From NCBI GenBank assembly GCA_963817245.1, contig CAWFNQ010000001.1, positions 157,231 to 221,230 of the forward strand: 64,000 nt of DNA, given 5' to 3'. Within the stretch, counting starts at the first letter, position 1. Each line of letters begins with the position of its first letter. The notes under the pieces are model-generated. The model did no database searches and had not been told where the DNA came from. It worked only from the letters and a program-made list of their open reading frames with translations. The position numbers were made by a program, and so were the translations under genes. Below, in pieces: positions 1 to 64,000 of this stretch. The DNA comes from an uncultured Chloroflexia bacterium (GTDB lineage: Bacteria; Chloroflexota; Limnocylindria; Limnocylindrales; CSP1-4).

Positions 1-408
1 CGGATCCGCTCGAGGAGCTCCTCGACGAGCGGGGCATGCTCGTCGAACGCGCCGTCACCGTGCGAGACGTGGTGGAGGTCCCACGTGATCCGATAGAAGG
101 GCAGCTCCGCGGTGGGCACGATCGAGAGGCCCTTGTTGTAGGTCTCGTAGAGCGTCCGGTGCGTGCCCGTACAGGTGCTCGTCGGTCCAGGCGCGACGGT
201 ACCCGGCGATCCGCGCACCGAGCACCAGGTCGTGGTTCCGCCCCGCGATGTCGAGCGGGTCGAACTGGAGCGACCCGAGGCGGTCCACGACGGCGAGCAC
301 GCTCGCGGGGTCGGCGGGGAGCGAGCGCGGCGGGGCCAGCAGGTGGCGGATGACCAGGAACCGCCGGGCCGTGGCCCGGTCGAGGGTCAGGGGGATGGGC
401 GGCTTCAC
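1..408 (-). pseudogene. YcaQ/DUF1006-like winged-helix DNA-binding (crosslink glycosylase family) protein. The 3' part runs off the left edge. One apparent frameshift near 160-180.
   Basis: ORF 55..408 starts MKPPIPLTLDRATARRFLVIRHLLAPP...LGSLQFDPLDIAGRNHDLVLGARIAGY, which is YcaQ-like. The family-like continuation TLYETYNKGLSIVPTAELPFYRITWDLHH... is readable only in a second minus frame, from ~175 down to nt 1. Family call from memory. Confidence 0.55.
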
Positions 409-415
409 CGCGCCG

Positions 416-1039
416 ATGGTACGGGACGGGCCCCTGCCGCGGCTGTGCTATGGTTCGGTTCTTCCCGATAGTACGGAGTTCCCGAACATTCCGATTCCAC
501 CGAAGCAGCCGGCGCCGCATGCGACGGGGAACCCGACGACCGGTCGTTCGGCCGGGACGACGGTCGACGATGCCGCGATCGAGCGGGTCGTCGAAGCCTT
601 CCACGTCATGATGCAGCGCCAGATGCGCCACCACGCTCCCGAACTGAGCGAGGTCGACGTCACGATGGCGCAGGTCAAGGCGCTCTACACCCTCGTCGCC
701 GCCGGCGAGCTGCGGATGTCCGCGCTGGCCACGAGCCTCGGCGTGACCTCGTCGACGGCCACGGGGCTCGTCGATCGACTGGTCGAGCTTGGTCTCGCGG
801 TCCGCCACGCGGACGCCCACGATCGCCGCCAGGTCGTCATCGGCGCCACCGACCGGGCCCGGGCGGTCCTCGAGCACTTCCGTGAGCTCAACGCGGCCCA
901 GATGCGCCATCTCCTGTCGTTCGTCGACCCGCGCGACCTCCCCGTCATCGAGCACGCCATCCGACTCATGAGCGACGCGAGCGATCGCGCCGCCGCCGCC
1001 CCCGGTCCGCCATCGATCGCCGAAGTGAGGAACCCGTGA
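416..1039 (+). CDS. MarR family transcriptional regulator (start uncertain)
   Basis: Classic MarR wHTH core: MAQVKALYTLVAAGELRMSALATSLGVTSSTATGLVDRLVELGLAVRHADAHDRRQVVIGATDRARAVL. The TGA stop overlaps the GTG start of the RND gene (GTGA at 1036-1039). In-frame ATGs lie at 395, 416 and 608. The lower-GC stretch 449-500, with imperfect inverted repeat GTTCGG (453-458) / CCGAAC (482-487), looks non-coding, so the N-terminus may carry an indel. Confidence 0.7.
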   Translation: MVRDGPLPRLCYGSVLPDSTEFPNIPIPPKQPAPHATGNPTTGRSAGTTVDDAAIERVVEAFHVMMQRQMRHHAPELSEVDVTMAQVKALYTLVAAGELRMSALATSLGVTSSTATGLVDRLVELGLAVRHADAHDRRQVVIGATDRARAVLEHFRELNAAQMRHLLSFVDPRDLPVIEHAIRLMSDASDRAAAAPGPPSIAEVRNP

Positions 1040-4000
1040 GCCGACTCAGCGCCCTCGCCGTCCGCAAGCGCAGCGTCACGCTGCTGCTGGCCTTCGCCCT
1101 GTTCGTCGCCGGGATCTCGGCCTGGGGCAGCCTCAAGCAGGAACTGCTCCCGGACATCGACTTCCCGGTCATCACGATCATCGCGCCCTTCCCCGGCGCC
1201 GGCGCCAGCGATGTCGCGAACCAGGTGGCCAAGCCGATCGAACAGGCGGTCTCGGGCGTGCCCCGCCTGGTGACGGTCCAGTCCACGTCCGCGAACTCGC
1301 TCGCCCTCGTCGTGGCCCAGTTCGAGTACGGGACGAACGTCAAGGACGCGACGGCGGCGGTCAGCGAGGGCGTGGCCAAGGCCGGGCTGCCGCCGACGGT
1401 CGAGCCGAACGTCTCGGCGCTCAACATCAACGCGTCCCCGGTCATCATCGCCTCCCTCGCGGCCCCCACCCAGGAGGGTCTCGAGCGGACGGCGGAGATC
1501 GCCCGGACCGAGGTCGTGCCGGAGCTGCTCGCGATCGACGGCGTGTCGCGCGCCGACGTGACCGGCGGCCTCGAGAGCCGCCTGATGGTCACGCTGGACC
1601 CGGCCAAGCTCGCCGCGAACGGCATGTCGGCACAGCAGGTCGTCGGCGTCCTGCAGGCGAACAACCTCACGGTCCCCTCCGGCCAGCTCGTCGAGGACGG
1701 CACGAAGATCCCGGTCTCGACCATCGGTTCGCTCACGACCGCCGACGAGGTCGCCGACGCTCGTCGTCGGGTTCGCGCCGGCCGCCCGCCGGCCACCCCC
1801 GCGGCCCCCGGTGCGTCGCCCGCCGCCGGCCGCGCCGCCGACCCCGGTCACCATCGGCGAGCTCGGGACGGTGGCGATCGACCAGGCGGCGACGACCGGC
1901 TATGCCCGCACGAACGGCGTCGCCGTCGCTGACGCTCTCGGTCACCAAGACCTCGGACGCGAACACGGTCCTGGTGGCCGACGCCGTCACGGCCAAGCTC
2001 GACGAGATCGCCGCCCGCCACCCCGACGAGCTCAAGGTCACGATCGTCTCGGACCTGTCGGACTTCATCACGGAGTCGACCGGCGGGCTGCTCCGCGAGG
2101 GCGGCCTCGGCGCCCTGTTCGCGGTCATCACGATCTTCCTGTTCCTGTTCAGCCTGCGCGCGACGATCGTGGCCGCGGTGAGCATCCCGCTCTCGATCCT
2201 GACGGCGCTCGTGATCATGCAGCTCACCGGGATCAGCCTGAACATCATGACCCTCGGTGGCCTGGCGGTCGCCGTCGGCCGGGTCGTCGACGACGCCATC
2301 GTCGTCCTCGAGAACATCTACCGGCACCGTGCGCTCGGTGAGGACCGGATGACCGCGGTCCTCAATGGCCCGCGAGAAGGTGGCCGGGGCGATCACCGCC
2401 AGCACGCTCACGACCGTCGCCGTGTTCCTGCCGCTCGGGTTCGTCGGCGGACTCGTCAGCCAGTTCTTCCTGCCGTTCGCGCTGACGGTGACCTTCGCGC
2501 TGCTCGCGTCGCTGGTCTGTGCCCTGACCGTCGTCCCGGTCCTCGCCTACTTCCTCGTCGACCGGGTCCGCATGCGAGGTGGACGAGGACGGCGAGCCGA
2601 TGAACTCGATCTGGATCCGCATCTACACCCCGACCATCACAGTTCGCGCTCCGCTCCCGGGCGACCAAGTTCGGCGTGCTCGGCGTGGCCGGCGTCCTGT
2701 TCGTCCTGGCGATGTCGCTGGTCTCGTCGCTGCCGACCCAGTTCATCAACGCGGGGTCCGAGAAGATCCTGCAGGTGAGCATCGCGCCGCCGTCGGGGAC
2801 GCCGTCGGACGTCGTCCTGGCCACGGCGATCGAGGCCGAGGCGATCATCGACGCCGATCCGGACGTCGAGCTCATCCAGACGAGCATCCCCGGCGAGGGT
2901 GACACGAGCTTCCAGACGATCATCGCCGCCCAGAGCGGCCGGCCGGCGAACAGCGCCACGTTGACCGTCCGCCTCGACCCCGCGGTCGATCTCGCCGACC
3001 AAGACCACCGACTTCAACGACGCCATGGCGCCGATCAAGGCCGATGGCTACGACGTCCAGGTCTCCGAGGCGGCCGGCTTCACCTCGAACGGCCTGAACA
3101 TCATCGTCAGCGCCGAGGACCCGGCCGTGGTCGCGTCGACCACCGAGACCGTGGTCGACGGCCCTTGCCGACCAGCCCGGCATCACGAACCTCAAGAGCG
3201 ACCTCGTCAAGGCGACGACCGAGGTCCAGGTCACGGTCGACCCGAACAAGGCCATCGGCGTGGGCCTCACCGCCGTCCAGGTCGCCAACGAGGTGCGCAC
3301 CGCGCTCGTGCCGACCACGGCCACCCAGGTCACGATCGAGGACGGCCGGCCGGTCGACCTCATCGTCCAGCTCGATCCGGCCACGGTCGGTTCCGTCGAT
3401 GCGCTCCGCCAGCTGCCGGTGGGCACGGTCGCCAAGGTCCCGCTCGTCCCAGGTCGCGACCGTCGAGCAGGCCGACGTCCAGGGCAGCATCACCCGCATC
3501 GACCAGTCACCGGCCTCGTCGATCACGGCGAAGATCACCAGCGAGGACACCGGCGCCGTCTCGGCCGCCGTGGCCGCCGAGATCGATTCGCTCAAGGCGT
3601 CGGGGCAGATCCCGCCGGCCGCGACCGTCGAGCTCGCCGGGGTCACCCAGCAGCAGAGCGAGGCGTTCGGTGGCCTGTTCGCCTCGATGGGCGTCGCCAT
3701 CCTGCTCGTCTACGTGATGATGGTGCTCGCGTTCAACTCGCTCGTGACGCCGTTCATCATCCTGTTCAGCCTGCCGCTCGCCCTCATCGGCGCGTTCCCG
3801 GCGCTGTACCTGACCGGCCGGCCCATCGGCGTCAGCGCGCTCATCGGGTTCCTGATGCTCATCGGGATCGTGGTGACGAACGCGATCGTCCTTCTCGACC
3901 TCGTCGAGCGGCTGCGCCGCCAGGGCTACTCGACCCACGACGCCCTCGTCGAGGGCGGGCGGACCCGTGTCCGGCCGATCCTCATGACCGCGATCGCGAC

Positions 4001-4223
4001 GATCCTTGCGTTGATCCCGCTCGCCGCGGGCTTCAACCAGGGGAGCATCATCGCGGCCGAGCTCGGCACGGTCGTCATCGGCGGCCTGTTCAGCTCGACG
4101 TTCCTGACGCTGATCGTCGTGCCGGTGGTCTACTCGCTGGTCGACGGGCTCAAGCAGCGGGTGAGCCGGCTCGGCCGGCCATCCCTGCCGGAACCCGGGC
4201 AGGAGGCCGCGACGCCCGGCTGA
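1036..4223 (+). pseudogene. RND superfamily efflux permease (AcrB/MMPL/HAE-like), broken by about 8 frameshifts (pseudogene or assembly indels)
   Basis: Pieces in three frames join into one ~1060-aa RND permease: MSRLSALAVRKRSVTLLLAFALFVAGISAWGSLKQELLPDIDFPVITI...; ...LFSLRATIVAAVSIPLSILTALVIMQLTGISLNIMTLGGLAVAVGRVVDDAIVVLENIYRH...; C-terminal ...LAFNSLVTPFIILFSLPLALIGAFPALYLTGRPIGVSALIGFLMLIGIVVTNAIVLLD.... Frame switches at about 1757, 1920, 2366, 2575, 2640, 3000, 3162, 3450. No membrane-fusion partner gene is adjacent. Confidence 0.85.
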
Positions 4224-4238
4224 CGAGCCCGGACACGG

Positions 4239-4274
4239 GACGGCGGCCGGGCCACGAGGGCTTCGGCCGCCGTC
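4239..4274. terminator. GC-rich hairpin between convergent genes (possible bidirectional terminator)
   Basis: GACGGCGGCCG (4239-4249) pairs with CGGCCGCCGTC (4264-4274) around a 14-nt loop. It sits between the stops at 4223 (+) and 4298 (-). There is no U tract, so terminator function is only inferred. Confidence 0.4.
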
Positions 4275-4297
4275 GGATCGATCGGGTCAGCTGAAGA

Positions 4298-4624
4298 TCA
4301 GATGCCGAGGACCTTCGCCTTGGCAGCCGCGAATTCCTCGTCGCTCAGGATGCCCTGCGTGTGGAGGTTGGCCAGGTTCTGGAGCTCGGCCGTGGTCGAA
4401 TCCACGGGTGCAGCGGCCGGTGCCGGCGGCGGAGCCGCGGCTGCGGCCTGCGCCTGGGCATCGGCGACACCCTGCTCATAGATCTGCTGCTGCGTGGCTT
4501 GCGCCTCGGCGTTCTGGTTCGCGTACTTCTGCTGCTGGTGATGGGAGACGGCCCCAGCCGTCCCGGCGACCACGGCGGTGGTCGCGGCCATGCGGACCAA
4601 GCCGGGCCCTCGTCGTCGCATCAT
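4298..4624 (-). CDS. SHOCT domain-containing protein
   Basis: The C-terminus TAELQNLANLHTQGILSDEEFAAAKAKVLGI matches the short C-terminal oligomerisation (SHOCT) pattern. N-terminal hydrophobic segment, then a Gln/Ala-rich linker. Confidence 0.75.
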   Translation of the reverse strand: MMRRRGPGLVRMAATTAVVAGTAGAVSHHQQQKYANQNAEAQATQQQIYEQGVADAQAQAAAAAPPPAPAAAPVDSTTAELQNLANLHTQGILSDEEFAAAKAKVLGI

Positions 4625-4654
4625 CGTCGATACCTCCTGTCGTGCTCGCGACCG

Positions 4655-5089
4655 TCAGGCGGTCGCGCCTTCGCGGGCGAAATCGATCGCGGCTTGCACG
4701 ACATCGCGCGGGACCCGCTGGATGTCGACGAGCACGCCGCCGGCCCCCGCGACCGCGTCGGCGAACCGGGCCGCCCAGAGATCTTCCCAGACCAGCACCG
4801 CCGCCGACGAGTTCGCATCGAGCGCGTCGCCGATGTCCTCGAGGTCGCCCTGATTGATGAGCCCGTCGCGCTCCTCGAAGATCCAGGAAAGGGCCGCCAT
4901 CAGATCGGACCCCTCGTCCTCGAGCTCGAGCGCCGTGATGTCCCCGTTCTCGTCCTTGTGGACGAACGCCAGGTCGAGGATCCGGATGGTGCCGGAATCG
5001 ACGAGGTCCTTCAGCGCCGGGGCGATCTCACCTTTGAACTGGTTGCCCGGGAAGGCGACGACCATGTATTCGACTGGTCCCATGCCCAT
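4655..5089 (-). CDS. Small acidic soluble protein of unknown function (DUF6325/DUF1269-like, uncertain), 144 aa
   Basis: ATG at 5089 with GGAG 6-9 nt upstream. Sequence: MGMGPVEYMVVAFPGNQFKGEIAPALKDLVDSGTIRILDLAFVHKDENGDITALELEDEG.... The longer ORF 4655..5602 is rejected because its upstream part is Arg/Ser/Pro-rich antisense of the SPFH gene. Confidence 0.6.
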   Translation of the reverse strand: MGMGPVEYMVVAFPGNQFKGEIAPALKDLVDSGTIRILDLAFVHKDENGDITALELEDEGSDLMAALSWIFEERDGLINQGDLEDIGDALDANSSAAVLVWEDLWAARFADAVAGAGGVLVDIQRVPRDVVQAAIDFAREGATA

Positions 5090-5126
5090 GCACTGTCTCC
5101 TTGCCTGAATGGGGTCCCACAGTGTG

Positions 5127-6293
5127 TCAGGCGCGGCTGGTCCTCGCTGTGCCGCCGCGCTTGGCCGGCGGCGAGGCGTCGTCGGCGACGCTTTCGGACA
5201 GCGTGTGCATGAGCAGCGCGTCGGCGATGTCACCGCCGCCCACCTGCACCATGGCCCTCGTGTTGCCCGCGAGCGCACGCGCCACGGCGAGCCGTTCGGA
5301 CTCGACATCCCAGCGCGCGGCGTTCGGATAGGCGGCCAGGCGTTCCTCGAGATGCTGGAGTCGGAGCGCCTCGTTGGCGGCTTCGAGCTCGAGCTGTTCG
5401 CGATGCGCCGTCGCCTTCTGACGCTCGAGCCCCTGGCGGTCGGCGAGGAGCCGTTCCTCGAGGGCGTGCCGGTCGGTCTGCTCGTCGCGCTGGACGCTCG
5501 CGAGCCGGCGCGACTCGCGCGACGCCATGAACTCGACCGGCGGGTGGATGCCGGTCGCGACGACCCGTCCGATCTCGACGCCGTACCCCGCCAGGGCCTC
5601 ACCGATCGTCGTGCGCATGGCGGCCGTGTCGTCGTCCGCGAGGTCGAGGATCTCGTCCGAGCGCTTGCTTCGGATGAGCAGGCGCGACGCCTCGAGGGTG
5701 GCGGCCAGGCAGACCTCGTCGAAATCCGGTGCCGAGATCGCGAACACGAACCGGTCGGGGGCGGTGATCCGGAAGGTCAGCAGCAGTTCGAGGTCGACGC
5801 GCACGTCGTCGCTCGTGGGTGTCCCGAGGGCCGCCGAGGCGAACGGGATCTCGCGGATCGTGACCAGGTGCGACACCACGATCCATGGCGGGACGATGTG
5901 CCGCCCGGCGCCGACCGTCCGCCAGTAGCGGCCGCCCTTCAGCAGCAGGGCCTGGGCGCCCTCGGGCACCCCGACGATGAACGATTGGAAGACGCCGAGG
6001 AAGACCGCGATGACGCCGAGCCCGAGGAGCCCGCCCCGGAGGGGCAGCTCGAGGTCGAGCACGAACCCGACCACGATGAGGATGGCGCCGACGATGACGA
6101 ACTCGTTGCGGATGCGGAACGGCTGATCGGGCAGGACGACGATCGGCAGGCGGCCACTCGCGTCGGGGACGGCGAAGGCCTCGGCGGCGCGGTCGAGCGG
6201 GACGCGGACCTGTGTCAGTTGGGCGTCGATCGCGACCGGTGCGGCGACCGCCGCGGGCGCGGGAAGGACCTGGGTCGACGGGTCGTCTGCCAT
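5127..6293 (-). CDS. SPFH/Band 7 (stomatin/flotillin-like) membrane protein with long C-terminal coiled coil
   Basis: Two N-terminal TM helices, then an SPFH-like core (VPEGAQALLLKGGRYWRTVGAGRHIVPPWIVVSHLVTIREIPF...VRVDLELLLTFRI...), then heptad-like ERLLADRQGLERQKATAHREQLELEAANEALRLQHLEERL. Its ATG overlaps the upstream stop (TGATG, 6291-6295). Confidence 0.8.
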   Translation of the reverse strand: MADDPSTQVLPAPAAVAAPVAIDAQLTQVRVPLDRAAEAFAVPDASGRLPIVVLPDQPFRIRNEFVIVGAILIVVGFVLDLELPLRGGLLGLGVIAVFLGVFQSFIVGVPEGAQALLLKGGRYWRTVGAGRHIVPPWIVVSHLVTIREIPFASAALGTPTSDDVRVDLELLLTFRITAPDRFVFAISAPDFDEVCLAATLEASRLLIRSKRSDEILDLADDDTAAMRTTIGEALAGYGVEIGRVVATGIHPPVEFMASRESRRLASVQRDEQTDRHALEERLLADRQGLERQKATAHREQLELEAANEALRLQHLEERLAAYPNAARWDVESERLAVARALAGNTRAMVQVGGGDIADALLMHTLSESVADDASPPAKRGGTARTSRA

Positions 6294-7757
6294 CAGGCGG
6301 GCACCTCACGGGTCTCGGGCGGGCGAGCGGCGCTCGCGGTGGGCGGGGCAGGGACGGTGGCATACGACGGTGCCGCGACGCGGGCCGAGGCCGTGGCGAC
6401 CGCTCCGGGCCGGCGGACGCGGACCCGCCGCGCGACGGGGACGACGGCGACCGGGAGCGGGTCCCCGGGCAGCAGCCCGGCCGGGCGCGGCGGTTCGGAG
6501 AAGCGGCCGTGCACGTAGCGGACCACGTCCGCCCCGAACGCGATGATCGGCCCGGAGAGCAGGAGCAGGAGCAGGCCGATATTGCCGAGGATGATGACCC
6601 CCGGCACGAGGATCGCCGGGTGCACGCGGAGTCGCTCGTCGCCGTACCGGCTGCCGACGAGCCGTCCCGTCAGCCACCGGGCGACGATGTACACGAGGAC
6701 GTAGACGCCGGCGCGAGGTGGGTCGATGGCGAGGAGGAAGACGGCCGGCAGGAACCCGAGGATGGGCCCGACCTCCGGGATCACCTGGGTGACACCGGCG
6801 AAGACCGCGAGCGCGAGGGGCCCCAGGAACGTCGGCCCGCCGAGCTTCGGCGAGGCCGTGAACCCGACCCATGCCAGTGCGGCGACCACGAAGGCGACGA
6901 CCACGTACCCGCGCAGGTACGTCCCGGCCGCCCGGTCGGCCATCCGGACGACCGCCCAGAGGTCCGGGCGCAGCCAGCCCGCGACCTCGCGGTCGAACGC
7001 CTGCCGGCCCTGGTGGCGGTCGGTCATGACGGTCAGGATCCAGGTCGGCAGCACGAGCAGGCCGAGGATGGCCCCGACGACGCCGAGGGCAGCCTGCAGG
7101 ATGGCCGGCGCGGCCTGGTCCAGGCCGGACGCGGCTCCATCGAGCCCATCGGTGACGAGCTTGAGGATCGCGAGGGCGATCGGACGGGCGATCTCGCGGC
7201 CGCTCGGCGGCAAGCCGGTCAGGAGATCGTCGAGGGACTTCGTCAGCTCCGTGGCGCTCGGCAGGCTGGCCGTCAGGGCGATCGTGGCGCTCACGAGCGG
7301 CGGGACGACGATCAGCACGACCCCGACCAGGATGCCGACGACGGCGAGCATCGAGAGGGCCGCGGCGAGGACCCGCGGCATGACGCGGTCCAGGGCGTCG
7401 ACGAGCGGCAGGGCCGCGTAGGCGAGGAGGCCGCCGACGGCGAACGGCAGGAGCGTCGGCCACGTCCCGACGACGAAGGCGAGGACGATCAGCACGACGC
7501 TCGACGCCCAGCACCGCACGCCCGACGGCGGCCGGGGTGACCGTCGCGAGCCGGTCGGCCACGTGCGACCACTCGGTCCTGGCCCGTGCCTTGGCGCGGA
7601 CGAGGTCCTGGCTCTCGGAAGCGGCGCCGGTTCGAGACGGGTCGGTCAATCGCTCCTCCCGCGATCCGTCGCTCGGGATCGCCTCCCGTGGGCCGCCCAT
7701 CATGACGGAATCCGGCGCGGCCGGGGTGGGTCGCATGGACCGATCTCGGGCGGGCAT
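6293..7757 (-). pseudogene. AI-2E family transporter (PerM/YhhT-like), one frameshift near 7508; start uncertain (7700-7757)
   Basis: ORF 6293..7519 is a multi-TM AI-2E-like protein (...LLPFAVGGLLAYAALPLVDALDRVMPR..., ...VTQVIPEVGPILGFLPAVFLLAID...). The N-terminal helix RLATVTPAAVGRAVLG lies in a second minus frame (ORF 6306..7757). Confidence 0.75.
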
Positions 7758-7855
7758 GATGGCCCTACCGCTGTGGGTTCGGATGCGTCACTATGTGCGG
7801 CGGTCCTCGGCATCCTGCCGGCACGACCCCCCGATGGCTTCGAACAGGAGGAGCG

Positions 7856-8341
7856 ATGACGACCCTAGCGACGGCTCGACAGGTGCTTGGACGGCCGGTG
7901 GTGCCGCTCCTGGCACTGGTGGCCGTGATCCTCGCCGGCTGCAATCAGGTGGGTGGGCAGACCCTGACGTTCTGGGACCTCGTCTGGGGTCTGGTCATCT
8001 TCTTCTTCTGGTTCATGTTCATCTGGATCTTCATCACGATCTTCGCCGACATCTTCCGCCGGAACGACCTGTCCGGCGGCTGGAAGGCGATCTGGATCGT
8101 GGTGCTCGTCCTGATCCCGTTCCTCGGGGCGCTGATCTACATGATCTCGCGGCCGAAGGTGACCGCCCAGGACGTCCAGATGATGACCCAGGCCGAAGCC
8201 GGCTATAAGGCGGCCGCGTCGGTCTCCACGACCGATCAGCTCGCGAAGCTGGCCGATCTCAAGGCATCGGGCGCCATCACGGAGCCTGAGTACGAGACCC
8301 TCAAGAAGCAGGTCATGGGCGGCGGCGGCACCGCCAGCTAG
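7856..8341 (+). CDS. Membrane protein with PLDc_N (cardiolipin-synthase N-terminal-like) domain and C-terminal SHOCT domain
   Basis: ATG at 7856 preceded by AGGAGGAGCG. FWDLVWGLVIFFFWFMFIWIFITIFADIFRRNDLSGGWKAIWIVVLVLIPFLGALIYMISRPK is PLDc_N-like. C-terminus: DQLAKLADLKASGAITEPEYETLKKQVM (SHOCT). Confidence 0.75.
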   Translation: MTTLATARQVLGRPVVPLLALVAVILAGCNQVGGQTLTFWDLVWGLVIFFFWFMFIWIFITIFADIFRRNDLSGGWKAIWIVVLVLIPFLGALIYMISRPKVTAQDVQMMTQAEAGYKAAASVSTTDQLAKLADLKASGAITEPEYETLKKQVMGGGGTAS

Positions 8342-8362
8342 ACCTCGAACCCTCGCGAATCA

Positions 8363-8400
8363 GAACGGCGGGAGCCCGGCCGAGCCGGCTCCCGCCGTTC
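8363..8400. terminator. Strong GC hairpin between convergent genes (bidirectional terminator candidate)
   Basis: GAACGGCGGGAGCC(C)GGC pairs with GCCGGCTCCCGCCGTTC, giving a 16-17 bp stem. It lies between the stops at 8341 (+) and 8455 (-). Confidence 0.55.
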
Positions 8401-8454
8401 CATGTCATCCGCCTGGCACGCTCGGCGCCGCGTCGACGCCGACGGCCGGATCGA

Positions 8455-8838
8455 TCACTCTTCGGCCATGCCGAACGCGCGTCGGACCGACGCCCGGTTC
8501 AGGTACCAGAGCAGGATCAGCGGGAACGCCGTCGTCGCGAGCGCGTAGTTGAGGCTGCCGGTCCCGAGGAGGGCGAAGACCGCCTCGACGATGCCGAAGA
8601 TCGCCAGGATCATCCCGAGCATCCAGCCCCACGGCTGGAGCCGCCAGGCCGCGAGGCCGCCGGCCCAGAAGGCCACCCCGGTGATGACGACCAGCCAGCC
8701 GTAGATCCAGGCGCCTGAGCCGGTCTGCAGCGGCCCGAACGTGACGGCGGTCGTCATCTGGAACCCGAGCATGATGTATGTCAGTCCCGCCGCCGCGAAG
8801 ATGATCGCGAGCAGCGTGACCCCGAACGGTCGATTCAC
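8455..8838 (-). CDS. Four-helix small membrane protein, paralog of 14450..14857
   Basis: GTG at 8838 with GGGAGG ~10 nt upstream. Sequence: VNRPFGVTLLAIIFAAAGLTYIMLGF...WRLQPWGWMLGMILAIFG...LILLWYLNRASVRRAF. It shares the WGW-x-L-x-M and YLN-x-x-SVR patterns with the first gene of the operon. Confidence 0.65.
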   Translation of the reverse strand: MNRPFGVTLLAIIFAAAGLTYIMLGFQMTTAVTFGPLQTGSGAWIYGWLVVITGVAFWAGGLAAWRLQPWGWMLGMILAIFGIVEAVFALLGTGSLNYALATTAFPLILLWYLNRASVRRAFGMAEE

Positions 8839-8989
8839 GGTGCGTCTACCTCCCTGCCGGACCGGCTCGAGTGGTCGACCCACCTGATGTCCACGGCGCG
8901 CGGCGTCGGGCCATCGTACGAGACCCCCGGGCAGCCGGTGTGGCCGCCACGCGGTGGGGCGGTGCGGCCGCCACGCGGTGTGACGGCCG

Positions 8990-11170
8990 TCAGTCCGGGG
9001 CGACTGCTGCCGCGATCGGGTCGACCGGCGTCTCGACGGCGACCGGCTTGGCCGGTGCGCCACCCTGCTTGCCGAGCGGGATGCCGTTGGCCTCGAGCCA
9101 GCGGCGGATCTGGCGGTAGACCGCCTCCGCGCCGACGATCGGCTCGTCCACCGTCCACTCGGCGGGATGCAGGATGAACGGGTGGGTCTGCGGGCCGCCC
9201 AGGCCGCCGTGGGAGCCGATGAGCTCCTCGAACGCGGCGACCTCGTCGGTCGCCTCCTCGAGCAGGCTGATCGCGACGATGTCGCCGCAGTGCTCCATGC
9301 CGTCGACGCGGCGCAGGCCATCGATCGGCGTGCTCGCCGAATTGGGTCACCGGGTCGGTGCCCTCCACCCGGTCGTCGTCGAGGTAGTGGACCCCGTCCG
9401 GCCCGAGGATCACCGTCCCGCGCGTCTCGGAGCGGACCATCAGCAGGCCGATGCCCTCGTGCTTCGAGAGCGTTTCGACCATCCCCGGGAAGTGCTCCTC
9501 CATCGTCTCGAGCGAGACGCGACCGGAGAGGCGCGGGAAGTAGATGAGCGCGAGGTTGCCCGAGGCGCACACGACGAGCTCGGGCGGTTCGGCCTCCTCG
9601 GCGCCCTCGGCCGCTCGCTCGTCCTTCGGGGCGACGTCGATGGTGCCGTCGGCGGTCTGACCGCCGAACGCCGCCCGGGTCAGCGCGCCCGTCGCGCCCG
9701 ACGTGGCGCGACGCCTCGGTCAGGGCCGCGTTGAGCGAGCCCCACTCCTCGACGCGGCCGGTGCCGGCGACGATCGAGGCGCCGCCCATCAGCTCGGCGA
9801 TCGTCGCCTCGAGGGTCTTGCCGTAGCGCTGGAGGAACGTGGCGCCCAGGCTCTGTCCGTGGTCGGACAGGAGGATGAACTTGTACGGCCGCGGCGCGTC
9901 CTCGGTCGCCTTGACGAGCGACGCGCACCGCCGCATCGACGCCGTCGAGCGCGTCGAGCGTCTCGCCGCGTTCCGGGCCCGAGTGGTGGGCGATCTCGTC
10001 GTAGTCGGTGTAGTCGATGTAGATGACCGGCGTGCCCCGGTACATCTCCTCCATGACCAGCGCCGTTCCCAGCGAGCGGAGGGCGACGTTGGTCGCGGCA
10101 CGAGCGACGGGGTAGGGCATGCCCCGGTGCATCGACGGCTCGACGCCGCGCAGGTGCGCCCGCCTCGCCTGGTAGTACTCCTTGAAGATCTCGCCGATCG
10201 TCAGCACGGCCATGCGCAGGTAGTTGTCCGGGCTGACGAAGAACGAGTACCAGGCCCGGCTGTGGCCGAGGCCCTGGCTCTTGTCCTTGATCGTCGCCAT
10301 CGTGATGTACGAGCGGACCGCATCGCCCGACACGAGGTTGCCGACGCTCGCGCCGTCGTTCGAGAGCAGCCCCTCGCCGTTCGACGCGCGGCGGACGATC
10401 TCGGCGGCGTCGGCCGGATGGTTCGAGACCATCATCACCTGGCGCTCCTTCTCCCACCAGCGGAACGCGGGGATGAAGCTGTTGTTGCCGTGCAGGATGC
10501 CGGCCTGGCTCGCCGAGGTCTGCGACGGCAGGAGCGCCGTCCACTTGTCGAGGCGCATCTGGCCGACTGCGGACCCACTTCGCGATGAACGGCACGCGGC
10601 CGGCCCGGATCTGGTGGGCGAGGATGGGGTGGGCGAGCCCGTCGATCTGGAGGATGACGACACCCGGGGTGTCCGAGACGATCGCGGTCCGGCGCGTCGC
10701 CGCGCGAGCTGGGCCACGAGCATGCCGTAGAACGTGTCGCTCGAGCCCGCGAGGAAGATCGCCGAGAGCACCGTATTGAAGAGGGCGAAGACGATCGAGC
10801 CGAGGAAGGCGGTGAAGATCCGATCGACGTCGAAGCCGGGGACCAGCCATTCCACGAGGTAGAACACGAGGATCTGGAACACGAGCGTCGCGACGATGAC
10901 CGCGACGACGGAGATGCTGGCGAAGACGAACAGGATCACCGGGCGGATCAGCGCATTGATCAGGGCGAAGGCGATCACGGCGAGCGTCAGTGACCAGGCA
11001 TCCTTGATGATCAGCCCAGGCAGGAGCGCGGCCGTCAGGAGGAGCGAGACCCAGGCGACGATGAACACGACGATCAGGCGCTTGATGAGCGCCCGCCGCC
11101 CCGGTCGCCACTTCCATAGCAGCTCGGCCTGGGTCTTGTAGAGGTCGATCAGGCCCCGGATGGCGTTCAT
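8990..11170 (-). pseudogene. DUF360/holin-family-4 membrane domain fused to an alkaline-phosphatase-superfamily phosphodiesterase (type I phosphodiesterase/nucleotide pyrophosphatase-like), about 5 frameshifts
   Basis: N-terminus MNAIRGLIDLYKTQ...LIKRLIVVFIVAWVSLLLTAALLPGLII...LINALIRPVILFVF (DUF360-like). Catalytic-domain motifs: VVILQIDGLAHPIL, LPSQTSASQAGILHG, IDYTDYDEIAHHSGPE, KFILLSDHGQSLG. C-terminus ...HGGLGGPQTHPFILHP. Frame switches near 10690, 10570, 9945, 9705, 9325. Confidence 0.75.
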
Positions 11171-11248
11171 CGGCGCGGTCCCTCGCTCGGCATCTTGGTC
11201 TCCTCCATCCGGTTCGGTCGTGGCGCACCGACGGGCGCGCCGCTGGGC

Positions 11249-12588
11249 TCAGAGCAGTCGGGAGATCCGGTCCATGGTGGCGTTCCAGGCGCGGGTCCGT
11301 GCGCCGGCCGGGATCTCAGCGGGCGTGCACATCGCGGCGAGCTCGTCGAAGACGGCGCGCTCGGTGATGTCGACGACGACATGGTCCTCGAACAACAGGT
11401 CGAGCTCGTCGTTGCGGAACAGGGACAGGTCGTCGAGGTTGCATCCCCCGATCAGGACCCGGTCATCGATGCGCAGGACCTTCGCGTGGGCCATCTGGGG
11501 GTGCAGGACGATCTCCACGCCCGCGGCCATCAGTCGCTCGTAGTGATGCCGGAAGGCGGCGGCCGGGTACGGCGGCGTCGGCTTGCCGGGGGCCATGAGC
11601 CGGACCTTGACGCCGCGCTGCGCCGCCTCGAGCAGTCGGCTCAGGATCGCCCGGTTGCTGATGTACGGGTTCACGATGTCGATCCGATCGGTGGCGGTCT
11701 CGATGGACGACTCGATGGCATCGCTGATCGGGTGATGACCGGTGCCGGGCACGTTCCAGAGCACGGTCGTGGGGACACGGAGGGCCGCGTCCACGGGCAC
11801 CTCCTGCGTCTCGCGCGGGAACCAGGCGGCGATCGCGTCGTCGTCGGCGGTCAGGCCGCCGCCCTGGTTGCGCCAGCTGGCGAGGAACACGAGCTGCAGC
11901 TGCGCCACGATCGGGCCGGTGACCCGGCACATGACGTCGTAGAAGCGCTCGTCGTTGTAGTGGTCCTCGATGCCGCTGCCCCCGACGTAGCCGATCAGGC
12001 CATCGATGACGGCCATCTTGCGGTGGTCGAAATGGAGCGTGTTCTCGGCCCGGACGGTCGCCCGCCGGTCGCCGAGCTCGCCCTCGCGGAAGACCACGAC
12101 GCCGTCATGGGCGACGACCTCGACGCCGGCCGCGATGAGGTCGCGGAACAGCTCCTTGCTGCCGAAGTCCACCTCGCTGCCGATCGCGTCGACCGAGAGA
12201 CGGACGCGGACCCCCTCGGCGACCTTGGCCGCGAGCGCGTCGCGGAACGTCGTCCCGATGGTCCCCGGCTTGTACCCGTAGATGAGCAGGTGGACGTGGT
12301 CGCGCGCCGCGGCGATGTCGTCGAGCATCCGCGGGAAGTAGCGCCGCCCGTGGAGCAAGCGGCTCGACGCTCGTGGCGACCGCCGGCGCGAACGACATCG
12401 CCAGATCGCGCCGGTGCACGGCCTCCATCGCCGCGAAGCTCTCGGACGCGGTCGGCGGCGGCGTCGGCGGTGATCGCATCGGGGCCGGACGGGAAGGCGA
12501 CCTGGCGCTTGGCCCGTCGGCTGAGCAGCGCCCCCGTGGTGGTGGCGGCCCCGGCGGCGCCCGCCACCAGCCAGCGACGCCGGCTCAC
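11249..12588 (-). pseudogene. Phospholipase D / cardiolipin synthase-like protein with two HKD motifs, 2 frameshifts near 12443 and 12357
   Basis: HKD motifs HFDHRKMAVIDG and HAKVLRIDDRVLIGGCN. The N-terminal part VSRRRWLVAGAAGAATTTGALL (Tat-like RRR or anchor) and ...FAAMEAVHRRDLAMSF... are in other minus frames. GTG at 12588 follows GGCGAGG. Confidence 0.75.
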
Positions 12589-12646
12589 GCGGACCTCGCC
12601 GGGGCGGCGCCCTGATCGCTCATCGCCTCGAGCACATGAGCGCGCA

Positions 12647-14453
12647 TCATGCGCGGAGCTCCCGGATGTTGTCCACGATCGCGAGCAGGGCCACGCCACC
12701 GATCGCGACGACGATGATCACCCATAGGTATTCGATCGCGAGGACGACGGCCGCCACGATCGCGAGGAACACCGTCAAGCGCAACAGGAGCTGGACGAGC
12801 CGGCGCCGGAAGGCCGCCTCGATCGCGACATACCCGCCGACCGCGAGCAGGAGCGCCGCCCACAACGGCACCAGGTGCAGCGAGAACGTGCCGATGAGCA
12901 CGATGACGAGGACGCCGGCACTGATGGCCGACCAGAACTCGACCGCGCGGCCGTAGCGCTGCTCCTCCGGTGGCTGCGGGCGTTGATCGTGCCGAAGGTG
13001 CGCCCGCGGGTCGCCCAGGTCGCCGGCCTCCGCGAGTGCCAGATCCCGTTGCGCCGCCTCGATCCGATCACCGAGCGTCGCGTCGGCCTTGCGCAGGTCG
13101 GCGAGCTCGGCCTCGGCGACCCCGAGCGCGAGCTCCTCCTTCGTGGGCCCGGTCGCCTCGACGATGTCCGCGGCCCGGACCGGGGTCGCCGCCGCGGTGC
13201 GGCGGACCTCGCCGGCCTTGAGCTCGGCCGCGACCCGGCCTGCGGCGCGTTCGACCTCGAGCTCGGCGATCCGATCGCGCAGCACGGTCGGCAAGAGGCC
13301 CGGCGGCGGCAGCTTGTCGAGCCCGAGGAAGCCGAGCGGATCGTTCCACGACTGGCGGACCGTGGCCTTGCGGGTGTACTTCGGCCCGGCCGGGGCCCGC
13401 TCGCCGGCGAAGCGATCGCGCGTGTCGAGTCCCCACAGCCCGCGGAACCCGTCGATCCACGGGGTCGAGTCGTCGACGAGGGCGGGCGTCCAGGCGACGT
13501 CACCGCCCGGGCCCACGGCCAGCCCGTCCCCGCGGGCGTAGTCGATGAACGGGATCGAGAGGGCCGCCGAGAGCTTGTCGGCGAGGTCGCCGGGATCGTC
13601 CTGGCGCAGGACGTCGCGCCAGAGACGGCGGAACCCTTCGAGGCCGGATCGCAGGAACCGCAACGCCGGGAGCGGCACGGGCGTGACGTACTCGCCCTGC
13701 TCGAAGTAGGACGCGTGCGAGCCGGCCCCGGCGAAGATCACCGGATGACCGTCGAGGAACGTGAGCGTCGGGTCGTCCCAGCGGCGACGCAGGTCGTCGC
13801 CGACGTAGTCGTGCGCCGCGCAGCCGATCCAGCGCGGGACGGCGTCAGCGTCCGTCGCGCCGGCCTCGAGCACGATCATCGCCTGCTCGAGGTCGGCCTC
13901 GTGGTCGTTCGCGCCGAAGAACGACGAGCGCCAGTCGTTCATCGCGTACATGAACATGTAGTGGAGGACGATCCAGCCGTCGCGCCGCTCGACGCGACCG
14001 TGGTAGACGACGCGCGGGTCGATCAGGCGGATCGCCTCGTATTGCTTCGCCGCGACGGCCGCGGTCCCGCCCGGGACCCGGCCGCGGACGAGGAGCGAGG
14101 CCGTGAAGCCGGCATCGACCAGCCGCGCGAAGAGACCGACGCGCGCCAGCCGGCCCGGGGCGCGGAAGTGCGGCCGGTCGGGCCGCCGATTCCACCGGGC
14201 GAGCTCGACGTCGATCCATCGGGCGGGAGACGAATCGCAGGTAGCTCTCCGCGCCGGGTTCCGGCAGCTCGGCGGCCAGTCGCTCGAGGGTCAGCTCCCC
14301 GGCCGGGACGATGACCTCGGCTCGCCCGCCGGCGGGCGCTCGCAGCAGGTCGCAGCGCTCGACGTAGCTCGCCGCCGCCATCGGGAAGAAGAGCTCGCCC
14401 GCGGTGTAGCGGACGACCGGCTCGAAGCGCTGGAGCAGCTCGACGTCACTCAC
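12647..14453 (-). pseudogene. ~600-aa protein of unknown function: Vps62/DUF946-like N-terminal half (tentative), coiled coil, four C-terminal TM helices; one frameshift near 14212
   Basis: The GTG at 14453 overlaps the upstream stop (GTGA). Motifs in order: LQRFEPVVRYTAGELFFP, GWIVLHYMFMYAMNDW, NDHEADLE, AGAGSHASYFEQG. Then the Ala/Glu/Arg-rich stretch DRIAELEVERAAGRVAAELKAGE...LADLRKADATLGDRIEAAQRDLALAEAG. Then the hydrophobic tail ...LVIVLIGTFSLHLVPLWAALLLAVGGYVAIEAAF...VVAIGGVALLAIV. Confidence 0.55.
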
Positions 14454-14857
14454 GGTTGTGCCGGCCCGGTCTCGGCCTCCGGGTCCGCGTCCTCGCTGAC
14501 GATCGCCCGGACGGAACGCTGGTTCAGGTAGAACGTCGTGATCACGAGGATCAGCAGGGTCAGGTAGTCGGGGAGGCCCACGTAGACGCGCGCGAGCCCG
14601 AGGGCGAGCTCGACACCGACCAGCACCATCGTGAGGACCCAGCCCCAGCGCTGGTAGAGCAACAGCCCGATGACCCCGATCACGGTGGCGCCGGCGAGCA
14701 CGAAGTCCGCCCCTCGGGTGAGCTCGGGATTCGAGGCGACGACCTGGACCCCGGCCACCGGCAGGTGTTGCCAGCCAAGGGCCACGCCGAACCGGCCCGC
14801 GGCGTCGAGGAGTCGGAGGACCGCGACGGCCAGGATCCCGAACGACCATCGGCGCAT
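14450..14857 (-). CDS. Four-helix small membrane protein, paralog of 8455..8838
   Basis: MRRWSFGILAVAVLRLLD...LLYQRWGWVLTMVLVGVELALG...ITTFYLNQRSVRAIV. I prefer the ATG at 14857 to the Arg/Pro-rich extension up to 14974. Confidence 0.6.
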   Translation of the reverse strand: MRRWSFGILAVAVLRLLDAAGRFGVALGWQHLPVAGVQVVASNPELTRGADFVLAGATVIGVIGLLLYQRWGWVLTMVLVGVELALGLARVYVGLPDYLTLLILVITTFYLNQRSVRAIVSEDADPEAETGPAQP

Positions 14858-14997
14858 CGGGCCGGGCGGCCGGAAACCGAGCCGCGCAGCGGGCGTATCG
14901 ACCGACGGGTCCCTCTCCACGGCCGAAGTATGGCGCGGCGCCCTACCCCGCGATGCGCCGGGTGCGTCGGCCACGCCGGGCCGGCCCGAGCCTGTCG

Positions 14998-15026
14998 TTG
15001 ACGCCCGCGGCGTTAATCCCGATAAT
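14998..15026 (+). promoter_or_regulatory. Sigma-70-type promoter candidate for the suf operon
   Basis: TTGACG (14998-15003) - 17 nt - GATAAT (15021-15026), about 85 nt upstream of the sufB ATG. Confidence 0.5.
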
Positions 15027-15032
15027 CTGACT

Positions 15033-15042
15033 CGGAATTCCG
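15033..15042. promoter_or_regulatory. Perfect 10-bp palindrome CGGAATTCCG over the predicted suf transcription start (operator candidate)
   Basis: The palindrome begins 7 nt after the -10 hexamer, in a locally AT-richer stretch. Confidence 0.35.
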
Positions 15043-15111
15043 TTGCGGCCCGGACGGACCGCCCGCGACGCCCCTCGGCGCCGCCACCCCGAAGCGAGGG
15101 ACCTCGATCGC

Positions 15112-16512
<1,401 letters not shown>

Positions 16513-16516
<4 letters not shown>

Positions 16517-17892
16517 CCGGCCCCGCCGCGGGGTCACGGCCGCGCCCGCCGCGCCGGGCGCTCGACGATCTGTCCCTCCCGATCGACCAGTCCACCCTCG
16601 AGACCCTCGCCGCGGCCGGCCCGGATTGGCTCGCCGCGGATCGTCGTGCGGCATTCGAGGCCTGGGCGGCGCTCCCGCCCGAGTCGAACCTGCTCTACAC
16701 GCCGTACATCGACCTTCGCCTGGCCGATCTCGCCGGCGCCCGGATCGTCACCGAGGTGGCGCCTCCGGCCGCGCCGTCCGGGTCGCTGCCCGGGGATGTC
16801 GATGGACTCGTCGAACTGACCGAGGGCGGCCTGACCGCCGCGTCGCTGTCCCCGGCCGCCTCCGCGGCCGGTGTGACGCTCTCGACGGTCGATGACCTCC
16901 TCGCGACCGACCCCGACCTGGCCCGGGCCCTGATCGACGGCGGCGCGACGCTCCCCGTCGGCGACAAGTTCGCCCAGATGACCCGCGCCCTGTGGCGGGT
17001 CGGGGTCGTCGTGGACATCCCCGACGGGGTCCAGCTCCAACGCCCGATCATCGTCCGGTCGGTCGTGGGCGCCCCGGGCCGGGCCCTGTTGACGCGCACC
17101 TTCATCCGCCTCGGGGCCGGTGCGCAGGCCGCCATCGTCGAGGAGCTCGTCGGCTCGTCCGACGCGTCGGGTCCTTCGGGACGGCAGGCCTTCCTTGCCG
17201 GGACGAGCGAGATCACGCTCGGGGCCGGGGCGTCGCTGGCGATGGCCAGCCTCCAGGAACTGCCCGAGACGGTGGTCGCGTTCCTGCATCGGCAGGCGAC
17301 GGTCGGCGAGGGCGCGACGCTCCACTGGGCCCTCGCCCAGCTCGGTGGCCGCCTCGTCCGCAGCCGCGTCGACAATCGGCTGGTCGGGGACCGCAGCTCG
17401 GCCGAACAGGTCGAGATCGTGTTCGGCGGCGATGAGCAGTTCTTCGACCTCACCTCGTATACGACCCACATCGGTCGCGACACGACCGGCAACCTGCTCT
17501 CGAAGGGCGCTCTGCTCGATCGAGCTCGGGCGTACCTGAAGGGCCTGATCGTCATCGAGCGATCGGCCGTCGGGACCGACAGCTTCCTCGGCGAGTTCGG
17601 GATGAACCTCTCGAAGGCCGCGCGGTCGGTCGCGATCCCCAGCCTCGAGATCGACCAGCCCGACTGCCGTCGCGCCGCCCACTCGAGCTCGGTCGGCCCG
17701 ATCGACGAGGCCCAGCTCTTCTACCTCGAGAGCCGCGGCATCCCGCCCGATGACGCCCGCAAGTACGTGGTGCTCGGGTTCCTCGAACCGGTCGTCGCCC
17801 GCGTCCCGCTCGCCGAGGCGCAGGACCGGTTGCGCGCGCTCATCGAGGCGAAGTGGGATGCCGGGACCGAGGCCGCCGGAGCCGCCGCGTAG
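16513..17892 (+). CDS. sufD: Fe-S cluster assembly protein SufD
   Basis: The GTG overlaps the sufB stop (GTGA). The C-terminal half ...TTHIGRDTTGNLLSKGALLDRARAYLKGLIVIERSAVGTDSFLGEFGMNLSKAARSVAIPSLEIDQPDCRRAAHSSSVGPIDEAQLFYLESRGI is SufD-like. Confidence 0.85.
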
Positions 17893-17921
17893 ATGCCACC
17901 AAAACCGGGGCTCCCGCGACC

Positions 17922-18257
17922 ATGAGGCGCATCGACCTCATCGCGGCCGAGGACGTGCCCGAGGGCACGATGCAGATGACCTACGTGGACGGCACCGACC
18001 AGGTCCTGGTCGTCAACACCAACGGTGAGTTCCACGCGCTCCAGGGCGTCTGCTCGCACGAGTACTTCGAGCTCGACCAGGGGTTCCTGACCAACGGCAC
18101 CCTGACCTGCGCCCTCCACCTGTCCCGGTTCGATCTCGAGAGCGGCGAGCCGCTCGACCCACCGGCGGAGGAGCCACTGGCCGTCTACACCGTGGTCGTC
18201 GAGGACGGGCGGGTGATCATCGAAGTGCCCGACGGGCCGCTCGAGATCAGCGAGTAG
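17922..18257 (+). CDS. Rieske (2Fe-2S) ferredoxin-like protein of the suf operon
   Basis: CSHEYFEL...CALHLSRF gives the CxH...CxxH Rieske ligands. It occupies the position after sufD seen in high-GC Gram-positive suf operons. Confidence 0.8.
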   Translation: MRRIDLIAAEDVPEGTMQMTYVDGTDQVLVVNTNGEFHALQGVCSHEYFELDQGFLTNGTLTCALHLSRFDLESGEPLDPPAEEPLAVYTVVVEDGRVIIEVPDGPLEISE

Positions 18258-18300
18258 CCGGTCGCCCACCGGCGAACGGCCGATGCCGGAGCGATCCGCG

Positions 18301-20925
18301 TCAGGGCGTGAGGGTCAGCGTCGTCACCCCGGCCGCCTGGATGGCCGCGGGGGAGAAGGGGAGCGGCACCGTCGCCCCGGTCCGCCACGGCTCGATCAGG
18401 TCGCCGTAGTGCCCGTCGCCCGGGTTGCCCGACTGACCCGTCGTGATGACGATGCCCGCGCCGTCCAAGTGGGACATGTCGATCCGGAGCCGATAGCTGG
18501 GGAGCGAAGTCGTCGCGAAGACGCCGTCGATGCCGACCGGGACGTACCCCGGGTCGTCGGGATCGGGATACGCCGCCTGCGCATCCCACGATGTGGCATC
18601 CGGGACGCCCTTGGCGCCGGCGATCGGGAAGGGTCCCTGGTCGAAGTACCACTCGAGCGGGGCGATGCCGCTGCTGCCCAGCGTGGCCTCCTGGAAGCGC
18701 ACCGTGTGGAGGTGGCCCCAGGTCCACCCGTCGGGTGAGCCGACGGCCGCCCGCAACTCGGCGCCGGCCTCATCCATCGCCCGGGCGACGATCATCGGCC
18801 CCGTCTCCACGACGTTCGGCGTCGCACGGTCGTCCCACCACGAGGCGTTCGGCTCGTCGAGGAGACGAGCGAGGACGACCCACGCCATCGAGTCGCCGAC
18901 GTAGTCGCGGGCCAACGGCCCCAGGTCGTCGTCGAAGATGTCGCGCTCAACGCGGTATTCCCAGGCCATGTAGGCCGCGCACCCGAGGCTGTCGATGTCG
19001 CAGGCGCCGTCCCACTCGTCGATGCGGTCGCGGATGAGCGCGCCGTCGGCCGTGGCCGGGGCGACGCCGCCGGCGCCCGGATCGGTCAGGTCGTCGAGCG
19101 TGAAGCCGACCCCCTGGGCCCGGAGTGGGGCCGTGTCCATCTGGATGGCCCCGAGCTCCGCCTGGGTGAGGCCGTCCTGGCTGTAGCCGTTGATGAGGTC
19201 GATGATCCGCTGCGCCCGGTCGCCCGGGTCCCACTCCGTCCCGAGGCGGTACGGATAGTTCGCGTCCACGGGGGCGTTGTTCGCCGTGACGATCCAGCCG
19301 GCCTCCGGATCGTATTGGCGGGGCAGGTCATCGAACGGGACGAAGCCCGTCCATTCGTGGCGGCCATCCGCCCCGGTGACGGGTCGCAGGCCCGTGTCGG
19401 CGGGGTCGGACCGGATCGGCATGGCGCCCGGGAACTGGTACCCGATGTGTCCGTCGACGTCGGCATAGACGAAATTCTGGGCGGGCGCCGTGTACGTCGA
19501 GAGCGCCGCACGGAACCCGGGGAAGTCCCGCACGGTGGCGAGGCGCAGCACGGACTCCACCGTGTGGTCCTGGACCTGCAGGGAGGTCCAGCGCAATGCC
19601 ATCGGCGGGGCGTCCTTGAGCCGCGGCTCGACATCGTTGAGGACCGGACCGTGGATCGTCTCGCGGACATCCATCTCGACCGGCGCACCGCCGCTCACCT
19701 TGATCGTCTCGTGGCGGACCGTGAACGGCTTCGGCCCGGCGGCCGTCAGATACGAGCCGGGGTCAGCCGGATCGACGGTCTCGATCACGAGGTCCTGCAC
19801 GTCGGCGTAGATGTTGGTCGCGCCCCAGGCGACCCGGGCGTTGTGCCCGAGGACCACGCCCGGCGCCCCCGGGAAGCTCACGCCGGCCACGTCGTACGGA
19901 CAGGCCGCCGCGACGACCCGGCAGTGGAGCCCGTTCATGATCCAGATCGACGGCATCGAGACGCCCAGGTGCGGGTCGTTGGCCAGGAGCGCGCCGCGCG
20001 TCAGCGAGAGCTCCGGGCTCACGACCCAGTCGTTCGAGCCCGTGTCGCGCGTCCCGAGGAGGCCGCGATCGTCGGCGATCCCGCCGGCGCCCAGGACGCC
20101 GCGAGCGATGTGGGCGAGGGCCAGCCAGGCCGAGGCCTGGTCCGGGGTCGGGGACGGGGCCAGGATGCTCGCCGCGGTCGACCCTGCCGCCGAGACCGGC
20201 GGCCGGTCGGCGCCGGCACCGCCGCTCCCCGCGAGCCCGCTGGGCGTGATGACCGGCGCGCCGTCCGGATACGGCGGGAACAGCTCGTCGGTCTTCGCCG
20301 GGTCGCCCAGCCGGGCATCCGCCAGGTACCGGAAGATCTCGCTCGAGAGGTTGCTGCCCAGGTCCCACGCCTGGACCTTGGCCCACGCCACCGAATCGAC
20401 GTCGGTCCACGGCTCGGGCGTCACGCCGGTCGCGACGTACGCGAGTCCCAGCGAACCGCGGTGGGTGTCCAGCCAGGCATTCACGCCGGCGGTGTACGCG
20501 TCGAGGATCGCCACCGTCTCCGGGCTGAACGAGGCGAGATCGCGCTGGGCGGCCTGCCACCAGCCGAGGGTCCGGATGAAGCGGTCCGTGTCGAGCTGGC
20601 TCTTCCCGAAGATCTCGCTGAGGCGGCCCGCGGAGATGTGGCGCCACACCTCCATCTGCCACATCCGCTCCTGGGCGTGGACGTAGCCCTGGGCCAGGAA
20701 CAGGTCGTGCGGGGTGTCGGCGGTGATGTGGGCGATCCCGTTCCGATCGCGGACCACGGTGACCGGCGCCGAGAGCCCGGGGATCGAGAGCGATCCGCTC
20801 GTCTGCGGGAGGGCTCGGACGGTGATCCACGTCACGAGTCCGGCGCCGAGCAGCACGATGACGACCAGGACGACGAGGGTCACGGCGATGGCCCGCTTGG
20901 CCAGGCGAACGGACCGGCGGCTCAC
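18301..20925 (-). CDS. Penicillin acylase family Ntn hydrolase (penicillin/AHL/cephalosporin acylase-like), N-terminally membrane anchored
   Basis: VSRRSVRLAKRAIAVTLVVLVVIVLLGAGLV (anchor). VRDRNGIAHITADTPHDLFLAQGYVHAQERMWQMEVWRH. Nucleophile context DTGSNDWVVS. The GTG at 20925 overlaps the OCD stop (GTGA). The 1130-aa ORF extension to 21693 is rejected as antisense of OCD. Confidence 0.85.
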   Translation of the reverse strand: MSRRSVRLAKRAIAVTLVVLVVIVLLGAGLVTWITVRALPQTSGSLSIPGLSAPVTVVRDRNGIAHITADTPHDLFLAQGYVHAQERMWQMEVWRHISAGRLSEIFGKSQLDTDRFIRTLGWWQAAQRDLASFSPETVAILDAYTAGVNAWLDTHRGSLGLAYVATGVTPEPWTDVDSVAWAKVQAWDLGSNLSSEIFRYLADARLGDPAKTDELFPPYPDGAPVITPSGLAGSGGAGADRPPVSAAGSTAASILAPSPTPDQASAWLALAHIARGVLGAGGIADDRGLLGTRDTGSNDWVVSPELSLTRGALLANDPHLGVSMPSIWIMNGLHCRVVAAACPYDVAGVSFPGAPGVVLGHNARVAWGATNIYADVQDLVIETVDPADPGSYLTAAGPKPFTVRHETIKVSGGAPVEMDVRETIHGPVLNDVEPRLKDAPPMALRWTSLQVQDHTVESVLRLATVRDFPGFRAALSTYTAPAQNFVYADVDGHIGYQFPGAMPIRSDPADTGLRPVTGADGRHEWTGFVPFDDLPRQYDPEAGWIVTANNAPVDANYPYRLGTEWDPGDRAQRIIDLINGYSQDGLTQAELGAIQMDTAPLRAQGVGFTLDDLTDPGAGGVAPATADGALIRDRIDEWDGACDIDSLGCAAYMAWEYRVERDIFDDDLGPLARDYVGDSMAWVVLARLLDEPNASWWDDRATPNVVETGPMIVARAMDEAGAELRAAVGSPDGWTWGHLHTVRFQEATLGSSGIAPLEWYFDQGPFPIAGAKGVPDATSWDAQAAYPDPDDPGYVPVGIDGVFATTSLPSYRLRIDMSHLDGAGIVITTGQSGNPGDGHYGDLIEPWRTGATVPLPFSPAAIQAAGVTTLTLTP

Positions 20926-21935
20926 CGGGGCAGGATCGTCCCGAGGCCGAGCTCGGTCGCGCGTCGCGCGATCGCGTCGCCGAAGATGACGTCGGCGAGG
21001 CCCACGCCGAGGTGGCTCACGACGACCCGGCCGTCGGTCGGACGCGCCGTCCCAGCCAGGATCGCCTCGCCGAGCGTCGCCATCGGGTCCGGATAGCCCT
21101 CGAACTGACCGGCGTCGCGATTCGCCAGGAACTGGCCCCGGTCGTCGGTCAGGAACAGGCTCGCCGAGCGGGCGACCGCGGCGCCGACCAGCGTCGCGTA
21201 GTCGACGGCCACCACCAGGGCGTGCGGCGCGAACGCCGACTCCCCGAGGGTCCCGCGACGATCCGGGGTCGTGAACGACGCCGCCGTGACGACCACGTCG
21301 GCCGCCTGGGTGGCCTCGAGCGGCGACGCGACGACGCGGGCCGTGCCGATGCCATCGGTGGCGCGCGCCGCCTCGGCCAGGGCCTCGGCGCGCTCGGGAT
21401 GTCGATCGTGGATCGCGACGTCGACGCCGGGGAGCAGGTGCCCGAGCACGGGGATGTGGCTGTACCCCTGGACGCCCGCCCCGATCAGCGCGGCCCGCGG
21501 CGCGCGACCCTCCACCGCGGGCGCGAACCGACCGATCGCCACCCCCGAGACGGCGGCCGTGCGTTCGGCGGTGATGGGACCGCCGTCGAGGATCGCCACC
21601 GGCATCCCGGTGAGTGCGTCGCCGAGGATGACCACGGCGTGGATCGCGGGCAGGCCGCGGGCGGCGTTCGCCGCCCCGAACCCGCTCACCCACTTGATCC
21701 CGAGGCGGTCCTCGGTGCCGTCCTCGGCGGCGCCGCGCAGCCAGGCGGGCATCGCGTGCGCGAAGGACCCGGGCGGCCTGGGATGGACGCCGATCTTCGG
21801 CGGCAGCTCGGCGTCGGCGACGAGCGCGGTCATCGTCCGCTCGGCCAGCGCCAGGCGCTCAGGAAGTGTCGGCATGGCCGCCCGCACATCGGCCGCGGAC
21901 AGGTAGCGGAGGGGCGGCAGCTGGGGGTCCCGCAT
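20922..21935 (-). CDS. Ornithine cyclodeaminase / mu-crystallin family protein
   Basis: MRDPQLPPLRYLSAADVRAAMP...LGIKWVSGFGAN...PRAALIGAGVQGYSHIPVLGHLLPGVDVAIHDRHPERAE...VVSHLGVGLADVIFG. Confidence 0.8.
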   Translation of the reverse strand: MRDPQLPPLRYLSAADVRAAMPTLPERLALAERTMTALVADAELPPKIGVHPRPPGSFAHAMPAWLRGAAEDGTEDRLGIKWVSGFGAANAARGLPAIHAVVILGDALTGMPVAILDGGPITAERTAAVSGVAIGRFAPAVEGRAPRAALIGAGVQGYSHIPVLGHLLPGVDVAIHDRHPERAEALAEAARATDGIGTARVVASPLEATQAADVVVTAASFTTPDRRGTLGESAFAPHALVVAVDYATLVGAAVARSASLFLTDDRGQFLANRDAGQFEGYPDPMATLGEAILAGTARPTDGRVVVSHLGVGLADVIFGDAIARRATELGLGTILPR

Positions 21936-21978
21936 CGCCGCGTCAGTCTAGGCGGCGAGGTCCGCTACCATCGAGCCG

Positions 21979-23149
21979 ATGGCACCGATCGATGTCGAGA
22001 CCAGCCTCGACAACCTGAAGCTCGAGCGCGACGCCATCGTCCTCTACGACGCGCTCTCCGCCATCGAACGTGACCCGGTCCGCGCCGCCGCCTTCGAGCG
22101 GATCGCCTCGAACGAGCGACGCCACGCCGACATCTGGGCCGCCAAGCTGACCGCGCTCGGGGCGACGGTCCCACCGACCGGCCGTCCGCGGATGCGCGTC
22201 CGGTTCATCGTCCTCATCGCCCGACTGTTCGGGACCCGCTCGGTCGCCGAGCTCGTGAAGGCCCTCGAGGGTGACGAAGAGGCCGCGTACGACGCCCAGG
22301 AAACCTCGCCGGAGGTGGCGAGCATCGCCGCCGACGAGCGGGAGCACGCCCAGATCTGGGACCGGCTCGCGAGCGGGATCTCGCCGGAAGCGTCGGCGGC
22401 CGGTGTCGCGGCGGCGCGCAGCGCGGGTTCGGCCGCGGAGATCGGCCAGCGCGAGACGTGGCATCGGACGGCCGGCCGGTCGGGCACCCTCCGGGCGGTC
22501 ATCTTCGGCGTGTCCGACGGGCTCGTGAGCAACCTGTCGCTGGTCATGGGCGTGGCCGGCGCTGCCAGCGACCCGAGCTTCATCCTGCTCGCGGGCATCG
22601 CCGGCCTCCTCGCCGGGGCGTTCAGCATGGCGGCCGGCGAGTACATCTCGATGCAGAGCCAGCGCGAGCTCTTCGAGCGCCAGATCGCCCTGGAACGGGC
22701 CGAGATGGAGGCGATGCCCGAGGAGGAGGAGGCGGAGCTGGCCGCGGCCTACCGGGCGAAGGGATTTGCCGCGGACGAGGCGGCGCGGATCGCCCACCGG
22801 ATCTTCGCCGACCCGACAGACGGCGCTCGACACGCTCGTCCGCGAGGAGCTGGGCCTCGACCCGGACGAGCTGGGGTCCCCGGTCAAGGCGGCCGCCGGA
22901 TCCTTCGTCGCCTTCGCCATCGGGGCCTCCATCCCGGTCCTGCCGTACCTCTTCGGCGGCGGGCAGGCCGTCCTCTTCGTCAGCCTCGCGATCAGCCTCG
23001 TCGGCCTCTTCGTCGTTGGCGCGCTCGTCAGCCTCCTGACCGGTCGGGGCCTGCTGTTCTCGGGCTTCCGCCAGCTCGGCATCGGCCTCGCGGCGGCCCT
23101 CGTGACGTACGCCATCGGCTCGATCATCGGCGTCTCGATGGCCGGCTAG
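21979..23149 (+). pseudogene. Ferritin-like (rubrerythrin-type) domain fused to a VIT1/CCC1 iron/manganese transporter domain, one frameshift near 22818
   Basis: N-terminal LKLERDAIVLYDALSAIERD...SNERRHADIW...ADEREHAQIW. VIT part: LRAVIFGVSDGLVSNLSLVMGVAG...AGAFSMAAGEYISMQSQRE. The last two TM helices (GSFVAFAIGASIPVLPYLFG...) are in the next frame. Confidence 0.8.
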
Positions 23150-23153
23150 GGCG

Positions 23154-23480
23154 TTGGCGAGGGACGCGACCGGGACGCTCGTCGATCGCCTCCAGCGGGA
23201 GGGCTGGCGGGCGTCGCCCTGGTCCAACGGGCCGGGTGACCGGTACGGCGCCCACGAGCACGACTACGACAAGGTGCTCGTCGTGAGCCACGGCTCGATC
23301 CGGTTCGGCCTGCCGGAGGCGGGCACGGTCGTGGACCTCGCCGAGGGCGACCGGCTCGACCTGCCGGCCGGGACGAGGCATGACGCGGTGGTCGGGTCCG
23401 ACGGGGTCACCTGCCTCGAGGGCCATGCCCCCGCGGGCACGCTCGTCGCGGTCGTCCGGCGCGTCGCCGGGAGCTGGTGA
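23154..23480 (+). CDS. Cupin domain protein
   Basis: GAHEHDYDKVLVVSHGSIRFGLPEAGTVVDLAEGDRLDLPAGTRHDAVVG fits the two-motif cupin pattern. TTG start. Confidence 0.65.
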   Translation: MARDATGTLVDRLQREGWRASPWSNGPGDRYGAHEHDYDKVLVVSHGSIRFGLPEAGTVVDLAEGDRLDLPAGTRHDAVVGSDGVTCLEGHAPAGTLVAVVRRVAGSW

Positions 23481-23501
23481 GCGCGCCATCCCGGGAATCG
23501 A

Positions 23502-23528
23502 ACGAGGCCCCGGTGGTCGGGGCCTCGT
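23502..23528. terminator. Hairpin between convergent genes
   Basis: ACGAGGCCCCG - GTGGT - CGGGGCCTCGT (11-bp stem), between the stops at 23480 (+) and 23556 (-). Confidence 0.5.
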
Positions 23529-23555
23529 GGGGGTAGGCTATGACGCCGGTCGGGT

Positions 23556-23693
23556 TCAGCGAACGCCGAACCGCATCAGGAACCGAGCATCGTACGCTGG
23601 GTCGACGTCCGCCTGGCGAGGTTCGTCGGTGCCCAGCAGATAGCTGATCAGCGAGAACAGCGCCAGGAGGCCGATGACGATCGGGATGATCAT
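23556..23693 (-). CDS. 45-aa single-TM peptide of unknown function
   Basis: ATG at 23693 with GGGAG 6 nt upstream. Sequence: MIIPIVIGLLALFSLISYLLGTDEPRQADVDPAYDARFLMRFGVR. A strong promoter candidate lies upstream. Confidence 0.5.
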   Translation of the reverse strand: MIIPIVIGLLALFSLISYLLGTDEPRQADVDPAYDARFLMRFGVR

Positions 23694-23788
23694 CTGAGAC
23701 TCCCTTCGCTGCAGTCGGATATCGAGGACCAGCGGGCCCCAGCCGCAACGCGGTCGGCCGATATCCATCGGAACTTGCCGAGATTGCT

Positions 23789-23817
23789 ATCCTAGCCTAA
23801 CGAATCGTATCTGACAA
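23789..23817 (-). promoter_or_regulatory. Sigma-70-type promoter candidate (minus strand) in the lowest-GC spacer of the window
   Basis: TTGTCA (23817-23812) - 17 nt - TAGGAT (23794-23789). It would give a ~90-nt leader before the 45-codon ORF. The same spacer must also hold the divergent Lrp promoter and carries two CCTAAC copies (23796, 23826). Confidence 0.45.
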
Positions 23818-23865
23818 CTAGTACTACCTAACAGATGCGGAGTACACCGATGTACCAGCGGGCTG

Positions 23866-24372
23866 ATGCCTGACCGTCCGGCGATCGATCGCACCGACGC
23901 GCGCCTGCTCGAGCGGCTGCAGGTCGACGGGCGTCGCCCGTATGCGGAACTGGGCGCGGAGGTCGGGATCTCGGGTCCATCGGCCCATGAGCGCGTGAAG
24001 AAGCTCGAGGCGCGCGGCGTCATCCGCGGCTACGCCGCGATGGTCGATCCGGCTCGCGCCGGGCTGGCGGTCCTCGCGTTCACGTGGCTCACGCAGGCGC
24101 CCGGGAGCGCTGGCGAGGACCTTACCGACTCGTTCGCCGCGATCCCCGAGATCGAGGAGTGCCACCACATCGCCGGCGAGGCCGACTACCTGTTGAAGAT
24201 CCGCACCCGGGACACGCGCCATCTCGAGGACGTGCTCGTGCGGCTCCAGGGGACGCCCAACGTGTTCACGACCGAGACCGACGTCGTGCTCTCGAGCGCG
24301 TTCGAACGACGACCGATCCGCCTCGTCGCGCACAGCGATGAAACCGCCGGGCCACGCGAACCGTATCCATGA
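23866..24372 (+). CDS. Lrp/AsnC family transcriptional regulator
   Basis: IDRTDARLLERLQVDGRRPYAELGAEVGISGPSAHERVKKLEARGVIRGY (HTH), followed by an RAM/ACT-like domain ...IEECHHIAGEADYLLKIRTRDTRHLEDVL. Confidence 0.85.
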   Translation: MPDRPAIDRTDARLLERLQVDGRRPYAELGAEVGISGPSAHERVKKLEARGVIRGYAAMVDPARAGLAVLAFTWLTQAPGSAGEDLTDSFAAIPEIEECHHIAGEADYLLKIRTRDTRHLEDVLVRLQGTPNVFTTETDVVLSSAFERRPIRLVAHSDETAGPREPYP

Positions 24373-25025
24373 CCGAGGTCCGTCCGGGCGGTCCAGACGA
24401 CGCCGCCCTCGTTCGTGAGATCGCGGGGGGCTCGCACGACGCCCTGGCCGACCTCTATGACCGGTACGCCGGCGCGATCTTCGCGGTGGCACGCCGGCTG
24501 ACGACGGATCGAGGCGTGGCAGAAGAGGTGGTCCAGGACACCTTCCTCGCACTCTGGGATCGAGCGGAATCGTTCGACCCCGCAAGCGGTTCGCTGGCGG
24601 CGTGGTTGCACACGATCGCCCGCAACCGGACGGTGGATCGCCTTCGGGCGATGGGGCGACGGCCGCAGCTCGTGGCGCCGCCCGCCACGAGCGAGGGTGA
24701 GGATCCGGAGACCGCGCTGCTCGAACGGGCCGTTCGGACCGGTTCGATCGTGGCCGGCTCGGCGGCGCCGGTGGCGCCGGACCTGGCCGTGGTCTCGGCG
24801 GAGACGCGCCGGGTCATCGAGGACGCCCTGGCGGGCATGGGCGTCGAAGAACGGACGGTCATCGTCCTCGCCTATCGCGAGGAGCTGACCCAGAGTGAGA
24901 TCGCCGAACGGCTGGGCTGGCCGCTCGGCACGGTGAAGACGCGGACCCGTCGGGCCCTCCGGCGACTGCGCGAGGTCCTCGAGGCGGAGGCCGCGCAGCC
25001 GGTGGGCTTCGGCGAGGACGGATAG
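24369..25025 (+). CDS. ECF-type RNA polymerase sigma-70 family factor
   Basis: Region 2: VVQDTFLALWDRAESFDPASGSLAAWLHTIARNRTVDRLR. Region 4: ERTVIVLAYREELTQSEIAERLGWPLGTVKTRTRRALRRLRE. Its ATG overlaps the Lrp stop (ATGA, 24369-24372). Confidence 0.85.
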   Translation: MTEVRPGGPDDAALVREIAGGSHDALADLYDRYAGAIFAVARRLTTDRGVAEEVVQDTFLALWDRAESFDPASGSLAAWLHTIARNRTVDRLRAMGRRPQLVAPPATSEGEDPETALLERAVRTGSIVAGSAAPVAPDLAVVSAETRRVIEDALAGMGVEERTVIVLAYREELTQSEIAERLGWPLGTVKTRTRRALRRLREVLEAEAAQPVGFGEDG

Positions 25026-25032
25026 GGAGACG

Positions 25033-25899
25033 ATGGATCACGAAACGGTGCTCGAGGCGCTCGAGATCGCGGCGGCCGAGCCGGGCGGTCTGGAGCGACT
25101 GATGGCCGGCGACACCCCGACGGCGATGGCCGTGGCGGGGCATCTCGCCGGATGCGCCGATTGCACGCTCGAGCTCGGGCGTTGGCGGCGCGTCCAGGCC
25201 GATGTGGCGCAGGTGGTCGGCGACACGCCGGCGCCCGAGCTGCGTGAGCGCACGCTCGCGTACATCCGCCAGTACGGCGTCCGGCGCGAGCCGACGGCGA
25301 TCCCCGTGGGGGCACCCGCGGCGGCGCCATCGGCGCCGGCATCCCAGCCAGCCCCCGCCACGATGCCGCCTCCGACGGACCTCGCGGCGGCACGCGACCG
25401 GCGGCGATGGGTGCTCGGCTGGGTCGCCGCGGTCGCCGCCGCCGTGGTCCTGTCCGTCGTCGCGACCACGATCCTGGTCGGCTCACGCGTCGATGACCGG
25501 TTGGCCGCGCAGGACCAGGCCATCGAGGACCTCGCCGCGGTGACGACCGCGACGCTCCACGTGACCGCGCAGCCCGATGTCGAACGCGTCGCCCTCGCGG
25601 GGACCTCGGGGACCCCGACCGACGGGACCTTGCTCTACTCGCCCTCGACCACCGAGCTCGTCGTGGTCGCGACGGGGCTGACCAAGCCGCCCGCCGGCCA
25701 GGAGTACCACTGCTGGGTGCTCGTCGACGGCCAGCGCCAGAACATCGGCAAGATGTTCTTCGGCGGGGGACTCGCCTACTGGGTCGGGCCGTCCCCGGCC
25801 GTGGCCGACCTGCCCGCCGATGCCACGTTCGGCGTCTCGCTCGTCGATGCCGACGGCGAAGTCGTCGCGCCGGACCCGGTCCTCGTCTCGGCGACCTGA
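25033..25899 (+). CDS. Anti-sigma factor (HxxxCxxC zinc motif, one TM helix, RskA-like extracytoplasmic domain)
   Basis: HLAGCADCTLELGRW. TM helix WVLGWVAAVAAAVVLSVVATTIL. C-terminal ...LLYSPSTTELVVVATGLTKPPAGQEYHCWVLVDGQRQNIGKMFF... is typical of anti-sigma-K (RskA) domains. Confidence 0.75.
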   Translation: MDHETVLEALEIAAAEPGGLERLMAGDTPTAMAVAGHLAGCADCTLELGRWRRVQADVAQVVGDTPAPELRERTLAYIRQYGVRREPTAIPVGAPAAAPSAPASQPAPATMPPPTDLAAARDRRRWVLGWVAAVAAAVVLSVVATTILVGSRVDDRLAAQDQAIEDLAAVTTATLHVTAQPDVERVALAGTSGTPTDGTLLYSPSTTELVVVATGLTKPPAGQEYHCWVLVDGQRQNIGKMFFGGGLAYWVGPSPAVADLPADATFGVSLVDADGEVVAPDPVLVSAT

Positions 25900-26150
25900 C
25901 CCGGCACCGGGTCGGGGGGCGGCGCATCGAGGTACGCCCGGTGCAGCTCCAGCAGCCGCTGGGCCGCGTCCGGGGTGACGTCGTGGCCCTCCTCCCCGAG
26001 GACGGTCGACAGCCACAGCGCCTCTCGCGGCAGCTCCTCGGCGTCGACGTCGGCCTCGCGGCGGCGTGCGTCGGCGACGACGAACCACACGAGGCCGGCG
26101 CCCGCGACGAGCCCGACGATGAGCAGCCACCAATTGAACTCGGCGTTCAC
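25776..26150 (-). CDS. Small membrane protein of unknown function (one N-terminal TM helix); 3' end uncertain
   Basis: VNAEFNWWLLIVGLVAGAGLVWFVVADARRREADVDAEELPREALWLSTVLGEEGHDVTPDAAQRLLELHRAYLD.... The GTG at 26150 lies 8 nt after TATACT (26164-26159), so the transcript may be leaderless. As read, it overlaps the convergent anti-sigma gene by 124 nt. Confidence 0.45.
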   Translation of the reverse strand: MNAEFNWWLLIVGLVAGAGLVWFVVADARRREADVDAEELPREALWLSTVLGEEGHDVTPDAAQRLLELHRAYLDAPPPDPVPGQVAETRTGSGATTSPSASTSETPNVASAGRSATAGDGPTQ

Positions 26151-26258
26151 CGAGGACGAGTATAGGGACGGAGGGCGTGGAACCCCTCGGCGGGGTCCGC
26201 ATCGCGCCCGGCGAGCGACCGGGCGAGCGCGATGCCGTCGGCCGCTACACTTCCGCGG

Positions 26259-27260
26259 ATGCTCGACTTCCTCCCGAACGCGACGGCGTTCCAGATCGGC
26301 CCACTGACCATCGGCTGGTACGGCATCGGGTACGCGGTCGGGCTCGTCGCGGCGTACCTGGTCATGGCGCGCCTCGCCCGGCGCGCGGGCGAGGACGAGG
26401 AGATCCTCCTCAACGGGCTGATCATCGTCGCCTTCGCGGCGCTCATCGGCGGTCGGGCATATCACGTCATCGACCAGTGGGACAACCTGTACAAGGACCA
26501 CATCGAGCGGATCTTCCTGCCGCCGTACTCCGGGCTGGGCGTCTATGGCGGGATCATCACCGGGACGATCGCGGCCTACCTCTACGCTCGCTGGAAGCAC
26601 GTGCCGTTCCTGCGCTGGGCCGACATCGTGGCGCCCGGGCTCTTCACCATGCAGGCCATCGCGCGGTGGGGCAACTTCTTCAACCAGGAGCTCTACGGCT
26701 CGCCGACCACCCTGCCGTGGGGCATCCCCATCGATTGCGCCCATCGCATCGTCGACTTCCCGTGCGGGACGGCGTTTCCCGAGACCACCCGCTTCCATCC
26801 GCTGTTCCTCTACGAGTCCCTGTCCGGACTCATCGGGTTGCTCGTGCTCGTGTGGATCGGCTACCACCTGCGGCCGCGGCTGCGGGTGGGCGACCTGCTG
26901 CTCGTGTTCTTCGTCTGGTATGGGACGACCCGCTTCGTCCTCGAGACCCTGCGTCACGACAACTGGACGTTCTTCGGGATCCCGACCGCGCAGGTGGTCT
27001 CGATCGGCATCGTGGTGCCGGCCCTCGTGATCCTCGCCTGGCGGCACCGACGCGGGCACGCGCTCGACGATCCGCCCACGCACCCGGAGGTCGCCACGTG
27101 GGGCGCGCTGGGCCGGCCCGTCGAGGCGTCCGTGAGCCCCGACGCCGACGGTGCCACGACCGACGACACCGACGACGACTGGGCGCCCGACGTCCCGCTC
27201 GGCGCCGACCCGGACGCGCTCGACCCGTCCGACTCGGGGCCGGACCCCACGCCGGCCTGA
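26259..27260 (+). CDS. lgt: Prolipoprotein diacylglyceryl transferase
   Basis: IGPLTIGWYGIGYAVGLVAAYLV...IGGRAYHVI...LGVYGGIITG...MQAIARWGNFFNQELYG.PT.LPWGI...FHPLFLYESL...FFVWYGTTRFVLETLR are Lgt signatures. Acidic Asp/Pro-rich C-terminal tail. Confidence 0.9.
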   Translation: MLDFLPNATAFQIGPLTIGWYGIGYAVGLVAAYLVMARLARRAGEDEEILLNGLIIVAFAALIGGRAYHVIDQWDNLYKDHIERIFLPPYSGLGVYGGIITGTIAAYLYARWKHVPFLRWADIVAPGLFTMQAIARWGNFFNQELYGSPTTLPWGIPIDCAHRIVDFPCGTAFPETTRFHPLFLYESLSGLIGLLVLVWIGYHLRPRLRVGDLLLVFFVWYGTTRFVLETLRHDNWTFFGIPTAQVVSIGIVVPALVILAWRHRRGHALDDPPTHPEVATWGALGRPVEASVSPDADGATTDDTDDDWAPDVPLGADPDALDPSDSGPDPTPA

Positions 27261-27261
27261 G

Positions 27262-28149
27262 ATGGCGGCACCGGGGCCAGCCCCCGAGGAGACGCCGCGG
27301 CGACCGCCGCCCGCGCGGGTATCACCTGAGGCGATGGCCGCGGCTCGCGGCGGCGCCGTCGAAGGCCTCGCCTGGCTGGGCCGCACGCCCGAGGCCGACG
27401 CGTCCATCCTCTACCGTGTCCTGCGCCTGGTCGCCCGGTTCGTCATCTTCGTGGTGTTCCGGATCCGGATCCGGACGTCCGGGCAGGGAGACCTGCCGCG
27501 TGGCGGCTATCTGCTCGTGGCCGCCGCGCATCGCGGCTGGATGGACCCGTTCGTCGTGATGCATGCGATCCCACCCACGCCGCGGGCCTGGTTCCTGGGG
27601 AGTGCCCCCTCGACGTTCACCTCGGCGTGGCGCGAGCGGCTCATCCACCGGGTCGGCGGCCTGCTCCCGGTGTGGCGGGGCGGCGTCGGCGTGGAGGCCC
27701 ATGTCGCGGCGGCGCACGCCGTCGTCGGCAACGGGGCGGTCTTCGTCCAGATGCCGGAGGGGACGGTCAGCGGCCCGCCCGGCCGGATCGGGGCGTTCCG
27801 CAACGGCTGGGCGATCATCGCCCTCCGGACGGACGCGCCGATCGTCCCGCTCGCGATGGCGGGGACCGAGGAGCTGTATGTCGGGCGACGGCTGGCGTCG
27901 CGGATCCTGCCGGCCACGACGGCCCGTGCCCTCGCCGGCCTGCCGGACGGTGCGCCGCTGCCCGATCCGGGGTCCCGCGAGGAACTCGATACGGCGCACC
28001 GGATGAGCGAGGCCCTCGCGGAGCGGCTCGGTCCGGTCGTCGAGGCGCTCTACCCGTGGACGGTCGATCCGCCGGAGCATCCGCGGCGGTTGCGGAAACG
28101 GCTGACCTGGCTGCTCCTCCGGCCGGGCCGCCTGGACCGGGACGGCTGA
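27262..28149 (+). CDS. Lysophospholipid (1-acyl-sn-glycerol-3-phosphate) acyltransferase family protein, copy 1
   Basis: HX4D motif AAHRGWMDP. ...FVQMPEGTVSG...FRNGWAIIALRTDAPIVPLAMAGTEELY. The ATG starts 2 nt after the lgt stop. Confidence 0.8.
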   Translation: MAAPGPAPEETPRRPPPARVSPEAMAAARGGAVEGLAWLGRTPEADASILYRVLRLVARFVIFVVFRIRIRTSGQGDLPRGGYLLVAAAHRGWMDPFVVMHAIPPTPRAWFLGSAPSTFTSAWRERLIHRVGGLLPVWRGGVGVEAHVAAAHAVVGNGAVFVQMPEGTVSGPPGRIGAFRNGWAIIALRTDAPIVPLAMAGTEELYVGRRLASRILPATTARALAGLPDGAPLPDPGSREELDTAHRMSEALAERLGPVVEALYPWTVDPPEHPRRLRKRLTWLLLRPGRLDRDG

Positions 28150-28922
28150 TGGGGGACCGGCCGACCGGCCTGGTCGGCTCGCCGAGCGCGCGAGCGTCGG
28201 CGTCGTACCGCCTCGCGCTGCGGCTCGCGGGGTGGCTGGGACACGGGGTCTTCGGCTTCCGGACGGAGGTCCGCGGTCGCGAGCACCTGCCGCAAGATCC
28301 GGCCGGCGTTCCGCTGGGCGGGTGGATCGCGGCGGGGCTGCCCCATCGGACCTGGGTCGACCCGTTCGTCCTGGCCGACGCGCTGCCGGTCGAACCGCGG
28401 CTCGTCTTCTTCGGCGACGGTCGGGCGATCTTCCGCTCGCGATGGCGCCGCGCCGTCTTCCGTCGGATCGGCGGCGTCATCCCGATCTGGCCAGGGAAGG
28501 GACGCGAGGGGATCGAGTCGTATCTGGCGGCGGCGCAGGCGGCGCTTCGGGCCGGCGCCGTCCTGTGCCTCTTCCCCGAGACCGGCCCGGCGACCCCGCC
28601 CGGGACCGCGCGCCCGTTCGGGCTCGGCGTCGCGTATTTCGCCCTCCGCTCCGGTGCTCCGATCGTGCCGGTCGTCCTCGGCGGGACCCACGAGCTGTAT
28701 CGCGGGCGGCGGTTCCGGATGGACATCCTCCCGGCCGTCACGGCTCGCGAACTCGCGTCGATCCCGGACGGCGCGCCGCTCCCGACCCCGTGGACGGCCG
28801 AGGAGCGTCGAGCGGCCCGGACCATCGTCGACGAGCTCCATGCCCGACTTGCCGAGCCGGTGGCGGCGGCCCACGTCGCGAGCGAGCCCCGCCGGGGACG
28901 CGCAAGCGTTGGCGCTGGCTGA
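28149..28922 (+). CDS. Lysophospholipid acyltransferase family protein, copy 2 (tandem paralog)
   Basis: HX4D motif LPHRTWVDP. ...LCLFPETGPATPPG...GVAYFALRSGAPIVPVVLGGTHELY. Its ATG overlaps the upstream stop (TGATG, 28147-28151). Confidence 0.8.
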   Translation: MGDRPTGLVGSPSARASASYRLALRLAGWLGHGVFGFRTEVRGREHLPQDPAGVPLGGWIAAGLPHRTWVDPFVLADALPVEPRLVFFGDGRAIFRSRWRRAVFRRIGGVIPIWPGKGREGIESYLAAAQAALRAGAVLCLFPETGPATPPGTARPFGLGVAYFALRSGAPIVPVVLGGTHELYRGRRFRMDILPAVTARELASIPDGAPLPTPWTAEERRAARTIVDELHARLAEPVAAAHVASEPRRGRASVGAG

Positions 28923-28993
28923 CGACGGCGTGGCGGTGATCCCCGGCTGACCAGGGGTGAGCGGCCGCGACCCCCCACCTATACTCGGCCGCG

Positions 28994-30412
28994 ATGCGCT
29001 ACGCCGAGTCCATCCTCGACCTGGTCGGCCACACCCCGCTCGTCCGGATCACGCGGGTGACCCGCGACCTCGGACCCGCCGACCGCCAGCCACTCCTGCT
29101 CGCCAAGCTCGAGATGCTCAACCCGGGCGGCTCGGTGAAGGACCGCATCGGGCTCCCGATGATCGAGGCCGCCGAGGGGGCCGGCCTGCTCAAGCCGGGC
29201 GGGACGATCATCGAGCCCACGTCCGGGAACACGGGCCACGGTCTCGCGATCGCGGCCGCGCTCAAGGGCTATCGCTGCATCTTCGTCATGGCCGACAAGC
29301 AGTCCTCCGAGAAGCAGCAGCTCCTGCGCGCGTACGGCGCCGAGGTCGTCCTCTGCCCGACGAACGTCCCGCCCGAATCGCCCGAGAGCTATTACTCGGT
29401 CGCGGCCCGCCTGGCCCGCGACATCCCCGGCGCCTTCAAGCCCGACCAGTACTGGAACATGGAGAACCCGGCCGCCCACGAGCGGACGACCGGCCCGGAG
29501 ATCTGGGAGGCGACCGAGGGGCGGGTCACCCACTTCGTGGCGAGCGTGGGGACGGGCGGGACGATCTCCGGCGCGGCCCACTATCTGCACTCGCAGCGGC
29601 CCGACATCGTCGTGGTGGGCGCCGACCCGGAGGGCAGCGTGCTCTCCGGAGACACCGCCCGGCCGTACCTGACCGAGGGGGTGGGCGAGGACTTCCTGCC
29701 CGGCACGTACGACGCCGCCAGCGTCGACCGCTGGGTGCGCGTGAGCGACCGCGACGCGTTCGCGATGGCCCGCCGCCTCACCCGTGAGGAGGGGATCCTG
29801 TCGGGCGGCTCGTGCGGGACCGCCATGGTCGCGGCCCGCGAGATCGTCCGCGAGCTGGCGGCCGCGGACGGCGGGCACGACGCGGTCGTGGTCGTGCTCC
29901 TCCCGGACAGCGGGCGGAGCTACCTCTCGAAGATCTACAACGACGAATGGATGCGCGCGAACGCCCTGATGGCGACGACCGGCGCGGTCGTGCGGGTCGG
30001 CGACCTCCTGCGTGACCGGCACCATGCCGGGCCGATCCCCGACCTCGTGCTCGCCCGCACGACGCAGCGAGTCGGCGACGCGATCGCGATCCTCCAGGAG
30101 TATGGGATCAGCCAGCTCCCGGTCTCCGAGCAGCCCGAGGGCGATGCCGTGACGGGCATCGTGGGCTCGATCACCGAGAAGGGGCTGCTCGACCGTGCCT
30201 TCCGCGACCCGACCACCGTCGAGCGGACGGTCGGCGAAGTGATGGACCGACCGCTGCCGATCGTCGACATCGGCGCCAGCCTCGATGAGGCGTTCGCGCT
30301 CCTGTCCGGTGACGCGTCCGCGGTGATCGCCACGAGCGACGGGCGCCCCGTCGGGGTCGTCACGAAGCTCGACCTCCTCGAGTACCTCGCCCACCGCCGG
30401 CCGGGTGCCTGA
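28994..30412 (+). CDS. cbs: Cystathionine beta-synthase (fold-type II PLP domain plus tandem CBS domains)
   Basis: ILDLVGHTPLVRI...LLAKLEMLNPGGSVKDRIGLPMIEAAE..G.LKPGGTIIEPTSGNTGHGLAIAAALKGYRCIFVM. C-terminal CBS pair ...GISQLPV...IVGSITEKGLLD...VIATSDGRPVGVVTKLDLLEYL. Confidence 0.85.
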   Translation: MRYAESILDLVGHTPLVRITRVTRDLGPADRQPLLLAKLEMLNPGGSVKDRIGLPMIEAAEGAGLLKPGGTIIEPTSGNTGHGLAIAAALKGYRCIFVMADKQSSEKQQLLRAYGAEVVLCPTNVPPESPESYYSVAARLARDIPGAFKPDQYWNMENPAAHERTTGPEIWEATEGRVTHFVASVGTGGTISGAAHYLHSQRPDIVVVGADPEGSVLSGDTARPYLTEGVGEDFLPGTYDAASVDRWVRVSDRDAFAMARRLTREEGILSGGSCGTAMVAAREIVRELAAADGGHDAVVVVLLPDSGRSYLSKIYNDEWMRANALMATTGAVVRVGDLLRDRHHAGPIPDLVLARTTQRVGDAIAILQEYGISQLPVSEQPEGDAVTGIVGSITEKGLLDRAFRDPTTVERTVGEVMDRPLPIVDIGASLDEAFALLSGDASAVIATSDGRPVGVVTKLDLLEYLAHRRPGA

Positions 30413-30977
30413 ACCGCTCCGCCTCGTCACCGAGCGCCTCGTGCTGACGCCGTTCGACGCGGCCCAGGACTGGCCGGCCTTCGTCGCGGATCTCGTCCTC
30501 GATCCGGTGGTGACGCGCTACTGGGCGGACTTCGCCGATCCCGCCCTCACCGATGCGGACAAGGAGCGGCTGGCCGCCGACGAGTTCCTGCCCTGGTTCG
30601 ATGATGGTCGGCGGCGCGGGCTCGTGGTCTGGACGCTGCGAACGCCCGACGACGAGTTCGTCGGGGTGAGCGGCCTGACGATCCCCGGGCCCCCGGTCGG
30701 GGGCGAGGATCCCGAATTCGGATGCATGCTGGGCTCACGCTGGCACGGCCGCGGGCTTGCCACCGAGGCGGGCCGCGCCATCCTGGAGGACGCGTGGTCG
30801 CGGCTCGGGCTCGCGCGTGTCATCACGGTGATGGACTCGCCCAACCCGGCGAGTCGGCGGCTCGTGGACAAGCTCGGGTTCCGGTTCGACGAGGTCGTCT
30901 TCGACGAGGAGCGACGGCCGTTCATCCGGTTCGTCGTGGAGCCCGACGCGGACCCGTCCGCGACCGCGCCAGCCTGA
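30405..30977 (+). CDS. GNAT family N-acetyltransferase (RimJ/RimL-like)
   Basis: LVTERLVLTPFD...GCMLGSRWHGRGLATEAGRAILEDAWSRLGLARVITVMDSPNPASRRLVDKLGFRF. The GTG start overlaps the cbs end by 8 nt. Confidence 0.75.
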   Translation: MPEPLRLVTERLVLTPFDAAQDWPAFVADLVLDPVVTRYWADFADPALTDADKERLAADEFLPWFDDGRRRGLVVWTLRTPDDEFVGVSGLTIPGPPVGGEDPEFGCMLGSRWHGRGLATEAGRAILEDAWSRLGLARVITVMDSPNPASRRLVDKLGFRFDEVVFDEERRPFIRFVVEPDADPSATAPA

Positions 30978-31040
30978 CACCGGCCGATCGGTCGGCCGAA
31001 GCCACCCCGGGTGCGGGGTGCCGAGGTCCGGGCGCCGAGA

Positions 31041-31247
31041 TCAGACGTTCCCGAGGATCAGCCGACGCAGTCGCAGCCGTGCCACGATCCGCGTCACCCG
31101 GCTCTCACTCTGGCGCTCCGTCGGCGCCTCGGGCTCGTCGGGTCGCTCGTGCGACCGACGCCGACGCCACTCGTCGGCGCGCCGTCGGTCGGCCTCGACC
31201 AACGCTGTCGCGAGGAACACGTGATGGTTGTTGCCCAAGCCGTTCAT
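31041..31247 (-). CDS. Small basic protein of unknown function (68 aa)
   Basis: AGGAGG lies 6 nt upstream of the ATG at 31247. Sequence: MNGLGNNHHVFLATALVEADRRRADEWRRRRSHERPDEPEAPTERQ.... No family recognised. Confidence 0.45.
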   Translation of the reverse strand: MNGLGNNHHVFLATALVEADRRRADEWRRRRSHERPDEPEAPTERQSESRVTRIVARLRLRRLILGNV

Positions 31248-31389
31248 GTCGGACCTCCTGGTTCCCGGGACCACGCCCGCGCTGTACCAGGAGGGTGCCG
31301 CGGGCGGCCCGAGCCGCCATCGGGCGACGCCTTATCGGCGCGGGTGGCGCTGCCTCATTTCGCGGTCGGCGTCGCGAGGACGTCCGACC

Positions 31390-32469
31390 CTACAGCCAGG
31401 GCAGCGTGACCGGCAGCAGCACGTTCAGCAGCAGTCCGAGCGTGAACAGCCCGCCGGCCCGTCGGGTGTGGATGAACGCCCAACCGACGAACCACAGCGG
31501 CCAGCCGCGCTCCGGGTAGCCGGGCGGTGGCCCGGCCGGCTTCGGCTGCCCGAAGACCTTCAGGACGCTCAACAGTCGCGGGATGCCGAGCGCGACGAGC
31601 AGGACCCACGGTCCGACGAGCCCGACCGCCACGATCAGCAGCGTCAGCGGATAGAACGAGATCATCAGCCACGAGCCGACGACCCGGGCGCGTGCCTCGC
31701 CGAGGATGACCGGGAGGGTCCGGACCCCGAGCTTGGTGTCGGCCTCGATCTTGTCGATGTGCTTGCCGAACAGCACCGCGGTCACGATGAGCGCGTACGG
31801 CACCGACGCGAGCAGGACCCAGCCAGGGACGACGCCCGTCGCCGCCAGGAACGTGCCGCCGACCATCAGCGGACCCCAGACGATGAAGACGCCAGGCTCA
31901 CCCAGGCCGTGGTACTTGAGCCGGATCGGTGGCGCGACGTAGAAGACCGAGACGAACAGGCCGGCGAGCGCGAACCCGAGGATCCACGGGCCGCGGACGG
32001 CGGTGAGATACAGCATGATCGCCGCGTCGATGACGTTGATCGTGAGGATCGCGGCCGTCAGCTGGCGCTTGGTCACCCAGCCCGACAGGATCGGGTGGGG
32101 CGCGTACAGCGCGCGGACATAGTCCTCGGTGTCGATGCCGCCGGTCGTGTCGAAGTAGTCGTTGATCATGTTGTTGGCGGCATGGGCCAGGACGAGGCCG
32201 ACGACCGACAGCGTGAGCAGGCCGTAGTCCACCGTCACGCCGAGCGACGGCGCGGCCGCGATGGCGAGCAGACCGCCGATGAGCCCCGACCAGATGGTCA
32301 TCGGGAAGACGGCCGCCCGGGTGATCACCAGCCACTTGCCGACCGTGTCGAGCGGGCGCGACTCGGGCGGATTGGCGGTCTCGAGGATCTCCTTCCAGCC
32401 AAGGAGACGGTCGCGCAGCGAGATAGGGGTGGGCGGGCTGGTGGTGGCGTCGTTGGCGGCGGTGCGCAT
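31390..32469 (-). CDS. UbiA family prenyltransferase (MenA-like)
   Basis: Multi-TM protein with LAHAANNMINDYFDTTGGIDTED (NxxxDxxxD-type motif) and a second Asp-rich region ...FGKHIDKIEADTKLGVRTLPV. GGGGAG lies upstream of the ATG at 32469. Confidence 0.75.
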   Translation of the reverse strand: MRTAANDATTSPPTPISLRDRLLGWKEILETANPPESRPLDTVGKWLVITRAAVFPMTIWSGLIGGLLAIAAAPSLGVTVDYGLLTLSVVGLVLAHAANNMINDYFDTTGGIDTEDYVRALYAPHPILSGWVTKRQLTAAILTINVIDAAIMLYLTAVRGPWILGFALAGLFVSVFYVAPPIRLKYHGLGEPGVFIVWGPLMVGGTFLAATGVVPGWVLLASVPYALIVTAVLFGKHIDKIEADTKLGVRTLPVILGEARARVVGSWLMISFYPLTLLIVAVGLVGPWVLLVALGIPRLLSVLKVFGQPKPAGPPPGYPERGWPLWFVGWAFIHTRRAGGLFTLGLLLNVLLPVTLPWL

Positions 32470-32491
32470 CTGGGCTCCCCGTGTCTGGAAA

Positions 32492-32535
32492 AACGTGCGT
32501 CTTGAATGTATCACGTTCTATCCGGGATACGTGAT
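32492..32535. promoter_or_regulatory. Three ACGTG/CACGT half-sites forming two overlapping inverted repeats in the UbiA/GNAT divergent spacer (operator candidates)
   Basis: AACGTG (32492-32497) / CACGTT (32513-32518) form one inverted repeat. ATCACGT (32510-32516) / ACGTGAT (32529-32535) form the other. The spacer is locally AT-richer. Confidence 0.3.
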
Positions 32536-32563
32536 CGGGACTGCGGCGGATGCGTGGGATGCC

Positions 32564-33133
32564 ATGATGGCCGGCGTGTCCGAGGTGCCGACCATCCCGA
32601 CCCCCCGGTTCGAGCTCGTCAGCATGTCCGTGCCGTTCATGCAGGCGCTGCTCCAGCGCGACCTCGGGGCCGCGGCCGTCGAGATCGGCGCGGGCGTTCC
32701 GGCGGACCTCCCGGATCGGCTCGACGGGTTCCTCCAATTCCGGATCGCCGATCTGGCACTCGACCCCGAGGCCCAGCCGTGGCTCGGCCGGGCGATCGTG
32801 CTGACCGACGAGGACCCGCCGGCCCGTCGCTGGATCATCGGATCGGTCGGGTTCCACGCCCCGCCCGGGCCCGACGGCCGGGTCGAGGTGGGTTATCACG
32901 TCGAGCCCGAGTACCGCCGACGCGGGGTGGCCACCGAGGCCATCGGCGCCCTGTTCGACTGGGCGGCGCGCGAACACGGCGTCACCCGATTCCGGGCGTC
33001 GATCGCACCCGACAACGCGGCGTCTCTTGCGGTCGTGGCCCATTTCGGGTTCCGGCAGACGGGCGTGCAACTCGACGACGTCGACGGCAAGGAGCTGGTC
33101 TTCGACCTCGACGACTGGACCGCCACGCCCTGA
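32564..33133 (+). CDS. GNAT family N-acetyltransferase
   Basis: PRFELVSMSVPFMQALL...GSVGFHAPPGPDGRVEVGYHVEPEYRRRGVATEAIGALFDWAAREHGVTRFRASIAPDNAASLAVVAHFGF. An alternative GTG start lies at 32531. Confidence 0.7.
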   Translation: MMAGVSEVPTIPTPRFELVSMSVPFMQALLQRDLGAAAVEIGAGVPADLPDRLDGFLQFRIADLALDPEAQPWLGRAIVLTDEDPPARRWIIGSVGFHAPPGPDGRVEVGYHVEPEYRRRGVATEAIGALFDWAAREHGVTRFRASIAPDNAASLAVVAHFGFRQTGVQLDDVDGKELVFDLDDWTATP

Positions 33134-33149
33134 TGACGGCGGTGCCATC

Positions 33150-34322
33150 ATGGCCGCCATGCCCGAGCACCCGACCGACGCCGACCGACCGGCGAGCCTC
33201 GAGACGCTCGCCGTCCACGCCGGCGCCGAGCCCGACGAACTGACCGGCGCGGTCGCGCCGCCGATCTACCAGACGAGCACCTACGCGCAGGACGGCGTCG
33301 GCCGGCCGCGACGCGGCTACGAGTACGCGCGGTCGCAGAACCCGACGCGCGAGCGGCTCGAGCGGGCCGTCGCCGCGCTCGAGGGCGGGACGTACGGGAT
33401 CGCGTTCGCGTCCGGATCGGCGGTGACCGCGGCGCTCGCCGAGCTGGCCGAGCCGGGCGACGAGGTCGTGGCCGGCGACGACCTGTACGGCGGGACGTTC
33501 CGATACCTGGAACGGGTGCGCCGCGGCGCCGGCGTGGACACCCGCTACGCCGACCTCGCGGCCGGTCCCGATGTCCTCTGGGAAGCGCTCTCGGAGCGGA
33601 CGCGTCTCGTCTGGTTCGAGACGCCCTCGAACCCGCACCTGAAGGTCGTCGACATCGCGGCCGTCGTCGATACCGTGCGACGACGGGCGGCCGAGGGAGG
33701 CCGTCGGCCATTGGTCGTGGTCGACAACACGTTCGCCACCCCGGCCCTGCAACGGCCGCTCGCGCTCGGGGCCGACGTCGTCTTCCATTCCGCGACGAAG
33801 TACCTCGCCGGCCACTCCGACACGATCCTGGGCGTGGCGGTGACCTCGGATCAGGCGATCGGGGAGCGGCTGCGCTTCCTGCAGAACGCGATGGGGGCCG
33901 TGCCCGGTCCGCTCGACTGCTTCCTCGTGCTGCGCGGCCTGCGGACCCTGCACCTGCGCATGGAACGCCACGGGTCGAATGCGCAGCGCGTCGCCACGTT
34001 CTTGCGAGGACGCCCGGACGTGGCCGCGGTCGAGTACCCGGGCCTGGGCGGGATGGTCTCGTTCGTGCCGGCCGCCGGTGGCGCGCATGGCCGCGCGCCA
34101 GCCGATCGCGCGGCCGCGTTCGCGGAGGCGACCCACTGGTTCACGCTCGCCGAATCCCTCGGCGGGGTCGAATCCCTCGTCGAGATCCCCGCGGCGATGA
34201 CGCACACCTCGGTCGCCGGATCCGCGCTGGAGGTGGATCCCTCGCTCGTTCGGCTCTCGGTCGGCATCGAGGGCGTCGACGACCTGCTCGCCGACCTCGC
34301 GCAGGCGCTCGACCGCGCCTAG
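33150..34322 (+). CDS. Cys/Met-metabolism PLP enzyme, cystathionine gamma-lyase/gamma-synthase family
   Basis: ETLAVHAG...PPIYQTSTY...YEYARSQNPTRERLERAVAALEGG.YGIAFASGSAV...DNTFATPALQRPLALGADVVFHSATKYLAGHSD...ESLGGVESLVEIPAAMTH. Confidence 0.85.
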   Translation: MAAMPEHPTDADRPASLETLAVHAGAEPDELTGAVAPPIYQTSTYAQDGVGRPRRGYEYARSQNPTRERLERAVAALEGGTYGIAFASGSAVTAALAELAEPGDEVVAGDDLYGGTFRYLERVRRGAGVDTRYADLAAGPDVLWEALSERTRLVWFETPSNPHLKVVDIAAVVDTVRRRAAEGGRRPLVVVDNTFATPALQRPLALGADVVFHSATKYLAGHSDTILGVAVTSDQAIGERLRFLQNAMGAVPGPLDCFLVLRGLRTLHLRMERHGSNAQRVATFLRGRPDVAAVEYPGLGGMVSFVPAAGGAHGRAPADRAAAFAEATHWFTLAESLGGVESLVEIPAAMTHTSVAGSALEVDPSLVRLSVGIEGVDDLLADLAQALDRA

Positions 34323-35538
34323 GCCAGCCCGAACCGCTCGATCGCGGTCGCGGCGAGCATGCGACCGATCGCCAGGCTCGAGGTGGCCGCCGGTGAGGGG
34401 GCATTGCGGACGTGGAGGAGCCGGCCGCTGCCGCCGAGGCTGAAGTCGTCGACCATCGTCCCGTCGTACCCGACGGCCTGGGCACGCACGCCCGAGGGTC
34501 CGAACCGGACCTGATCCGCCCGCAGGTCGGGCAGGTAGCGCTGCATCTCGTGGACGTAGGCGCGCTTGGAGAGGTCGCGCCACATCTCGGCGGCGCCCAT
34601 CCGCCAGAACCGGGCCGCGAGTCGCTGGAAGCCGCGGTACCTGAGCGTGCCGGCGAGGTCGCGCAGGTCGATGTCCGTGCGCTTGTAGCCCTCGCGCGCG
34701 AGCGCGAGGACGGCGTTCGGGCCGGCCCACACCGCACCGTCGTGGCGCGGCGTGAAATGCACGCCGAGGAATGGGAATCGAGGGTCGGGGACCGGGTAGA
34801 GGAGCCGGGTGACGAGCGAGCGGGCGTCGGGCGAGAGCGTGTAGTAGTCGCCGCGGAACGGGACGATCCGCGGGACCTCGCGACCGACATCCCCGGTCAT
34901 CGCCGCCACGCGGTCGGCGTGGAGCCCGGCGCAGGCGATGACGTCGCGCGCCAGCGAGGTCGCCGGCGCTCGTGGTCAGGACGATCCCGTCGCTCCGCTC
35001 CTGGATCGCGGTGACGTCACGGCTCGTGTGGATGACGGCCCCGGCCGCCCGCAGGTCATCGGCGAAGGCGAGCGCCACGGCGCGGAAATCGACGATCCCC
35101 GTCCGCGGCGACCAGAGGCCGCGCAGGCCCGCCGCCTTCGGCTCGAGCTCGCGGATCCGCTCCGGCCCGACGTCCTCGAGGCCGTCCACGCCGTTCGCGG
35201 TGGCCCGTGCCCGGATGTCGGCCAGGCGGGGGAGCTCGTCCTCGGTCAGCGCGACGACGAGCTTGCCCGGGTAGCGGATGGGGATCCCGTGCGTCTCGGC
35301 ATAGGTCTCGAGCGCCGCCTTGCCCTCCCGGCAGAGCGTCGCCTTGAGCGACCCCGGCGCGTAGTACAGGCCCGCGTGGACGACGCCCGGAGTTGTGCCC
35401 CGATTGGTGGGTGGCGAGCGCCGGCTCCTTCTCGACGATCACGATCCGGAGCCCGGGTCGTGCCTCGAGCAGACGAAGCCCCGTCGCGAGGCCGACGATC
35501 CCGCCGCCGATGATCGCGACGTCCGCTCGCTCGGTCAT
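34319..35538 (-). pseudogene. lhgO: L-2-hydroxyglutarate oxidase-like FAD-dependent oxidoreductase, 2 frameshifts (near 35386 and 34955)
   Basis: MTERADVAIIGGGIVGLATGLRLLE...HQSGHNSG | VVHAGLYYAPGSLKATLCREG... | ...VAAMTGDVGREVPRIVPFRGDYY...LLHVRNAPSPAATSSLAIG. The first switch is at a GGG run. Confidence 0.75.
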
Positions 35539-35641
35539 GCCGTGAACCGTACCGTGCGTCGAGCGGCCTCGTCGTCCACGTCCGGAGGAGTCGGGTCGGG
35601 ACGACGAGGCCGTCGGCGGGATCGGCGGATACCGGTAAGCG

Positions 35642-36682
35642 TTACGAGGATGCGGTCGAGGGCGCCGGCTCCAGTCCGTGTTCGGCAGGGTCGAGTCGAC
35701 CGCGCTCGAGCAAGTCGCGATAGATGGTGACGCTCTCCCCGATCCCGTCGACCAGCGAGGTGGTCGGGAGGGGGCCGAGGACATCGATCCCGTCATGGTC
35801 GATGTCGGAGGGGAATGGCAGGTCCACCGGCTCGAATCCGATCCACCCCGACGCGCCAGGCACGACCGTCTCGATGGCCTCGGCCAGGGCGGCACCATCG
35901 GCCACCACCCCCGGCAGGTTGAACACGTGGGCACCATCGAGGCCACCGCGACTCGCCGCGATCAGGGTGGCCGCGACGTCAGGGGCGTACTGGTACATCG
36001 TCGGGCCGCGGAACGGGACCGTGTACGACCGGCCGAGGACGGCGGCCACGATGGCCTTCGTGGGGCCGCTGGTCATGCCCTGGTCGCGCCCGACCCCGTA
36101 GACGGTCAGGGGCCGGATCCCGACACTGGCGATGCCGTCGTCGAGCCAGTAGACGCGGGCGCTGCCCTCATTGGCCTGCTTGAAGACGCCGTAGTGGTTG
36201 ATCGGGTGGGCGGGCGCGGCCGGGTGCAGTCGGCCGGTGGCCGGGTCGGCGTCCTCGAGTGAGAACATCCCGATCGAGCTCGTATACGCGACCGGCGCCA
36301 TCGGCCGCTCGCGGCCCACTTGCTTGACCGCCTCGAAGACGTTGATGGTGCCGAGCACGTTGACCAGCGCCCCACGGGGCGGGTCGGCGCGACAGAACGG
36401 GACCTGGAGGGCGGCGAGGTGGATGACGTGGTCGATCCCGCGTGTGTCGATCGCGGCGGTCAGCGCGACCGGGTCGGTGATGTCGCCCTCGATCAGTTCG
36501 ACGGTCGCCAGCTCCTCGTCGGTCAGGAGCAGCCGCAGCCGACGCGCATCGCGGCCGAGGTCGAACGCGGTCACGTGGGCCCCCTCGCGAACGAGCGCGC
36601 GGACCGTCCATGCCCCGATGCAGCCCAGGGCGCCGGTCACCAGGAAGTGCTCCGCGCCGGCCGCGCCGCGTCCGCTGGTCAT
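35642..36682 (-). CDS. NAD-dependent epimerase/dehydratase family protein (extended SDR)
   Basis: FLVTGALGCIGAWTVRAL (GxxGxxG) and YGVFKQANE (YxxxK). Its ATG overlaps the FAH stop (ATGA, 36679-36682). Confidence 0.8.
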   Translation of the reverse strand: MTSGRGAAGAEHFLVTGALGCIGAWTVRALVREGAHVTAFDLGRDARRLRLLLTDEELATVELIEGDITDPVALTAAIDTRGIDHVIHLAALQVPFCRADPPRGALVNVLGTINVFEAVKQVGRERPMAPVAYTSSIGMFSLEDADPATGRLHPAAPAHPINHYGVFKQANEGSARVYWLDDGIASVGIRPLTVYGVGRDQGMTSGPTKAIVAAVLGRSYTVPFRGPTMYQYAPDVAATLIAASRGGLDGAHVFNLPGVVADGAALAEAIETVVPGASGWIGFEPVDLPFPSDIDHDGIDVLGPLPTTSLVDGIGESVTIYRDLLERGRLDPAEHGLEPAPSTASS

Positions 36683-37581
36683 ACGGTCGCCACGCCGGCC
36701 TCGGCGCGGCAGGTGTTGCGGAGCCGGCCGATCCGCTCGATCTCCACGACCACCTCCTCGCCGTCGCTCAGGAGCCGCGGCGGGTCGCGGAAGATGCCCA
36801 CGCCGGCGGGCGTACCGGTGGCGATCACGTCGCCCGGCTCCAGCGTGAACGCCTGCGAGCAGTGGCTGATGATCTGGGCCACGCTGAAGTACATCTGGGA
36901 GGTCCGCGCGTCCTGCAGGAGCTCCCCGTCGACGTGGCACGAGATGGCGAGGTCCTGCGGGTCGGGGATCTCGTCGGTCGTGACGAGCACCGGGCCCATG
37001 GGGCAGAAGGTGTCGAGCGACTTGCCACGGGTCCATTGCCCATCGCCGAACTGGAGGTCGCGGGCCGACACGTCGTTGAGGCACGTATACCCGAGGACGT
37101 GCTCCAGCGCGTCATCCACGGCAACGTATCGCGCGGTCCGGCCGATCACCACGGCCAGCTCGGCCTCGTAGTCCACCTGGGACGTGAGCGCCGGGTCCCA
37201 GCGGATGACCTCGTCAGGTCCGATGACGCTCGACGGCCACTTGCTGAAGATCAGGGGGGCGGCAGGCACGTCCACGCCCTCCTCATCGGCGTGCTCCCGG
37301 TAGTTGCGGCCGATCGCCACGATCTTCCCCGGTCGCGGGACGGGCGCCAGCAGGACCGCGTCGGACAGCGCCCGGCCGGCGGCGACACGTGCGGGATGGG
37401 CGACGGCCCGGAGCGCATCCACGCCAAGGGACCCGCGCGCCAGCAGTTCGCCGATCGTCGACGGGCCGCCGGGCAGCAGGTCGGTCGCGGGGAGCCATCC
37501 ATCGCCGGCGGTGACGCCCAGCGATGCCCGACCATCATCGTCGTGATAGGAGATCAGACGCACCGACGACCCTTCACCCAC
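36679..37581 (-). CDS. Fumarylacetoacetate hydrolase (FAH) family protein; candidate 2,4-diketo-3-deoxy-L-fuconate hydrolase
   Basis: KIVAIGRNYREHADEEG...PLIFSKWPSSVIGPDEVIRWDP...VDYEAELAVVIGR...GYTCLNDVSARDLQ...W.RGKSLDTFCPMGP...TLEPGDVIATGTPAGVG. The substrate assignment rests on context only. Confidence 0.8.
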   Translation of the reverse strand: MGEGSSVRLISYHDDDGRASLGVTAGDGWLPATDLLPGGPSTIGELLARGSLGVDALRAVAHPARVAAGRALSDAVLLAPVPRPGKIVAIGRNYREHADEEGVDVPAAPLIFSKWPSSVIGPDEVIRWDPALTSQVDYEAELAVVIGRTARYVAVDDALEHVLGYTCLNDVSARDLQFGDGQWTRGKSLDTFCPMGPVLVTTDEIPDPQDLAISCHVDGELLQDARTSQMYFSVAQIISHCSQAFTLEPGDVIATGTPAGVGIFRDPPRLLSDGEEVVVEIERIGRLRNTCRAEAGVATV

Positions 37582-37634
37582 GCGGGCTCGCGGGCGGCGC
37601 GCGGTGCATCATGGGACACGAGGGCGTCTCCTGT

Positions 37635-37646
37635 TCAGTATACTGA
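37635..37646. promoter_or_regulatory. Perfect 12-bp palindrome TCAGTATACTGA in the FAH/AKR divergent spacer (candidate IclR operator)
   Basis: Seen at 37635-37646. A near-identical GTTCAGTATGCTGGAC occurs at 40528-40543, upstream of the ABC transporter genes. Confidence 0.45.
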
Positions 37647-37725
37647 CCCGCGGACGACGGATTGAACGATACGCCGCCGCCGACCGCGTCGTCAACCATC
37701 CGACCGCGCTGGAGGTCAGCCCGCG

Positions 37726-38755
37726 ATGCCGTTCGAGCCGACCGAGCGCGTCCCCGTCGGTTCGAGCGGCGTGACGGTGACCCAGCTCGGATTCGGATGT
37801 GCGCCCATCGGCGGGCTCTTCCGTGCGGTCACGGATGCCGATGCGGCCGACGTGCTCGATCGCGCCTGGGCGCTAGGCATCCGGTACTTCGACGTGGCGC
37901 CCCTGTACGGCTACGGCGCGGCCGAGCGACGCCTCGGCCGCGCCCTGCAAGGGCGGCCCCGCGACGGATTCGCGGTCTCCACGAAGGTCGGCCGGCTCGT
38001 CCGGACCGCCGACACCATCGGGCCGGGCGCGGACGTCGATCGCCAGGCGTGGGGCGGTCGCCCCGACGCCTTCTACGCGGATGTCGGTGACCGGCGCATG
38101 GTCTTCGACTACTCCGGGGACGGCGTGCGCCGGTCCATCGAGGAGAGCCTCGAGCGACTGGGGCTGGATCGCATCGATATCGTGTTCATCCACGACCCCG
38201 ACGAGCACTGGCAGGTGGCGCTCGAGGAGGCGTACCCAGCACTGCACCGACTTCGCGAGACCGGCGTCGTGGGCGCCATCGGCGTCGGCATGAACCAGTC
38301 GGCGATGCTCGCGCGCTTCGCGGACGCCACCGATCCCGACGTATTCCTCCTGGCCGGCCGCTACACCCTCTTCGACCAGGACGCGCTGACGACCCTCCTG
38401 CCTGCGTGTGAGGAGCGCGGGATCGCGGTCCTCGTGGGCGGGGTGATGAACAGCGGGCTACTGGCCGATCCGCGAGCCGGGGACCCACCTGGACTACGCC
38501 CCCGCCGACGCCCAGGCCGTCGCCCGCGCCCGCCGGCTCGGCGAGGTCTGCGAGCGGCACGGCGTCTCGCTCCGGGCGGCCGCGATGCAGTTCCCGCTCG
38601 CGCATCCGGCGGTGCGCGGGTTGATCGCCGGGGTCCGTCGGGTGGAGCACCTCGAGGAGTACCCGGCGTTCCTCCGGCAGGCCATCCCGCCGGCCCTGTG
38701 GGAGGACCTCCGAGACGAGGGATGGCTGTCGCCGGATGCGCCGGTACCGGCATGA
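37726..38755 (+). pseudogene. Aldo/keto reductase; candidate L-fucose (D-threo-aldose) 1-dehydrogenase; one frameshift at the GGGG run 38479-38482
   Basis: GFGCAPIGGLF...LDRAWALGIRYFDVAPLYGYGAAERRLGRAL...STKVGR...LERLGLDRIDIVFIHDPD. The C-terminal THLDYAPADAQAVARARRLGEVCERHGVSLRAAAMQFPLAHPAV... is in the next frame. GGAGG lies upstream of the ATG. Confidence 0.8.
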
Positions 38756-39599
38756 CCTCCGTCATCGACGCCCACCACCACCTGCTGGATCCGAGCCACT
38801 TCGACTACCCGTGGCTCGGGTCCGGACTGGAGGCCCTCGACCGCCGATTCGGCCCCGAGGACCTCGCCCCGGACCTCGCCCACGCCGGCGTGGACGCGAC
38901 GATCCTGGTCCAGACGATCTCGAGCCTGGACGAGACCCGCGCGTTCCTGCGGACCGCCCTTGCGACGCCGTGGATCGCCGGTGTCATCGGCTGGGCCGAC
39001 CTCACCGACCCGGGCCTCGCCTCGGTCGATCGCCGACCTGCGCGCCGGCCCGGGCGGCGATCGCCTCGTGGGCATCCGCCATCAGGTCCACGACGAACGA
39101 GGATCCGGACTGGCTGGGCCGGCCCGACGTGGATCGCGGCCTCGCGGTCGTCGCGGACGCGGACCTGACGTACGACCTGCTCGTACGGACGCGGGAGCTG
39201 CCGGCCGCACTGGCGGCCGTCCGCCGTCACCCGCGACTGCGGTTCGTCCTCGACCACCTCGCCAAGCCACCGATCGCGACGGGCGAGCTCGGCGCATGGG
39301 CCGGGGCGCTCTCGCCGCTCGCCGATGCCCCCAACGTCCGAGCGAAGCTGTCGGGCCTGGTCACCGAGGCCGACTGGCGGACGTGGCGTCCCGCCGACCT
39401 GGCAGACGCCGTCGACGATCGCGCTGCTCCGGTTCGGGCCGGATCGGCTCATGTTCGGATCGGATTGGCCGGTCTGCCGCCTCGCCGCGACCTACGAGCA
39501 GGTCATCGATGCGGCCCGGACGCTGACCGCGCGGACGGTCCGAGGCGGAGCGGAACGCGATCTTCGGCGGGACGGCGAGGGACGCGTACCCGGGTCTAG
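38752..39599 (+). pseudogene. Amidohydrolase-2 (cog3618-type) protein; candidate L-fucono-1,5-lactonase; at least 4 frameshifts; 3' end approximate
   Basis: MTSVIDAHHHLLDPSHFDYPWL...ATILVQTISSLDETRAFL | ...LVGIRHQVHDE | EDPDWLGRPDVDRGLAVVADADLTYDLLVRTRELP...LRFVLDHLAKPPI... | LLRFGPDRLMFGSDWPVCRL... | SEAERNAIFGGTARDAYPG. Its ATG overlaps the AKR stop (ATGA). Frame switches near 39027, 39095, 39415, 39535. Confidence 0.7.
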
Positions 39600-40413
39600 T
39601 CGTGCCGGATCGGGATCTGACAGCTCGGCGGCGAGGGCGTGCAGGTCCTCGATCAGGGCCGGCACACGCTCGGCGGTCGCACGGACCTTGAGCAGCGTGA
39701 TGCTGGCGGCGCACGGGCCCTCGCCGGCGACCCGGCTGGGGACCATCACCCCGTAGCAGACCACGCCTTCCATGGTCTCCTCGTCGTCGACCGCATAGCC
39801 GCGTCGCCGGATCTCGTCGAGATCGGCGCGAAGCTCCTCCACCGTCGCGTGGGCCTTGCGGGTGGCGCGTGGGAGCGCGCTGATGCCCAGCGAGTCGTTG
39901 TCCGAGCTCCTCGTCCGACAGCGAGGCGAGGGCGGCCTTGCCGGTCGCCGTTGAGAACGCGGGCAGACGCCGGCCGATCCCGGACGACAGCTGGACCGGC
40001 TGGCGGCCGTCGTGACGGGCCAGGTAGATGACCTCGAGGCCGTCGAGGACCGCGAACTGGACCGTCTCCTCGGAGCCGGTCGGCAGACCACGTGACGCCT
40101 CGTAGAACTCCTGCACCTGATCGACGGTCGCGAGGTAGGCCCCACCAAGCTCCGCCAGATGACGGCCGAGCGCGAACCCCGTGCCCACCCGCCGGACCAG
40201 ACCGGCCTCGGCCAGGGCACCGCAGATGTTGGCGATCGAGGACTTCGGCAGACCGAGGCGCCGGGCGAGCTCGCTCGGGCCCATGGGCTCGCTCGCCTGC
40301 TCGGCGAGGGCGTCGAGGATCAGCGCGGCGCGCGTCACCGCCGGAGCGAGCGACCCGCCGTCCGGCGACGTCTCGGGTTCGTCGACGGTCGTGATCGCGG
40401 TTCGAAGCGCCAT
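39596..40413 (-). pseudogene. IclR family transcriptional regulator, 1-2 frameshifts (near 39905 and possibly 39610); 3' end approximate
   Basis: AGGAGG lies upstream of the ATG at 40413. HTH: VTRAALILDALAEQASEPMGPSELARRLGLPKSSIANICGALAEAGLVRR. Effector domain ...VIYLARHDGRQPVQLSSGIGRRLPAFSTATGKAALA | ...LRADLDEIRRRGYAVDDEETMEGVVCYGVMV.... Confidence 0.8.
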
Positions 40414-40480
40414 CCGGCGACCTCCTGGCGTTTCCCACCGGCCGGGGTGTCGGCCAGCAGGATGGACTGCGTACAACATA

Positions 40481-40510
40481 TTGACTTTGCCGGCGCGAGG
40501 GCGATACTGT
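40481..40510 (+). promoter_or_regulatory. Sigma-70-type promoter candidate for the ABC transporter / dehydratase operon
   Basis: TTGACT (40481-40486) - 18 nt - TACTGT (40505-40510). The operator-like site follows 20 nt downstream. Confidence 0.5.
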
Positions 40511-40529
40511 TCAACCTACCGCCGGTCGT

Positions 40530-40541
40530 TCAGTATGCTGG
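40530..40541. promoter_or_regulatory. Second copy of the TCAGTAT(A/G)CTG(A/G) motif (candidate IclR operator)
   Basis: TCAGTATGCTGG at 40530-40541 matches the palindrome at 37635-37646 in 10 of 12 positions and shares the same GT 5' flank. Confidence 0.4.
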
Positions 40542-40574
40542 ACGAGCGCGAGGGCGGTCAAGAGGAGGGAGCCC

Positions 40575-42161
40575 GTGTCGCGATTCAGAACGATCGCGCC
40601 TGCCATCGGCCTGACTCTGATCCTGGCAGGTTGCAGCCCGGCGGCATCGCCGTCGCCGAGCGCGCCCGCCGCGTCGAGCGCGCCGACGTCCGCTCCGGCG
40701 TCCGAGCCGCCGGCATCCGCGGCAGCGGAATCGGCGGCACCGTCGGCGGCGTGTGCCACGGACGGCAAGTTCAAGGGGAGCAACGTCAACATCCTGACCT
40801 TCAACGGACCGCAGGTCGCGGAGCCCCTGCAGCGGCGCGCCCCGGACTGGGAGTGCCTGACGGGCGGCCACGTGAACGTGGTGGCGGTCGGATTCCAGAC
40901 GATCTACGACAAGGCGCTCCTCGACGCGTCGACGAAGACGAACGCGTTCGACGCCTATGTCTTCGATCCGCAATGGCTGGGCGACTTCGTCGGCCCCGGC
41001 TACCTGCTCGACCTCACCGACCGCGTCAAGAACGACCCGCAGCTCAATTGGGATGACATCGGGCCGTTCTTCCGCGACTTCAACGCGACGTACAACGGCA
41101 AGGTCTACACGATCCCGCTCGACGGCGACTTCCACATGGTCTATTACCGGAAGGACATCCTCGACAAGGACGGCGTGGCACCGCCGAAGACCTGGGACGA
41201 CTACGTCACGATCGCGAAGAAATACCAGGGCCAGGACCTCAACGGCGACGGCGAGCCGGACTATGGGTCGTGCATCGCCAAGAAGAAGGGCGCCCAGAGC
41301 TACTGGTGGATCATCTCGGTCGCGGCCGGCCTGCTCCAAGGCAAGGGCACGGGTGATGGCGCGTTCTTCGACACGACCAACATGAACCCGCTGTTCGGGC
41401 CGAACGAGGCCATGACCAAGGCCCTCCAGCTGTACAAGCAGACGACCCAGTTCGGCCCGCCCGACGAGCTGAACATGGACGTCGGTGGGACGCGTGGCCT
41501 GTTCACGACCGGCCGCTGCGCCATGACCATGGACTGGGGCGACATCGGCACCCTGACCCCGGGCACCTACGCCCAGGACAAGACCGGCGCGACGATCACC
41601 CCTGGCTGGACCCAGGTCCTCGACCGCAAGTCCGGCAAGCTCGTGGCGTGCGATGCGACCACGTGCCCCGACGCCGTCGACGGCGTCAACTACGCGCCGT
41701 TCGCCTCGTTCGGCGGCTGGTCCGGCGCGATCAACGCGGCCGCGCCGAAGGCGAACCAGGATGCGGTGTACGACTTCTTGTCGTACATGAGCTCACCGGC
41801 GATCTCGGGCGTCGACGTGACGCTCGGCAAGACGGGTTACAACCCGTATCGGACGTCGCAGTTCAGCAACCTCCAGCCGTGGATCGACGCGGGCCTCTCC
41901 GAGGCCGCGGCCAAGAACTATCTTGATGCCATCCAGTCCAGCCTCCAGAACAAGAACATGGTGCTCGACATGCGGATCCCGCAGACGAAGCGCTACCAGC
42001 AGGACGTCCTCGACACCGCGCTCGCCCAGTACCTCGCCGGCGAGCTGGATGAGGCCGGCACCGAGCAAGCCATCGCCGACGGTTGGAACCAGATCACCGA
42101 TGAGGTCGGCAAGGACAAGCAGCTCGCCGCATACGTCGCCAGCCTTGGCGTCCAGCGGTAG
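40575..42161 (+). CDS. ABC transporter substrate-binding lipoprotein (sugar-type, family 1)
   Basis: GTG follows GAGGAGGGAG. Lipoprotein signal MSRFRTIAPAIGLTLILAGC, then a Ser/Ala/Pro linker. The body ...NILTFNGPQVAEPLQ...YDKALLDASTKTNAFDAYVFDPQWLGDFV... is typical of sugar-binding proteins. Confidence 0.85.
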   Translation: MSRFRTIAPAIGLTLILAGCSPAASPSPSAPAASSAPTSAPASEPPASAAAESAAPSAACATDGKFKGSNVNILTFNGPQVAEPLQRRAPDWECLTGGHVNVVAVGFQTIYDKALLDASTKTNAFDAYVFDPQWLGDFVGPGYLLDLTDRVKNDPQLNWDDIGPFFRDFNATYNGKVYTIPLDGDFHMVYYRKDILDKDGVAPPKTWDDYVTIAKKYQGQDLNGDGEPDYGSCIAKKKGAQSYWWIISVAAGLLQGKGTGDGAFFDTTNMNPLFGPNEAMTKALQLYKQTTQFGPPDELNMDVGGTRGLFTTGRCAMTMDWGDIGTLTPGTYAQDKTGATITPGWTQVLDRKSGKLVACDATTCPDAVDGVNYAPFASFGGWSGAINAAAPKANQDAVYDFLSYMSSPAISGVDVTLGKTGYNPYRTSQFSNLQPWIDAGLSEAAAKNYLDAIQSSLQNKNMVLDMRIPQTKRYQQDVLDTALAQYLAGELDEAGTEQAIADGWNQITDEVGKDKQLAAYVASLGVQR

Positions 42162-42177
42162 TCGCACCGCCTTCGAC

Positions 42178-42208
42178 GAGGACCCGGCTCTCGCGGAGCC
42201 GGGTCCTC
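42178..42208 (+). terminator. Perfect 13-bp intercistronic hairpin after the binding-protein gene (attenuating terminator or mRNA stabiliser)
   Basis: GAGGACCCGGCTC - TCGCG - GAGCCGGGTCCTC, starting 17 nt after the TAG at 42161. Confidence 0.5.
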
Positions 42209-42251
42209 GCGCATCCGGGAGGCGGGACAGCGCGATCGCCGCGTTCGGCGC

Positions 42252-43340
42252 GTGGCGATCAGAGGGGGCGCGCCCGCTGGTTGTTCATCTGGCCGACGGT
42301 CATCTTCGTCCTGTGCCTTTCGCTGTTCCCACTGATCGCCTCGGTCGTCATCTCGTTCTCGAGACTCTCGTTCGACCAAGGCGGCGTCGAGCTCAAGTTC
42401 GTCGGCTTCTCGAACTACCAACAGGAGCTCTTCGGCCTCGAGCGGTCGCACTTCCTGGGCGTGCTCAAGACCCCGAACCCGGTCGGCTGGGTGATCCTGG
42501 GTCTGACGATCGTGGGGGTGACGATCGCCTGGACCCGTCTGGCCCGGAGCCGCCGGGTCGGGCCGTTCGGCCTAGCGCTGCGGCTGATGGCCGGCCTGCT
42601 CCTCATCGGGGCGGTCTGGATCCTCGTCCAGGCCCTGACGAGCGACGGCGGACGGCCCGGCGCCGTCATCGTCACCTTCATCTTCGTGTTCGTGGGGATC
42701 GCGCTCCAGTACGGACTCGGCCTCGGACTGGCGCATCCTCGCGTCGCAGCGCGTCCCCGGACGGCGCTTCTTCCGGGTGGTCTTCCTCATCCCCCTGACG
42801 ATCACGCCGGTCGGCATCGGCTACATGTTCCTGATGCTGACGGACACGTCGAAGGGCCCGCTCGAACCGGTCTGGGTCGCGCTCGGGCTGCGCGACTTCA
42901 CCTGGGTGACGGACCCGTGGCTGGCCCGGGCCGCGGTCATCATCGGCGACACCTGGGCGTGGACGCCGTTCGTGTTCATCGTCCTCCTGGCGGCGATCGA
43001 GGGCCTCGACCACGAGATCCACGAGGCGGCGCTGACGGACGGGGCCAGCCACTGGCAGAGCTTCCGCCACATCATCTTCCCGGCGATCCTGCCGGTCAGC
43101 ACGACGATCGTCCTCATCCGCCTCATCGAGGGCTTCAAGATCATCGACATGCCGAACATCCTGCTCGGCGGTGGGCCCGGAACGGCCACCCAGTCGCTGA
43201 CCCTCCAGGCGTGGCTCGACTGGAACACCCTCAACCTCGGGCGTTCGGCGGCCGTCGCCTACATGCTGTTGTTGATCGTCACGGTCATCGCGACCGTGTA
43301 CATCAGCTTCGTCCGGCGCCGCGCCACGGAGTACGTATGA
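42252..43340 (+). pseudogene. ABC sugar transporter permease 1 (MalF/UgpA-like), frameshift near 42733 and probably one in the GGGGG run 42264-42268; start uncertain
   Basis: LFIWPTVIFVLCLSLFPLIASVVISF...FIFVFVGIALQYGLGLGLA | ILASQRVPGRRFFRVVFLIPLTITPVGIGYMF...EAALTDGASHWQSFRHIIFPAILPVSTTIVLIRLIEGFKIIDMPNIL (EAA loop). Confidence 0.75.
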
Positions 43341-44365
43341 CCAACCCGTTCCGCCGCCGCGATGCCACCGACCTGTCGCCGCCGGCCAAGTTGGGCGTAT
43401 TCATCCTCCTCGTCGGCTGGTCGCTGGTCGTGCTGTTCCCCATCTACTGGCTGTTCGTGACGTCGTTCAAGACGCCCTACCAGGTGGACAAGGGGCCCTT
43501 CTACATCCCGTTCGTCGACTTCGCACCCACCCTCGACGCCTGGAAGTACATCCTGGTCGACCTGGGCAACGACACGATCCGGCCGTACGTGAACACGGTC
43601 ATCGTGGGCCTGTCCAGCACGACCATCGCGCTGTTCATGGGCTCCCTCACGGCGTATGCGCTCGTCCGCTTCACGTACCGGCCGAAGGTCGCGCTCATCG
43701 GCGCTGTTCATCCTGAGCCTGCATCCTCGTCCTCGTCGTGGTGGCCCTTGGGGGCGCCACTGGCGCTCGGCGTCGCGGCCGCGGTCGGCGTCTACGTCAT
43801 CGCCGCGCAGACGGTCGCTCGCCGGTCGGGTTGGACGCTCGCGAACAGCGACATCGCCTTCTGGCTGATCTCCCAGCGCATCCTGCCGCCGATCGCGGTC
43901 GCGATCCCGATGTACGTGCTGTTCCAGCAGGTCGGGCTGCTCGACAGCGTGGTCGCGCTCGTCATCGTCTACGTCGCCGCGAACCTGCCCATCGTCGTCT
44001 GGCTCATGCGCGAGTACTTCGCGTCGTTGCCGCGCGAGCTCGAGGAGGCCGCGTCCGTCGACGGTGCGTCCGTCTTCCGCATCGTCCGGTCGATCGTCCT
44101 GCCGATCTCCGTGCCGGGGCTCGTGGCGACCTTCCTCATCGTGTTGATCTTCGCCTGGAACGAGTTCCTCATCGCGCTCGTGCTGACCAGCGCGAATGCC
44201 CAGACGATGCCGCTCCAGGTCGCCGCGCAGAACGCGACCCGCGGGCCGCAATGGTGGGCCATGTCGGTGCTGATCCTGATCATGATCGCGCCTGTGATCG
44301 TCATGGCCATCGCCCTCGAGCGCTACATCACCAAGGGCCTCCTCGTGGGCGCGTTGAAGGGGTGA
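43337..44365 (+). CDS. ABC sugar transporter permease 2 (MalG/UgpE-like)
   Basis: Its ATG overlaps the upstream stop (ATGA). ...[16 protein letters not shown]...[48 protein letters not shown]. The segment 43700-43760 may hide two compensating indels (an alternative, more hydrophobic reading exists). Confidence 0.8.
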
Positions 44366-44369
44366 CCCC

Positions 44370-45665
44370 ATGACCCGGATCACCTCCATCGAGGTCGTCG
44401 ACATCCGGTTTCCCACCTCGCTCGAGCTCGACGGCTCGGACGCGATGAACACCGACCCGGACTACTCGGCTGCGTACGTGATCCTGCGGACCGACGCCGG
44501 AGACGGTCTCGAGGGCCACGGGTTCACGTTCACGACCGGGCGGGGGACCGAGGTCGTCGTGGCCGCCATCCACGCGCTCGAGCGACTGGTCATGGGCCGC
44601 GACGTCGAGGCGACCGAGGCCGACCTGGGCGCCTTCTGGCGTGACCTCGTCGGCGACAGCCAGCTGCGCTGGATCGGCCCGGAGAAGGGCGTCATCCACC
44701 TGGCCACGGCCGCGGTCGTGAACGCGGTCTGGGATCTCGCCGCGAAGCGGGCCGGCAAACCGGTCTGGCGCTTCCTCGCGGACATGACCCCGAGCGAGAT
44801 CGTCTCCCTGGTCGACTTCCGATACCTGACCGATGCCCTGACCCCGGACGACGCGCTGGCGATCCTCGAGCGAGCGGCGCCGGGTCGTGCCGCCCGCACC
44901 GAGGCCGTCCTCCGCGACGGGTACCCGGCCTACACCACATCCGTGGGCTGGCTGGGGTACGACGATGCCAAGGTCCGCCGCCTGTGCCGCGAGGCCCTGG
45001 CCGACGGCTGGACGCGGTTCAAGATGAAGGTCGGGGCCGACCTCGACGACGACGTCCGGCGGATCCGCATCATCCGCGAGGAGATCGGACCCGAGCGCAT
45101 GCTCGCGGTGGACGCCAATCAGCGCTGGGACGTGGGTGTCGCCATCGACTGGATGCGGGCCCTCGCCCCGTACGATCCGTACTGGATCGAGGAGCCGACC
45201 AGCCCGGACGACATCCTCGGGCATGCGGCGATCGCCCGCGCCGTCGCGCCGATCCGCGTCGCCACCGGCGAGCACGTCCACAACCGCGTGATGTTCAAAC
45301 AGCTCCTCCAGGCGGAGGCCATCTCCATCTGCCAGATCGATGCCTGCCGGTTGGGCGGGGTCAACGAGGTGGTGGCCGTCCTGCTGCTGGCGGCGAAGTT
45401 CGGCGTGACCGTCTGCCCGCATGCCGGCGGGGTCGGGCTGTGTGAACTGGTCCAGCATCTCTCGCCGTTCGACTTCATCGCGGTCAGCGGCGAGCTCGAC
45501 GGACGGATGATCGAATACGTGGACCACCTCCACGAGCACTTCCTCGACCCCGTGGTGGTCCGCGACGGCGCCTACCGGCTTCCGACGACGCCCGGCTACA
45601 GCGCCGAGATGCGGCGCGCGTCGATCGACGCCTACCGCTTCCCGGACGGGTCGGCGTGGCGGTGA
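44370..45665 (+). CDS. fucD: L-fuconate dehydratase (enolase superfamily, mandelate racemase subgroup)
   Basis: [62 protein letters not shown]...[25 protein letters not shown]...[11 protein letters not shown]...[19 protein letters not shown]...VATGEH. The N-terminal region is very FucD-like. Confidence 0.8.
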
Positions 45666-45985
45666 AGCGCGTCGGGCAGGTGATCCGCGTCCGGCCGGAC
45701 GCGATCGAGGCCTACGAGCGGCTCCACGCCGAGACGTGGCCCGGCGTCCTCGAGGCGATCCATCGCGCGAACATCCGCGACTACAGCATCTACCGGCACG
45801 GGGAGCAGTTGTTCGCCTCGTTCCGCTACGTCGGTGACGACTTCGAGCGCGACATGGCCGCGATGGCGGCCGACCCGACGGTCCGGGCCTGGTGGCAGCT
45901 CACCGACGCGATGCAGGAACCGTACCCGGAGCGGGCGCCCGGGACGTGGTGGCTCGACCTCCGCGAGGTCTTCCACACGGACTGA
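45662..45985 (+). CDS. L-rhamnose/L-fucose mutarotase family protein
   Basis: [77 protein letters not shown]. Its GTG overlaps the fucD stop (GTGA). An alternative GTG lies at 45656. Confidence 0.8.
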
Positions 45986-45990
45986 CGGGG

Positions 45991-46263
45991 TCAGCCGCCC
46001 GCCATGGCCGGCAGCAGCACCAGCGTGTCGGTCTCGCCGACCGGCGTGTCGAGCGCCTGCAGGTGGCGGATGTCGGTGTCGTTGAGGAACGCGTTCACGA
46101 AGCGGTTGAGATCGCCATCGGGGGCGAGGAGCTGCGCCTCGAGCCCGGGGTAGTCGGCGACCAGCTGCGCGACGACCTCGCGGACCGTGCCGCCGGGGAC
46201 CTCGACCTGCTTGGCGCCACCGGTCGCGGTCCGAAGCGTCGGCGGGATGCGGACCGCGCTCAT
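45991..46263 (-). CDS. MoaD/ThiS-family sulfur carrier protein with C-terminal Gly-Gly (CysO-like)
   Basis: MSAVRIPPTLRTATGGAKQVEVPGGTVREVVAQLVADYPGLEAQLL...LNRFVNAFLNDTDIRHL...DTLVLLPAMAGG-stop. The pattern closely resembles mycobacterial CysO as I remember it. Its ATG overlaps the ThrC-like stop (ATGA, 46260-46263). Confidence 0.8.
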   Translation of the reverse strand: MSAVRIPPTLRTATGGAKQVEVPGGTVREVVAQLVADYPGLEAQLLAPDGDLNRFVNAFLNDTDIRHLQALDTPVGETDTLVLLPAMAGG

Positions 46264-47606
46264 GCGACGCCCGTCTCGAGCCAGCGCTCGAACGCGGCGA
46301 GGCTGGGCCGCAGCGGTGGCGCCAGCCCGGGCTCGCCCGGCCGGGCGACGCCGTCGCCGTGGCCGAGGGTCCGCGCATCGGGCGTCTTGAGGCCGTTCCC
46401 GGTCAGGAGTGCGACGACCTCGTCGCCGTCGCGGATGACACCGCGTCGGCGGGCGGCGGCGGCAGCGGCCAGCGTGACCCCACCCGCCGTCTCCGGATAG
46501 ATGCCCTCGAGCCGGGCGACCTCGCGGATGGCCGCGGCCGTCGTCGGGTCGTCGATGGCCTCGACCGAGCCGCCGCTGTCGCGGGCGAGCTCGACCGCGT
46601 AGCGTCCGTCGGCCGGGTTGCCGATGGCCAGCGAGCGGACGATCGTGTCGGGCTCGCGCACCGGTTCGATGACGTCGCTGCCGCGCTCGAACGCGGTGGC
46701 GACCGGGGCGCAGCCGGCGGCCTGGCCGCCGACGAACCGGATCGGGTGCGACGCGATGAGACCGAGCTCGACGAGCTCCTCGAACCCACGGGCGATGCGC
46801 GTGAACATCGCGCCCGAGGCGACCGGAGCGACGATCACGTCCGGCGCACGCCAGCCGAGCGACTCGGCGATCTCGTAGGCCAGCGTCTTGGACCCCTCCG
46901 CGTAGAACGGGCGGAGGTTGATGTTCACGAACCCCCAGCCCGTCTCGTCGGCGACCTCGAGGCAGAGGCGGTTCACGTCGTCGTAGGTGCCCTCGATGGG
47001 CACGACCGTCGCGCCGTAGGCGAGGGCGTGGTCGACCTTGGCCGGCTCGAGGTCGGCCGGGATGAAGACGTAGGCCGGCAGGCCCGCGGCGGCCGCGGCC
47101 GCGGCCGTCGCGCCCGCGAGGTTCCCGGTCGACGCGCAGGCGAGCGCCGAAACGCCGAACTCGACCGCGCGCGCCGCGGCGACGGCGACGGCCCGGTCCT
47201 TGAAGCTCAGCGAGGGGTTGCGGGTGTCGTCCTTGATCCAGAGGCGGTCGAGGCCGAGGGCCGGCGCCAGCCGGTCGGCGGCGACCAGCGGGGTGGACCC
47301 GACCGGCAGCGCGCGGGCGGGGACGGCGTCGACGGGCAGCAGCTCGAGGTACCGCCAGATCCCGGGCCCGCGTCCCGCGATCGCGGACCGGGTCAGGGTC
47401 CGGGCCACGACGGCGAGGTCGTAGGCCACCTCGAGCGGGCCGAAGCACGCTGGACAGACGTACGAGAGCCCGATCGCCGCGCCCAGGCCGCAGTTGCGGC
47501 AGCGCATCCCGAGGATGCGTGCCCCCGCGCTCGCATCGGACGGCGCGGCCGCCTGCGGCGCGTTCGTCGTGCTGGTGGGCTGGCTCGACAGGGTCTCGGT
47601 CGTCAT
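46260..47606 (-). CDS. Threonine synthase family PLP enzyme with N-terminal Zn-ribbon; riboswitch context suggests a homocysteine-forming (MetM-like) role rather than threonine synthesis
   Basis: CRNCG...CPACFGPLEV (CxxC...CxxC). PLP-lysine context NPSLSFKDRAVAVAA. ...ACASTGNLAGATAAAAA..GLPAYVFIP.... GGAG lies upstream of the ATG at 47606. A SAM-I aptamer lies 87 nt upstream. Confidence 0.8.
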   Translation of the reverse strand: MTTETLSSQPTSTTNAPQAAAPSDASAGARILGMRCRNCGLGAAIGLSYVCPACFGPLEVAYDLAVVARTLTRSAIAGRGPGIWRYLELLPVDAVPARALPVGSTPLVAADRLAPALGLDRLWIKDDTRNPSLSFKDRAVAVAAARAVEFGVSALACASTGNLAGATAAAAAAAGLPAYVFIPADLEPAKVDHALAYGATVVPIEGTYDDVNRLCLEVADETGWGFVNINLRPFYAEGSKTLAYEIAESLGWRAPDVIVAPVASGAMFTRIARGFEELVELGLIASHPIRFVGGQAAGCAPVATAFERGSDVIEPVREPDTIVRSLAIGNPADGRYAVELARDSGGSVEAIDDPTTAAAIREVARLEGIYPETAGGVTLAAAAAARRRGVIRDGDEVVALLTGNGLKTPDARTLGHGDGVARPGEPGLAPPLRPSLAAFERWLETGVA

Positions 47607-47692
47607 CGCTCGCTCCGGGTAGGCACAGGGCCTGGGGACCGGGATGACGGGAAGCGACCGCTGGGTCGAGTCAGGGAGGCTCCGAAGGGAGG

Positions 47693-47798
47693 CCCATATC
47701 TCGCAGGAGGTCCTGCCCGGAATTGGCACCTTGCCGACTCGGTCGGTAGGTTGTCGTGGCGTCAACGGGCCGGTCCCTCAGCCAACTCTTGATAAGAG
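47693..47798 (-). promoter_or_regulatory. SAM-I (S-box) riboswitch aptamer
   Basis: The minus strand reads CUCUUAUCAAGAGUUGGCUGAGGGACCGGCCCGUUGACGCCACGACAACC...GGCAAGGUGCCAAUUCCGGGCAGGACCUCCUGCGAGAUAUGGG. The conserved S-box blocks (CUUAUCAAGAG, GAGGGA, GGCCC, CAACC, GGUGCCAAUUCC), a P4 hairpin GCAGG/CCUGC and a P1 closure CUCUUAUC/GAUAUGGG are all present in the right order. Confidence 0.85.
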
Positions 47799-47816
47799 CT
47801 CTTCGGTTGTGCGCGG

Positions 47817-47846
47817 ATGCTACGGGTCGACGGCCCGGAGCGTCAA
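47817..47846 (-). promoter_or_regulatory. Sigma-70-type promoter candidate for the riboswitch transcript
   Basis: TTGACG (47846-47841) - 18 nt - TAGCAT (47822-47817). The -10 hexamer ends 18 nt before the aptamer P1. Confidence 0.55.
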
Positions 47847-47898
47847 GGCAGGGACCCCAGATGCAACGAACCGGGAGGGCGAACCTGCGCGGGGCAAA

Positions 47899-47933
47899 GA
47901 GAGAGCGCCGCGGGTGGTCCGCGACGCTCTCTC
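47899..47933 (-). terminator. Intrinsic terminator candidate after the secreted-protein gene
   Basis: GAGAGAGCG(C)CGCGG - loop - CCGCG(A)CGCTCTCTC. On the minus strand the stem is followed by CUCUUUG. Confidence 0.5.
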
Positions 47934-47950
47934 GGAAGCGAGGGTGGGGA

Positions 47951-48367
47951 TCAGCCCGGGGGGCTGTCGTTCCCGCCGGGAGGCGGGTCGCCGCTCGGCG
48001 GATCCGCCGGCGGAGGACAGAAACGGTTGAACGACTGGACGTGCAGCTGCAGGACGCCGCGGCGCCACGAGGTCCAGACCATGACCCGGGTGCTGGTCCC
48101 ACGGAAGTGGACGCGGAACCCGTGCCATGCCCAGCGCACGCGGGCCTGGCCGCCGGACGCGCTGTCGAAGACGGCACGGCCACGGTCGGTGACGTGGAAG
48201 TCGACGCTGACCGGGGTGCCGGCGCAGGTCACGCCCGTCCAGGTATGGGGACCCGCGACCTCGGGCGGGATGAACCGGGCCGCGGCGACGCTCGCGGGGA
48301 AGGCCACCGCGATCGCGAGCACCGCCAACCCGAGGATGAGCGAGAGCCGTCGTTTGCCTTGGTGCAT
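47951..48367 (-). CDS. Secreted protein of unknown function (138 aa), Pro/Gly-rich C-terminal tail
   Basis: GGAGG lies 5 nt upstream of the ATG. Signal peptide MHQGKRRLSLILGLAVLAIAVAFPASVAAA. No family recognised. Confidence 0.55.
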   Translation of the reverse strand: MHQGKRRLSLILGLAVLAIAVAFPASVAAARFIPPEVAGPHTWTGVTCAGTPVSVDFHVTDRGRAVFDSASGGQARVRWAWHGFRVHFRGTSTRVMVWTSWRRGVLQLHVQSFNRFCPPPADPPSGDPPPGGNDSPPG

Positions 48368-48782
48368 CTCTACCTCCGTGGAACGCCGCGCTCGACGTGG
48401 TGCGGAGCCGATCGTTATGCGCGCGGTCTGCCCGGTGAGCCGGGCGTCGGAGTCCGACCTCGCGTGCCGACGACGCTAGACCCGACCGCGAGCGACGGAG
48501 CGCGCCGGAGGTCCCGATGGACGGGGCTCGATGGTCCCGTTCGTGGCGTGCGCGCACCCATCCGGGGCGCGGACGCACCGAAGGGCTCGAAACGGGCTCC
48601 CGACGACGCCTGTGGCGGCCGTGCACCGCCACCATCCCGCAACCGGGGCGACACCCGTCCGCAACGTGGTAGAGTCGCCGGAACGCGACTGTGGAAGCCG
48701 ACTCCCGCTCGCCTCGGTGAGCGTCACGCGCGGCCGGTCGATCCGTACCGTGATCGCCCGTGCCAAGGAGTCCGACCCTTCG

Positions 48783-50411
48783 ATGGTCACCCATGGTTCC
48801 GCCACCACCCGTCCCGACCTCGGCCGGACCGTGCGCGCCAACGTCTCGCGTGCCGAGCTCGTCGAGGACGCGATCCGCCACGGCGAGGGCCTGATCGCCG
48901 CCGAGGGGCCGCTCGTCGTCCGGACCGGGCGGCACACCGGTCGTTCGCCCGAGGACAAGTTCATCGTCGACGAGCCGTCGAGCCGCGACCACATCTGGTG
49001 GGGCCCGGTGAACCGGCCGATCAGCGAGGCGCACTACGACCGGCTGCGCGCCCGGCTCGTCGCCTACTGCGCGGACCGCGACCTCTATGCCCAGGACTGC
49101 TTCATCGGCGCCCATCCGGGCCATCGACGCTCGCTCCGCGTCTACACCGAGACCGCCTGGGCCAGCGTGTTCGCGCGCAACCTGTTCCGCCGGCCGAGCG
49201 CCGAGGACCTCGCGACGTTCAGTCCCAACTTCACGATCATCTGCATCCCGTCGTTCAAGGCCGACCCGGCGACCGAGGGGACGCGCACCGAGACCGCGAT
49301 CCTCGTCCACCTCAAGCGGATGGAGGTCATCATCGTCGGGACCGAGTACGCCGGCGAGATCAAGAAGAGCGCCTTCACCGTCATGAACGACCTGCTGCCC
49401 GACGAGGGCGTGCTGCCGATGCACTCGGCGGTCAATGTCGGCGAGGCGGGTGACTCGGTGGTCTTCTTCGGGCTGTCGGGGACCGGCAAGACCACCCTGT
49501 CGGCCGACCCGAAGCGGCGGCTCATCGGCGACGACGAGCACGGCTGGGGCCACGACGGCGTCTTCAACTTCGAAGGCGGCTGCTACGCGAAGACCATCCG
49601 CCTCTCACCGATGTACGAGCCCGACATCTTCCAGACCACGCGCCGGTTCGGGACGGTCCTCGAGAACGTCGACCTCGACCCGCGCACGCGCGAATTGGAC
49701 CTCTCCTCGGAGCGCTTCACGGAGAACACCCGGGGGGCGTACCCGCTCGAGTTCATCGGCAACGCCGATCCGACCGGCATGGCCGGGCAGCCCCGCAACG
49801 TCGTGTTCCTGACGGCCGACGCCTTCGGCGTGCTGCCGCCGATCTCGCGCCTGACCCACGAGCAGGCCGCGTACCACTTCATCAGCGGGTACACGGCCAA
49901 GCTCGCCGGGACCGAGGTCGGGATCCAGGAGCCGAAGGCGACCTTCTCGGCCTGCTTCGGGGCGCCGTTCATGCCGCGCCATCCCGGCGAGTACGCGGCG
50001 ATGCTCGTCGAGCGCCTCGAGCGCTGGCACGTCCCGGTCTGGCTCGTGAACACCGGGTGGACGGGCGGCCCGTACGGGACCGGCGAGCGGATGAACATCG
50101 CCCACACCCGCTCGATGGTCCGGGCGGCGCTCGAGGGTCGCCTCGGGGACGTCCCGACGAGGATCGACCCGATCTTCGGCGTCAAGGTCCCGACCGCCTG
50201 CCCCGACGTGCCGGCATCCTTCCTCGACCCGCGCACGACCTGGGCGGACCCGGCCGCGTACGACGCCGCGGCCGCACGCCTGGCACGGATGTTCGCTGAC
50301 AACTTCGCCGCCTATGCGGACGGGGTGGCCCCGGCCGTGCGTGCTGCTGGTCCGCGGGTCCCCGACGGGACGCCGTCGAGCGGCGCTAGGCCGGATCCGG
50401 GCGCGGGCTGA
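48783..50411 (+). CDS. pckA: Phosphoenolpyruvate carboxykinase (ATP)
   Basis: TGRHTGRSPEDKFIV...IVGTEYAGEIKKS.F...FFGLSGTGKTTLSADP.R.LIGDDEHGW...GVFNFEGGCYAK...NTRGAYP...TGWTGGPYG.G.R. AAGGAG lies upstream of the ATG at 48783. Confidence 0.9.
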   Translation: MVTHGSATTRPDLGRTVRANVSRAELVEDAIRHGEGLIAAEGPLVVRTGRHTGRSPEDKFIVDEPSSRDHIWWGPVNRPISEAHYDRLRARLVAYCADRDLYAQDCFIGAHPGHRRSLRVYTETAWASVFARNLFRRPSAEDLATFSPNFTIICIPSFKADPATEGTRTETAILVHLKRMEVIIVGTEYAGEIKKSAFTVMNDLLPDEGVLPMHSAVNVGEAGDSVVFFGLSGTGKTTLSADPKRRLIGDDEHGWGHDGVFNFEGGCYAKTIRLSPMYEPDIFQTTRRFGTVLENVDLDPRTRELDLSSERFTENTRGAYPLEFIGNADPTGMAGQPRNVVFLTADAFGVLPPISRLTHEQAAYHFISGYTAKLAGTEVGIQEPKATFSACFGAPFMPRHPGEYAAMLVERLERWHVPVWLVNTGWTGGPYGTGERMNIAHTRSMVRAALEGRLGDVPTRIDPIFGVKVPTACPDVPASFLDPRTTWADPAAYDAAAARLARMFADNFAAYADGVAPAVRAAGPRVPDGTPSSGARPDPGAG

Positions 50412-50559
50412 TCAGCGCGGCGCGCAGGCCACCGGCGGCGCGCGACTCAGCGGCACTCGAGAGCGTCGCGACGACCAGTCCGATCATGGCCAGGGCGCCG
50501 AGGACGATGACGGCCGGGACGACCAGCACGACGAGCCCGAAGAGGGCGAGCCCCATCAT
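50386..50559 (-). CDS. 57-aa hydrophobic peptide (second of a tandem pair)
   Basis: MMGLALFGLVVLVVPAVIVLGALAMIGLVVATLSSAAESRAAGGLRAALISPRPDPA. Its ATG overlaps the stop of the upstream peptide ORF (ATGA). The long ORF 50386..52269 is otherwise rejected as antisense of mdh. Confidence 0.4.
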   Translation of the reverse strand: MMGLALFGLVVLVVPAVIVLGALAMIGLVVATLSSAAESRAAGGLRAALISPRPDPA

Positions 50560-50714
50560 GCGACGGCCGCATCGCCGGCGCCGACCGCCCGGCCGAGACG
50601 CCGATACGCGACGACGACGAGGATGATCCCGAGCACGAGCGGGGCGATCATCAGCCCGAGCGGGATGGCGAAGAGGACGAGCAGGATCCCGAGGAAGGCC
50701 AGGGTGCCGGTCAT
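50556..50714 (-). CDS. 52-aa hydrophobic peptide (first of a tandem pair); below the ORF-track length cut-off, found by hand translation
   Basis: GGAG lies 9 nt upstream of the ATG at 50714. Sequence: MTGTLAFLGILLVLFAIPLGLMIAPLVLGIILVVVAYRRLGRAVGAGDAAVA. Confidence 0.4.
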   Translation of the reverse strand: MTGTLAFLGILLVLFAIPLGLMIAPLVLGIILVVVAYRRLGRAVGAGDAAVA

Positions 50715-50847
50715 CGATGGACTCCGATGCGAGGGAGGAGGTCATCAGCCTCGTCCTGGCGGCGTGCGCGGGCCATCGTCGAGCGTCCATGCGCCGGCCC
50801 GGCATCCGTCCGGAGCCGCCGCCGCGACGGCCGGGCGGTCGCGCTAG

Positions 50848-51855
<1,008 letters not shown>

Positions 51856-52090
51856 TGGCCCCCGGTGCGTCCTGGCACCGCTCGCGTTTCCGCGTTGACC
51901 CGGCCGCGCGGCGCGGAGTACCTTGACGCCGCGTCCGGTGGGGATCGGGAGGCCCGACCGGTCGAATCGATCCGTCGATGCGTCGTCCATTCCCTCGCCG
52001 CTGCACCCGTCACGTGCCCCGCGGATGAGGTCCTGGCCGCCCGTTCGACGATAAGGTGGGAGTGACAGGCATCGCCTGAAGGGGAGGTTC

Positions 52091-55000
52091 ATGAACCGCC
52101 GCATCCTGGTCGCGACCGCGGCCATCGTCGTGCTCCTCTTCGGGCTCCTGCCCGGTCTGGCCGTGGGTCGGTCGCCCAACGTGCCGGCGCGGCAGCTCCC
52201 TGACTCGATCAAGGCGCTCAAGCTCGCCAAGCCGGCCACCGACAAGACGCTGACGAGCAAGATCCACAAGAGCCTCGCGGCGGCGACCGGCCGCCAGAAG
52301 GTCTACGTCCGCCTCAAGGCCGCCCCGTCGACGACGCTCGCCGCCGCCGGAGCCGGCGCGGAGCGGGCTCAGGGCCAGCGCGTCCGCGATCAGCAGCGAT
52401 CGTTCATCGCGAGCGTCCGCCGGCTCGACGCGAAGGTCCGGATCCTGGGCCAGACGCATCTCGCGACGAACATCGTCGCGATGCAGGTCGACGCGCGCCA
52501 GCTCAAGGCGATCGCGCGCAACCCGAACGTCATCTCGATCCGGCCCGTCGTGAACTACCAGAAGGCCCTCTCCGAGACCGTGCCGTACATCGGCGCGACG
52601 GCGGTGCACAACAAGGGCTTCGACGGCAAGGGCATCCGCGTCGGCGTCATCGACAGCGGCATCGACTACACCCACGTCGAATTCGGCGGGGCCGGCACGG
52701 CCGCGGCCTACGAGGCGGCCTACGGCACCACGAACGACGACCCCCGCAACACGACGCTCGACGGGCTGTTCCCGACCGCTCGCGTGGTGGGCGGGTTCGA
52801 CTTCGTCGGTGAGAGCTGGCCCGGCGACGACGGCATCGAGGATCCCGACCCCGATCCGATCGACTTCGAGGGTCACGGGACCCACGTGGCCGACATCATC
52901 GGCGGCACGCACGGCGTGGCCCCGAAGGCGCAGCTGTTCGCGCTCAAGGTCTGCTCCTCGGTCGACACCGCCTGTTCCGGGGTCGGCCTGATGGGCGCCA
53001 TGGACTGGGCCCTCGATCCCAACGGCGACGGCAGCAGCGCCGACCATCTCGACGTCCTGAACATGTCGCTCGGCGCCGACTACGGCGAGGCGTTCGATGA
53101 GGACCTGTCGCTGGCCATCGACACGGCCTCCCGACTGGGCGTCCTGACCGTCGCCGCGGCCGGGAATGGCGGCGATCTGCCGTACATCGCGGGCACGCCG
53201 GCCAATGCCAAGACCGCGCTCGCGGTGGCCGAGACCCAGGTGCCCAGCGCGGTCGCCTATCCGCTGATCGTGAGCGCCCCGCCCTCGATCGCGGGCACGT
53301 ACCCGAACACCGAGGTCCTCGACTGGTCCGGCTTCACGACCGGCTTCTCGGGCAACGTCACCTATGTCGGGCAGGGCTGTCCGGCGGATTCCATCGAGCC
53401 CGGCAGCCCCGAGGATCCGTACCTCGCCGACCCGGCCGGCACGGTCGCCCTGATCGACCGCGGCGCCTGCGCCGTGAGCCTCAAGGTCGAGCGCGCCGCC
53501 CAGGCCGGGGCGACGGCGGTGATCATCGGGCTCATCGCCCCCGGCGACGCGTATCCCTTCTCGAACGGCGGCGGCACGACCTTCGTGCCCGCCATCTCGA
53601 TCCAGCAGAGCCTCAGCGAAGCCATCAAGGGCGCCCTCGCCACCGACACCGTGACGGTGTCGATCGGCTCGACATCGATCGCGCTCCGCGGCAGCATGGC
53701 CAGTACCTCGTCTCGCGGGCCGTCCTCGCCGTACAACGAGATCAAGCCCGAGATCGGCGCCCCGGGCGCCTCGGTGTCGGCGGTCGCCGGCTCCGGTACG
53801 GGCATGGCGGCGTTCGGCGGGACCTCCGGCGCCACCCCGATGGTCACCGGGTCGATGGCCCTGCTCATGCAGGCCTTCCCATCGCGGACCATCAACGAGC
53901 TCAAGGCGCTCATCGTCAACAACGGTGAGACGCAGATCTTCAACAACCGCAAGACCGAGCCGGGCCGGCTCGCCCCGATCACCCGGATCGGCGGCGGCGA
54001 GGTCCGCGTCGACCGCGCCGTCGCCTCTACGGCGGCGGCATGGGACGATTCCACGAAGCGCGCCACGCTCTCGTTCGGGTTCCTCGACGCGACCAGTCGG
54101 ATCACGACGATCGACAAGACCGTCGTGGTCCACAACTACAGCAGCCGGACCCGGACGTGGAAGATCAGCTCGACGTTCCGTTTCAGCGACGATCGGACGA
54201 ACGCCGCGATCGGCGTCTCCACGCCATCCTCGATCACCGTGCCGAGCCACGCGTCGCGGACGTTCCGCGTGCGCATGGTCGTCCACGGGTCGAGGCTGCG
54301 GGCGTGGCAGCTCGACGCCGGCCTGCACGCCACCGACGCCGCGATGCTGAGCAAGCTCGAGTACGACGGCTACATCTGGCTCGACGACACGTCCACGACG
54401 ACCGACAACGCGAAGCGGATGCACCTCCCGTGGCAGATCCTGCCGCGCAAGTCCGCGTCCATCTCGGCGCCGGTCTCGGTGGCCGAGGGCGACACCGTCG
54501 CGGTGACCAACGCCGGCATCGGCCTGGGCACCGTCGACAGCTACTCGCTCGTCGCGCGCAGCCCGCAGCCTGCCGGTGGCCCGCCGCGGGACGAACACGC
54601 CGATCATCGATCTCAAGTCGGTGGGGGTGCAGACGTTCCCGGTGCCGGCCGGCTTCTGCTCGGCGGACGACTCCTTCGTCTACGTCATCGCCATCAACAC
54701 CTGGGCGCGGCACAGCACCATCGGGGCCTTCCCCCAGGAGTTCGACGTCCTGCTCGACACGAACCAGGACGGCACGCCCGACTTCGTCTTGTTCACCGCG
54801 CCGGTCAGCGGCGCCGACGCGACCTGGCTCGTCTACTCGTTCGACCTCAACGACCCCAACGCCGTGCCGACCGCGTTCTTCTACGCCGACAACGGCACCA
54901 ACGACGCCAACGCCCTCCTCACGATCTGCGGCGAGCAGATCGGGATGAACGCCACGAACTTCTTCCAGCCGATGGACATGTCGATCGGTGCCTACGACGA

Positions 55001-55277
55001 CTTCTTCACCGGGAACCTGACCGACAGCATCGACGGGATCACCGTCGCCCCGCTCGGCGAGCACTGGCTCGGCCTGTTCGACCCCGACTTCCTCACCAGC
55101 GGCGACGTCCCCGCGGGCGGTTCGCTGCCGATGACGGTCGTCGATGCCGGACCGGACTTCGTCAACCCGACGGAGATCGGGCTGCTCCTCGTCAACAACG
55201 CCTACCGCTTCGACACCGACATGCACGGTGGCGCCGCCGCCGGCAAGGAAGCGCGCAAGATCCTGGTCACGCCCTGA
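52091..55277 (+). pseudogene. Secreted S8 family (subtilisin-like) serine peptidase with inserted PA domain and large C-terminal extension; one frameshift near 54575
   Basis: Signal peptide MNRRILVATAAIVVLLFGLLPGLAVG. Catalytic triad contexts GVIDSGIDYTH, GHGTHVADIIGG and GGTSGATPMVTGSMALL. PA-like insert ...GTVALIDRGACAVSLKVERAAQAGATAVII.... The last ~230 aa are in the next frame. Confidence 0.85.
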
Positions 55278-55284
55278 GGTTCGG

Positions 55285-55321
55285 ATCCCGGTGGCGCCCG
55301 GTCGACGGGCGCTGCCGGGAT
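55285..55321. terminator. Imperfect hairpin between convergent genes
   Basis: ATCCCGGTGGCGCCCG - GTCGA - CGGGCGCTGCCGGGAT (7+7 bp with a 2-nt internal mismatch), between the stops at 55277 (+) and 55321 (-). Confidence 0.4.
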
Positions 55322-55791
55322 CAGCCGCTCGAGGCCGGCTTGAGGCCCTCGCACAGCCGGATCACGGCGCCCTCGCCGGCGACCCGGTAGTCGTAGGTCG
55401 TGCCGTCGAGTTCCAGGACCACCTGGTAGCCCGGCTGGACCATCTGCGTGTACATCATCCCGGGCTGGGGACAGCCGAGCGACCCGTCCGGCCAGGTCAC
55501 CGCCTCGGCCTTGACGACCGTGGCCGTCGAGGCATCCTTGCCGGTCTTTGCGCTCAGGTCCGCCTGGACCGCCGTCATCACCGCGGCCGGGACCTCACCC
55601 GTGACGGGCGCATTCGTCGGGTTGATGCTCGGGCGTGGCCCGATCGACGTCCCCGGCCGTTCCGATGGGGCCGCGCTCTCCGGCGTCGGTGCCCCCGGAC
55701 CGGCCGCGGAGCATCCCGCGGCGACGAGCGCGAGCGCCAGGCCGATGAGGGCGACTCCCGGTCCGCGGCTCGCCATCGGATGTCGTGCCAT
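55321..55791 (-). CDS. Putative lipoprotein of unknown function
   Basis: Signal/lipobox GVALIGLALALVAAGC, then a Pro/Ser-rich linker, then a small two-Cys domain ...VTWPDGSLGCPQPGMMYTQMVQPGYQVVLELDGTTYDYRV...IRLCEGL. Confidence 0.6.
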   Translation of the reverse strand: MARHPMASRGPGVALIGLALALVAAGCSAAGPGAPTPESAAPSERPGTSIGPRPSINPTNAPVTGEVPAAVMTAVQADLSAKTGKDASTATVVKAEAVTWPDGSLGCPQPGMMYTQMVQPGYQVVLELDGTTYDYRVAGEGAVIRLCEGLKPASSG

Positions 55792-55839
55792 GCGTGCATC
55801 GTAGCCCGGATTCGGCGAGGACCCCGGCGCGGACCGGCC

Positions 55840-56655
55840 CTACGAGCCGACCACGACGAGGGTCGGGCGGTGCTTGCCCTCGGCGAGGTCGGCCTGCTCG
55901 AGCGAGCGCCGGACGACATGGCGCATCGCGAGCCGGTACGCCGCGTCCGTCTCGGGGAGCGGCGGCTCGCCGAGCTCGCGAGCCAGCACGGCCTGGAGGC
56001 GCCGGTACTGGCGGACGACCTGCGAGCGTGAACCGATCAGCCCGTACACGACGATGAGGATCGCGTGCGCCTCTTCCCGCAGCGGGTCGCGGGCGATCAC
56101 CGCTTCGGCGGCCCGCCGGGCACCAGCCAGGTCGCCGGCCGTCAGCCGCCGGTGCGCCACGGTCACGAGGGCGTCCTCATAGCGGTCGGCCAGCCGCTCG
56201 CGCTCGGCGGCGAAGCAGTCGTGGCCGAGCGACTCGACGAGGTCGCCGCGGTAGAGGTCGATGGCACCTTCGGGCCCACAGGTCCGATCGTCGAGACAGC
56301 GCTCGAAGGCGACCACGTCGACGTCGAGGCGGCTACCGGGATGGATGCCGATCGACTCCGGACGGACGTCGAGGATCGAATCGGGTGCCACGCCCGCCTG
56401 CTGCAGGCCGTGACGCACGAGCCAGAGGGCCTGCCGGAGCGAGCCGGCCGAGGTCGCGTCCGCCTCCGGCCAGAGGTCCGCCGCGATGGCCTCACGGGAT
56501 CGCGGTCGTCGTGACAGGACGAGCAGGGCGAAGAGCGCAGGTGCGTGACGGCCGCCGAGCTGGACGACCTGACCACGGCCGGTGCGCACATCGAGGGCGC
56601 CGAGGAGCCGAACCCGAAGGGTCGCGCGCCGGGCGGTCGCTTCGTGGATCGGCAT
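55840..56655 (-). CDS. SARP family transcriptional regulator (OmpR-type winged helix + BTAD)
   Basis: LRVRLLGALDVRTGRGQVVQLGGRHAPALFALLVLSRRPRSREAIAADLWP...FERCLDD...AIDLYRGDLVESL...ERERLADRYEDALVTVAHRRLTAGDLAGARRAAEAVIARDPLREEAHAILIVVYGLIGSRSQVVRQYRRLQAVLARELG.EP. Confidence 0.85.
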   Translation of the reverse strand: MPIHEATARRATLRVRLLGALDVRTGRGQVVQLGGRHAPALFALLVLSRRPRSREAIAADLWPEADATSAGSLRQALWLVRHGLQQAGVAPDSILDVRPESIGIHPGSRLDVDVVAFERCLDDRTCGPEGAIDLYRGDLVESLGHDCFAAERERLADRYEDALVTVAHRRLTAGDLAGARRAAEAVIARDPLREEAHAILIVVYGLIGSRSQVVRQYRRLQAVLARELGEPPLPETDAAYRLAMRHVVRRSLEQADLAEGKHRPTLVVVGS

Positions 56656-56904
56656 CGTTCGCGTCCCAGGCCCCTCGTGCCCCGACGCCCGGCCTGTCCC
56701 CTCGGCGGCCGGACATCGGGATCGGGACGGCAGGTCCCCCAAGACCGCCGTCCCGGTCCGTCCCCCCTGCTGGTGGTAGCGCCCCCGTGCCCCCACCGGC
56801 TCGGGGCGATGATGGTCCGCTGGCCGACGGCGCGACGACCCGCTGCGTGACAGCCGGGGTGTCGGCCAGCCGACACCTCGGCCTTCGATACACTGACCGG
56901 CACC

Positions 56905-57825
56905 GTGCCGATCGCCGTCATCGCGTTCGACTTCGACCCGCTGCTCCACCTTGCCGAGGGCCTGGTCGTGCGCTGGCAGACCGTGGCGCTCGCGGTGGTC
57001 ATCGCGGCCGCCCTGATCGCGGCCGGCTGGACGGCCCGTCGGGTCGACCTACGGCCGGACGACCTGCTGATCATCACGGTCGGCGTCGTGCCGGGCGCCG
57101 TGATCGGCGGGCGGATCGGCTTCGTCCTCCTCCATCCCGACTACTACGGTTCGCGGCTCGGGGAGCTCGTCGACCCGTCCGTCGGAGGGCTCGAGCTGGG
57201 CCTGGCGGTGGTCGGGGGACTGCTCACGGGCGGCCTCGTCGCGGGCTTGCTCGGGGCACCCGTCGGACGCTGGATGCACCTCGCGACGCTGCCCGTCCTG
57301 TTCGTCCTTGGCGCGGGCAAGCTCACGATGGCCCTCGGCGGCGCCGGCCAGGGCCAGCCGAGCGATGCGGAATGGGCGACGGCGTACCTCGGTCCGGGAC
57401 CGTGGGGCTCACTGGCCCCGGCGCTCCCGTCGATCCCGTCGCAGATCCTCGAGGGCAGCCTGACCCTGTCCATCGCCGTCGCGTTCGGGCTGCTGCTGAT
57501 CGTCGGCGCCTTCCGGTCGCGCGATGGCCGCGTCCTGCTGCTCGCGCTGGCGGTGTGGGCGATCGGGCGGGCCGTGGTCGCCGTGACCTGGCGGGACCCG
57601 GCCGTCGTCGGCCAGCTCCCCATGGGATCCGTCATCGCGCTCGCGATCGCCGTCGGCTGCCTCGTGGCCGTCGTCGTGCTGACCGTGCGCCGGCGCCGTT
57701 CGGTCGACACCGGCGGCGGTTCGTCACCCGCATCGGATGCCGCGGCGACGACGATCGTCTCGCGCACCGACCCGCCCCAGACCGATCCTCGCTGGTCGGA
57801 CCCGGGTGAACGCCCGCGGTTCTGA
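56905..57825 (+). CDS. Prolipoprotein diacylglyceryl transferase family protein (divergent second paralog)
   Basis: VRWQTVALAVVIAAALI...VPGAVIGGRIGFVLLH...GLELGLAVVGG...IPSQILEGSLTL...LAVWAIGRAVVAVTWRD follows the Lgt helix and motif order but is much more divergent than 26259..27260. GTG start without an obvious RBS. Confidence 0.6.
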   Translation: MPIAVIAFDFDPLLHLAEGLVVRWQTVALAVVIAAALIAAGWTARRVDLRPDDLLIITVGVVPGAVIGGRIGFVLLHPDYYGSRLGELVDPSVGGLELGLAVVGGLLTGGLVAGLLGAPVGRWMHLATLPVLFVLGAGKLTMALGGAGQGQPSDAEWATAYLGPGPWGSLAPALPSIPSQILEGSLTLSIAVAFGLLLIVGAFRSRDGRVLLLALAVWAIGRAVVAVTWRDPAVVGQLPMGSVIALAIAVGCLVAVVVLTVRRRRSVDTGGGSSPASDAAATTIVSRTDPPQTDPRWSDPGERPRF

Positions 57826-57898
57826 GGGCGGGACGGCGACCGATGGCGCCGCGGCGACGGAGTATCGTGACTGTCGGAGCCACACAGGGAACGAGGTC

Positions 57899-59446
57899 AT
57901 GGCCATGACACAGGTCGCAGAACCGGGCGCCGTCCGTTCGGACATCCCGACGCCGGGTCGCATCAGCCATTGGATCGGGGGCGCCCCCGTCGCCGGCACG
58001 TCCGGTCGCGAAGGGCCGGTCTACGACCCCGCCACGGGCCAGCTGACCAGGTACGTCGACTTCGCCTCCGTCGACGAGGTCGCCGCCGCGGTCGCGACGG
58101 CGAAGGCCGCGTTCCCGGCCTGGCGCGCGACGTCGCTCTCCAAGCGGACCGAGATCATGTTCCGCATCCGGAACCTGGTCGAGGCCCATCGCAAGGAGCT
58201 CGCGGCGCACCTCACGGCCGAGCACGGCAAGGTCCCCTCGGATGCGCTGGGCGAGATCGCCCGCGGCATCGAGAACCTCGAGTTCGCGTGCGGCATCCCG
58301 AACCTGCTCAAGGGCGGCTTCAGCGAGCAGGTGTCCGGTGGCGTCGATGTCTACCAGATCCGCCAGCCGCTCGGCGTCGTGGCCGGGATCACCCCGTTCA
58401 ACTTCCCCGCGATGGTTCCGATGTGGATGTTCGCGACAGCCATCGCGTGCGGCAACACGTTCATCCTCAAACCCTCCGAGAAGGACCCGTCGGCCTCGGT
58501 GTTCCTGGGCGAGCTGCTCAAGGAGGCGGGCGTCCCGGACGGCGTCTTCAACGTCGTCCACGGGGACAAGGTCGCGGTCGATGCCATCCTGACCCACCCG
58601 GACATCGCCGCGGTCAGCTTCGTCGGCTCCACCCCGATCGCGCGGTACATCTACGAGACGGGCACCGCCCACGGCAAGCGCGTCCAGGCGCTCGGCGGCG
58701 CCAAGAACCACATGATCGTGCTGCCCGATGCCGATATCGACATGGCCGCCGACGCGGCGGTCTCGGCCGCCTATGGCTCGTCCGGGGAGCGCTGTATGGC
58801 GGTGGCCACGGTCGTGGCCGTCGGCGATGTGGGCGACCCGCTGGTCAAGGCCATCGAGGCGCGCCTGCCCAAGGTCAAGGTGGGTCCGGGCTCCGATCCC
58901 GAAGCCGAGATGGGCCCGCTCGTCACGAAGCAGCACCGCGACAAGGTCGCCTCGTACCTGGACTCCGCGCCGGCCCAGGGCGCCACGGTCGTGGCCGACG
59001 GCCGGTCCCACCCGCTGTACGGCGAGTCGGAGGGGTTCTTCCTCGGGGTGAGCCTCATCGACCACATCTCGACCCAGATGGACGCCTACCGCGATGAGAT
59101 CTTCGGCCCGGTCCTGACGGTCATGCGGGTCAAGACCTACGACGAAGCGGTGCGCCTGGTCAACGAGAATCCCTACGGCAACGGGACGGCGATCTTCACC
59201 CGGGACGGCGGCGCGGCCCGCCAGTTCCAGTTCGAGGTGAACGCCGGGATGGTCGGCATCAACGTGCCGATCCCCGTGCCGGTCGCGTATTACAGCTTCG
59301 GCGGCTGGAAGGCGTCGCTCTTCGGCGACCTGCACATGTATGGCCCCGAGGGCATCCAGTTCTACACGCGCGCCAAGATCGTGACGTCGCGCTGGCCGGA
59401 CCCGGGGACGAGCAAGGTCGACCTGGGCTTCCCGCGGACCCGCTGA
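57899..59446 (+). CDS. mmsA: CoA-acylating methylmalonate-semialdehyde dehydrogenase
   Basis: ISHWIGG...VYDPATG.....VDFAS..EV..AV..AK.AFPAWR.TS...R...MFR...L...H..ELA...T.EHGK...DA.GE..RG.E..EFACGIP.LLKG...VAGITPFNFPAMVPMWMF..AIACGNTFILKPSEKDP...GGAKNH.IV.PDAD...GERCMA...ENPYGNG.AIFT..G..AR.F....N.GMVGINVPIPVP.AYYSFGGWK.SLFGD. Confidence 0.85.
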   Translation: MAMTQVAEPGAVRSDIPTPGRISHWIGGAPVAGTSGREGPVYDPATGQLTRYVDFASVDEVAAAVATAKAAFPAWRATSLSKRTEIMFRIRNLVEAHRKELAAHLTAEHGKVPSDALGEIARGIENLEFACGIPNLLKGGFSEQVSGGVDVYQIRQPLGVVAGITPFNFPAMVPMWMFATAIACGNTFILKPSEKDPSASVFLGELLKEAGVPDGVFNVVHGDKVAVDAILTHPDIAAVSFVGSTPIARYIYETGTAHGKRVQALGGAKNHMIVLPDADIDMAADAAVSAAYGSSGERCMAVATVVAVGDVGDPLVKAIEARLPKVKVGPGSDPEAEMGPLVTKQHRDKVASYLDSAPAQGATVVADGRSHPLYGESEGFFLGVSLIDHISTQMDAYRDEIFGPVLTVMRVKTYDEAVRLVNENPYGNGTAIFTRDGGAARQFQFEVNAGMVGINVPIPVPVAYYSFGGWKASLFGDLHMYGPEGIQFYTRAKIVTSRWPDPGTSKVDLGFPRTR

Positions 59447-59514
59447 GCGGGTACGCTCCCGAACGGAGAGAGCGGGTCCGGCCCCGAACGCGCCGGCACA
59501 GGAGGGACGAACCC

Positions 59515-59777
59515 ATGGGTCTCATCGCCTGGATCATCGTGGGCGCCATCATCGGCGGCGCGGCAAACTGGATCATGAGCGGCGGCTTCGGCCTCATCGC
59601 CTCCGTCGTGATCGGGATCGTCGCCGCGGTCATCGCCGGCATATGTCGGCAATGCCGTCACGGGTCAGTCGGACGGGTTCTCGCTGAGCTGTCGTCAGCC
59701 TGATCATGGCGATCTTCTTCGCGATCATCGTGGTCGGGCTCGGCAAGACCGCCCTCGGACGCGGGGGCGAGGCTTGA
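59515..59777 (+). pseudogene. GlsB/YeaQ/YmgE family (transglycosylase-associated) small membrane stress protein, 2 frameshifts near 59645 and 59690
   Basis: MGLIAWIIVGAIIGGAANWIMSGGFGLIASVVIGIVAAVIAGI | VGNAVTGQSDGFSLS | VSLIMAIFFAIIVVGLGKTALGRGGEA-stop. AGGAGGGA lies upstream of the ATG. Confidence 0.7.
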
Positions 59778-59817
59778 GGGACGCCCTCCTGACGGCGCCC
59801 GGCTGGGTCGTCCTCCG

Positions 59818-61014
59818 ATGACCCAGCTCGGCGACCGAGCGGGGGCGGAACCGGCCGCCCTGGACCGGAACGCCCGCCGCGAACACCTGCGCAGCCGCGA
59901 CTGGACGCCGCGCCCCACGCTCACGGGCGCCGATTACACGAGCGAGGCCGTCTACGCGGACGAGCGCGAGCGCGTCTGGTTCGACAGCTGGGTCTGCATC
60001 GGCCGCGACGAGGAGTTCCCCAAGCCGGGTGACTTCCTGGTCCGGGAGATCAGCGGTGAGTCCGTCATCGTCACGCGGAACGCGGCCGGCGAGCCGCGGG
60101 CGTTCTACAACGTGTGCGCCCACCGCGGCACCAAACTCCTCGACGAGACCGGTGAGCTGTGCGGCCATGTCGGCAAGGCGTTCAAGTGCCCGTACCACGC
60201 CTGGTCGTTCGACCTCGACGGGCGGCTCATCGGGACCCCGAACGTCCATGAGGACGAGCACTTCGATCGCGAGTCGTACCCGCTCCACCCCGTCGCGGTG
60301 GGCTCGTACGCCGGGTTCGTGTTCGTCAACCTGTCCGACGCGCCGGAGCCGTTCCTCCCGTCGCTGCGTGAAGGCACGGAGAGCATCACGGTCTTCGACC
60401 GGTACCGGATCGACGAGCTGCGGATCGGCGTGCGGCTGCGCTACGAGGTAGCGGCGAACTGGAAGATCGTCGTCGAGAACTACAACGAGTGCCTCCACTG
60501 CCCGACGGTCCACCCGGAGCTCGTCTCGATCGTGCCGCTCTACCGGTTCGGCGAGGTCTGGGACGAGGAGACGCAGGACGACGGCAACTGGATGATCGAG
60601 GGGGCGTCGTCGTTCACGCGGACGGGGTCGAGCGACCTGCCGCCGCTGCCGGGGCTCGAGCCCGACGACTACCGCATGTACTACGGCACGTTCCAGTTCC
60701 CGAACCTGCTCCTCAACCTGCACCCCGACTGCGCGATGTACTACCTGCTGTTCCCGCAGGGGCCGGGCCGGACCACCGTGATCTCCGAGTACCTGTTCCG
60801 ACCGGAGACGATCGCGTCGGCGTCGTTCAAGCCGGACCCGGTCGTCGAGCTCTGGGACCTCATCTCGAAGCAGGATTGGATCATCTGCGAGCGGGCCCAG
60901 ACCGGCGTCGGCTCACGCGCCTACAAGACGGGCGTGTACCCGCGGCAGGACCGCTTCCTGTTCGACTTCAACGAGCGCTACCGCCGCGAGATGGGCCGCC
61001 CGACGATCGGCTAG
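59818..61014 (+). CDS. Rieske (2Fe-2S) non-heme-iron oxygenase, alpha-subunit type
   Basis: Rieske ligands CAHRG...CPYHAW. Mononuclear-iron region NYNECLHCPTVHPEL. No reductase or ferredoxin partner gene in the window. Confidence 0.8.
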   Translation: MTQLGDRAGAEPAALDRNARREHLRSRDWTPRPTLTGADYTSEAVYADERERVWFDSWVCIGRDEEFPKPGDFLVREISGESVIVTRNAAGEPRAFYNVCAHRGTKLLDETGELCGHVGKAFKCPYHAWSFDLDGRLIGTPNVHEDEHFDRESYPLHPVAVGSYAGFVFVNLSDAPEPFLPSLREGTESITVFDRYRIDELRIGVRLRYEVAANWKIVVENYNECLHCPTVHPELVSIVPLYRFGEVWDEETQDDGNWMIEGASSFTRTGSSDLPPLPGLEPDDYRMYYGTFQFPNLLLNLHPDCAMYYLLFPQGPGRTTVISEYLFRPETIASASFKPDPVVELWDLISKQDWIICERAQTGVGSRAYKTGVYPRQDRFLFDFNERYRREMGRPTIG

Positions 61015-61424
61015 GCGCCTCGGGCCGTTCCCGACCCGGCCTTGATCCGGCGCCAACCTCCCGCGCGGTTGTTCGCGATGATCTGGCGGAACATCGCCTG
61101 GAGCGGACGGGCCGGCACGCTGCCACCCGCGTAGACGGCGACGGTCCGGGCGGTCTGGTTGTCGTGGCCGGCCGTGATGATCCCCTCGGGATCCGGGACG
61201 ATCGCGCCGTCGTACAGGAACACGTTCACGTGATCCTTGGTCGCGAGCAGTGCGCAGATGTTGCCGTCGAGGACGAAGTAGGGCTGGACCGAGCGCTTGA
61301 TGGTCTCGACGACGGCGGGGTCCGCGTCGTGGACGAGATCGCGGACCTCGCGACAGATCGCCGCCTGCCAGTCGGGGAGCGCATCGATGTAGGCGTCGAC
61401 CCGCGGGTCCTTCGCGTATGCCAT
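61011..61424 (-). CDS. DUF1801 (YdhG-like) domain protein
   Basis: MAYAKDPRVDAYIDALPDWQAAICREVRDLVHDADPAVVETIKRSVQPYFVLDGNICALLATKDHVNVFLYDG. GAAGG lies upstream of the ATG at 61424. Its stop shares the CTAG at 61011-61014 with the convergent oxygenase gene. Confidence 0.65.
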   Translation of the reverse strand: MAYAKDPRVDAYIDALPDWQAAICREVRDLVHDADPAVVETIKRSVQPYFVLDGNICALLATKDHVNVFLYDGAIVPDPEGIITAGHDNQTARTVAVYAGGSVPARPLQAMFRQIIANNRAGGWRRIKAGSGTARGA

Positions 61425-61470
61425 CGAGCCGCCTTCGGTCACGCTAGCCGCCGTCGGCCAAGCTAGCCGC

Positions 61471-61903
61471 CTAGCCGCCTTCGATCAGCCGCTTGGCCGT
61501 GTCGAGGGCCGCCATCTCGCCGTCCATCGAGCGCTGGACCGCCCCGCCCATGAACAGGCTCTTGAGGCCTCCGAGCTCGGCGGAGAGGGAGAACGAGACC
61601 TCGCTCCCGCTCCCGGAAGGGGCGATCCGGAACTCGCCGACGGGCCGTGCCGGACCGGCGATGACCCGGAAGGCATACCGCGTCGGCGGCTCGTAGCCGG
61701 TCACCTCGATGTCGGCCGCGATGCCGCGACCGCCGGGTCCCTCGACGACCTGGTGGATCTTCGACCCGGCGCCGGCCGGGCCCGTCCGCCGAGATCTCCT
61801 TGACGTGCGTACGCCAGCGCCGGTCGTTGGCGGGGTCCGCGAAGAACGCGAACACCTTGTCGGGTGGTCGGTCGACCGTGATCGTGCGCGTTGCGGCAGG
61901 CAT
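61471..61903 (-). pseudogene. SRPBCC (polyketide cyclase/START-like) family protein, one frameshift near 61785
   Basis: AGGAGG lies upstream of the ATG at 61903. MPAATRTITVDRPPDKVFAFFADPANDRRWRTHVKEISADGP | AGAGSKIHQVVEGPGGRGIAADIEVTGYEPPTRYAFRVIAGPARPVGEFRI.... Confidence 0.65.
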
Positions 61904-61933
61904 GGCCGTGGGCCCTCCTTGACGCGTCCCCGC

Positions 61934-63331
61934 CTAGTTTGCGCGCGCGAAGTCCGCGGTGGCGCGCTTGACGAATTGGCCGGCCCCCTTGCGACCGGTG
62001 AACTGGCCGTCGCGGACGATGACCGCACCGCGGCTCAGCACGATGTCGCTGCCGCCCTGGACGGCGCGGCCCTCGTAGCACGAGTAGTCGACGTCCATGT
62101 GGTGGGTCGTCGCGGAGATCGTGTGCCGGCGGTCCGGGTCGTAGACGACGAGATCCGCGTCCGAGCCGATCGCGACGGCGCCCTTGCGCGGGTACATCCC
62201 GAAGAGCTTGGCCGGTGCCGTCGAGATGATCTCGACCCAGCGCTCCCGGCTGATCTTCCCGGCGACGACGCCGCCGTCGTGGAGCAGGTCGACCCGGTCC
62301 TCGACCCCCGGCAGCCCGTTGGGGATCTTCCGGAAGTCGCCGACCCCGAGCTCCTTCTGGCCGTGGAAGTCGAACGGGCAGTGGTCGGTCGAGACGAGCT
62401 GGAGATCGTCCTTGACGAGGCCATGCCAGAGGTCGTCCCACGTCTCCTTCGGCCGGAGCGGCGGCGAGCACACGAACTTGGCGCCGTTGAACCCGCCGCC
62501 CAGGTCGTCGAGCGAGAGGAACAGGTATTGCGGGCACGTCTCGGCGAAGGCCGGCGTCCCCCGATCACGCGCCGCGCGCACCTCGGCGAGGGCGTCCGAG
62601 GCCGACAGGTGGACGATGTAGACGGGGACGCCGGCGGCCTCGGCGAGGCGGATGACGCGGTTCGTCGCCTCGCCCTCGAAGACGGCCTTGCGGGCCAGGC
62701 CGTGCCCGATCGGGTCGGTCGTGCCGGCCGCCACGGTCTGCTCGGCGACGACGTCGATGGCCATGCCGTTCTCGGCGTGCATCATGATCAGCCCGCCGTT
62801 CTTCGCGGTCTGCTGCATCGCCCGGAAGATCGCCCCGTCGTCGCTGTAGAAGACGTTCGGGTAGGCCGTGAACAGCTTGAAGTCGGGGACGCCCTCGGCG
62901 ACGAGCCCGTCCATCTCGGCGAGCGTGCCGTCGTTGACGTCGCTCATGATCATGTGGAAGCCGTAGTCGGCGACGGCGTTGCCCTCGGCCTTGGCGTGCC
63001 ACGCGTCGAGGCCCTCGCGCAGCGACTTGCCGCGCGACTGGACGGCGAAATCGACGACCGTGGTCGTCCCGCCGAACGCCGCGGCACGCGTGCCCGTCTC
63101 GAAGGTGTCCTTCGCGAACGTGCCGCCGAACGGCAGCTCCATGTGGGTATGGACGTCGATCCCGCCCGGGATGACGTACTTGCCGGACGCGTCGATGGTC
63201 TCGTCGGCCGTCACGCCGGTCGCGGCGAGGTCGGCACCGATCGCGGCGATCGTCTCGCCGTCGATGAGCACGTCCGCCGCGGTCGAGCCTTCGGCGGTGA
63301 CGATCGTGCCGTTGGTGATGAGCGTGCGCAT
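61934..63331 (-). CDS. hydA: Dihydropyrimidinase / D-hydantoinase
   Basis: AGGAGG lies upstream of the ATG. MRTLITNGTIVTAEGSTAADVLIDGETIAAIG...GKYVIPGGIDVHTHMELPFGGT...FKLFTAYP...MMHAENG...VPVYIVHLS...FAETCPQYL...VCSPPLR...LVSTDHCPF.... Confidence 0.85.
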   Translation of the reverse strand: MRTLITNGTIVTAEGSTAADVLIDGETIAAIGADLAATGVTADETIDASGKYVIPGGIDVHTHMELPFGGTFAKDTFETGTRAAAFGGTTTVVDFAVQSRGKSLREGLDAWHAKAEGNAVADYGFHMIMSDVNDGTLAEMDGLVAEGVPDFKLFTAYPNVFYSDDGAIFRAMQQTAKNGGLIMMHAENGMAIDVVAEQTVAAGTTDPIGHGLARKAVFEGEATNRVIRLAEAAGVPVYIVHLSASDALAEVRAARDRGTPAFAETCPQYLFLSLDDLGGGFNGAKFVCSPPLRPKETWDDLWHGLVKDDLQLVSTDHCPFDFHGQKELGVGDFRKIPNGLPGVEDRVDLLHDGGVVAGKISRERWVEIISTAPAKLFGMYPRKGAVAIGSDADLVVYDPDRRHTISATTHHMDVDYSCYEGRAVQGGSDIVLSRGAVIVRDGQFTGRKGAGQFVKRATADFARAN

Positions 63332-63472
63332 CGGTCCCTCCTGGACGACGGCGTCGGGTCGGTCAGGAGGCAGATGGTAGGCGATGGCCGACGGCTGGGA
63401 CGGCCTTCGATGCGCGGTTCGGGCCGCCGCGGCGGCCGGTCACGGGCAGGGCGCGGCGAGCGCGCCCGCCGG

Positions 63473-63658
63473 TCAGAGGCCCAGTTGGTGGACCAGCGGC
63501 ATGAGATCGCGCATCCACGCCGCGGCAACGAGGCCGCAGGCGGCGACGGCCATCGTGACCGCGACCAGGCTCTCGAACAGCACCCGTCGCCGGGTCCGCT
63601 TGGCGCCGGTCCCCTCGAGTCCCCACCACGGATCGTGCGCGCCATGTCGTCGGATCAT
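63473..63658 (-). CDS. 61-aa single-TM protein of unknown function
   Basis: GGGAGG lies 7 nt upstream of the ATG at 63658. Sequence: MIRRHGAHDPWWGLEGTGAKRTRRRVLFESLVAVTMAVAACGLVAAAWMRDLMPLVHQLGL. Confidence 0.4.
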   Translation of the reverse strand: MIRRHGAHDPWWGLEGTGAKRTRRRVLFESLVAVTMAVAACGLVAAAWMRDLMPLVHQLGL

Positions 63659-63840
63659 GCCGATGCCTCCCAGTCGTCCTTCGCCCGCGCCCTCCAGCGC
63701 CGGGTCGTCAAGGGATGGACGGCCATCGTCTCGCATGTCGGGTACCGATGACCACCCTGACATCCGGCCCATACGGGCGAGGCGAGCGCGGTGGGTCCCG
63801 CGCCGGGTCCGGGTCCGCGCCGTCCGGGCTCGGCCGCCGG

Positions 63841-64000
63841 TCAGGCGGGAACGTCCGACGCGGCCTCGGCGTTCGGCTCGGCGACGACCACGGACCGCCC
63901 GCCCGGCTCCATGATCCGGCCGCGCCAGCGCGGTGCCCGCCCGATGACGTGGTCGACGATCCCGGCCAGCTGCCCGAGCAGCGTCAGGCCCACCGTCACC
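63841..64000 (-). CDS. 3' end of a gene that starts beyond the right edge (C-terminal fragment with a hydrophobic segment, possibly a transporter)
   Basis: Hand translation of the minus strand gives ...VTVGLTLLGQLAGIVDHVIGRAPRWRGRIMEPGGRSVVVAEPNAEAASDVPA-stop (TGA at 63843-63841). Too short to assign a family. Confidence 0.3.
   Translation of the reverse strand, partial: VTVGLTLLGQLAGIVDHVIGRAPRWRGRIMEPGGRSVVVAEPNAEAASDVPA

Follow-up and report, generated by a model that had tools for sequence, protein, structure and literature searches.

The system closest to the locus described here is the MetM/MetO route of Streptomyces albulus, in which homocysteine is formed from O-phosphohomoserine with sulfur carried as a protein thiocarboxylate (Hasebe et al. 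2024, AEM 90:e01247-24; via bioRxiv 10.1101/2024.10.14.618325 and PMC12172450). The preprint sets out a pathway of MetM, MetO, Mec and MoeZ, and remarks that MetM is often misannotated as threonine synthase (bioRxiv 10.1101/2024.10.14.618325). PMC12172450 reports that metM of S. albulus is preceded by a SAM riboswitch, and MetM/MetO are already part of GapMind 2026. The Streptomyces pair mentioned in an earlier note on this DNA is the published system of Hasebe et al. The same note held that both the riboswitch control and the taxonomic setting would be worth documenting; since SAM-riboswitch control of metM has already been reported for S. albulus, the novelty is confined to the host lineage, Limnocylindria. 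The system itself is known from Streptomyces, and the locus is an ordinary further example, in an uncultured member of the Chloroflexota; our understanding of the MetM/MetO pathway is unchanged by it.

The DNA studied is a 64-kb stretch (hereafter, the window) of a MAG of the Limnocylindria, Chloroflexota (GCA_963817245.1, contig CAWFNQ010000001.1, positions 157,231 to 221,230 of the forward strand). By analogy with the characterised system, the locus is very probably a metM-metO operon that is turned off via a SAM-I riboswitch and that would make homocysteine from O-phosphohomoserine with carrier-borne sulfur. The assignment of this function to the gene pair is supported by homology and genomic context. 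Promoter, aptamer, enzyme gene, gene overlap and carrier gene were all found where the earlier note had placed them; their coordinates are given in Table 1.

Table 1. Features of the metM-metO locus, in window coordinates, with the basis of each assignment.
Feature	Position	Strand	Basis
Sigma-70-type promoter, TTGACG-N18-TAGCAT	47817..47846	(-)	promoter scan and conservation in relatives
SAM-I (S-box) aptamer, helices P1-P4	47693..47798	(-)	Rfam RF00162
Expression platform, 86 nt	47607..47692	(-)	predicted folding, comparison with relatives
CCGGUCCC, candidate anti-SD and anti-aptamer segment	47635..47642	(-)	conservation, RNAalifold
Shine-Dalgarno (SD) GGAG, 6 nt 5' of ATG	47613..47616	(-)	read from sequence
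metM-like gene, 448-aa ThrC-fold PLP enzyme	46260..47606	(-)	PF00291, clade with Streptomyces homologues
N-terminal 4-Cys ribbon, Cys36/39/51/54 (C36-x2-C39...C51-x2-C54)	nt 47445-47501	(-)	sequence
PLP lysine, Lys136 in SFKDR	nt 47199-47201	(-)	alignment with T. thermophilus ThrC Lys61
metM stop/metO start overlap, ATGA	46263-46260	(-)	sequence
metO-like gene, 90-aa ThiS/MoaD-fold sulfur carrier ending Gly-Gly	45991..46263	(-)	PF02597, NF041918

The promoter is the sole promoter-like site between positions 45700 and 48600, where 0.1 such sites are expected from shuffled sequences. Its position is kept in most Limnocylindria relatives as TTGAC(G/A)-N17/18-TAGCAT, with conserved hexamers and a spacer of variable sequence. 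The aptamer lies 3' of this conserved promoter in the 5' leader of the metM-like gene, 86 nt before the ATG at 47606; the short gap described earlier is there, but it is one nucleotide less than the 87 nt then given. The RF00162 covariance model matches exactly the tabulated interval, over its full length (model positions 1-108), with 67.2 bits (gathering score, 44.4; E = 1.7e-13). Amongst 13 metM-linked aptamers from several phyla, compensatory changes were observed in 12 of the 22 consensus pairs, while P4 is poorly aligned or shortened in some Acidimicrobiia. The element is a bona fide SAM-I aptamer.

The enzyme gene had been described as a member of the threonine synthase family with a CxxC...CxxC ribbon and an SFKDR lysine, a description upheld by the reading frame and its match to PF00291 (240 bits). 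The protein scores 252 bits with the general thrC model TIGR00260, above the cutoff of 167, so that annotation by HMM alone would say threonine synthase; all of its named database homologues are annotated in this way. With the best-matching thrC model, NF006050, it scores 283.9 bits, below the equivalog cutoff of 303, and the CysM model NF008735 yields 36.8 bits only. In a neighbour-joining tree, the window protein groups with homologues of Streptomyces, Kitasatospora and Nonomuraea (47-51% identity; 47% with the one of S. ipomoeae), apart from canonical ThrC (37-41%) and from a third, zinc-ribbon group (33-36%). Judged by sequence, the enzyme is a member of the clade that holds the Streptomyces MetM-type proteins, a comparison in which other Streptomyces species stand in for the characterised S. 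albulus MetM (GenBank BHXC01000007).

Sixteen positions are invariant in the MetM clade and differ from the residues that are invariant there in ThrC. From T. thermophilus ThrC to the window protein, the replacements include T88 by L163, S155 by N230, N157 by R232, R160 by Tyr235, N188 by Ser264 and W249 by G334, amongst others; these positions we take to be the phosphate and substrate pocket of ThrC. The window protein hence lacks residues that all ThrC share, and what replaces them is conserved across its own clade, while the PLP lysine and 42 further core residues are common to the MetM clade and ThrC. The first 30 residues of the enzyme are lineage-specific, and a sequence search of the PDB returned canonical ThrC as its only solved relatives. 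Whether the N-terminal zinc ribbon could serve to recognise MetM was considered, but the idea was discarded, since a ribbon also occurs in the separate 33-36% group, which comprises proteins of Clostridia and Anaerolineae and a Chlorohelix protein annotated as threonine synthase.

The 90-aa protein encoded downstream, for which a MoaD/ThiS fold and an overlapping start had been noted, matches PF02597 (ThiS) with 50 bits and NF041918 with 59.4 bits, and its C-terminus AMAGG is directly followed by the stop codon. It is 45% identical to the Nonomuraea carrier; its best matches in the PDB are 4n6e_B, a carrier of the ThiS/MoaD family, and 3dwg_C, the CysO of M. tuberculosis (64.9 bits). To go by the gene overlap and the predicted terminus, the metO-like carrier is translationally coupled to metM and has a free C-terminal Gly-Gly.

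In all, we surveyed 209 related loci, in which SAM-I elements were sought with nhmmer, Rfam being used for smaller sets; 80 actinomycete loci were reached by tblastn through the homologue on the chromosome of Nonomuraea gerenzanensis. One of the surveyed loci, L001 from the MAG CAVWIK01, is 96% identical. A SAM-I element stands directly upstream in 131 of the 209 loci by nhmmer, including every Streptomyces, Kitasatospora, Nonomuraea and Streptosporangium locus, each with a SAM-I-led metM homologue. The Rfam searches place SAM-I directly 5' of the metM homologue in 11 out of 11 loci, in six further loci and in all five of another set, which takes in Streptomyces loci, and RF00162 precedes homologous genes in Chloroflexota, Actinomycetota, Planctomycetota and Bacillota. 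In most of the 209 loci, a carrier gene, usually with a GG end, directly follows the enzyme gene. The SAM-I-metM-metO arrangement occurs in Chloroflexota, Actinomycetota, Planctomycetota, Armatimonadota, Bacillota and Sysuimicrobiota. Cyanobacterial and Dehalococcoidia metM homologues are found without the riboswitch, those of Dehalococcoidia also without an adjacent carrier gene.

Two relatives bear on the relation to housekeeping ThrC. Candidatus Thermofontivivens has one SAM-I-led gene string with hom, canonical thrC, thrB, ask, metM and metO, and Nonomuraea gerenzanensis has a canonical ThrC besides its metM homologue. Their co-occurrence supports the view that the metM homologue is distinct from the housekeeping enzyme, as far as gene content indicates. 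By tblastn across the window and the 209 loci, hom, thrB, ask and canonical thrC were detected only in locus L099.

The 448-aa protein could instead be a true zinc-ribbon threonine synthase, with SAM control keeping the two branches that part at O-phosphohomoserine, to threonine and to methionine, in balance and with a ThiS-like gene that is unrelated or serves another pathway. The TIGR00260 score and the retention of the PLP lysine and of many ThrC core residues would fit this, and the search of the 64-kb window showed no second thrC for this genome. Nevertheless, we hold it to be highly improbable: the protein falls outside both canonical ThrC and the other zinc-ribbon ThrC-like group, differs from ThrC at the 16 clade-specific positions, stays below the NF006050 cutoff, and has an ATGA-coupled carrier gene whose counterpart is conserved downstream in most of the 209 loci, whilst its homologues in Thermofontivivens and Nonomuraea coexist with canonical ThrC. 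Moreover, SAM-I riboswitches are well established as controlling methionine and SAM genes. A further point in favour of threonine synthase is a cyanobacterial homologue that, according to PMC12172450, behaves in vitro as threonine synthase/deaminase, does not raise methionine and does not act like MetM in vivo. Because this clade member acted in that way, membership of the clade is no guarantee of MetM activity.

The closeness of the carrier to M. tuberculosis CysO (3dwg_C) and to the carrier in PDB entry 4n6e would also suit another use of a thiocarboxylate, in the manner of CysM/CysO or otherwise, with a substrate other than O-phosphohomoserine, for instance the conversion of O-phosphoserine to cysteine or the formation of a thio-amino acid destined for secondary metabolism. 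We give very little credence to this, as the enzyme falls in the ThrC family and not with the CysK/CysM type (NF008735, 36.8 bits), the riboswitch ligand is SAM and not a cysteine-related signal, and in one relative the pair stands together with hom, thrB and ask, genes for the supply of O-phosphohomoserine. Nor does a biosynthetic cluster surround the pair: its neighbours are rhamnose-type sugar genes and genes for PEPCK and malate dehydrogenase.

The pathway favoured here, for a MetM/MetO pair acting on O-phosphohomoserine, is modelled on the chemistry of S. albulus MetM/MetO and M. tuberculosis CysM/CysO. A MoeZ-type E1-like enzyme, encoded elsewhere, would adenylate the Gly-Gly end of MetO and convert it to the thiocarboxylate. 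MetM would take O-phospho-L-homoserine onto its PLP (Lys136), with elimination of the phosphate, after which MetO-COSH would attack the gamma carbon to give homocysteine, the release of which may need a hydrolase step. Homocysteine would then be converted to methionine and the latter to SAM. A thiocarboxylate-dependent homocysteine synthase using O-phosphohomoserine, with SAM as the feedback signal, was what the earlier note had suggested, and the suggestion agrees with the published MetM/MetO work, the clade placement and the conserved partners.

How the riboswitch would act on the pair depends on the 86-nt expression platform. It contains a CUCC-CUUC-GGAG mini-hairpin, a 5-bp CGACC/GGUCG remnant hairpin, the conserved segment CCGGUCCC and a predicted hairpin that sequesters the SD and the start codon. 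CCGGUCCC is fully complementary to GGGACCGG (47770-47777) in aptamer helix P2. It does not vary in 13 aligned leaders and, if U or G variants are counted, 22 out of 24 leaders of the Limnocylindria type have it; in the RNAalifold structure its partner is aptamer columns 22-29. No covariation of CCGGUCCC with its complement GGGACCGG was found in the aligned leaders because both strands are invariant, and in the single variant aptamer (L019) a compensating change in the 8-mer was looked for and none was present. When the leader is aligned with its relatives, sequence conservation starts at the ATG. The SD and the AUG are predicted to be paired in the hairpin with a probability of about 1.0, and pairing of the SD with a CCGG(UCC) segment recurs in close relatives. 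These foldings indicate that the riboswitch is probably read out by sequestration of the ribosome-binding site.

At high SAM, the locked aptamer would lower the expression of metM and metO, most likely through pairing of the downstream CCGG(UCCC) segment with the SD/start-codon region; where SAM is absent, that segment could pair with the aptamer strand GGGACCGG instead. Expression of metO would track that of metM through translational coupling. When the leader was modelled thermodynamically as two states, no clear-cut switch emerged. Every ensemble contains the SD hairpin, whether or not the aptamer constraint is imposed, and the alternative fold, with CCGGUCCC paired over a long range to its aptamer complement, lies 7 kcal/mol above the MFE, for which reasons translational switching is a model that we infer.

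That the SD hairpin is predicted whatever the state of the aptamer would also suit a riboswitch acting mainly on transcription, either Rho-dependently or through the weak CGACC/GGUCG hairpin, and not on the initiation of translation. Indeed, five more distant relatives (L015, L016, L022, L025 and L074) have a strong hairpin of GACCCUUCC...GGAAGGGUC directly 3' of the aptamer, with U-rich sequence after it, and the window retains a remnant at that position. However, this remnant is a stem of 5 bp only with a C-rich tail, nothing like an intrinsic terminator passed the scan of the window locus, in keeping with the missing U-tract terminator noticed before, and the SD/CCGG pairing recurs across close relatives. 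Transcriptional control is, in our judgement, a possible but less probable mode of action.

Further components of the pathway were sought around the operon. About 55 ORFs of the window, taken from GC3-based gene calls that a short or unusual gene may have escaped, were scanned against Pfam and include no ThiF/E1 or JAMM domain, as the earlier note had maintained. Neither a separate thrC nor genes of a metX/metY route occur within the 64-kb window, which does encode, 13-17 kb away from the pair, a cystathionine beta-synthase and an enzyme of the cystathionine gamma-lyase/synthase type. In a more far-reaching reading, MetM/MetO would be the only homocysteine route of Limnocylindria and, with both cystathionine enzymes, would lead to cysteine as well, under a lineage-specific translational platform in which CCGGUCCC changes its pairing partner from the aptamer P2 strand to the ribosome-binding site and back; taken as a whole, we find this unlikely. 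If true, methionine and cysteine would both receive their sulfur through one entry point, the protein thiocarboxylate, and KEGG-style surveys, in which MetM counts as a "threonine synthase", would mistake these bacteria, abundant in soil and freshwater, for methionine auxotrophs.

The main practical value of the locus is in annotation. Because the enzyme passes the generic thrC model and its homologues are named "threonine synthase", automated reconstructions will miss a complete homocysteine route. The survey shows how widely the SAM-I-metM-metO arrangement occurs. According to a recent description (PMC13212565), several amino-acid pathways are missing from Limnocylindria, with methionine amongst the reconstructed traits; recognition of MetM/MetO could alter such methionine calls.

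Amongst the known systems, the S-box leaders of Bacillus met genes share the RF00162 fold with the window, where the full four-helix model is matched. The Bacillus leaders act by intrinsic termination, whereas the window leader is devoid of a U-tract terminator and its predicted folding makes SD sequestration the likelier read-out. Actinomycete metM leaders have 4-38 nt from aptamer to ATG as compared to 86 nt in the window, and the longer leader implies that the window's expression platform differs from theirs. In Kitasatospora and Streptomyces, some carriers terminate in GGC and would have to be trimmed, while the window carrier ends directly in Gly-Gly. A ThiS-like thiocarboxylate reportedly delivers the sulfur of homocysteine also in Wolinella succinogenes, in the HcyS/HcyD/HcyF/MetY methionine pathway attributed to Krishnamoorthy and Begley (2011). 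Its enzyme is said to be an O-acetylhomoserine sulfhydrylase of fold-type I (Cys_Met_Meta_PP), different from the ThrC-fold enzyme of the window with its putative substrate O-phosphohomoserine.

With the CysM/CysO/Mec/MoeZ system of M. tuberculosis (PDB 3DWG), the window pair has in common a fold-type II PLP enzyme, a homologous carrier and, presumably, sulfur from a protein thiocarboxylate and an O-phospho amino acid. It differs in that the enzyme belongs to the ThrC family, the presumed substrate has one more carbon and homocysteine would be formed; furthermore, the window genes are under a SAM riboswitch, with mec and moeZ not adjacent. S. albulus MetM/MetO has the same order of a SAM riboswitch, a ThrC-homologous PLP enzyme and a ThiS/MoaD-type carrier, the host of the window being a member of the Limnocylindria (Chloroflexota) and not an actinomycete. 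Canonical ThrC (PDB 2ZSJ, 6CGQ, 1UIM and 2D1F) resembles the window enzyme in fold, in the SFKDR lysine motif and in the presumed substrate O-phosphohomoserine, with the 37-41% identity extending over the catalytic domains. The solved ThrC structures are without the N-terminal 4-Cys ribbon region of roughly 80 residues, and canonical ThrC has neither a carrier partner nor a SAM riboswitch, whereas the window gene has both.

The metM-like gene, encoding the 448-aa ThrC-fold PLP enzyme, and the metO-like gene, encoding the 90-aa carrier, follow a promoter and a SAM-I aptamer on the minus strand. The minus-strand reading of 45900-47950 confirms each feature listed in the earlier note. By consensus scan, the promoter is the sole sigma-70-like one in 45700-48600 (shuffled sequences average 0.1), and its hexamers are positionally conserved among Limnocylindria relatives, with a varying spacer. 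The S box predicted in the earlier note was checked against RF00162, which it matches over the full model at 67.2 bits (gathering score 44.4; E = 1.7e-13), the only Rfam match above threshold when the whole window was scanned. The metM-like ATG (47606) lies 86 nt 3′ of the aptamer, and the metM-like stop overlaps the metO-like start in an ATGA (46263-46260). The enzyme carries Cys at 36, 39, 51 and 54, and an SFKDR motif from residue 134 places the lysine at Lys136; the threonine-synthase-family gene and the overlapping MoaD/ThiS-type gene are thus as that note had described them.

Features of the metM-metO-like locus and of other genes in the window
Feature	Position	Strand	Evidence
Sigma-70-like promoter TTGACG-18-TAGCAT	47846-47817	-	consensus scan
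SAM-I / S box, RF00162	47798-47693	-	Rfam, full model 1-108
metM-like ORF, 448 aa	47606-46260	-	PF00291 (PALP), 240 bits
metO-like ORF, 90 aa, C-terminus AMAGG	46263-45991	-	PF02597 (ThiS family), 50 bits
Cystathionine beta-synthase	28994-30412	+	TIGR01137, 534 bits (cutoff 510); PALP + CBS domain
Cys_Met_Meta_PP enzyme	33027-34322	+	best PRK07811 'cystathionine gamma-synthase', 456 bits, below cutoff 513
AcrB/RND transporter, three ORFs	1036-1932, 1902-2603, 2676-4223	+	successive parts of PF00873
DAO-type FAD oxidoreductase, two ORFs	34319-34909, 35056-35946	-	
SufB/SufD-type Fe-S assembly genes, then Rieske protein	15043-18257	+	

Downstream of the pair lie a convergent L-rhamnose mutarotase and a mandelate-racemase-type enolase, and upstream a small ORF without Pfam matches, then divergent PEP carboxykinase and malate/lactate dehydrogenase genes. 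Because these surrounding genes are unrelated to it, the metM-metO pair forms a two-gene operon complete in itself, promoter and leader included. When about 55 window ORFs, as delimited by our own GC3-based gene calls, were scanned against Pfam, no ThiF/E1-like or JAMM domain came up, in keeping with the claim that neither is encoded in the window. The cystathionine beta-synthase and the Cys_Met_Meta_PP enzyme, 13-17 kb from the pair, resemble the two enzymes of reverse transsulfuration, which leads from homocysteine to cysteine. Elsewhere, the AcrB/RND transporter is divided over three ORFs, which points to frameshifts, due either to a pseudogene or to assembly errors, and the FAD oxidoreductase is similarly split; the first SufBD ORF may be frameshifted, since it matches the core domain only in part. 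The G+C content of the window is about 71%, and the nearest genomes to share the gene are MAGs that go under the names “uncultured Chloroflexia” or “Candidatus Limnocylindrales” (an order of the class Limnocylindria, phylum Chloroflexota), the closest, 96% identical, being represented by contig CAVWIK010000002.1.

By annotation alone, the enzyme would be called a threonine synthase: its top NCBIfam matches are threonine-synthase models only (TIGR00260, 252 bits, above the cutoff of 167; NF006050, which matches best, 283.9 bits, below the cutoff of 303), and all named database homologues are so called. The solved structures matched are canonical ThrC of about 350 residues without the N-terminal ribbon, and the matches cover only the catalytic domains (residues 79-412). 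We gathered 209 related loci, and cultured actinomycetes (Nonomuraea, Streptosporangium, Kitasatospora and many Streptomyces) account for 80 of them. Neighbour joining over 407 trimmed columns resolved three groups. The first unites the window protein with Streptomyces, Kitasatospora and Nonomuraea proteins at 47-51% identity (BLASTP against the S. ipomoeae homologue: 47%, 362 bits) and also includes Acidimicrobiia, cyanobacteria, Planctomycetota, Armatimonadota, Bacillota and Dehalococcoidia. The second holds the four bacterial ThrC structures (37-41%), and the third, ribbon-bearing, holds proteins of Clostridia, Anaerolineae and a Chlorohelix protein annotated as threonine synthase (33-36%). 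At 16 alignment positions, a residue conserved to at least 90% in the window-protein clade stands opposite a different, invariant one in the four ThrC structures; these include (T. thermophilus residue first) T88 to Leu163, S155 to Asn230, N157 to Arg232, R160 to Tyr235, N188 to Ser264 and W249 to Gly334. Several of these ThrC residues probably belong to the pocket for phosphate and substrate. The clade and the ThrC structures have in common the PLP lysine and a further 42 positions.

The third group (L118-L127 and L210, from Clostridia, Blastocatellia, Anaerolineae and Chlorohelix) has an N-terminal four-Cys ribbon, lacks both riboswitch and carrier gene, and at the MetM/ThrC signature positions differs from either, e.g., Asp at T. 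thermophilus 188 and Ala at 88; its members are presumably threonine synthases. The zinc ribbon was ruled out as a clade marker, as this group also bears it.

The riboswitch accompanies the enzyme gene widely. With Rfam, SAM-I was found directly upstream of the homologue in all 11 Chloroflexota and Actinomycetota loci first tested, and also in Nonomuraea, Propionibacteriaceae, two Planctomycetota, one Bacillota, one further Actinomycetota, three Streptomyces, one Kitasatospora and one Streptosporangium locus. An nhmmer profile made from these matches detected the element in 131 of the 209 loci, including every actinomycete and every Limnocylindria-type locus whose upstream sequence was long enough, and in none of the cyanobacterial loci (in agreement with PMC12172450), the Dehalococcoidia or the 35-40%-identity group. 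Among 13 diverse metM-linked aptamers, 12 of the 22 consensus pairs stay paired through double changes. Dehalococcoidia MAGs (L088-L098, L116) encode homologues of the MetM clade that share about 49% identity with the window protein, with neither SAM-I upstream nor a carrier gene downstream; these proteins must draw on another sulfur donor and be regulated in another way, unless their partner genes are encoded elsewhere.

A homologous carrier gene stands 3′ of the enzyme gene in most loci of sufficient extent. The window carrier is 45% identical to that encoded after the Nonomuraea gene; its closest solved relatives are 4n6e_B, a carrier of the ThiS/MoaD family (68 bits), and M. tuberculosis CysO in its complex with CysM (3dwg_C, 65 bits). 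Most carriers end in Gly-Gly (AVAGG, 108; AMAGG, 20; AIAGG, 9). A minority, among L156-L209 and L082-L114, end in GGC (Kitasatospora, some Streptomyces) or GGAxx (several Actinomycetota MAGs) and would have to be trimmed at the C-terminus by a peptidase of the JAMM/Mec type in order to mature, unlike the window carrier.

The homologue also occurs beside a canonical ThrC. The Nonomuraea gerenzanensis chromosome carries one at 2.50 Mb (65% identity with that of M. tuberculosis) and the metM homologue at 11.81 Mb. In Candidatus Thermofontivivens primus (phylum Sysuimicrobiota; L099, 1091-7562), a single SAM-I precedes genes for homoserine dehydrogenase, a canonical 353-aa ThrC (TIGR00260, 310 bits), homoserine kinase, aspartate kinase, the MetM homologue and the carrier; the whole O-phosphohomoserine branch, including threonine synthase, therefore appears to be placed behind a SAM sensor, and the MetM homologue sits beside the enzymes that make O-phosphohomoserine.

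How the window leader acts is less certain. A predicted hairpin at about 47649-47601 pairs the GGAG Shine-Dalgarno sequence and the AUG with a probability close to 1, and in close relatives the former pairs in a comparable way with a conserved CCGG(UCC) segment, the flanking bases differing complementarily (CUCCGG/CCGGAG in L009, GUUCCCGG/CCGGGAGC in L003). The conserved 8-mer CCGGUCCC (47642-47635), which takes part in this pairing, is also fully complementary to GGGACCGG in aptamer P2 (47777-47770), and RNAalifold pairs the two in 13 of 13 aligned leaders; this suggests a toggle in which the 8-mer would pair the Shine-Dalgarno sequence with SAM and the aptamer without it. Support for the toggle is limited, because the 13 leaders show no covariation between 8-mer and aptamer strand, the Shine-Dalgarno hairpin is present in every modelled ensemble and the alternative fold costs 7 kcal/mol relative to the MFE. 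Translational control of the window leader is, in our judgement, an evenly balanced call. A mainly transcriptional mechanism is possible, if on the doubtful side. In five more distant Limnocylindria-type loci (L015, L016, L022, L025, L074), a strong GACCCUUCC...GGAAGGGUC hairpin with a U-rich terminator-like tail follows about 10-50 nt after the aptamer, and the window lineage keeps a 5-bp CGACC/GGUCG remnant only, with no intrinsic-terminator-like site in the scan of 45700-48600, as the earlier note had also concluded. This pattern suggests that the expression platform turned over within one lineage, which may have moved from termination to translational or Rho-dependent control.

Homology and conserved context support reading the locus as a MetM/MetO-type homocysteine-synthase operon. 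To the promoter, aptamer, coupled genes and family placement observed here, the published system and CysM/CysO chemistry would add the following steps: an E1-like enzyme encoded elsewhere would thiocarboxylate the Gly-Gly end of the carrier, the PLP enzyme would eliminate phosphate from O-phosphohomoserine, the thiocarboxylate sulfur would be taken up at the gamma carbon to give homocysteine, and SAM would close the loop through the riboswitch. The main use of this assignment is in correcting “threonine synthase” annotations and methionine-auxotrophy calls in Limnocylindria.

The MetM/MetO pair mentioned in the earlier note does exist. GapMind 2026 divides it into four components: MetO as sulfur carrier, Mec as hydrolase, MoeZ as sulfur ligase and MetM as MetO-thiocarboxylate-dependent homocysteine synthase. 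PMC12172450 describes a SAM riboswitch upstream of S. albulus metM, and homologues in cyanobacteria. Enzyme, carrier, chemistry and riboswitch control have thus all been described before, which leaves the host lineage as the sole novelty: of the two aspects thought worth documenting, riboswitch control is already known from S. albulus, and the Limnocylindria context stands. The window protein is as distant from the cyanobacterial proteins as the Microcystis homologue is from MetM (51.6% identity, reported in PMC12172450).
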